From Campylobacterota bacterium (GTDB lineage: Bacteria; Campylobacterota; Campylobacteria; Campylobacterales; Sulfurimonadaceae), in NCBI GenBank assembly GCA_034717975.1, contig JAYEMF010000015.1, positions 25,786 to 57,035 of the forward strand: DNA of 31,250 nt. Reading direction: 5' to 3'. The notes under the pieces were generated by a model. It saw only the letters and a program-made list of their open reading frames with translations. It was not told the DNA's origin and ran no database searches. Positions 1-31,250 of the stretch are shown here, in pieces (position 1 is the stretch's first letter; each line of letters begins with the position of its first letter). Made by a program: the position numbers and the translations under genes.

Positions 1-21
1 TCCTTCTATTCCTACGATCAT
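1..21 (-). CDS. ruvA: Partial ORF MIVGIEG running off the window: either the true start of Holliday-junction protein RuvA or another repeat copy
   Basis: M(I/V)VG(I/L)EG..KK resembles Campylobacterota RuvA N-termini, and ruvA follows fapA in the Campylobacter ruvA-fapA-murJ-cysS gene order. Only 7 codons are visible. Confidence 0.5.
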
Positions 22-107
22 AGAGATTCCATTTTATCTACTTTACTCAAGTCAAAGCGAGATCTACTCGCTTTTTTGTTGAGATATCCTTCTATTCCTA
101 CGATCAT
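18..107 (-). CDS. 29-aa mini-ORF, repeat copy 2 (identical to copy 1)
   Basis: Same translation, with ATGA overlaps at both ends. Confidence 0.5.
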   Translation of the reverse strand: MIVGIEGYLNKKASRSRFDLSKVDKMESL

Positions 108-193
108 AGAGATTCCATTTTATCTACTTTACTCAAGTCAAAGCGAGATCTACTCGCTTTTTTGTTGAGATATCCTTCTATTCCTACGATCAT
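104..193 (-). CDS. 29-aa mini-ORF, repeat copy 1 (RuvA-like N-terminus MIVGIEGYLNKK plus an insert-derived tail)
   Basis: Translates MIVGIEGYLNKKASRSRFDLSKVDKMESL*. Its ATG overlaps the fapA stop (ATGA, 193-190) and its TGA overlaps the next ATG (107-104). Expression unproven. Confidence 0.5.
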   Translation of the reverse strand: MIVGIEGYLNKKASRSRFDLSKVDKMESL

Positions 194-2106
194 TCTTGTA
201 CCGACACAATCGAAAATTCTCCACTCTCTTCATCTTCATAAAGAGCGAAAACCTCTTCATGCGTATTTTCCATAGGTACAATCATCACTTCAAGCTCCGG
301 TTCGATCAGTTTAAATACAATGGTATTGTGACCACGCCATCTGTCGTGGCAGACCACACGTGCATCAAAGATATTACTTTGAAAGGCATGATGCTTGACG
401 GTCAGCATCTTAAAATACTCATTTTTCTGTGTCAGCTCTTCATTGAGCTTAGTCATATGTGTCTGCATCTGCTGGAACTGCTTGTACTTTTTTACAAATG
501 ACGAAGGCATCTGTACACCGTTTTTCTTGTAATGGATCAAACGCTTTTTCAGGTCAATAAAGGCAGCTTCATTGCTTTCGATCAACTCGGTATATTTTTC
601 CACCTCTTTTTCCAGCTCGATAATATGCCTTTTTGCCTCTTTCACCTTCTCTTCATTTTCAGCCAGCTCTTCTTGATTTCCCATCATCATCACCGGATCG
701 ATAATAAAATTGTTCTCGGAACCTTTTAGCTGTTGTACCTCAATCTTCTCTGTCGCCGTTATTGTAACGTGCGATCCCAGGATCTCGATATGGACCTCTT
801 TGGCAAAGATCTTTCCGCCGATAGCCTGTGCCACTGTTACGACTTCACCTTCAACCGTACCATGTTCAAGTCGTGTTATATGCACATTTTTACCACGCGC
901 CATACCTTTGTGGATATTGATCTTCAGCTCATCAGCAACCACTTCAGCACTCTGGTGAACCTGCCCTTCAATCGTCGCTTTATTCGCGCGCAGCTTGGAG
1001 CTGGAACCGACATTGCCATCAATATTGATCTCATTGACTTCAACGTCCATTCCCATACCGATCGCATCTTTGAAGACATCAGCCTCTTTAACGTTAATGG
1101 CAACATCAGCATCGAGTCCACTCTCGATCGAACCCGTCGTCTTGAAACTGATCTCGGACACTTCCATTTCAGTGTTGATGTCGTAGCTGTTGCCCTCGAA
1201 AGTAACATAGCCGCTCTGTTTTGCCCGGTATTCGACTTTATCGTCTGCTTCTATCTTTTCGATCTTGTCACTGATGCTGAAATCCGGTGCATGTTCAACA
1301 ATCGGTTCAGCAGGCACCAGGTACTCGCCACGGCAGTTTCGCCCGGCTTCACCAAGTTTGGGCTTGACATACTCAATCAACAGCTCATTTTCAACGGTAC
1401 TGACGAGATAGCCCCGCTTGGAGTAATCGACACGGTCCTGAGTGTCTTTGCCGCTGCTCTGCTTCTTATCATAGTGCAAAATCAACGCGTCATTGATCGT
1501 CATTACCGGTTCAATCCCCTGAGCAATCAGAAGCATCTCTTTCTCATCAAATGTCATCGTCTTACTCACACGGGTCCGTGCTACAAGGCCCTCGACAACA
1601 GCTTTCATCGGCTCATCAAAAAGGCTGATCATAAGGTTTGCGCGCAGCTTCTTTTTATTGATCAGCTTGACAAGTGATGCTTCCATCCCTTCAAAATAGG
1701 TCACTTTTGATCCGGGTCTAATGGTCAGGTAAACTTTGGTAAGTGCAGCGTTGGCACCAACGGCGATATTGAAAGATGAAAAGGGATCAGGCTCTGTAAT
1801 AGTAAAAATTTCAATCTCATAGAGCTGTTTTATCTCAAAAACAGGGTTAAGCATCATATTTCCGTCACTGATCTGCGCAACTTCGTCACTTGATAGCTCT
1901 TCCCATTCGCTATCCTTGCCCTCTGCACCTACCCGCGTCTTGGTCTGTACATCAAGGATATTAAAATCAAGGGTAGCGACATCAACATCATTGCCGGCTG
2001 CGACACTCATCAGCTCTTTGGCAACGTTTTCTGTACGTACAACAACCGAACGGATAACTTTTGCTACTGCTTCTTCCGACTTTTTCTTCTTGCCAAAAAG
2101 TGCCAT
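190..2106 (-). CDS. Flagellar assembly protein A family (DUF342/FapA)
   Basis: About 638 aa with RVDYSKRGY, KPKLGEAGRNCRGE and ISFKTTGSI motifs, a beta-helix-like region and a coiled coil; divergent from murJ as in Campylobacter. ATG at 2106 has AAGGG upstream (the track starts at GTG 2109). Confidence 0.85.
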   Translation of the reverse strand: MALFGKKKKSEEAVAKVIRSVVVRTENVAKELMSVAAGNDVDVATLDFNILDVQTKTRVGAEGKDSEWEELSSDEVAQISDGNMMLNPVFEIKQLYEIEIFTITEPDPFSSFNIAVGANAALTKVYLTIRPGSKVTYFEGMEASLVKLINKKKLRANLMISLFDEPMKAVVEGLVARTRVSKTMTFDEKEMLLIAQGIEPVMTINDALILHYDKKQSSGKDTQDRVDYSKRGYLVSTVENELLIEYVKPKLGEAGRNCRGEYLVPAEPIVEHAPDFSISDKIEKIEADDKVEYRAKQSGYVTFEGNSYDINTEMEVSEISFKTTGSIESGLDADVAINVKEADVFKDAIGMGMDVEVNEINIDGNVGSSSKLRANKATIEGQVHQSAEVVADELKINIHKGMARGKNVHITRLEHGTVEGEVVTVAQAIGGKIFAKEVHIEILGSHVTITATEKIEVQQLKGSENNFIIDPVMMMGNQEELAENEEKVKEAKRHIIELEKEVEKYTELIESNEAAFIDLKKRLIHYKKNGVQMPSSFVKKYKQFQQMQTHMTKLNEELTQKNEYFKMLTVKHHAFQSNIFDARVVCHDRWRGHNTIVFKLIEPELEVMIVPMENTHEEVFALYEDEESGEFSIVSVQE

Positions 2107-2219
2107 CACTGCCCTTACTGAGTATTGTGATGCTTATTTTAATCACTTATTTGTTAAAATTTTGTAAAGACCCCCTCTAAAATCACGATTCAGGCCATAA
2201 ACAGGAGTGATCAGACAGT

Positions 2220-3626
2220 ATGATCCGAGCGATCTTCACCAACAGTTTTGGCACGCTTTTCTCCCGTATTCTCGGTTTTATCCGCGACCTGATGACCGCT
2301 TCGGTCCTGGGTGCAAACATCTACAGCGATATCTTTTTTATCGCCTTCAAACTGCCTAATCTTTTTAGAAGGATATTTGCCGAAGGCGCTTTTACTCAGG
2401 CCTTTTTGCCCGCTTTTACCCATGCACGCCACAAGGCCGTCTTTTCCATCCATATCTTTGCCGTTTTTCTCTCCTTTATTGCCTTGCTGACCCTGGCCGT
2501 CAACCTTTTTCCGGAACTCGCAGCCAAAGCGATTGCATTGGGATTTGACGCCTCCACCGTTGAGATGGCAGCCCCATTTGTGGCTATCAATTTTTATTAC
2601 CTTCCCCTTATTTTTGCCGTCACCTTTTTAAGCACTTTTCTGCAGTACAGAAACCATTTTGCCACAACGGCATTTGGCACCGGGCTGCTCAACCTTTCAC
2701 TCATCGGCGCACTCTATCTCTCCCAGCAGATGGATCAACTCACGATCGTCTCCTACCTGAGTTACGGTGTTGTCATCGGCGGATTATTGCAACTCCTTTT
2801 CCACCTGATCGCCGTCTACAGAGTCGGCCTCTCACCACTGCTTGTCGGCGGGGTCCGCTATTTTCGAAAAAAAGCAGAGCGGGTCAAGGAAGAGAGCCAT
2901 GACTTCCGCCGCCAGTTTTTTCCGGCAGTCTGGGGAAACTCAACGGCGCAGGTTTCAGCTTTTTTGGACACCTGGCTTGCCAGTTTTCTCTCCGCCGGTG
3001 CCATCAGTTATCTCTATTATGCCAACCGCGTTTTTCAGCTCCCGTTAGCCCTCTTTGCGATCGCCACTTCGGTTGCCCTCTTTCCTACCATTGCCAGACA
3101 CCTCAAACATAATGATCATGACAAAGCGATCAACTACCTGCGCAAAGCTTTCTGGTTCCTGGCTTTCATTCTCCTGGGCAGTGCACTGGGTGGCTATATC
3201 CTGGCAGAAGAGATCACCTGGCTCCTCTTTGAACGCGGAGCATTCAGCCATGACGATACGCTAAACACCACTGCAGTACTGAAGATGTACATGATCGGCC
3301 TCCTCCCTTTTGGTCTGAGCAAACTCTTTGCCCTATGGCTTTATGCGCAAAAACGGCAGATGGAAGCCGCCAAAATCGCCACCTATACCCTTGGCAGCAA
3401 TATCATCTTCTCACTGGCCCTGATCATGCCGCTGGGAGCAGCCGGTTTGGCACTTGCAAGTACCATCAGCGGATTTATCGGCTTTTTTCTTACACTCAAA
3501 GCATTTGGACGTTCCCGCTTTTTGGCTATACTTTCGCCTAAATTTTCGCTCTACTGGCTGGTAAGCGCTGCACTGCTCAGTGCCATATTACTGCTGATTA
3601 AGGAACTCCTGCATGGTTATCTATGA
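2220..3626 (+). CDS. murJ: Lipid II flippase MurJ (MviN)
   Basis: SRILGFIRD, AFKLPNLFRRIFAEGAF and LYYANRVFQLPLALF motifs; polytopic membrane protein; AGGAG RBS. Confidence 0.97.
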   Translation: MIRAIFTNSFGTLFSRILGFIRDLMTASVLGANIYSDIFFIAFKLPNLFRRIFAEGAFTQAFLPAFTHARHKAVFSIHIFAVFLSFIALLTLAVNLFPELAAKAIALGFDASTVEMAAPFVAINFYYLPLIFAVTFLSTFLQYRNHFATTAFGTGLLNLSLIGALYLSQQMDQLTIVSYLSYGVVIGGLLQLLFHLIAVYRVGLSPLLVGGVRYFRKKAERVKEESHDFRRQFFPAVWGNSTAQVSAFLDTWLASFLSAGAISYLYYANRVFQLPLALFAIATSVALFPTIARHLKHNDHDKAINYLRKAFWFLAFILLGSALGGYILAEEITWLLFERGAFSHDDTLNTTAVLKMYMIGLLPFGLSKLFALWLYAQKRQMEAAKIATYTLGSNIIFSLALIMPLGAAGLALASTISGFIGFFLTLKAFGRSRFLAILSPKFSLYWLVSAALLSAILLLIKELLHGYL

Positions 3627-5013
3627 TTCTGTCGCCAAAACAAAACGTCACTTTGAACCGATCTCTCCTGAACGGGTGACACTTTATGTCTGCGGACCGA
3701 CTGTTTATGATGACGCCCATCTTGGCCATGCCAAAAGTGCCCTGGTCTTTGATCTTCTGCGCCGCGTTCTCAGTGTGAATGGCTACAACGTCACTTATGC
3801 CCGTAACATCACCGACATCGATGACAAGATCATCAAAAAAGCCGCCGAGTCAGGTGTTGATATTGCTACTATTACCAATACCTACACCGAAGCGTATCAT
3901 CGTGATATGAGTGCCCTTGGCGTCGAACGTCCCGATCTTGAGCCAAAAGCGACTGAATCACTGGACGCTATGTACGATCTCATCCAAAACCTGATCAATA
4001 ACGGCCACGCCTACCGGACAAGCAGCGGAGATGTCTACTTTGACACCCAAAGCGACAGCAGCTATCTCTCTATCTCCCATCGTCAGCAGGATGAAGATGA
4101 TCGTCAAAGCCGTGTTGAAAGCTCAAGCGAAAAACGTCATCCGGCTGACTTCGCACTCTGGAAAGCCGTACATGATGACTCCATCAGCTTTGACTCACCT
4201 TTCAGCAAGGGCCGTCCCGGCTGGCACACCGAGTGTTCGGCAATGATAGAGAAACATCTCGCTTCCGATAAAGCCTATGCCATCGATATTCACGGCGGCG
4301 GCGCCGACCTCCTCTTCCCCCACCATGAGAATGAAGCTGCCCAGACCCGCTGTGCCGGCAATCATGAACTGGCCAAATACTGGATGCATAACGGCTTTGT
4401 CAATATAGACGGCGAAAAGATGAGCAAGAGCCTCGGCAACAGCTTCTTCATAAAAGATGCGCTCAAGGCCTATGACGGTGAAGTGTTGCGTTTCTATCTG
4501 CTTGGTACCCACTACCGCGCCAACTTCAACTTCAATGAAGAGGATCTCATTGCCTCCAAAAAACGCCTCGATAAGCTCTACCGCCTGAAAAAGCGTCTTT
4601 TCGGCCTGAAAACGACAGCAGAGAAAACCGAATTTCAAGCCAAGCTTATCGCTGCACTCAGCGATGATATGAATGTCTCAGTAGCTTATGCCCTGATCGA
4701 TGAGATGGTAAGCGATGCCAATGAAAAGCTCGATGCCAACCCGAAAGACAAAGTGCTTAAACGTCAGACCATGGCCAATCTGGCATTAGTGGAAAAGGTA
4801 ATGGGCTTTGGTGTACAAAACCCGTTTAGCTACTTCCAGTTTGGTATTGATGAAACGACAAAAGTGAAAATCGATGAGCTGATAATCAAACGAACCGAAG
4901 CTAAGAAGGCAAAAGATTTTGCATCTTCCGATGCGATCCGCGATGAGATCACAGCACTTGGTATCACCCTCATGGACACGTCTGAAGGAACGTTTTGGGA
5001 GCGGTCAAACTAA
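3613..5013 (+). CDS. cysS: Cysteine--tRNA ligase
   Basis: YVCGPTVYD, HLGH, DFALWK, GRPGWHTEC, DIHGGGADLLFPHHENE and KMSKS motifs. Confidence 0.99.
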   Translation: MVIYDSVAKTKRHFEPISPERVTLYVCGPTVYDDAHLGHAKSALVFDLLRRVLSVNGYNVTYARNITDIDDKIIKKAAESGVDIATITNTYTEAYHRDMSALGVERPDLEPKATESLDAMYDLIQNLINNGHAYRTSSGDVYFDTQSDSSYLSISHRQQDEDDRQSRVESSSEKRHPADFALWKAVHDDSISFDSPFSKGRPGWHTECSAMIEKHLASDKAYAIDIHGGGADLLFPHHENEAAQTRCAGNHELAKYWMHNGFVNIDGEKMSKSLGNSFFIKDALKAYDGEVLRFYLLGTHYRANFNFNEEDLIASKKRLDKLYRLKKRLFGLKTTAEKTEFQAKLIAALSDDMNVSVAYALIDEMVSDANEKLDANPKDKVLKRQTMANLALVEKVMGFGVQNPFSYFQFGIDETTKVKIDELIIKRTEAKKAKDFASSDAIRDEITALGITLMDTSEGTFWERSN

Positions 5014-5170
5014 CCGCTGCTTAACATTTTCCAGTTATAGTAGAACACTTTGTATGCTATTGCCAAAATCTTCCAAATAGTTAAACAAACTGTTCAGTTA
5101 TTGACGATTTCGTGCTGAATCAACATTTTAATCAAGACCATTTTAAACGTTATCCTTCAAGGTATATAAA

Positions 5171-5199
5171 TTGACAAAAGGCACACATAGTGCTACAAT
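5171..5199 (+). promoter_or_regulatory. sigma70 promoter of the TA operon with an embedded palindromic operator candidate
   Basis: TTGACA (5171-5176), a 17-bp spacer, then extended -10 TGcTACAAT (5191-5199). GCAC-N5-GTGC (5181-5193) lies between the boxes. Confidence 0.8.
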
Positions 5200-5205
5200 T
5201 TACCC

Positions 5206-5484
5206 ATGATTACATATAATTGGAATACAGAAAAGAATCTTTTATTAAAAAAAGAACGTGGCATTAGTTTTGAACAGATAGTTTCACATATTGAAAGTGG
5301 TGACTTACTTGACATCATTGCTCATCCAAATAAAGAAAACTATTTGCATCAGCAAATTTTAATCGTTCAAATAGAAGACTACGTAATAGCCGTGCCGTTT
5401 GTTGAAGATGGCAAAGAAAGATTTTTAAAAACAATTATTCCAAGTCGTAAACTTACAAAACAATATTTAAAGGATTCAAAATGA
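5206..5484 (+). CDS. BrnT-like type II toxin (ribonuclease)
   Basis: WNTEKNLLLKKERGISFE...FLKTIIPSRK pattern; 92 aa, basic; toxin-first order with an ATGA overlap to the next gene. Confidence 0.85.
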   Translation: MITYNWNTEKNLLLKKERGISFEQIVSHIESGDLLDIIAHPNKENYLHQQILIVQIEDYVIAVPFVEDGKERFLKTIIPSRKLTKQYLKDSK

Positions 5485-5765
5485 AAGAATTTAAGTTAGA
5501 TCAAGAAGAAGCTGAGCTTTTAGATTCTGTTGAAGCTGGAGAATGGGTTTCAGTTGACAATCTTAAAGAAGAGATTTCTTCACATCAACAAATTGCAAAA
5601 AACACTTTAAAAAAAGACAAACGTGTCAATTTACGTATGTCATCAAAAGACCTTGAAGCAATTAAAACTTTTGCTGTTGAAGAAGGGCTGCCTTATCAAA
5701 CTCTAATGTCTAGTATTTTACATAAATTTATTACTGGCCGCTTAGTTGACAAACAGGCTGGATAA
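5481..5765 (+). CDS. BrnA/CopG-like antitoxin with a C-terminal ribbon-helix-helix
   Basis: Acidic N-terminus; KDKRVNLRMS...EEGLPYQTLMSSILHKF RHH-like motif. Confidence 0.85.
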   Translation: MKEFKLDQEEAELLDSVEAGEWVSVDNLKEEISSHQQIAKNTLKKDKRVNLRMSSKDLEAIKTFAVEEGLPYQTLMSSILHKFITGRLVDKQAG

Positions 5766-5878
5766 CAAAGCGTCAAAGCGAAATAGTTTACCCTGCGGGC
5801 AAAATAAAAATCGCATAACCTTTTGTTCATACAATTTTCAGTATAATCTCTGAAAAATTAAGCAGGACATTACCCTAA

Positions 5879-6934
5879 ATGATCGCCTACGACTCCATCA
5901 AACCATTTTTTTTCAGACTCGAGCCTGAAAATGCACATCACCTTGTCGAATATTTTCTCCGTGCAGCCAATATCTGCCCCGTAGTTTTCAACGGATGGAC
6001 AGAAAAACACTTTATTACCGATCCGCTCTTAAAGCAGGAGCTGTTCGGTCGTACCTTCCTCAACCCTGTCGGACTCGCTGCCGGTTTTGACAAAAATGCC
6101 ACGATGATCCGCGGGATGCAGGCCTTGGGTTTTGGCTATACCGAGATCGGTACACTTACGCCTAGACCGCAACCGGGCAATCCGAAACCGCGTCTCTTCC
6201 GTCACATCGAAGAGGAGACCCTGCAAAATGCGATGGGTTTCAATAATGAGGGGCTCTACAAAGCGCAGAAACGTCTTCAGGAGCTCTACCCTTTCAGTAC
6301 CCCTATCGGTGTAAACATCGGTAAGAACAAAGTCACCCCTGAAGCTGAAGCCATCAACGACTATATCACTCTGATCAAAGCACTTCACGAGCTGGGGGAT
6401 TATCTAGTGATCAATATCTCCTCTCCAAATACTCCGGGTCTTCGTGACCTTCAGAATGAAGCCTTCATCACACAACTTTTCCAGGAAGCCAAAGCCCTGA
6501 CCGATAAGCCGGTCCTGCTTAAGATCGCTCCTGACATGGAAGCCAGTGAAGCGGTTGATCTCACATCACATGCCGTTGCACAAGGTGCTGACGGGATCAT
6601 CGCCACCAACACTACCATTGACTATTCACTTGTCGCTCAGCCACAGGCCATCGGCGGTCTCAGCGGTGCCGTTCTAAAAGATAAAAGTTTTGAGATCTTC
6701 GATGCCGTTGCCAAAGAACTCTTTGGCAAGACAATCCTTATCTCTGCGGGTGGTATTGACTCAGCTGAAGAGGCCTACCGTCGTATTAAAGCCGGTGCCT
6801 CACTTGTACAGATATATTCGGCACTTATTTTCAAAGGCCCTGAGCTCATCAAAGATGTCAATCTCGGTCTGATCGATCTGTTGAAAGCTGACGGCTTTGC
6901 AAACATCAGCGAAGCCATTGGAGCCGATCGCTGA
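5879..6934 (+). CDS. pyrD: Quinone-dependent dihydroorotate dehydrogenase
   Basis: NPVGLAAGFDKN, NISSPNTPGLR, LLKIAPD and GGLSG motifs; TATAAT at 5842-5847 and AGGA RBS upstream. Confidence 0.98.
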   Translation: MIAYDSIKPFFFRLEPENAHHLVEYFLRAANICPVVFNGWTEKHFITDPLLKQELFGRTFLNPVGLAAGFDKNATMIRGMQALGFGYTEIGTLTPRPQPGNPKPRLFRHIEEETLQNAMGFNNEGLYKAQKRLQELYPFSTPIGVNIGKNKVTPEAEAINDYITLIKALHELGDYLVINISSPNTPGLRDLQNEAFITQLFQEAKALTDKPVLLKIAPDMEASEAVDLTSHAVAQGADGIIATNTTIDYSLVAQPQAIGGLSGAVLKDKSFEIFDAVAKELFGKTILISAGGIDSAEEAYRRIKAGASLVQIYSALIFKGPELIKDVNLGLIDLLKADGFANISEAIGADR

Positions 6935-8241
6935 TGCGGATTTTCACATTTATACTTTTTACACTTCTGACAATAGGAACGCTTATGGCATCATCCCTGC
7001 CAAACTATAAAACAAAAACCCTTGACAATGGACTTCAGATCGTTGTCATCCCGATGGAAAACGACACCAATGTCATCTCGACAGATATCTTCTACAAAGT
7101 CGGAAGCCGCAACGAGATCATGGGAAAAACCGGTATTGCCCATATGCTTGAACATATGAACTTCAAGTCAACCAAAAACCTCAATGCCGGACAATTTGAC
7201 GAAGAGGTTAAAAGTGTCGGCGGCGTAAGCAACGCTTCAACCGGGTTTGACTACACCCACTACTTTATCAAATCAAGCAGCGACAACCTCGACAAATCGC
7301 TCTCCCTCTTTGCCGAACTGATGCAGAACCTTAACCTCAAAGATGAGGAGTTCCAACCCGAACGTGATGTTGTCGCGGAAGAGCGCCGCTGGAGAACCGA
7401 CAACAATCCACTGGGCTATATGTACTTTCGCATGTTTAACAACGCCTACCTCTACCACCCCTACCACTGGACGCCGATCGGTTTCATGAACGATATCCTT
7501 ACCTGGACGATCGATGATATCCGCAACTTCCACGCGACCTACTATCAGCCAAAAAATGCGATCATGATCATTACGGGTGATATCGATGCCGACACTGCAT
7601 TCAAACATGTAGAACAGCACTTTTCCGCTATCAAGAACCGTGCAGAGATCCCTGAGTTCAAGTTTATCGAGCCGGAGCAGGATGGTCCAAAACGCATCAC
7701 GATCCATAAAGAGAGTGAGGTGGAGATGGTGGCGATCACTTTCCACATCCCTGACTTCACACATGAAGATCAGCCTAGACTCTCTGCGATCTCCGAGATT
7801 CTGAGTTCAGGCAAAAGCAGCCGTCTTTATGAGCAGCTTGTCGATAAGAAGCGTCTGGTAAACCAGATCTATGCCTACAACATGGAGAACAACGATCCCG
7901 GACTCTTTATCTTTCTGGCTGCCTGTAACCCCGGTGTCAAAGCCGAAGATGTAGAAAAAGAGCTTATCAGCGAGATCGAGCGTATCAAAAACGAAAAAGT
8001 TTCCCAAAGCGAGCTGGAGAAAGTGAAGATCAATACCAAATCGGACTTTATCTTCTCGCTGGAGAGCGCAAGCTCTGTCGCAGGACTTTTTGGAGGCTAT
8101 CTGGCACGAGGTGATCTCAAGCCGCTGGAGATGTATGAAGAGCATATCAATGCGCTCACTACCGACGATATCCAAGATGCGGCGAAAAAGTACTTCAACT
8201 TTAACAAATCCACAACAACAATTTTACGAAAGGGCAAATAG
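6934..8241 (+). CDS. M16 family (pitrilysin-like) zinc peptidase, probably exported
   Basis: Inverted zincin motif HMLEH (HxxEH), NASTGFDYTHY, hydrophobic N-terminal signal. Confidence 0.95.
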   Translation: MRIFTFILFTLLTIGTLMASSLPNYKTKTLDNGLQIVVIPMENDTNVISTDIFYKVGSRNEIMGKTGIAHMLEHMNFKSTKNLNAGQFDEEVKSVGGVSNASTGFDYTHYFIKSSSDNLDKSLSLFAELMQNLNLKDEEFQPERDVVAEERRWRTDNNPLGYMYFRMFNNAYLYHPYHWTPIGFMNDILTWTIDDIRNFHATYYQPKNAIMIITGDIDADTAFKHVEQHFSAIKNRAEIPEFKFIEPEQDGPKRITIHKESEVEMVAITFHIPDFTHEDQPRLSAISEILSSGKSSRLYEQLVDKKRLVNQIYAYNMENNDPGLFIFLAACNPGVKAEDVEKELISEIERIKNEKVSQSELEKVKINTKSDFIFSLESASSVAGLFGGYLARGDLKPLEMYEEHINALTTDDIQDAAKKYFNFNKSTTTILRKGK

Positions 8242-9132
8242 ATGGAAAACCTTATCGGTGCTATGACAGCACTTATTACACCAATCAAAAACAACAAGTT
8301 AGACAGTGAGGGATACGCCAAACTTGTCCAGCGTCAGATTGAAAATGGCATTACAACTGTCGTTCCGGTAGGCACAACCGGAGAGAGCGCGACACTGAGC
8401 CACAGTGAACATAAAGAGTGTATTGCCATTGCCGTGGACGTCTGTAAAGGAACGAACTCCACCGTACTCGCCGGTGCCGGCAGTAACGCCACATCCGAAG
8501 CGATCGATCTGGCCAAGTTTGCACAGCATGAGGGGGCGGATGCACTTTTATGTGTCACGCCGTACTATAACAAACCATCGCAAGAGGGACTCTATCAGCA
8601 CTACAAAGCCATTGCATCTTCATCTGACCTTCCGTTAATGCTTTACAACGTACCGGGGCGTACAGCTGTTGATCTTCAATGCGCTACTGTAAAGCGTCTG
8701 TTTGATGAGTGTGACACTGTCTATGCAATCAAAGAGGCGACCGGCTCCATCGAGCGTACTGTTGAACTCCTGGCCAAGATTCCAGAGATCAAAGTGATCA
8801 GTGGTGATGACGCTATCAACTACCCGATTATGGCTTCCGGCGGTCATGGAACCATCTCTGTCATTGCCAATCTCCTGCCAAACAAGATCAGCAAGCTGGT
8901 AAAAGCGGCACAAAGCGGTGACCTGATAGAAGCCAAACGTCTCAATGACAAACTTTATGACATCAACTCGGTCATGTTCATCGAGTCCAACCCGATCCCT
9001 ATCAAGGCGGCCATGTATATTGCCGGACTAATCGATACCCTCGAATACCGTTTGCCTCTTGTACCGCCAAGTGCCGAAAATATGAAGCATATCGAAGCGG
9101 TCATGAAACACTACGATATACCTAACCTATAA
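8242..9132 (+). CDS. dapA: 4-hydroxy-tetrahydrodipicolinate synthase
   Basis: GTTGES, TPYYNKP, LYNVPGRT, IKEATG and NPIPIK motifs. Confidence 0.98.
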   Translation: MENLIGAMTALITPIKNNKLDSEGYAKLVQRQIENGITTVVPVGTTGESATLSHSEHKECIAIAVDVCKGTNSTVLAGAGSNATSEAIDLAKFAQHEGADALLCVTPYYNKPSQEGLYQHYKAIASSSDLPLMLYNVPGRTAVDLQCATVKRLFDECDTVYAIKEATGSIERTVELLAKIPEIKVISGDDAINYPIMASGGHGTISVIANLLPNKISKLVKAAQSGDLIEAKRLNDKLYDINSVMFIESNPIPIKAAMYIAGLIDTLEYRLPLVPPSAENMKHIEAVMKHYDIPNL

Positions 9133-9145
9133 GGAGAATACGACA

Positions 9146-9913
9146 ATGAAAGATAAAGTACTGTTTATCAGTGGAGGAACACGTGGGATCGGTAAAGCGA
9201 TCGTTTACTCATTCGCTGAAAAAGGGTGTGATGTAGCATTTACTTATGCATCTAGTGCAGATACGGCCAATGAGATTATTGCTGATGTTGAAAAACAGTT
9301 TGGCGTTAAATGTAGAGCTTACAAACTAAACATCTTAGAGCCGTTAACTTACAAAGATGTCTTTAAAGAGTTTGATGAAGATTTCGACCGTATCGACTAC
9401 TTTATCTCCAATGCGATCATCTCCGGTCGGGCTGTTGTCGGAGGTTTCGGTCCGTTTATGCGCCTGAAACCAAGAGGCCTTGACAATATCTGGACTGCAA
9501 CCGTAGATGCTTTTGTTGTCGGTTCGCAGGAAGCGGCCAAACGTATGGAAAAGACAGGCGGCGGATCGATCATCTCGATGAGCTCTACCGGTAATCTGGT
9601 CTATACTCCAAATTACGCCGGTCACGGTTCCAATAAAGCTGCCGTTGAAGCAATGGTCCGCTATGCAGCAGCGGAACTGGGTGATAAAAATATCCGTGTC
9701 AACGCTGTCAGCGGCGGTCCGATCGATACCGATGCCCTTAAAGCGTTCCCTAACTATGAAGAGGTGAAAGCAGAGGTTGTTAAACGTTCTCCGCTCAACC
9801 GTATGGGTGATGCTACAGACCTTACGGGGGCCTGTCTCTTCCTATGCAGCGGAGCAGCATCATGGCTGACCGGTCAGACCATCGTTATTGATGGCGGGAC
9901 ATCATTTCAATAA
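9146..9913 (+). CDS. SDR oxidoreductase, FabL-like enoyl-ACP reductase (often annotated 7-alpha-hydroxysteroid dehydrogenase)
   Basis: SGGTRGIG, YAGHGSNKAA and VSGGPIDTDAL motifs; follows dapA as in Campylobacter/Helicobacter. Confidence 0.88.
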   Translation: MKDKVLFISGGTRGIGKAIVYSFAEKGCDVAFTYASSADTANEIIADVEKQFGVKCRAYKLNILEPLTYKDVFKEFDEDFDRIDYFISNAIISGRAVVGGFGPFMRLKPRGLDNIWTATVDAFVVGSQEAAKRMEKTGGGSIISMSSTGNLVYTPNYAGHGSNKAAVEAMVRYAAAELGDKNIRVNAVSGGPIDTDALKAFPNYEEVKAEVVKRSPLNRMGDATDLTGACLFLCSGAASWLTGQTIVIDGGTSFQ

Positions 9914-10014
9914 TGGGTACGGCAAATGGGCAAAGCCCATTTACCTGCGTTAACACTGGGTTTGCTTTAGCAGCAGGCTCACGCGCAGTTAAACCGTGCT
10001 CTTTACCCATAATT
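9909..10014. repeat. Short palindromic MITE-like insertion
   Basis: Ends AATAATGGGTA (9909-9919) / TACCCATAATT (10004-10014), 10 of 11 complementary. Internal perfect hairpin AAATGGGC-AAA-GCCCATTT (9924-9942). Confidence 0.6.
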
Positions 10015-10080
10015 AGCCACTTGTCATTCATCACGAATAAACACTTGCTATTCACTCAGAAAGGTAATGTTCTTGCTTAA
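9913..10080 (+). CDS. 55-aa bridging ORF between enoyl-ACP reductase and pgsA
   Basis: MGTANGQSPFTCVNTGFALAAGSRAVKPCSLPIISHLSFITNKHLLFTQKGNVLA*. Starts in a TAATG overlap with the upstream stop and ends 14 nt into pgsA. Below the ORF-track length cutoff; expression unproven. Confidence 0.4.
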   Translation: MGTANGQSPFTCVNTGFALAAGSRAVKPCSLPIISHLSFITNKHLLFTQKGNVLA

Positions 10081-10621
10081 CTTACCTAACCTGCTGGCTT
10101 CACTGCGTATCCTGATGGCACCGGTGATGTTCTGGATTATTCTCAATCCACAGCTTTTTACTGATAACGGTATGCATATTTCGTGGAACTACTATGTTGC
10201 ATCCCTGCTCTTTGTCCTGGCCAGCATAACAGACTTTTTTGACGGCTTTATTGCGCGTCAGCTTGATCAGATGACAATGTTGGGAGCGATTCTTGATCCA
10301 CTGGCGGATAAGATGCTTGTTCTCGCTGCATTTTTAGGTTTGATGATGGTTGGTGAGGCTTCGGCATGGGCGATCTATATCATCATTGTGCGTGAGCTCT
10401 TCATCACCGGTCTTCGTACCGTGGCAGTCAGCGAAGGGATAAGTGTTGCAGCATCCTGGGCAGGTAAAGTTAAAACCGTCGCCCAGATGTTTGCCATCGG
10501 ATTTCTACTGATGCACTGGCCTTACGGTGATGCACTTCTCTGGTTTGCCGTCGCACTAACCGTCTACTCCGGTCTGGAATATCTCTGGGGCTTTGGTAAA
10601 GCCATTAAGGAAAAAAATTGA
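10067..10621 (+). CDS. pgsA: CDP-diacylglycerol--glycerol-3-phosphate 3-phosphatidyltransferase
   Basis: NLPNLL..LR, TDFFDGFIAR...LGAILDPLADK CDP-alcohol phosphotransferase motif, GKVKT. Confidence 0.96.
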   Translation: MFLLNLPNLLASLRILMAPVMFWIILNPQLFTDNGMHISWNYYVASLLFVLASITDFFDGFIARQLDQMTMLGAILDPLADKMLVLAAFLGLMMVGEASAWAIYIIIVRELFITGLRTVAVSEGISVAASWAGKVKTVAQMFAIGFLLMHWPYGDALLWFAVALTVYSGLEYLWGFGKAIKEKN

Positions 10622-10782
10622 GCTGGTTGTGCACTTCTTTTGACAGGTCCAAGGGAGTAAATCCCTTGAACTACGATAACTCTACGTTTGCCTCGGCGGC
10701 AAGCCCACGCACCCTTGGCGCTTTGTATCCTCTTTACACTTCACCTTTTACACTTTACTCTTTCCGAAAGAAAATATTATGA
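10618..10782 (+). CDS. 54-aa bridging ORF between pgsA and rseP, starting with a duplicate of the RseP N-terminus (MSWL)
   Basis: TTG start overlaps the pgsA stop (TTGA) and the TGA overlaps the rseP ATG (ATGA). Translates MSWLCTSFDRSKGVNPLNYDNSTFASAASPRTLGALYPLYTSPFTLYSFRKKIL*. Expression unproven. Confidence 0.45.
   Translation: MSWLCTSFDRSKGVNPLNYDNSTFASAASPRTLGALYPLYTSPFTLYSFRKKIL
10733..10765 (+). repeat. Degenerate heptamer tandem repeat
   Basis: TTTACAC TTCACCT TTTACAC TTTACTC TTTCC. Confidence 0.6.
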
Positions 10783-11831
10783 GCTGGTTAATCTCCCTCG
10801 CGGTCCTCTCCGCACTCATCTTCTTTCATGAGCTGGGTCACTATATGGCAGCCCGTCTCATGGGAGTCTATGTCGAAGTATTCAGTGTCGGTTTCGGCAA
10901 ACGTATTTATGGTTTTCGATGGCTTGACACCGACTGGCGTATTGCTGCCATTCCACTGGGCGGCTATGTGAAGATGAAGGGTCAGGATGACCTTGATCCG
11001 ACGTCAAACAGCATCGACAGTGACAGCTACAATGCCAAGACGCCCGCACAGCGTATCTTCATTCTTCTTGCCGGTCCGGCAGCAAATTTTCTTCTCGCCT
11101 TTTTTCTTTACCTGTTCATCGGGATGGGTGGTCCGCAGACTCTTTCACCGATTATTGGAAAAGTAGTCGAAGACTCCCCTGCAGCGGTAGCCGGACTGCA
11201 GACTAACGACAAGATCATCTCCATCAATGGCACCGAGATCACAACCTGGAAAGCAATGTCCAACACTATCAAAACTTCCCAAGGTGATCTCACGCTGGTA
11301 ATTGAGCGTAGCACTATGCTTGAACATATCATCCTGTCGCCTCGTATCACAGAGACGACCAATATCTTTGGTGAAACTGTACAGCGACGAATGGTCGGCA
11401 TCGGATCAGCCGGTATCTACCATGAGCTGGAGATGGGCTTTTTCGGATCGATCGGCTACGCAGCAGAAGAGACCTGGCAGGCATCAACCCTGATCTTTCT
11501 GAGTCTGCAAAAACTCCTGAGTGGAGCAGTACCGGCCAAAGAGCTCGGCGGTGTCGTAAGCATTGTTCAGATCACTGCACAGGCGAGTGAAGCGGGCTGG
11601 ATGAGTGTCCTCTTCTTTGCCGCACTGATCTCGGTAAATCTCGGTGTTTTGAACCTCCTGCCTATCCCTGCTCTCGATGGCGGCCATATCATGTTCAACC
11701 TTTACGAGATGATTACCCGCCACGCACCAAGTGAAGCTGTGCTTATGCGTCTGACCATAGCAGGATGGGCTATTTTACTAGGCTTGATGAGTCTCGGACT
11801 CTATAACGACTTTAACCGACTTATAGGATAA
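10779..11831 (+). CDS. rseP: RIP metalloprotease RseP
   Basis: HELGH, PLGGYVKM, AGPAAN, a PDZ domain and NLLPIPALDGGH. Confidence 0.97.
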   Translation: MSWLISLAVLSALIFFHELGHYMAARLMGVYVEVFSVGFGKRIYGFRWLDTDWRIAAIPLGGYVKMKGQDDLDPTSNSIDSDSYNAKTPAQRIFILLAGPAANFLLAFFLYLFIGMGGPQTLSPIIGKVVEDSPAAVAGLQTNDKIISINGTEITTWKAMSNTIKTSQGDLTLVIERSTMLEHIILSPRITETTNIFGETVQRRMVGIGSAGIYHELEMGFFGSIGYAAEETWQASTLIFLSLQKLLSGAVPAKELGGVVSIVQITAQASEAGWMSVLFFAALISVNLGVLNLLPIPALDGGHIMFNLYEMITRHAPSEAVLMRLTIAGWAILLGLMSLGLYNDFNRLIG

Positions 11832-11835
11832 AAAC

Positions 11836-12513
11836 ATGACAGAAATTGAGTATAAAATCCATATCGACCATATTATCGACCGTATTGAAAAAGCACGTAT
11901 CTCAGTCAGCGAACACCACATCGTCAAGATTGTCGCTGTTAGCAAATACTCTGATGCCGATGCTGTACGCTCACTCTATAACATCGGACAGCGTGCTTTT
12001 GGCGAGAACAAGGTACAGGATTTAAAAAGCAAAAGCGAAGCGTTAGAAGAGCTCCCACTGGAATGGCACTTCATCGGTAACCTGCAAAAGAACAAGATCA
12101 ACCAGCTTATAGGTCTGAACCCTTTTCTTTTTCACTCTTTGGATTCTGTAGAATTAGCTCAGGCTATGCAGAGCAGACTGGCTGATCGCGATATTGTCAT
12201 GGATACCCTCTTACAGATCAATACAGCCAAAGAAGCTACTAAGTCAGGTGTCATGCCTGAATCAGCTAATGATATTTACGCCCAAATACAGTCCGAGTGT
12301 CCAAACCTCAATCTTAAAGGTGTTATGACTATCGGTGCGCACAGTGATGATGCAACGTTGATCCAAAACAGCTTTGAGCAGACCAGAAAGATCTATGACT
12401 CACTCAATGGTGCGACAATCTGTTCCATGGGAATGAGCAGCGACTTTGAACTGGCCATCAAGTGCGGTTCCAACATGGTCCGACTCGGCTCCGTCATGTT
12501 TCCCAATCAATAA
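11836..12513 (+). CDS. yggS: YggS family pyridoxal phosphate homeostasis protein
   Basis: VAVSKY, FGENKVQ, WHFIGNLQKNK, SMGMSSD and VRLGS motifs. Confidence 0.96.
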   Translation: MTEIEYKIHIDHIIDRIEKARISVSEHHIVKIVAVSKYSDADAVRSLYNIGQRAFGENKVQDLKSKSEALEELPLEWHFIGNLQKNKINQLIGLNPFLFHSLDSVELAQAMQSRLADRDIVMDTLLQINTAKEATKSGVMPESANDIYAQIQSECPNLNLKGVMTIGAHSDDATLIQNSFEQTRKIYDSLNGATICSMGMSSDFELAIKCGSNMVRLGSVMFPNQ

Positions 12514-12538
12514 TCTCTTTACATAGAAAGGAAAAGCC

Positions 12539-12949
12539 ATGCGTTCTACTCTCTTTCTACTTGCACTTCTTAGCGTTTCACTCTCTGCCGCAGATGGCTA
12601 CGAAGTCTATAAAAACAAATGTCAGCAGTGCCACATCGAGATGATCAGCAAAGCAGAGACACTCAAGATCTTCAAAACGCTCAAAGCACCGCCGATGGTC
12701 GAAGTTTCCAACCGTATCAAAGAGAACATCATCATTGCCGATGATGACGATGACGTCAAACGCCGTGTAGTCATCGCTTTTATAAAAGACTACATCGAAA
12801 ATCCAAGTCTTGACTACAGTATGTGTCATGCGATGGCCATTGAGCGCTTTGATATCATGCCTTCTCAGAAAGGTAAACTGACACAAGAAGAGATTGAAGC
12901 CGTTGCAATATGGGTACATGACCGTTATGAAGATACGGAATTCAAATAG
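12539..12949 (+). CDS. Periplasmic monoheme c-type cytochrome
   Basis: Signal peptide, CQQCH heme motif, distal MPS motif. Confidence 0.88.
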   Translation: MRSTLFLLALLSVSLSAADGYEVYKNKCQQCHIEMISKAETLKIFKTLKAPPMVEVSNRIKENIIIADDDDDVKRRVVIAFIKDYIENPSLDYSMCHAMAIERFDIMPSQKGKLTQEEIEAVAIWVHDRYEDTEFK

Positions 12950-13455
12950 TGATACTAAATAACATTAAGATAGGTGATATTCTCGATACCGCCGTGCTTG
13001 AAGAGGTTCAGCCTAGAGCGATGGAGGGCTGTTTCGCTGAAGTGAATGAAGCCGGTTCAATCAACATCTATCTGATCCAGGACCAGATGCCGGAGTGGCT
13101 GATTGCCTTTATGGACCATGACCTTCAACTGGCCTATCTGTCTCTGAACACCATCCCGACTCTCTCATTAAAATTTCGTCACCTGCAGTTGACCATGCCG
13201 ATCTATAATGCAATTCCCCACACAAAACAACTGACACTGTGCAGCTTGGACTTTCCGGAAATGCGTGTCAATAAGATCAACCGTTATACGCTCTCCGACA
13301 CGATGTTTCAAAGCATTAAGAGTGACGTTGATCGCCTGAACGACCGAACCCCTTCTGCAGTTTATGAACTGTTTGATCTACGTGATGAAAATGAGACCAA
13401 TTTCACTATCTTTGAGCAGGGTATGAGAGATATTCTCACCATCAATGCGAGTTAA
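12949..13455 (+). CDS. Hypothetical protein
   Basis: 168-aa ORF whose GTG start overlaps the cytochrome stop and which fills the gap to the galU promoter; no recognised motif. Confidence 0.7.
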   Translation: MILNNIKIGDILDTAVLEEVQPRAMEGCFAEVNEAGSINIYLIQDQMPEWLIAFMDHDLQLAYLSLNTIPTLSLKFRHLQLTMPIYNAIPHTKQLTLCSLDFPEMRVNKINRYTLSDTMFQSIKSDVDRLNDRTPSAVYELFDLRDENETNFTIFEQGMRDILTINAS

Positions 13456-13521
13456 ATACACATCTAATCACAATATTACATAATTAGACTATAATATCAC
13501 CAATATAACTAAGGATTTCCT

Positions 13522-14355
13522 ATGATCAATAAATGTCTTTTCCCCGCAGCAGGCTATGGAACCCGATTTTTGCCCGCAACCAAAGCGATGCCAAAAGAGA
13601 TGCTTCCTATCCTCACCAAGCCACTGATCCAGTACGGTGTAGAAGAGGCTCTTGAAGCGGGTTGTCATATCATGGCCACTATTACCGGTCGTGGTAAACG
13701 GGCTATTACCGATCATTTCGATATCTCTTATGAGCTCGAACACCAGATCAAGGGTTCATCAAAAGAGTCACTGTTAGACGAAATTAGAACCCTTATCGAT
13801 CAATGTACCTTCACCTATACCCGCCAAAATGAGATGAAAGGGCTGGGTGATGCCATCTATAAGGGCAAAGTACTTGTAGGAGATCAGGAGCCGTTCGCCG
13901 TTATTCTTGCTGATGATCTCTGCGTCAATCCGGAAGGTGACGGAATTCTTACCCAGATGGTCAAACTCTATGAAAAATACAAATGCTGTATTGTCGCCAC
14001 CATGGAAGTACCGATGGAAGATGTACATAAATATGGTGTCATCGAGGGAAGTGAGATCGAACCGGGTGTCTTTATGGTCTCCAATATGGTTGAAAAACCT
14101 GATAATGACAAAGCACCGTCCAATCAGGCCGTTATTGGCCGCTATATCCTCACTCCGGATATCTTTGAAGTGATCGAAAACACCAAGCCGGGAAAAAATG
14201 GCGAGCTTCAGATCACCGATGCACTCAAAACACAGGCTGAAAAAGGGATGGTGATCGCCTACAACTTCAAAGGGCGCCGTTTTGACTGCGGAAGTGTCGA
14301 CGGGTTTGTAGAAGCGACCAACTACTTCTATGATCTGTCTAAAGGGCACCTCTAA
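13522..14355 (+). CDS. galU: UTP--glucose-1-phosphate uridylyltransferase
   Basis: PAAGYGTRFLPATKAMPKEMLP, VEKP, GRYIL, GELQITDA and FDCG motifs; TATAAT at 13490-13495 and AAGGA RBS. Confidence 0.98.
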   Translation: MINKCLFPAAGYGTRFLPATKAMPKEMLPILTKPLIQYGVEEALEAGCHIMATITGRGKRAITDHFDISYELEHQIKGSSKESLLDEIRTLIDQCTFTYTRQNEMKGLGDAIYKGKVLVGDQEPFAVILADDLCVNPEGDGILTQMVKLYEKYKCCIVATMEVPMEDVHKYGVIEGSEIEPGVFMVSNMVEKPDNDKAPSNQAVIGRYILTPDIFEVIENTKPGKNGELQITDALKTQAEKGMVIAYNFKGRRFDCGSVDGFVEATNYFYDLSKGHL

Positions 14356-14384
14356 AGAAGAAGTATAATAGACGTCTACATCCT

Positions 14385-14465
14385 GTCATCCCTGCGAAGG
14401 CAGGGATCTAAAGTACTCAAATTTTCAGCTTATAGAGTTTAGACTCCTGCCTTTGCAGGAGTGAC
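14385..14465. repeat. Double-hairpin palindromic repeat (GTCAT...TGAC type) between convergent galU and flgS; possible bidirectional terminator
   Basis: GTCATCCCTGCGAAGGCAGGGATCT ... AGACTCCTGCCTTTGCAGGAGTGAC; second family member at 22200-22265. Confidence 0.9.
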
Positions 14466-14486
14466 GGCAAACGAACTTTTCACTTT

Positions 14487-15473
14487 TCATTTACTCAGCC
14501 GAATCCTAAACCCTTTCTCTTCTCCGGGTGCCAGTGATACATCACCGCCATGCGCCTGGGCAATCTGCTGGGAAAGAACCAGTCCCAGACCATTACCCTT
14601 CTCTTTTGTACTTTTAAACGCTACAAACAACGCATTTTCATCTTCGATCGCTACACCGCTGTCATAGACTGTGAAGTAATGAAATGTCTCATCCTGATCA
14701 TAGACCACTTTGACACTCCCCTCCTCTTTATCATCGAGTTCGATTGCATCGATGGCGTTAAAGATAAAGTTTGAGAACATCATTGCCAGAAGGTCAGCAT
14801 CACCGGACAAAATAAACTGATGTTCAGGCAGTGTAAACCTGATCGGTTTTGCATAGCTGTAGTACTCGATCGCCTCTTCCATCGCCTCTTTAAGCTCGCT
14901 CCAGCGCATCGGTTGGATGTTCGCTTTGATTCCCTTGGAGAAGAGCAGTGTCGCTTTGATGATACGTTCAATGCGATAGACGGATTTCTGAATCTCATCG
15001 ACCATCGGCTGGTTCTCTTCAATAACACGCTTTCTAAGCGTCGAAGTCATCAAGGAGATCGCACCTATCGGGTTGCGAATCTCATGCGAAAGATGGGCTG
15101 CCATCTGCCCCATGGTTGCAAGGTTCTCTTTGCGTTTCTGTTCCGTGATATCGGTCGCACTGAAGAGATACTTCTCTTTGTATCGGTTACTTTTAATGAG
15201 ATAGGAGCGCTCTAAAAACGAGACTTCATAATCATCGTTTTCATGTTGCAGCATCGGCACAAGCATACTAAGTTCTTTGGCTTTGGAGTTTTGCAAGAAG
15301 ACATCGCCGTTGGCTTCCAGAATCCAGATAGCATTGGGCAGGAACTCGACAACCTGCTCAATCGTATCGAGCAGATGCGCATAATCACCGCGAAGTGCTT
15401 TGTACTCGTTCTCGACCTGATAGGTCTGTTCTATCAGCGCCTTGAGCTCATCGGGGGTGATCGTCTCAGCCAT
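14487..15473 (-). CDS. flgS: Cytoplasmic sensor histidine kinase, FlgS-like
   Basis: LATMGQMAAHLSHEIRNPIGAISL H-box, N-box NFIFNAIDAI, DSG and KGNGLGL; no TM segments; resembles Campylobacter FlgS. Confidence 0.8.
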   Translation of the reverse strand: MAETITPDELKALIEQTYQVENEYKALRGDYAHLLDTIEQVVEFLPNAIWILEANGDVFLQNSKAKELSMLVPMLQHENDDYEVSFLERSYLIKSNRYKEKYLFSATDITEQKRKENLATMGQMAAHLSHEIRNPIGAISLMTSTLRKRVIEENQPMVDEIQKSVYRIERIIKATLLFSKGIKANIQPMRWSELKEAMEEAIEYYSYAKPIRFTLPEHQFILSGDADLLAMMFSNFIFNAIDAIELDDKEEGSVKVVYDQDETFHYFTVYDSGVAIEDENALFVAFKSTKEKGNGLGLVLSQQIAQAHGGDVSLAPGEEKGFRIRLSK

Positions 15474-16734
15474 AGCGGCTCATACTCAGCAGAATCTGGT
15501 AGAGCTGATGGGCATCACAACTGCCCGCAAGCTCACGAATGGAGTGCATGGCGAAGGTCGGCAATCCGACATCCACCGTCTCGATACCAAGCCGTGTCGC
15601 CGTAATCGGTCCGATCGTCGAACCACATCCCATATCATTACGCGTTACAAACTGCTGCAGCGGCAGCTCAGCTTCATCAGCTGCATGGACAAAGCGTGAA
15701 ACAGTCCGTGAACTCGATGCATAACGCTGATTGGCATTGACTTTGATCACAACACCTTTATTGACCTGCGGAGCGTGGTTTTTATCGTGTTTGTCACTGA
15801 AGTTGGGATGGATGGCATGGGCGTTATCGCAGGAGATCATCATCGATTTTTGAAGCATGTGCGTATACGCCTCATACTCTGAATAGATTCGACGAAGTAC
15901 GTTCTCCAAAAACGGCCCCGCCGCACCGGAAGCCGAGTCACTGCCGATCTCTTCATGATCACTGCAGATCATCAGCATCGGAGTATCGGCTTCAACACTG
16001 CAGACAGTCAAAAGCGCAGTATAACAGCTTAGCAGATTATCTAATCTCGCCGATGCAATAAAATCCCGGTTGACACCGATAAATGACGCTGGCTGCGTGT
16101 CATAAAAACTTAGTTCATGTGAAAGAATTTTATCTACATCCCCTACCCCATTCTGCTTGATCGCATCGATGATCCAGGCATCAAAATCAAACGACTGATC
16201 AGAGGTGATGATGGGGACAATATCGGTTTGTGCATTGACTGAGCGGTTCTTGTTCGCCTCTTTATCCAGATGAATGGCTAATGAGGGGATCATTGCAATC
16301 GGTGCCTTCATATCGATCAAAGCCTCTTTTATCATACCGTCTGCATCACGATATGCTGCACGGCCTGCAATAGAGAGGTCCCTATCAAACCATGGGTTTA
16401 ACAGTAATCCACCATATGACTCGACACCCAGCTGAACCAGGCCATCTTTTTTAATGACAGGGTTGGGTTTGATCTTCAGATTCGGCGAATCGGTATGGGC
16501 ACCGATCATCAGGTAGTCATTTCGCGTCTTCGGGTAGGTAAATGCGATAACGGAGGAGTCATTACGGGTGACATAATACTTATGTCCGGCTTCCAGCTGC
16601 CAGGGAGCTTTTTCATCCAACTGTTCAAAACCGGCATTTTTAAGCATGCCGGTCATATTTGCCACTGCATGAAAAGGTGTCGGTGATGCATCCAGAAAGC
16701 CTAACAGACCTTCATTAAAACTATTTTGATCCAC
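15466..16734 (-). CDS. M18 family (aspartyl) aminopeptidase
   Basis: SPTPFHAV, GAHTDSP, RLDNL, DHEEIGS, CGSTIGP and MHSIRE motifs. GTG at 16734 is the more plausible start than 16752. Confidence 0.93.
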   Translation of the reverse strand: MDQNSFNEGLLGFLDASPTPFHAVANMTGMLKNAGFEQLDEKAPWQLEAGHKYYVTRNDSSVIAFTYPKTRNDYLMIGAHTDSPNLKIKPNPVIKKDGLVQLGVESYGGLLLNPWFDRDLSIAGRAAYRDADGMIKEALIDMKAPIAMIPSLAIHLDKEANKNRSVNAQTDIVPIITSDQSFDFDAWIIDAIKQNGVGDVDKILSHELSFYDTQPASFIGVNRDFIASARLDNLLSCYTALLTVCSVEADTPMLMICSDHEEIGSDSASGAAGPFLENVLRRIYSEYEAYTHMLQKSMMISCDNAHAIHPNFSDKHDKNHAPQVNKGVVIKVNANQRYASSSRTVSRFVHAADEAELPLQQFVTRNDMGCGSTIGPITATRLGIETVDVGLPTFAMHSIRELAGSCDAHQLYQILLSMSRYG

Positions 16735-17341
16735 GCTTCTTTTTCTCCTCAACTATCAGATTGATTACAGCCCTGTTTTTGCCATATCTTGCGAAATAGA
16801 GGACATCTCTTCCTTCATGATCGACATGCATAACATCTGCACCGGCCAAGATCAGCACTCTGACCATCTCCAGCGAGCCCTCTCTGGCTGCCAGCTGAAG
16901 CGCTGTTCTCCCACTGCTGTCATGACTGTCAACCGGTACGCCCTGCCTCAAAAGCTTTTTAACACTCTTCGTACTATTATCTGCCACAGCCTGATGAAGT
17001 TCAGGCAATTCAAATTTACGTTCCTGATGTTTTTGCGCCTTGACCAGGGCCTGAATCGATTTGACATAGTTGTAATGAATAGCAATGGCCAGTGGCGTAT
17101 ACCCTTTATGATTCTCAATATAGAGATCCGGCTTATACTTCAGCAGTGTACTGACAACAGAATAGCGCCCGATCCGTGTAGCAATATGCAATGGAGTGTC
17201 ACCTTTCTCATCCACTGCATTGATATCTGCACCGCTCTTCAAAAGCTTTACAATCAGCTTTTGATCCAGTTTTTTTACAGCCAGATGAAGCTCTGATGCC
17301 ATCAATGAAAAGCCAAAAAGTAAAATCAACAACCAACGCAT
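16721..17341 (-). CDS. Exported ankyrin-repeat protein
   Basis: Signal peptide; GDTPLHIA, GYTPLAIA and GRTALQLAA ankyrin motifs. Confidence 0.92.
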   Translation of the reverse strand: MRWLLILLFGFSLMASELHLAVKKLDQKLIVKLLKSGADINAVDEKGDTPLHIATRIGRYSVVSTLLKYKPDLYIENHKGYTPLAIAIHYNYVKSIQALVKAQKHQERKFELPELHQAVADNSTKSVKKLLRQGVPVDSHDSSGRTALQLAAREGSLEMVRVLILAGADVMHVDHEGRDVLYFARYGKNRAVINLIVEEKKKRGSK

Positions 17342-17365
17342 ATTTAAGCCTTTCGCACTATTTTC

Positions 17366-20300
17366 TTACGCCACATCGACAAAAGTCATCTTTTCCAGCT
17401 CTTCCATCACTTTATTGTCAACCCGTATAGCTGATTCAATGACAATGTTTTGCAACTTCGAGACGATGGTCAGGTTCAACGGACGATTACCCGGATAGCG
17501 GCGTACCAGTCGGTATATCTCTTCGAGCTGTTCGGTACTTTTGTTGAGATGAAGACGAAGCATCAGCGGTTCAGGCGGCTTCTCCACAATCTTCGTGTCG
17601 ACCTTTTTGGCCTCTCTTTTCACCTCTTTCAAGGTAAATATCTTTGTTACGCTGATGCGGGTAAACATCTCGGTATGGGTGATCTTCACCTTGAATGCTA
17701 CAGGCTCTTCAAGGTCCATCTGTTCGAGCTGGTCAAGCTTGTCCGAGAAGAGCATCACCTCGATATTGCCGTGGAAGTCCATCAGGTTGACGATGCCGAA
17801 CTGGTTCCCTTTTTTCGAGATCTTCTTCGTGATCTCTTCGACTTTACCGATGAAGATCGCCATCGAACCGTCAGCAATGTTTTCGATGTCGGATGAGAGC
17901 GTATAGTTCAATCCTTCAATCTCTTCACGGTAGGAGTCAAGCGGGTGCCCCGATACATAAAAGCCAAGCGTCTCTTTTTCAAATTCCAAAATATCTTTTA
18001 GCTCATACTCCGGCTCATTTTTAAGAGCCAGATCAACCGTCGTCACCTCGATGTCATCCCCAAAGAGGCTAAACTCGGCATCCTTCCGTAGCTGGCTGGA
18101 ACTCTTGACCGTATCGATAATCGGCTCCATCTGGTTTAGCAGTGCCTTGCGCGACCAGTTGAAACAGTCAAAGCCGCCGGCTTTGGTGATCGACTCCAGA
18201 ACTTTCTTATTGACCTTCTGGGGTTCGATACGGTTGACAAAATCCCGCATATCGGCAAACTCGCCCTCTTTACGCACATCGAGGATCGACTCTACCGCCG
18301 CAGAGCCGACACCTTTGATCGCACCCAGTCCAAACAGGATGTAGTCACTGCCATCTTGTTTCGTTGGCGAGAACTCCATGTAAGACTTATTGATGTGGGG
18401 AGGTGCGAGTTCGATCTCCATCCGCTTGACCTCATCGATATACTTGACGACTTTGTCGGTGTTGTCCCTCTCTGAAGTCAGCAGTGCCGCCATAAACTCC
18501 TGAGGGTAGTATGTCTTGAGCCATGCTGTCTGGAAGGTGACCATCGCGTAGGCTGCCGAGTGAGATTTATTAAAACCGTAACCCGCAAACTTCTCGATCA
18601 GATTAAAGAGCTCACTGGCCTTTCTGTAATCATAACCCTGTTTCTGCGCCCCTTCTGAAAACTCGGCATTGTAGGTTGCCATATCTTTCTTTTTACCCAT
18701 CGCACGACGGATAATGTCAGAGTACCCAAGCGAGAAACCACCGATGTTCTGAACGATCTGCATGACCTGTTCCTGGTATACGATGACCCCGTAGGTGGGT
18801 TTGAGGATCGGTTCCATACTGTCAAAGGTATACTCGATCACCTCACGGCCATGCTTACGCTCGATGAAGCTGTCAAGCATCCCCGACTCCATCGGACCCG
18901 GACGGTAGAGTGCCAGGACCGCGATCAGGTCTTCAAAGTTTGAAGGCTTCAGCCGTTTGTTCAGGTCCTGCATTCCCGAACTCTCTATCTGGAACATCCC
19001 CACCGTCGCACCGCTCTGGATCACGTCGTAAACCTGCTGGTCATCCACATCGATCTTGTGCCAGTCTACTGAGACATCATGGCGTGCTTTGACCAGTTTG
19101 AGCGCATTATCAATTACATCCAATGTTTTCAGACCAAGAAAGTCGAACTTGATCAGGTCGACATCTTCAAGGTAATTAAGCGAATACTGTGTGACAAAAG
19201 TATCTTCGCCCGATGGTTTGTAGATCGGTGTCTTGTACCAGAGCTCCTCATTCGAGATAACAACACCGGCGGCATGCATTCCGGCATTACGCTTGAGCCC
19301 TTCAAGTTTCTTACTGAACTCCCAGACCCGTGCAACACTCGGATCGGTCTCGATGAGCTCCTGGATTTTCGGCTCTTTCTGGAACGCACCCGGAACAAGT
19401 TCACCTTTTTTCATCTTGCCGTTAAGGGTAATCCCCAGTTCATCGGGAATCAGTTTTGCCATCTTGTCCGCCTGAGCCAGCGGCATATCCAAAACACGGG
19501 CGACATCACGGATAACCCCTTTTGCCAGCAGCGAACCGAAGGTGATGATCTGCGCCACCTGATCACGCCCGTACTTCTCGACGACATAGTCGATGATCTC
19601 ACCCCGGCGTGCCTGCATAAAGTCCATATCGATATCGGGCATGCTTACCCGTTCAGGATTCAGGAAACGCTCAAAGAGCAGGTCGTACTTCATCGGATCG
19701 ATATCGGTGATCTCCAGAGAGAAGGCGACCAGACTTCCCGCCGCCGACCCGCGCCCCGGTCCGACTGCGATCTCCATCTCTTTGGCAACCTTTACGAAAT
19801 CCCATACGATCAGCATGTATCCCGGGAACTTCATGGAATTGATGATATCCATCTCGAATTCCAGCCGCTCACGATACTCCTCATGCTTCTCTTCAGGAAC
19901 ATATTTTAGACGCTCATCCAGCCCTACTTTACAGCGATAGATGAAATACTCGGCATCATTTTTGTCAGCTGCACTGAGCCACTTTTTCTTCTCATCAGAC
20001 GTCGCATCTTCACTTATGGCGGCATCATCTTCATGATCAATGTTTAGCCCCTCTTCCTGAGCATACTCTTTGGTAAACTTGAAGTTCGGCGGTGTCGGGT
20101 CACCAAGATCGAGTTCCAACTGGCATTTGTCTACGATCTCCTGCGTATGGGCCAGTGCCTCTGGGATGTCCGCAAAGAGGCGCGCCATCTGCTCAGGTGA
20201 CTTCAGGTAAAACTCATGGACGGAGTGGCGCATACGGTTGGGATCATCATAGAGTTTATTCATCCCGATACACATAAACGCCTCATGGTACTGCGCATCA

Positions 20301-20965
20301 CCCGGATAGGTGTAGTGGGTATCGTTCGTCGCAACCAGCTTGATACCGGTCTCTTTGGCCAGCTTCAGCAGCGGCTCGTCAATGTAGAGCTGGTCGCCGA
20401 TCCCGTGGCGCATAATCTCAAGGTAGAAGTCGTCACCGAATATCTCTTTGTACTCCTGTGCTACACGCTTCGCTCCTTCATACCCCTCTGCACCGTTTTT
20501 AACATTACGGTCATTGGCCAGATTGAGGTGCCAGTTTACCTCACCCTGAAGACAGGCCGAAGTACAGATGATCCCTTCTGAGTGTTCACGAAGCTCCTCT
20601 TTGTTGATACGCGGAAAGTAGTAGAAGCCGTCAATATACGCTTTTGACGAGAGGTACATCAGGTTCTCGTACCCCTTCTGGTTCTTCGCAAAAAGGCAGA
20701 TGTGGAAACGCTGTTTCGTACTCTTGTCACCAAGCTCTTCACCATTGTGAATGTACCCTTCCATCCCGATCAACGGCTTGATCCCCGCCCCTTTCATCTG
20801 CTGGTAAAAATCGATGGCACCGAACATATTGCCATGGTCCGTCATAGCGACGGACGTCATCCCAAGCTCTTTCACACGTTCGACAAGGTTGCTGATCTTG
20901 TTGGCACCGTCGAGCAGGGAGTATTCGGTATGCAGATGCAGATGGGTGAAGGGCTGTACGCTCAT
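17366..20965 (-). CDS. dnaE: DNA polymerase III alpha subunit
   Basis: HLHLHTEYSLLDGA PHP domain, GRGSAAGS, MPDIDMDF, KFDFLGL and YGFNKSH motifs; no intein-sized insert. Confidence 0.99.
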   Translation of the reverse strand: MSVQPFTHLHLHTEYSLLDGANKISNLVERVKELGMTSVAMTDHGNMFGAIDFYQQMKGAGIKPLIGMEGYIHNGEELGDKSTKQRFHICLFAKNQKGYENLMYLSSKAYIDGFYYFPRINKEELREHSEGIICTSACLQGEVNWHLNLANDRNVKNGAEGYEGAKRVAQEYKEIFGDDFYLEIMRHGIGDQLYIDEPLLKLAKETGIKLVATNDTHYTYPGDAQYHEAFMCIGMNKLYDDPNRMRHSVHEFYLKSPEQMARLFADIPEALAHTQEIVDKCQLELDLGDPTPPNFKFTKEYAQEEGLNIDHEDDAAISEDATSDEKKKWLSAADKNDAEYFIYRCKVGLDERLKYVPEEKHEEYRERLEFEMDIINSMKFPGYMLIVWDFVKVAKEMEIAVGPGRGSAAGSLVAFSLEITDIDPMKYDLLFERFLNPERVSMPDIDMDFMQARRGEIIDYVVEKYGRDQVAQIITFGSLLAKGVIRDVARVLDMPLAQADKMAKLIPDELGITLNGKMKKGELVPGAFQKEPKIQELIETDPSVARVWEFSKKLEGLKRNAGMHAAGVVISNEELWYKTPIYKPSGEDTFVTQYSLNYLEDVDLIKFDFLGLKTLDVIDNALKLVKARHDVSVDWHKIDVDDQQVYDVIQSGATVGMFQIESSGMQDLNKRLKPSNFEDLIAVLALYRPGPMESGMLDSFIERKHGREVIEYTFDSMEPILKPTYGVIVYQEQVMQIVQNIGGFSLGYSDIIRRAMGKKKDMATYNAEFSEGAQKQGYDYRKASELFNLIEKFAGYGFNKSHSAAYAMVTFQTAWLKTYYPQEFMAALLTSERDNTDKVVKYIDEVKRMEIELAPPHINKSYMEFSPTKQDGSDYILFGLGAIKGVGSAAVESILDVRKEGEFADMRDFVNRIEPQKVNKKVLESITKAGGFDCFNWSRKALLNQMEPIIDTVKSSSQLRKDAEFSLFGDDIEVTTVDLALKNEPEYELKDILEFEKETLGFYVSGHPLDSYREEIEGLNYTLSSDIENIADGSMAIFIGKVEEITKKISKKGNQFGIVNLMDFHGNIEVMLFSDKLDQLEQMDLEEPVAFKVKITHTEMFTRISVTKIFTLKEVKREAKKVDTKIVEKPPEPLMLRLHLNKSTEQLEEIYRLVRRYPGNRPLNLTIVSKLQNIVIESAIRVDNKVMEELEKMTFVDVA

Positions 20966-21195
20966 TAGAAGCCTTTGTAAAAAGTATAAAAAACAGTGTT
21001 TTAAAAAGAGGTTTATTATAGTGGGAGGTCGTTGAAATACTGCTGTGGTTTTGCGGGCAATTTTCTCTCTTACAGTCTCAAGAAGATTATCTGAGGAGAA
21101 GGAGATGGGGAATATTTCATTGCATGAGCCGGCATAAACCTCTGTTCAACCCCATTTGATATAATATAGCTAAAGCCTGTAAGCAAGGGGAAGTT

Positions 21196-21735
21196 ATGGA
21201 AGAGTCAGCAAAAAACAGAAAAGTGATTGATGTCGAGACGAACGTCAGTATTATGTATCTGCTGCGTGCTGTGCAGCAAAACCATCTTCAACTGACCATG
21301 ATGGCCGACAGGAAAGCGAGCACGCTTTTAGCAGCGTGCTTCATTATAACCTCGCTGGTGGCCGGCTACACTATCGATAAAGGATTGACCCCGGTGGCGG
21401 TTGTTATCGCTCTGTTTACCGTGCTTTCCGCATTTTTTGGTCTGCTCGCCTCCATCCCCCGCCTTGTCAATGGGGAGAAGAGCGGCAAAGAACGCAATCT
21501 GCTCTTTTTCGGTGACTACGCCGGTATGGAGGTAGAGAGCTACTTGAAAGTCATGAATGAGAGTATCACTACCGATCAGCAGATTTACCAGATGATGATT
21601 GAAGACATCTACAGCATGGGCAAGGTCCTGACCAAAAAATACCGCTACATCCGACTGAGTTACCTGATGTTCATCGCCGGCATTATCGCACCGCTTGTCA
21701 CCATCGTGGTGCTGGAGTTCCTTCCTTTCAGCTAA
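21196..21735 (+). CDS. Pycsar-effector-like (DUF5706/PycTM family) membrane protein
   Basis: NHLQLTMMADRKASTLL, two TM helices, NLLFFG, DIYSMGKVLTKKYRYIRLSY plus a C-terminal TM; TGaTATAAT promoter at 21157-21165. Confidence 0.78.
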   Translation: MEESAKNRKVIDVETNVSIMYLLRAVQQNHLQLTMMADRKASTLLAACFIITSLVAGYTIDKGLTPVAVVIALFTVLSAFFGLLASIPRLVNGEKSGKERNLLFFGDYAGMEVESYLKVMNESITTDQQIYQMMIEDIYSMGKVLTKKYRYIRLSYLMFIAGIIAPLVTIVVLEFLPFS

Positions 21736-21761
21736 AATGCCTACCCCACTCTGCATAGTTA

Positions 21762-21848
21762 TGCACGTAACCGTAGTCATTAGAAGCCGTGCATATATGC
21801 TAAAATGTTAATTAACCGGAATGTATCGAGGAATATATGAACATAGGA
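21762..21848 (+). repeat. 87-bp direct repeat, copy 1 (promoter, RBS and first codons of the DUF4239-like gene)
   Basis: 85 of 87 identical to 22308-22394; includes TGcTAAAAT, GAGGA and ATGAACATAGGA. Confidence 0.95.
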
Positions 21849-22186
21849 TTATGGGCACCTCTAAAAACCCTGTATATCATCAGAGGGCAAAGAAGGTGTA
21901 AGATTTTGTTCTAAGGTTTCGTAGGACTACCAGTAGGTAAATGTGCGAAGCCTGCCCTTGGGTGCAAGAAACTTTAGGACGGAAGCTTGCGCCTTATTTG
22001 CCCTCCCAAAGGGCGTTACATACATTAAGCAACTTTACTCGATGAAAATATGCCACTGGCATATTTCTCATTCGAGATATCGTTAGAACCTTGCAACCGT
22101 AACCAGTTACGCTAGCAAGAACCTGCCTTGATCACAAAGTCGTATGCAACGCTGATGATACACAGGGTTTTTAGAGGTGCCCATAA
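21849..22186. mobile_element. Non-coding MITE-like palindromic element, about 338 bp
   Basis: 35-bp terminal inverted repeats TTATGGGCACCTCTAAAAACCCTGT(A/G)TATCATCAG with 1 mismatch; several internal stems; no transposase ORF. Confidence 0.85.
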
Positions 22187-22199
22187 AATAGCGCATGGC

Positions 22200-22265
22200 G
22201 TCATTCCTGCGAAGGCAGGAATCTAAGCCTCAAATACTCAAGATTCCTGCCTTCGCAGGAATGAC
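22200..22265. repeat. Double-hairpin palindromic repeat, second copy
   Basis: Perfect 25-bp inverted repeat GTCATTCCTGCGAAGGCAGGAATCT-N16-AGATTCCTGCCTTCGCAGGAATGAC. Confidence 0.92.
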
Positions 22266-22307
22266 TGAGCATACACCTTAAACAGAGGTAAGTTTTGAAT
22301 TACCATG

Positions 22308-22394
22308 TGCACGTAACCATAGTCATTAGAAGCCGTGCATATATGCTAAAATATTAATTAACCGGAATGTATCGAGGAATATATGAACATAGGA
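22308..22394 (+). repeat. 87-bp direct repeat, copy 2 (functional promoter and start of the downstream gene)
   Basis: Matches 21762-21848 and leads into the intact 264-aa ORF. Confidence 0.95.
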
Positions 22395-23177
22395 CTATTT
22401 GATTCTTTACCGATATCTGGTGTCTATATTGGCTTAACAGCAGGCATACTGCTCTCTTTTGAAGTTGGCTATCAAATCAGCAAATATACCAGTACGCGTT
22501 ACGATAAAGAGGCACCTAACGCCATAAGTCCTATGGTAGGTGGTCTGTTGGGGATGCTGGCTTTTGTTCTCGCTTTTACCTTTGCCATGGCCGCTGCCCA
22601 GCATAATCTTAGAAAACAGAATGTTCTCGACGAAGCGAATGCAATCGGTACGGCATATCTGCGCGCAGATTTGGTTGATGAACCACACAGAACAAAAGTA
22701 AAGCACCTTTTACAGGAGTATGTGGATATTCGCTTGCAAGCCGTAGAGATGGGCATGAGCACAGACATACTGAAAACGGCAATAGCCAGATCTGTTGAGC
22801 TGCATGAGCTTCTTTGGGCCCAGGTATCATCAGCAGCAAAAAAAGAGCCCAATATAAATACCGGGTTGCTGCTTCAATCCATCAATAATGTAATTGATAT
22901 GCACGAAAAACGACTGACTGCAGCCTTGCGCAATCGAATTCCCGGCAGTATCTGGCTGGCACTGTTAGCAATTTCCGCCCTTACGATGATAACGATGGGT
23001 GCTCAGGCCGGACTTTCAAAATCACGCAGACTGGTTGCGGTTATCCCATTGATCATGGCCTTCGCTGCACTCACAACAGTCGTCGTGGATCTCGATCGTC
23101 CTCAAAAAGGGCTGATAAAAGTAGGCCAACAGACTATGATCAACCTTCAAAGCAGTATGAGTCGACAAACAAAATAA
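22383..23177 (+). CDS. DUF4239 / bestrophin-like membrane protein
   Basis: LLGMLAFVLAFTF...EANAIGTAYLRADL...DLDRPQKGLIKV pattern; 4 TM segments around a soluble helical domain. Confidence 0.75.
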   Translation: MNIGLFDSLPISGVYIGLTAGILLSFEVGYQISKYTSTRYDKEAPNAISPMVGGLLGMLAFVLAFTFAMAAAQHNLRKQNVLDEANAIGTAYLRADLVDEPHRTKVKHLLQEYVDIRLQAVEMGMSTDILKTAIARSVELHELLWAQVSSAAKKEPNINTGLLLQSINNVIDMHEKRLTAALRNRIPGSIWLALLAISALTMITMGAQAGLSKSRRLVAVIPLIMAFAALTTVVVDLDRPQKGLIKVGQQTMINLQSSMSRQTK

Positions 23178-23188
23178 GAGTTATGTTA

Positions 23189-23306
23189 AGTAGTCAACCC
23201 TGAAAAATCCAAATAAGCCCCTAGGGCAAGTCTATGCTGGAAAGAGCCTGCCTTGATCACACTTTTCTATGACTTGCTGGTACTAGACTTTCGCAAGAGG
23301 TCTACT
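23189..23306. repeat. Decayed or partial palindromic element related to the right half of the 21849-22186 element
   Basis: Shares CCTGCCTTGATCACA (23247-23261 = 22122-22136) with similar flanks and ends in GCAAGAGGTCTAC (versus TTAGAGGTGCCC). Confidence 0.6.
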
Positions 23307-23390
23307 GTTCTAAAGTTTTCCAACACCAAGATCAACTTACTTCCAGTTAGCTATTTAGGGTATACTTAATCATAGCAAAGGGAAGATATT

Positions 23391-23876
23391 ATGAAAAAAC
23401 ATGATGAATTACCCGTAGAACATGATGATTCTTTAATCGCTTTTTTGCATAAGATGATAAAAGTAGCCGTTAAAGCATTGGCTATATTGATGGTGTTTGT
23501 TATCTTTTGGGGTGTTGGTGATGTTATCCATGTCCTCTATCAACGGCTGATGGCAGCACCCTTTATGCTGCTTGAGATCACAGATATTTTAAAAACTTTT
23601 GCCGCCTTTCTTGCTGTACTGATCGCTATAGAGATTTTTCAAAATATTGTCATGTATTTAAGTACAGATGTCATCCCGATAAAACTGGTTGTTGCAACAG
23701 CTTTGATGGCGATTGCCCGAAAAGTGATCATTATAGATTTTAAAGATATTACGCCAATGTATATTTTTGCAACCGCTGCGGTTGTTTTAGCGCTTGGTAT
23801 TACCTACTATCTGGTAGGGAGACATCACAAAGAGAGAATGCTGGATGAAAGAAAGAGTCCTAAAGATATATACTGA
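23391..23876 (+). CDS. Phosphate-starvation-inducible PsiE family membrane protein
   Basis: FLAVLIAIEIFQNI and VVATALMAIARKVII motifs; 4 TM segments. Confidence 0.88.
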   Translation: MKKHDELPVEHDDSLIAFLHKMIKVAVKALAILMVFVIFWGVGDVIHVLYQRLMAAPFMLLEITDILKTFAAFLAVLIAIEIFQNIVMYLSTDVIPIKLVVATALMAIARKVIIIDFKDITPMYIFATAAVVLALGITYYLVGRHHKERMLDERKSPKDIY

Positions 23877-23888
23877 AGAGGTGCTGCT

Positions 23889-24077
23889 ATGCTTGAGTTG
23901 ATAATCGTGATCTTGCTTCTGTATGTTTCCTACAAACTCTATAAACAAGATGCATTGATGCAGACCCAGAATGAACTGATCGAATCACTGCAGGAGATGC
24001 AGACACACTGCAGAGAACACGTTAAGAGGCTTGAGAAGCTGTATGGCTCTCAGTCAAAGGATGATGATAAGGAGTAA
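23889..24077 (+). CDS. Small membrane-anchored hypothetical protein
   Basis: GAGGT RBS, N-terminal TM helix, short coiled-coil-like tail; 62 aa. Confidence 0.65.
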   Translation: MLELIIVILLLYVSYKLYKQDALMQTQNELIESLQEMQTHCREHVKRLEKLYGSQSKDDDKE

Positions 24078-24149
24078 GATCACAGATCAACCAACAGCTA
24101 TTTCGTTTTATTCCTGTATAATCTTACAAACCAAATAAAGGCTGACGCC

Positions 24150-25022
24150 ATCTCTATCCAGACCCCTGCACTCTTAAAACAATTTCGCGCTTTCTACCTG
24201 AAAAACACCCCTGACAACTTCGAAGAAGCCATTGACTATTTTGCTGTTTTTGGCGGATTGGATGAAGCCATCGATACCAATGTACCGCGTATGGAGCTGA
24301 TCGAAGAGATCATCTTAAAGAACTATACACACTTTCATGAGCAGCTTACAGAGGTAACGCTGAGCGATCCCATCTACCACTCTCTACTGACAGGTATTGC
24401 CATGGGTGACCGCCGCACACACTCTGCTTTTAAACGTGCTCGCATCTCTGAAGAGACAGGCAATCCGGCTCTTCGTTACCTTTGTCAGAACGATCTTATT
24501 GAGCGGGAAAGCCCCGTATTACAACCAAGCGGCAAAGAAGAGGTGGATGACAAACTGAACTTTTCCACTCCATTTCTACGTTTTTGGTTTGCTTTTATAT
24601 CACCGCTTTTTAAAGGGATTCAAGCGGGTGACTATAGTGAGGTAGCAGAACGTTTTGAGAACAGGAAAGAGGGCTTTTCAGACCTGGTCTTCGAAAAGCT
24701 CTCCATCGAACTCTTAAAGAAGAGCTTTGAAAATGACCCGATCGTAGAGGTTGGAAGCTACTGGGATAAAGAGCTTGAAATCGATATCCTGGCTAAGACA
24801 GCATCCGGAAAAGTGATTGCAGGCGAGTGTAAATATGCCAATGCCAAGCTAAAGAAGAGCACCCTTTCAAACCTCAAGGAGAGATGCGGCAAGCTTGGAC
24901 TCGATCCGGATATTTTTATACTCTTTTCCAAACGGGGTTTTTCAAGTGAACTCAGATCCTTAAAGGGAGAGAATCTGCGTCTTTTTAGCGCTAAAAATTT
25001 TAAAAAATTAATTGAAGACTAA
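24150..25022 (+). CDS. DUF234-domain protein (winged helix plus C-terminal PD-(D/E)XK-like domain); start probably upstream of the track's TTG at 24258
   Basis: YFAVFGG, PFLRFWFAFI, SYWDKELEIDI, AGECKY and LFSKRGFS motifs. The frame is open upstream (LLKQFRAFY...YFAVFGG), and RBS AAAGG at 24137-24141 points to ATC 24150. Confidence 0.8.
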   Translation: MSIQTPALLKQFRAFYLKNTPDNFEEAIDYFAVFGGLDEAIDTNVPRMELIEEIILKNYTHFHEQLTEVTLSDPIYHSLLTGIAMGDRRTHSAFKRARISEETGNPALRYLCQNDLIERESPVLQPSGKEEVDDKLNFSTPFLRFWFAFISPLFKGIQAGDYSEVAERFENRKEGFSDLVFEKLSIELLKKSFENDPIVEVGSYWDKELEIDILAKTASGKVIAGECKYANAKLKKSTLSNLKERCGKLGLDPDIFILFSKRGFSSELRSLKGENLRLFSAKNFKKLIED

Positions 25023-25231
25023 TGTCCGCCATGATCATCAGACAGACTTCGGCTGCTCATCTCAAACCGGATACCATTTCGTAAAAAACAGGTAAACATA
25101 AGTACGATAAAAATAAATGTTCCTAGACCGGTATTGGTAAGCTGAAAGATAAAAGCAAAGAGGAAGAGAACACTGCTAAGTATAAAACGGACACGGTTGG
25201 CACTATGTTCACGTAGAAGATCATAAGTCAT
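25019..25231 (-). CDS. Small 2-TM membrane protein
   Basis: AAGGA RBS, ATG start, two hydrophobic stretches; 70 aa. Confidence 0.7.
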   Translation of the reverse strand: MTYDLLREHSANRVRFILSSVLFLFAFIFQLTNTGLGTFIFIVLMFTCFLRNGIRFEMSSRSLSDDHGGH

Positions 25232-25372
25232 TTAAAATCCTTATAACAAAAGTTACTTTTTATTATTTTATCTAAATCACTCTTCTGCTAAGATTATAGA
25301 GACAGATTGACGTACAGCATTACATTCCTGCTGTCAACAAGTAAAATGCCGCCCACTTATTTGGAGTAATTT

Positions 25373-27112
25373 ATGATAGACAATGAAGAGATCGATAAAA
25401 AACTGAACAAACGCGAGCGCTATAAAGCACAGCTGAAACCTTATGACTATTATGCTCAGTTTGAAACACTTGATTTTGAAAACCTTGGTGAAGGGGACAG
25501 GTTCTATCTTCAGGATTTCGGTATCTTTAACACTGATTTTTTAGAAGACGAATTTACACTGCGGATCCGTATCCCCGGGGGCAGAGTCACTGCCGAGCAG
25601 TTTCAAAGCATTGCCGACATCGTATCAGAGTACGATCTTACCATTATTTTGACTGCCAGAGCGGGTATTCAGCTGCACGACATTGAAGCGGAAGATATTT
25701 TAGATATCCATAAACGCATCAATGCACTGGACATTACAACCTGGCAAAGTTTTGGTGACAACATTAGGAACATCGTCACCGATGCCTATGACGGGGTTGG
25801 GGAACATGGCGAGATCGAAGTCTACCCTCTCATTATGCAGATGCAAGATTACATCATAGAAAATCCCCGCTATGTCGGAATGCTACCCCGTCGTGTCTCT
25901 ATCGGCATTTCAGGAAACAGAGCAAATGTCACCTCTTTCTTTGCCAACGATATCTATTTTGCCCTGGCCCAAAAAGATGAGACCCTGGGTTTTAATGTCT
26001 ATATGGGCGGTAAAAACACCGAAGTGGCCCAGGATGCCGATATCTTTTTAAGATCCGATGAAGTATTTGATTTTTTCAAAGCCTTTGTCGAAGCTTTTTA
26101 TCTGCATGGCTCCCGCTTTTCCCGCTCAAAGACACGCCTGTTTTATCTCATAGAAGATATCGGCATGGATGGCTTAAAAGCTCACATTTTAAAAGAATAT
26201 GGCAGAGCATTTGAAAGTGCGGGGAAACTGTTGCTTGAAAAAGCCGAGTTTTCATCTTTTGAGGAACTAAAAGATGGAAGTTACGCTTTTTGTTATCAGA
26301 CAGACTACTCACGGTTGGATGCTGAAGAGATTAATCGCATTGCTTCATTCGCCACAGAAAATGGTGCAGAGATCCGCTTTGGAATCGATCAGAATATCTA
26401 CTTGCTGGGTCTAAAAGAGAAAACTGCCCCGTTTGACGTACCTGCACAGAGTGCGACCATTCTGGCCTGTGCAGGCAACCTCTGTCCATATGCCGTCTGG
26501 AGCATTAAAGATGAGACTTCTTATCTTCCTCTTGAGAAGATCAATGAGCACCGCATCCAGGTCGGTTTTTCCGGCTGCGCCAAAGGGTGTGGACGACACC
26601 GGCATACGGACATCGGTCTGATAGGTCTGAAAACCAGTAATTTTGGTGATACGGATGGCGGTGCCAGAGTATTTATAGGGGCTGAACACTCCGATGGCTC
26701 ATCTACGGGGAGAATGCTCTTTTCTATGGTTCCCTTTGTTCACCTCAATGACGTCTTAACACGTATCATTACCATTTTTGAGCAGAGTGGCTATGGCGAT
26801 TTTGAAACCTATTCCCACGATGTTTTAAATAGATTTTCCGAAGAGTTTCTGGCCCTGTGGTATCTTGCAAACCTGCAAACAGGACAAACCCTTCAACTGC
26901 AGCCGGATGAAAACTTGCATGCAGACACAAATGAGAACTTTACGTATGAAAAGGGATTGCTGGAAAAACATTTTGCCGGATCGGACTTTTTAGAGCTTAT
27001 TGTCGATGACAGTTTTCACGACACGGTAAGCATGATGAGCAAAAAACTCTGGACTATCGAAGGAAAAGATCCCCACTATAAACCGCCGATTGAACGCAAT
27101 GCCGTCCGCTAG
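25373..27112 (+). CDS. Nitrite/sulfite reductase family (siroheme-[4Fe-4S]) protein, divergent
   Basis: LRIRIPGG, LTARAGIQL, GDNIRN, ACAGNLC and SGCAKGCG motifs; GGAG RBS. Confidence 0.85.
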   Translation: MIDNEEIDKKLNKRERYKAQLKPYDYYAQFETLDFENLGEGDRFYLQDFGIFNTDFLEDEFTLRIRIPGGRVTAEQFQSIADIVSEYDLTIILTARAGIQLHDIEAEDILDIHKRINALDITTWQSFGDNIRNIVTDAYDGVGEHGEIEVYPLIMQMQDYIIENPRYVGMLPRRVSIGISGNRANVTSFFANDIYFALAQKDETLGFNVYMGGKNTEVAQDADIFLRSDEVFDFFKAFVEAFYLHGSRFSRSKTRLFYLIEDIGMDGLKAHILKEYGRAFESAGKLLLEKAEFSSFEELKDGSYAFCYQTDYSRLDAEEINRIASFATENGAEIRFGIDQNIYLLGLKEKTAPFDVPAQSATILACAGNLCPYAVWSIKDETSYLPLEKINEHRIQVGFSGCAKGCGRHRHTDIGLIGLKTSNFGDTDGGARVFIGAEHSDGSSTGRMLFSMVPFVHLNDVLTRIITIFEQSGYGDFETYSHDVLNRFSEEFLALWYLANLQTGQTLQLQPDENLHADTNENFTYEKGLLEKHFAGSDFLELIVDDSFHDTVSMMSKKLWTIEGKDPHYKPPIERNAVR

Positions 27113-27139
27113 AGAATAAAGTTCCTCCTCTTTTGGGGA

Positions 27140-30100
27140 CTACCCCTTTTGCATATACACTTTCATCTCTTGGGCAGACATCGGTTGAGCATAATAGTAC
27201 CCCTGAATACTTTCACAACCATTATCCAGCAAAAATGCTTTTTGATCAGCCGTCTCCACACCTTCTCCAAGAAGATCAAGGTTAAGACTCTTTGCAAGGG
27301 CAATGATCGCTTTGACAATAGCGACATCTTCTTCATTATCGGGGATATCTCTTACAAACGATTGATCTATCTTTAGCTTATTGATAGGCAGACGTTTGAG
27401 ATACGATAGCGAAGAATACCCTGTTCCAAAATCATCAATGGCTATCCCGATGCCAAGATCATTGATCTGCCTGAGGTTAACAATTGCCTCTTCAGGCTTT
27501 TGCATCACCTGCCCTTCCGTGACTTCCAGCTCCAGCCACTGCGGTTCAAAAGCTATAGCCTCCATACTGTTTTGAACGATATGAAGAAAATCATCACGCT
27601 CTAACTGTTTCATGGCCAGGTTTAGTGAAAGTACACCCGGTTTCAACCCCTCTTTATACCATGCACTGAACTCTTTCATAGCTGCTTTCATCACCCATCG
27701 GTCCAGCTCAACGATCAGGCCTGTCTCTTCTGCCAGAGGAATAAATTTCGCAGGCGAGACCAGTCCCATAGAAGGGTGCTGCCATCGCACCAGAGCTTCC
27801 ACGCCTATGATCTTTTCGGTGGAGGCGTCTACCTGCGGCTGATAGCGGAGAACAAACTCCTCATTTTTGAGAGCCTGACGCAAACTGGCCTCCATTGCAA
27901 CACGTTCAAATGCCCGTTCCGTCATCTCGGCGGAGTAGAACTGAAAATTGTTGCGTCCTTCATCTTTTGCCTTGTACATAGCGGCATCGGCATATTTTAA
28001 AAGATTGTGCGCACTCTCTCCATCTTCAGGATGGAGACTGATACCTATACTGCTTGAGACATAGAGTTCATTATCGTCTATTTGTATAGGCTCTGCCAAG
28101 GTCTCAAGGATCTTTTTGGCCAGCAGCGATGCATCCTGCGCCTTTGCAAGCTCTTCCATAATGACGGTAAACTCATCACCACCCAGACGGGCCAGGGTAT
28201 CCTCTTTGCGTATCTTGGCTTTAAGCCGCTGGGTTACCGTTTTAAGGACCCTGTCACCGATCTCATGTCCTAAAGTGTCATTGATCTGTTTAAAGTGATC
28301 CAGATCAATAAAAAGAAGGGCCAGATTTGTCTTGTTCCGTTTGGCTTTCTCGATGCCTTGTTCTAAACGGTCATTGAAAAGAGCTCGGTTTGGCAGCTCT
28401 GTCAGGGTATCATGATGGGCCTGATGATTTAAAATATTTTTTTGCTCAAGCAGTTTCTCTTCAGCTTTTTTGCGTTCTGTAATATCCTGAGAGTAACCTA
28501 CCATACCGATAGGTGCACCTTTTTCATTATTTAAGAGCGATAGCGACAGGTCTGCAAATATCACCTCCTTGGATTTTTTGACTAAACGTACTTCGGTATG
28601 GTACTCCCCTTTTTGCTTTAATCTATCAATATTTTTTTTGAGTGTTTCATAATCTTCTTCCAAATATATCTTTGTAACATGTTCCCCGATCATCTCATCA
28701 GCTTTATACCCTAAAAGCACCTCCGAACCTGTATTCCAGCTGGTTATCACACCCTCAAGATCAGTCGATATAACAGAGTCATGAATCTGCTCGATCATCT
28801 GTGCCTGTTGGGCATATTTAAACTGCATCTCTTTATCATCGGTTATGTCGGTATGGGTACCGATCATACGAACAGCTTTGCCATCCTCATCATATTGTGT
28901 TTTCCCTCTATCGAGGATCCAGACCCAATGCCCATCTTTATGTTTCAGGCGATGAACGCCTTCATAATACTCTGTTTCACCCTCTACATTTTTCCGGACA
29001 CCGGCCCACGTCTCTTCCTGGTCATCGGGATGAATACGATCATCCCAGCTTGCCACCTCATTAGGGAGTTCATCGTCACTGTAGCCGATCATCTCTTTCC
29101 ATCGGGGAGAAAAATAGACACTGTTGTCAAGGATATTCCAGTCCCATACACCATCATTGCTGCCCAGAAGCGCCAACTCAAGGCGATCCTTTACTGCTTT
29201 GAGTGCATCATCGGCTTTTTTCTTCTCTGAAACATCTCTCCAGACGACATGGATGACATCATGATTATGTAACGTGATCGGGGTGAGTACGACCTCTGCG
29301 AAAAAGTCCTCATCATTGGCTCTGGTATGTACCCATTCAAACTCATGAGCGCCGTTTTCTACGGCAAGGCGCATCATCTCTTCAGCTTTTTCATATGATT
29401 CGCGTCCGTCAGGCTGAAATTCGGGAGAGAGTTTGGAGGGGTGGAGATTCAGCAGTTCATCTTTGGAGCTGTAACCTAACATTTCAACGATCTTTTCATT
29501 ACACTGAACGAACTTGCCATCCTCAATGATCAACACACCATCTGATGATTTTTCAAACAGCGTCTCAAAGGCGGTATGCTCATTTTCCAGCTCTGTTACA
29601 TACACTTTACTCATCTCTTTTTCTATAAAGACCTGCTTAAAGTTCTGGGCAAAGCGACGAGCAGTAAAAAAATAGTAAAAAATCCCTATAACCGTCACGA
29701 AGGCTGTAAGCATATGCATTGTGTCACCCTGCAGGAGCATCCACACGGTACATATGCCAAGCATCGGCAGCATAAATGAGACATAGATAGATAAAATCAC
29801 TCCAAGCGTAAGCAGTCCTGCAGCTGCCAAACCAATGACAACGGCATAGATAAAGAAGTGATACTCAGCAGAGAGGTCATAGAGAAAAAAGAATATAAGT
29901 CCCCATGCAAATCCTGTCAGGAATGCACCGGTTTTGTAAAAGCCAAGCCAGCGATTTATACTGTCTGATTCAGCGATACTCTCTTTGATTTTCATATATT
30001 CAAAAACTGAATAAGCCCGTCCCGCAAGGATGAGTATATGAGTCATAAAGCCCAGTATACTGATGGTTAAAGAGATTTTATCGATTAAAAGAAAGGAGAT

Positions 30101-30208
30101 GATCAGAACCATCACAAAGTGACCGCCGATGCCAAACTTAGAGGTCATATAGATCTGATCGAGTGCTTCTTTCGTCGCTTGTTCTTCTAAAGTCAACTTT
30201 ATTGCCAA
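27140..30208 (-). CDS. Membrane-anchored PAS(x3)-GGDEF-EAL c-di-GMP signalling protein
   Basis: N-terminal TM bundle, three PAS/PAC units, RKED I-site plus GGDEF, EALVRW, DDFGTGYSS and EGVE. Exact TTG start uncertain. Confidence 0.95.
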   Translation of the reverse strand: MAIKLTLEEQATKEALDQIYMTSKFGIGGHFVMVLIISFLLIDKISLTISILGFMTHILILAGRAYSVFEYMKIKESIAESDSINRWLGFYKTGAFLTGFAWGLIFFFLYDLSAEYHFFIYAVVIGLAAAGLLTLGVILSIYVSFMLPMLGICTVWMLLQGDTMHMLTAFVTVIGIFYYFFTARRFAQNFKQVFIEKEMSKVYVTELENEHTAFETLFEKSSDGVLIIEDGKFVQCNEKIVEMLGYSSKDELLNLHPSKLSPEFQPDGRESYEKAEEMMRLAVENGAHEFEWVHTRANDEDFFAEVVLTPITLHNHDVIHVVWRDVSEKKKADDALKAVKDRLELALLGSNDGVWDWNILDNSVYFSPRWKEMIGYSDDELPNEVASWDDRIHPDDQEETWAGVRKNVEGETEYYEGVHRLKHKDGHWVWILDRGKTQYDEDGKAVRMIGTHTDITDDKEMQFKYAQQAQMIEQIHDSVISTDLEGVITSWNTGSEVLLGYKADEMIGEHVTKIYLEEDYETLKKNIDRLKQKGEYHTEVRLVKKSKEVIFADLSLSLLNNEKGAPIGMVGYSQDITERKKAEEKLLEQKNILNHQAHHDTLTELPNRALFNDRLEQGIEKAKRNKTNLALLFIDLDHFKQINDTLGHEIGDRVLKTVTQRLKAKIRKEDTLARLGGDEFTVIMEELAKAQDASLLAKKILETLAEPIQIDDNELYVSSSIGISLHPEDGESAHNLLKYADAAMYKAKDEGRNNFQFYSAEMTERAFERVAMEASLRQALKNEEFVLRYQPQVDASTEKIIGVEALVRWQHPSMGLVSPAKFIPLAEETGLIVELDRWVMKAAMKEFSAWYKEGLKPGVLSLNLAMKQLERDDFLHIVQNSMEAIAFEPQWLELEVTEGQVMQKPEEAIVNLRQINDLGIGIAIDDFGTGYSSLSYLKRLPINKLKIDQSFVRDIPDNEEDVAIVKAIIALAKSLNLDLLGEGVETADQKAFLLDNGCESIQGYYYAQPMSAQEMKVYMQKG

Positions 30209-30353
30209 TCCTTTCTTTAAAGATAAGATTACATCATAAAAAAGATCAATATACTACGATACAAAAATAGCAATTAAAGTAAGATTAGTGCACCTCTTAT
30301 GCTGATCCATAAATTTTTATAGTACACTTCCAAAAACAAAATCAAGGTTACAG

Positions 30354-30662
30354 ATGAGCGAAACAGAAACACTATTGATCACAGTAGAGATCAAACCAAA
30401 TGAGACAGAAGATGGCTGGTTTCTGGAAGTCATCAACTCCATTACCGGCAAGACATTCAACTGCAAGACACTTGAAGAGATGAATGAAAACATTGAAACA
30501 CTCTATAGTCTCTACCCGGAGCATGAGTTACAAGTAATGTGGCTCCCTTCGCATGATGCCAAACCTGAACATGTTGAAGAGGTCCGTACCCTCATCGGTA
30601 CCCTGCAGCAAAAGCTGGACGAGGCTAAAGAAGAAAACGGTCCTTTTAGTCACAATAAGTAG
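30354..30662 (+). CDS. Acidic hypothetical protein
   Basis: AAGG RBS, ATG start, 102 aa, natural composition; no family recognised. Confidence 0.75.
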   Translation: MSETETLLITVEIKPNETEDGWFLEVINSITGKTFNCKTLEEMNENIETLYSLYPEHELQVMWLPSHDAKPEHVEEVRTLIGTLQQKLDEAKEENGPFSHNK

Positions 30663-31206
30663 CTAAAAGTCCTTCACGCAGGCCGTTACAGGCCTCTTCA
30701 CCAGAGAGTTTTTTAACAATCTGGAGTCCAAAACAGATTGCTGTTCCCGGACCGCGGGACGTCATTACATTGCCATCAGTGACAACCTGCTGTTTGTCAC
30801 CCTGGTACCCTTCTAACCGAATCTTCTCTTCAACAGACGGATAGCAGGTGTAGTTTTGCTTCAGTACACCCGCAGCATTCAGCGCAAACGGCGCCGCACA
30901 CATTGCACCAATATTTTTACCCTTGGCGTCCATCGCTTTAAGCAGATTCTGAACATTGTGATCTTCAGCCAGGACATCAGTACCGCCCCATCCGCCTGGA
31001 AGTACGATCATGTCGATATCATCTACACCGATACCTTCTACATGACGATCACATTTAAGGGTAATGCCATTTGCACCCGTTACCTCAAGATCATCTTTGA
31101 CTGCAGCGACCAGAACTTCAATCTCTGCACGGCGCATCACATCGATCAATGCGACCGCCTCAAGCTCCTCAAAACCTTCTGCTATTGGGACTAATACTGT
31201 TGCCAT
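30646..31206 (-). CDS. DJ-1/PfpI (ThiJ/YajL-like) family glyoxalase/deglycase
   Basis: GFEELEA, LPGG, AMCAAP catalytic Cys and TSRGPGTA motifs; AAAGGA RBS. Confidence 0.95.
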   Translation of the reverse strand: MATVLVPIAEGFEELEAVALIDVMRRAEIEVLVAAVKDDLEVTGANGITLKCDRHVEGIGVDDIDMIVLPGGWGGTDVLAEDHNVQNLLKAMDAKGKNIGAMCAAPFALNAAGVLKQNYTCYPSVEEKIRLEGYQGDKQQVVTDGNVMTSRGPGTAICFGLQIVKKLSGEEACNGLREGLLATYCD

Positions 31207-31250
31207 GAAAATCCTTTGTTATTTGGAATAAAATTGAAATATTCAATAAT

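Follow-up and report, generated by a model that had tools for sequence, protein, structure and literature searches.

In a Sulfurimonas-like genome (G000), the intergenic DNA harbours two families of dispersed repeats that are small, structured and non-coding, and the copies that sit on coupled gene junctions appear, on balance, to be filtered for micro-ORFs that would relay ribosomes across the insert. Three such junctions, J1 (fapA/ruvA), J2 (enoyl-ACP reductase/pgsA) and J3 (pgsA/rseP), lie in the window, i.e. the whole stretch of 31,250 nucleotides that was analysed. An earlier sequence-only reading had described open frames and repeated gene starts at these sites, and much of this holds: the frames at J1 (29 + 29 codons), J2 (55) and J3 (54) are present in the ORF list, the repeated starts of 10 nt at J3 and TAATG at J2 are present in the sequence, and the gene identities are borne out at the Pfam level (FapA_N, enoyl-ACP-reductase-type SDR, CDP-OH_P_transf, Peptidase_M50 plus PDZ). 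Exact ATGA overlaps end the frames at J1 and J3, as had been stated; at J2 the stop instead lies 11 nt inside pgsA. The inserts had been taken to be mutually unrelated, which is incorrect: those at J2 and J3 are copies of one repeat family in the same orientation, and the one at J1 belongs to a second family.

Architecture of the three junctions

At J3, the 54-codon micro-ORF (positions 10618-10782, forward strand; ORF list) opens with the TTG of a TTGA motif at the pgsA stop and closes in the ATGA of the present start of rseP, which encodes an M50 site-2 protease with PDZ domain (10779-11831, forward strand; ORF list, Pfam Peptidase_M50 and PDZ). A 10-nt target duplication, TGAGCTGGTT, with its upstream copy at 10619-10628 and its downstream copy at 10780-10789 (forward strand), brackets an inserted family-1 element of 151 nt (10629-10779, forward strand, core 10644-10723; delimited by repeat bounds and covariance model). 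This element has imperfect terminal inverted repeats, and its final A completes the new ATG of rseP. The micro-ORF start is the ancestral TTG start of rseP, the TTGA overlap appearing as the empty site in loci L003 and L018. No such insertion is seen at the pgsA/rseP junction in 21 related loci showing both genes, the longest spacer being 44 nt.

J2 lies between the gene for an enoyl-ACP-reductase-type SDR (9146-9913, forward strand, stop TAA at 9911-9913; ORF list, Pfam) and pgsA, encoding a CDP-alcohol phosphatidyltransferase (10067-10621, forward strand; ORF list, Pfam CDP-OH_P_transf). TAATG is present at both ends, and the ATG within the copy at the reductase stop opens the 55-codon micro-ORF (9913-10080, forward strand; ORF list). 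The insert carries a family-1 three-hairpin core (9918-9999, forward strand; nhmmer, covariance model, alignment and covariation). Orthologous copies of the element were found in several other genera, and a rough neighbour-joining tree without support values may be read, although this is a reading and not a result, as an old insertion with later loss. The bridging frame occurs in none of six orthologous J2 elements from six other genera, so that pgsA is expressed there without one; stops or frameshifts in relatives' inserts, which the sequence-only reading had named as evidence against its view, are thus found at this junction. Two relatives have TAATTTG where J2 has its ATG, which may thus have arisen by a chance change.

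At J1, the TGA (192-190) of a fapA-like gene (190-2109, reverse strand; ORF list, Pfam FapA_N 1.1e-16) is overlapped by the ATG (193-191) of the first of two micro-ORFs. Both are embedded in a tandem array of an 86-nt unit (1-193, reverse strand; 2.2 copies, 100% identical, TRF), each unit consisting of ~22 nt of the ruvA start and a family-2 hairpin repeat; the earlier estimate of ~36 nt for the repeated start does not survive comparison with the ruvA genes of relatives. Micro-ORF 1 (104-193, reverse strand, 29 codons; ORF list) has an ATGA overlap at both ends, and its identical copy, micro-ORF 2 (18-107, reverse strand, 29 codons; ORF list), terminates in the ATGA of the next copy of the ruvA start (21-1). 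One family-2 copy, composed of GATATCTC, a hairpin of -10.7 kcal/mol and GAGTAAAGTAG, is located at 124-174 (reverse strand; regular expression and folding), a second one at 38-88. A scaffold gap of 100 N bounds the array and directly precedes window position 1, and a Pfam-level search of the whole assembly found no RuvA_N. The ruvA start beyond the insert is therefore not visible, and of the earlier description of J1 the open frames with their ATGA overlaps stand, but not the 'real' ruvA start; we infer the identity of ruvA from the string MIVGIEG and from synteny in relatives.

The adjoining gap, the perfect identity of the copies and the missing ruvA could point to an assembly artefact at the contig end. 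This is scarcely credible: the J1 unit has 2.2-2.8 times the unitig depth of its flank in two runs (100 vs 36 and 130 vs 59), with the unit-to-unit joint included the ratio ranges over 1.9-2.8, and both same-genus relatives (G001 and G002) carry homologous units at fapA/ruvA. The array is real and holds 2-3 copies, as judged from unitig depth. The four sequencing runs all belong to a single study, and two of them may represent the source sample; apart from the depth at J1, they therefore lend no independent support. In G002, there is one unit with a single 29-codon ORF and ATGA at both ends; in G001, two degenerate units form a chain of 23 + 20 codons into a GTGA start. The J1 relay frame is kept in three species, each with a different architecture, at a locus where FapA itself is only ~58% identical over its last 200 residues in the cross-species comparison.

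That the micro-ORFs encode functional small proteins is very improbable. The J1 peptides of G000 and G002, 29 residues each, can be aligned, but G001 splits the frame into two shorter, different peptides, none of the three micro-ORFs has a Pfam match, the J2 and J3 peptides derive from different frames of homologous DNA, and the J2 orthologues contain stops. The peptides are probably throw-away products.

Repeat families and target duplications

Family 1 comprises an ~80-nt core of three covarying hairpins within a MITE-like element of ~145-155 nt; where bounded by repeats, inserts measure 145-154 nt. There are 75 matches in the genome, J2 and J3 included (nhmmer), and the covariance model detects the family in 26 of 41 related genomes, the core being kept across genera and families. 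Compensatory changes are seen in 13 of 19 stem pairs, and 86% of alignment cells are paired, a level attained by none of 500 shuffles and to be compared with 31-43% in slid controls. Terminal inverted repeats are clear at C104:6915-7040 and C68:7082-7225, J3 has an 8-bp outer helix, and in most copies a conserved T-rich 5' extension is all that is seen. Family 2 is a REP-like hairpin of ~55 nt with conserved flanks. At gathering score, Rfam gives no match in the window (best E-value in 9880-10800: 1.3), no intrinsic terminators were found on the gene strand inside the J1, J2 and J3 inserts, and the literature searched yielded no description of these families.

The sequence-only reading had considered that the repeats might target start codons. 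We rejected this idea on the counts: family-1 copies in co-directional, divergent and convergent spacers number 51, 11 and 7 as compared to 52.1, 8.4 and 8.5 expected from pair counts, and both orientations are present in co-directional spacers (21 sense, 30 antisense). Nor is the proposed special mechanism regenerating the 5' end of the gene supported: the repeated gene start is an ordinary target duplication flanking the insert. Direct repeats of at least 10 nt at junctions number five as compared to 0.7 expected (565 spacers); their lengths are 10, 11, 13, 14 and 14+ nt, and each of them covers the stop/start junction or abuts it. The duplication length is not fixed (10, 11, 13 and 14 nt at four sites), and most of 67 copies have no target duplication above chance. 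Two further repeats were not counted: 11 nt at C111:33909 (a tRNA arm) and 10 nt at C111:7822 (inside the upstream gene). Longer duplications of 5' ends are found at family-2 and half-type sites, namely ~22 nt at J1, ~48 nt at C48, 50 nt at C67 and ~32 nt at L149.

Comparison with relatives, which the earlier reading had suggested, did reveal tight empty junctions: in same-genus genomes the empty sites are ATGA, TAATG, TTGA or spacers of at most 21 nt, as seen at J3, C111:7797, C130:24751, C104:7358, C86:10710 and the murC junction. The comparison left out C35, and orthology was left undecided for C29:47806 (upstream protein with ~60 paralogues per genome), C142 (upstream protein without match in five genomes) and C104:6904 (downstream gene missing from two loci).

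Bridging frames in repeat-bearing spacers

Using genes called by our own crude caller, we counted 14 strict bridges genome-wide, where 200 shuffles averaged 4.4 (sd 1.9) and never exceeded 9, and 8 in spacers of 100-300 nt as compared to 1.14 expected. A junction-start frame is one whose start codon lies at the upstream stop, and it bridges if it reaches the downstream start. In the 40 co-directional family-1 spacers of this genome, 8 of 15 junction-start frames bridge as compared to 5 of 105 other frames (p=7.4e-6). This excess is robust to window definition, the wider end window (-15 to +18) having been chosen after the data were seen and the pre-set one (-3 to +18) giving p=3e-5; the pooled counts are 12/30 vs 13/339 (p=2e-8). 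Taking all 119 repeat-bearing spacers, the figures are 13/38 vs 23/319 (p=1.2e-5), and the 402 unique spacers show no enrichment (9/92 vs 76/1114, p=0.29). In related genomes, 140 loci that are not fully independent provide 83 co-directional spacers; here, bridges are formed by 6 of 15 junction-start frames as compared to 17 of 234 others (p=9e-4), and at the murC junction both G000 and G019 have element and bridge. The tests against shuffled spacers and other frames came out as the sequence-only reading had anticipated, and its second alternative, under which relaying insertions alone survive, or at least survive better, gains support from the statistics in G000, their replication in relatives and the J1 relay in two sister species.

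However, a neutral origin deserves serious attention, even though we regard it as clearly the less probable account: the repeats would be selfish or structural intergenic DNA, and the bridging frames unselected accidents without effect on expression. Target duplication mechanically copies a start codon, and stop codons are scarce in the G+C-richer cores, two of three sense and one of three antisense frames of the family-1 consensus core being open. Per-site shuffle probabilities of a bridging frame are not tiny (0.04-0.25); at J2 and J3, dinucleotide shuffles give 0.065 and 0.08, close to the 0.075 per long insert estimated earlier. The absence of orientation or context bias and the bridge-free J2 orthologues fit this account as well. 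So do relatives' insertions scored with G000 as empty-site reference, where 7 of 9 at tight junctions are without a bridge: 2 of 9 bridge there and 1 of 31 at non-tight junctions (p=0.12). This tight-junction test is the less biased one, and its direction is as predicted. What an accident explains poorly is that the other frames of the same inserts bridge so much more rarely than junction-start frames in both data sets, that an exact ATGA overlap closes 5 of the 8 family-1 bridges in G000, and that the J1 relay exists in three species and three architectures.

It is improbable that the repeats are dedicated elements of the mycobacterial MIRU type with evolved insertion at start codons and a built-in ORF, ribosome-binding site and start. 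Every clear target duplication covers or abuts a start codon, the AT-rich end of antisense family-1 copies gives similar Shine-Dalgarno-plus-ATG strings to two genes (C111:7156 and C27:31714), and the long 5'-end duplications would suit such a design. Yet the copies occupy all spacer contexts as the pair counts predict and occur in either orientation, just 8 of the 40 co-directional family-1 copies bridge, and the bridges at J2 and J3 run in different frames of the same core; moreover, coding constraint on both copies may be what keeps a duplication recognisable, an ascertainment effect. We consider it unlikely, though less so than the dedicated design, that a general filter lets small repeats at coupled junctions persist mainly if ribosomes are relayed, in combination with an unknown insertion process at translation start regions, other than a classical transposase, behind the variable 5'-end duplications of ~22-50 nt. 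If this general filter were true, bridging micro-ORFs in repeat-bearing spacers could provide a sequence-only read-out of coupling-dependent gene pairs.

Bridging is common, but not obligatory or universal: no bridge is formed by 7 of the 15 junction-start frames of G000, nor by 9 of the 15 found in relatives. In three of the non-bridged cases, the junction was not overlapping ancestrally, and two of these show their own Shine-Dalgarno site. Shine-Dalgarno pairing is weaker at bridged junctions of G000 (median -2.8 vs -5.05 kcal/mol, one-sided p=0.013), a difference absent in relatives (p=0.43). It also counts against a relay that three of the eight family-1 bridges in G000 begin with TTG.

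A putative ribosome relay and its relation to known systems

Taken together, we favour a relay model, in which a repeat inserts into an operon where stop and start of neighbouring genes overlap or lie close together and the target becomes duplicated around it, the step for which the duplications provide direct evidence. The upstream gene would keep its stop and the downstream gene would keep or regain its start, while the start codon's upstream copy, which retains the native ribosome-binding site ahead of it, would open a frame into the insert. Copies whose frame remains open until it meets a stop at the downstream start or beside it are over-represented, as the statistics and the conservation at J1 show. 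Their micro-ORFs may ferry ribosomes over the insert and pass them to the next gene through termination-reinitiation, which would preserve coupling and protection from polarity, and such insertions would consequently be tolerated. A downstream gene with its own Shine-Dalgarno site, kept or gained, would need no bridge, which would explain why bridging is common but not universal. If the relay works, it accounts for how selfish repeats establish themselves in operons that are essential and tightly coupled, here those for lipid synthesis, an envelope protease and recombination, without polar damage, and repeat DNA provides a route to short translated ORFs arising de novo. Annotation can easily mistake these micro-ORFs for hypothetical genes, and the repeats break assemblies, as illustrated by the loss of ruvA in the scaffold gap beside one.

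Like REP/BIME sequences, the repeats are structured extragenic palindromes with compensatory variation, and GTAG, a REP hallmark, stands before hairpin 1 on the complementary strand. As in REP/RAYT systems, Y1_Tnp matches are present, six in this genome; however, none of these genes adjoins a family-1 or family-2 repeat in the match lists. Mobilisation of REPs by RAYTs is not expected to duplicate the target.

Short upstream ORFs acting by termination-reinitiation, as reviewed in PMC12548453, share the overlaps of -4 or -1 nt and the throw-away peptide, whereas here the ORF derives from repeat DNA inserted between already coupled genes. Bacterial MITEs such as Correia/NEMIS, ERIC, RUP and Chunjie, as reviewed in PMC10969869 and PMC3184786, are likewise small, non-coding, multi-copy and stem-loop-forming, have imperfect terminal inverted repeats and, at some copies, target duplications, insert beside or over gene ends, are co-located in operons and in some cases create ORF fusions. 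In contrast to MITEs, conservation here resides in the internal three-hairpin core and not in the ends, the duplications differ in length, and a motif-pair search found no transposase-sized unit bounded by family-1 ends and hence no autonomous parent IS.

MIRUs are mycobacterial interspersed repetitive units, reported by Supply and colleagues in 1997. The sequence-only reading knew of no named system with the architecture described here, but MIRUs are a precedent: they are described (PMC12548453, PMC3184786) as inserting at start codons with an internal ORF that is coupled at -4 nt, and tetranucleotide repeats are reported for them in PMC3184786. Shared features are short repeats in intercistronic operon spacers with empty sites in relatives (J1-J3 all lie between co-directional genes), an ORF over the unit that overlaps the flanking stop and start (-4 nt, ATGA; exact at J1 and J3), tandem units chaining such ORFs as at J1, and a proposed role in keeping translational coupling with minimal harm, the translation being a prediction in our case. 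Homology is unlikely because phylum and base composition differ, and no sequence relation is expected. Furthermore, the repeats here are hairpin-rich, REP/MITE-like and spread over all intergenic contexts in both orientations, the ORF is neither intrinsic to the element nor oriented with it, only a subset bridging, and duplications measure 10-14 nt, or more at J1-type sites, as compared to the tetranucleotides given for MIRUs. The MIRU-type design would be extended to Campylobacterota and to generic REP/MITE-like repeats; the basis for this is a statistical control within each insert, provided by the other frames of the same DNA, a control that can be reused in any genome. Mycobacterial MIRUs are the closest known case, with the difference that the relay described here appears to be a filtered subset of generic repeats present in both orientations.

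Reading frames and repeat families at the junctions

Pfam matches back the gene names used for the window, which corresponds to C15:25786-57035 of a draft genome of 2.52 Mb (149 contigs, 45% G+C): FapA_N, an enoyl-ACP-reductase-type SDR, a CDP-alcohol phosphatidyltransferase (pgsA) and an M50 protease with PDZ domain (rseP). The open frames that the sequence-only reading had described at three gene junctions are all present in the ORF list as claimed. At the fapA/ruvA junction (J1), the minus strand has two micro-ORFs of 29 codons each (104..193 and 18..107), their ATG overlapping the preceding TGA as ATGA. The plus-strand micro-ORF between the enoyl-ACP reductase gene and pgsA (J2; 9913..10080) has 55 codons, starts with the ATG of a TAATG at the upstream stop and terminates 11 nt inside the next gene, and that between pgsA and rseP (J3; 10618..10782, plus strand, 54 codons) begins on the TTG of a TTGA at the stop of the upstream gene and has its own stop in the ATGA where the next gene starts. 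No Pfam family was matched by any of the three micro-ORF peptides. As RNAs, the three inserts fold better than shuffled sequences (z-scores -1.7, -2.8 and -2.6); a site resembling a terminator is absent from the gene strand of all three, the J1 hairpin being terminator-like on the opposite strand only, and no Rfam match was obtained for the inserts. Elsewhere in the window, contigs of three sequencing runs join position 5343 to 5421, thereby omitting 77 nt that lie within or between two small genes (5206-5484 and 5481-5765). This join, whose shorter side spans just 21 letters, may represent a strain variant or another organism.

The inserts had been regarded as mutually unrelated, but in fact fall into two repeat families. 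J2 and J3 carry family 1 in the same orientation (cores at 9918-9999 and ~10644-10723), for which BLAST and iterated nhmmer searches returned 75 matches to the ~80-nt core in the genome. Alignment of 22 copies revealed three hairpins, with 86% of cells paired in the stems as compared to 31-43% when the partners were slid, and changes on both sides in 13 of 19 pairs, which none of 500 shuffles attained. A covariance model detected the family in 26 of 41 related genomes, comprising 21 of 24 from the same family and four from other families of the order, at 1-47 copies each as compared to 75 here. Family 1 is old; its column identity is ~75%. J1 belongs to family 2, a repeat of ~55 nt in which conserved flanks surround a variable, stable hairpin. 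The genome holds 54 matches to a pattern of this repeat; judged by eye, at least about 30 among the matches listed lie between genes and form hairpins of -7 to -17 kcal/mol. Three copies lie in the window (38-88, 124-174 and 22030-22081), the last as part of a longer sequence found again, between the same flanks, on contigs C11, C90 and C109. C39:12468-12904 holds a tandem array, broken by an N gap, of ~150-230-nt units that each include a family-2 hairpin. In a half-type relative of family 1, located at C138:60328-60439 and C67:29684-29727, another module comes after hairpin 1. The AT-rich end of antisense family-1 copies provides near-identical strings of Shine-Dalgarno (SD) sequence, ATG and first codons to unrelated downstream genes at C111:7156 and C27:31714, and family 1 may donate start sites. 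The identity, structure and spread of the repeats are established.

Target duplications, empty sites and the J1 array

One of two explanations originally offered was that the repeats target operon start codons by a mechanism regenerating the 5' end of the gene. The distribution of the copies argues against such targeting: co-directional, divergent and convergent spacers hold 51, 11 and 7 copies, respectively, as compared to 52.1, 8.4 and 8.5 expected from gene-pair counts, and both orientations are present in co-directional spacers (21 sense, 30 antisense; p=0.26). An autonomous element sharing the ends of the family was not found in the genome. Six Y1_Tnp matches of the IS200/IS605 or RAYT type were detected (C57, C146, C113, two on C46, and C120), four of them within ORFs 219-348 aa long, and no gene among the six adjoins a repeat.

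The repeated gene starts, on which the targeting explanation had drawn, do exist, but they are target duplications rather than products of a special 5'-end regeneration. At J3, 151 nt separate the two copies of a directly repeated 10-mer (10619-10628 and 10780-10789), and no similar insert is present at any of 21 related loci showing both pgsA and rseP. At two of these 21 loci, the genes overlap by TTGA and rseP starts with the TTG, which indicates that the J3 micro-ORF uses the start that rseP had ancestrally, downstream of the native AAGGA; the present rseP ATG was made by the last A of the element. Junction repeats of at least 10 nt occur in five of 565 co-directional spacers 50-300 nt long, as compared to 0.7 expected: J3 (10 nt), C104:6904 (13 nt), C104:7358 (11 nt), C138:60328 (14 nt) and C48:15992 (14 nt or more, ~48 nt). 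Longer flanking repeats accompany the C67 copy (50 nt) and a copy in the related genome G024 (~32 nt). Same-genus genomes show the empty site as an ATGA overlap at C111:7797 and C130:24751, as a TAATG overlap at C104:7358, and as spacers of 6 and 21 nt at C86:10710 and the murC junction, respectively. Insertion into tight junctions, the target being duplicated, is thus observed. Most copies lack a duplication above chance, and we suspect that duplications stay visible only where coding constraint holds both copies. At C48:15992-16140, the ~48-nt duplication of the start region of the downstream gene flanks a family-2 insert, and a 42-codon frame runs from the first GTG to a TAA a few bases past the second; the half-type copy on C138 combines its 14-nt junction duplication with a 36-codon bridge.

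At J1, the repeat consists of an 86-nt tandem unit in 2.2 copies of 100% identity. The 'ruvA' of the window is nothing more than a repeated string encoding MIVGIEG, and the duplicated start, previously put at ~36 nt, shrinks to ~22 nt when set against the real ruvA starts of the same-genus genomes. Window position 1 is directly preceded by 100 N. The assembly, 99.9% complete by marker genes, has no RuvA_N, a domain present in 14 of 14 relatives searched, and the ruvA body therefore lies in this gap. Half a family-1 copy sits just left of it (C15:25646-25686, window -139..-99) and several other copies are located at contig ends, and in view of the lost ruvA the repeats seem to break the assembly. 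The depth data stem from four runs of a single study, two of which may be the source sample. In two runs, a 107-nt unitig of the J1 unit has a depth of 100 (flank 36) and 130 (flank 59), and the 39-nt unit-to-unit joint one of 75 and 110, which indicates two to three units. An assembly artefact is ruled out by these depths and by homologous units at the same junction in both same-genus genomes. In run X3, one contig ceases to match the window immediately before position 226, with 50 letters that differ, which suggests a strain with another fapA end or junction.

In other genera, fapA/ruvA is an insert-free ATGA or TAGATG junction, whereas all three species of the genus keep a relay, that is, a micro-ORF leading from the upstream stop to the downstream start. 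The units are identical in the window's genome, with 29 codons each. In one relative (G002), a single 29-codon ORF has ATGA at both ends, its DNA being ~70% identical to the unit by eye count with no indels, and in the other (G001), two degenerate units form ORFs of 23 and 20 codons chained into a GTGA start. The J1 relay hence persists. The murC junction has an element and a bridge both in the window's genome and in the related genome G019; in G020 (L216, G020:C179), a 58-nt spacer with no detectable family-1 element contains a 20-codon bridge that starts on a GTG at the stop of the upstream gene and reaches the ATGA at murC.

Bridging frames as compared to chance and to relatives

A genome-wide comparison with shuffles and with the other frames had been proposed as a check, and bridging proved enriched. 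Our own gene caller, which relies on hexamers, predicted 2581 genes (91% coding). Strict bridges, whose start overlaps the upstream stop and whose stop lies within -3..+18 of the downstream start, number 14, as compared to 4.4±1.9 in 200 dinucleotide shuffles (maximum 9); spacers of 100-300 nt account for eight, versus 1.14 in shuffles. The other frames of the same DNA served as control within the inserts. In 40 family-1 spacers, 8 of 15 frames with a junction start bridge (-15..+18), as compared to 5 of 105 without (p=7.4e-6). The result is similar in the pre-set window (6/15 versus 2/105; p=3e-5), with ATG starts only (5/7 versus 8/113) and with exact ATGA-type ends only (5/15 versus 1/104). 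It extends to 119 spacers bearing repeats of any family (13/38 versus 23/319; p=1.2e-5). No such difference is seen in 304 spacers of at least 97 nt without the element (3/76 versus 26/836; p=0.73) or in 402 unique spacers (9/92 versus 76/1114; p=0.29). The excess of bridging is therefore limited to junction-start frames and repeat-bearing spacers. It was replicated in 83 co-directional spacers from 140 loci around covariance-model matches in related genomes (6/15 versus 17/234; p=9e-4; strict window p=1.4e-4), loci that are not fully independent because one, the murC junction of G019, is orthologous to a site in the window's genome.

A bridge is not required at every insertion. Six other genera have an element homologous to J2 directly behind the stop codon of the reductase gene; in a rough neighbour-joining tree without support values, these genera belong to a single clade. 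Lacking the element, reductase/pgsA is a TAATG overlap in four genera of the other clade and a 16-nt spacer in the two same-genus genomes. J2 is, judged by this distribution, apparently an old insertion. A bridging frame is lacking from all six orthologous elements, and the position of the J2 ATG reads TAATTTG in two of them; relatives with the same insert and no open frame are what the sequence-only reading had named as evidence against it. At three non-bridged junction-start cases in the window's genome, relatives have no overlap (spacers of 32, 9 and 192 nt), and two of the three possess a clear SD of their own. Where an overlapping or abutting ancestor is shown or inferred, seven of eight junctions are bridged (J1, J2, J3, C111:7797, C130, C104:6904 and murC), a set biased by its choice via the junction start; the non-bridged one, C104:7358, formerly a TAATG overlap, has TGGAG before its ATG. 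Inference of the ancestral junction covered nine sites of this genome. In a less biased test on the 83 spacers of the relatives, with the window's genome as sole empty-site reference, insertions are bridged in 2 of 9 cases where this genome is tight (≤3 nt) and in 1 of 31 elsewhere (p=0.12). SD pairing is weaker at bridged junctions of the window's genome (median -2.8 versus -5.05 kcal/mol; p=0.013), with no difference in relatives (p=0.43); an assumed anti-SD string served in both tests.

A possible filter on insertions and comparison with MIRUs

Corrections apart, the original observation is real. As to its cause, targeting of start codons is not borne out, and the second explanation, that insertions relaying ribosomes preferentially survive in operons, is best supported; we hold it to be reasonably probable from these sequence comparisons. 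Mechanistically, micro-ORFs would be translated from the duplicated native start, and ribosomes would reinitiate after termination at or near the downstream start. Such a relay could spare the operon both lost coupling and polarity, and bridging insertions would thereby be preferentially retained, while insertions that keep or bring an SD would need no bridge.

A literature search found no paper on MITEs together with translational coupling and operons, nor on Sulfurimonas MITEs. The closest known counterpart is the MIRUs of mycobacteria, which, according to a 2025 review on coupled translation (PMC12548453, citing Supply 1997), seem to insert at start codons. A 2011 review (PMC3184786) describes them as elements of 40-100 bp that are transcribed in a polycistron and carry ORFs whose ends overlap the adjacent genes, empty sites occurring in M. 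leprae. The inserts described here probably work like MIRUs. Unlike MIRUs as portrayed there, however, they are generic hairpin repeats found in both orientations, of which a filtered subset alone bridges.
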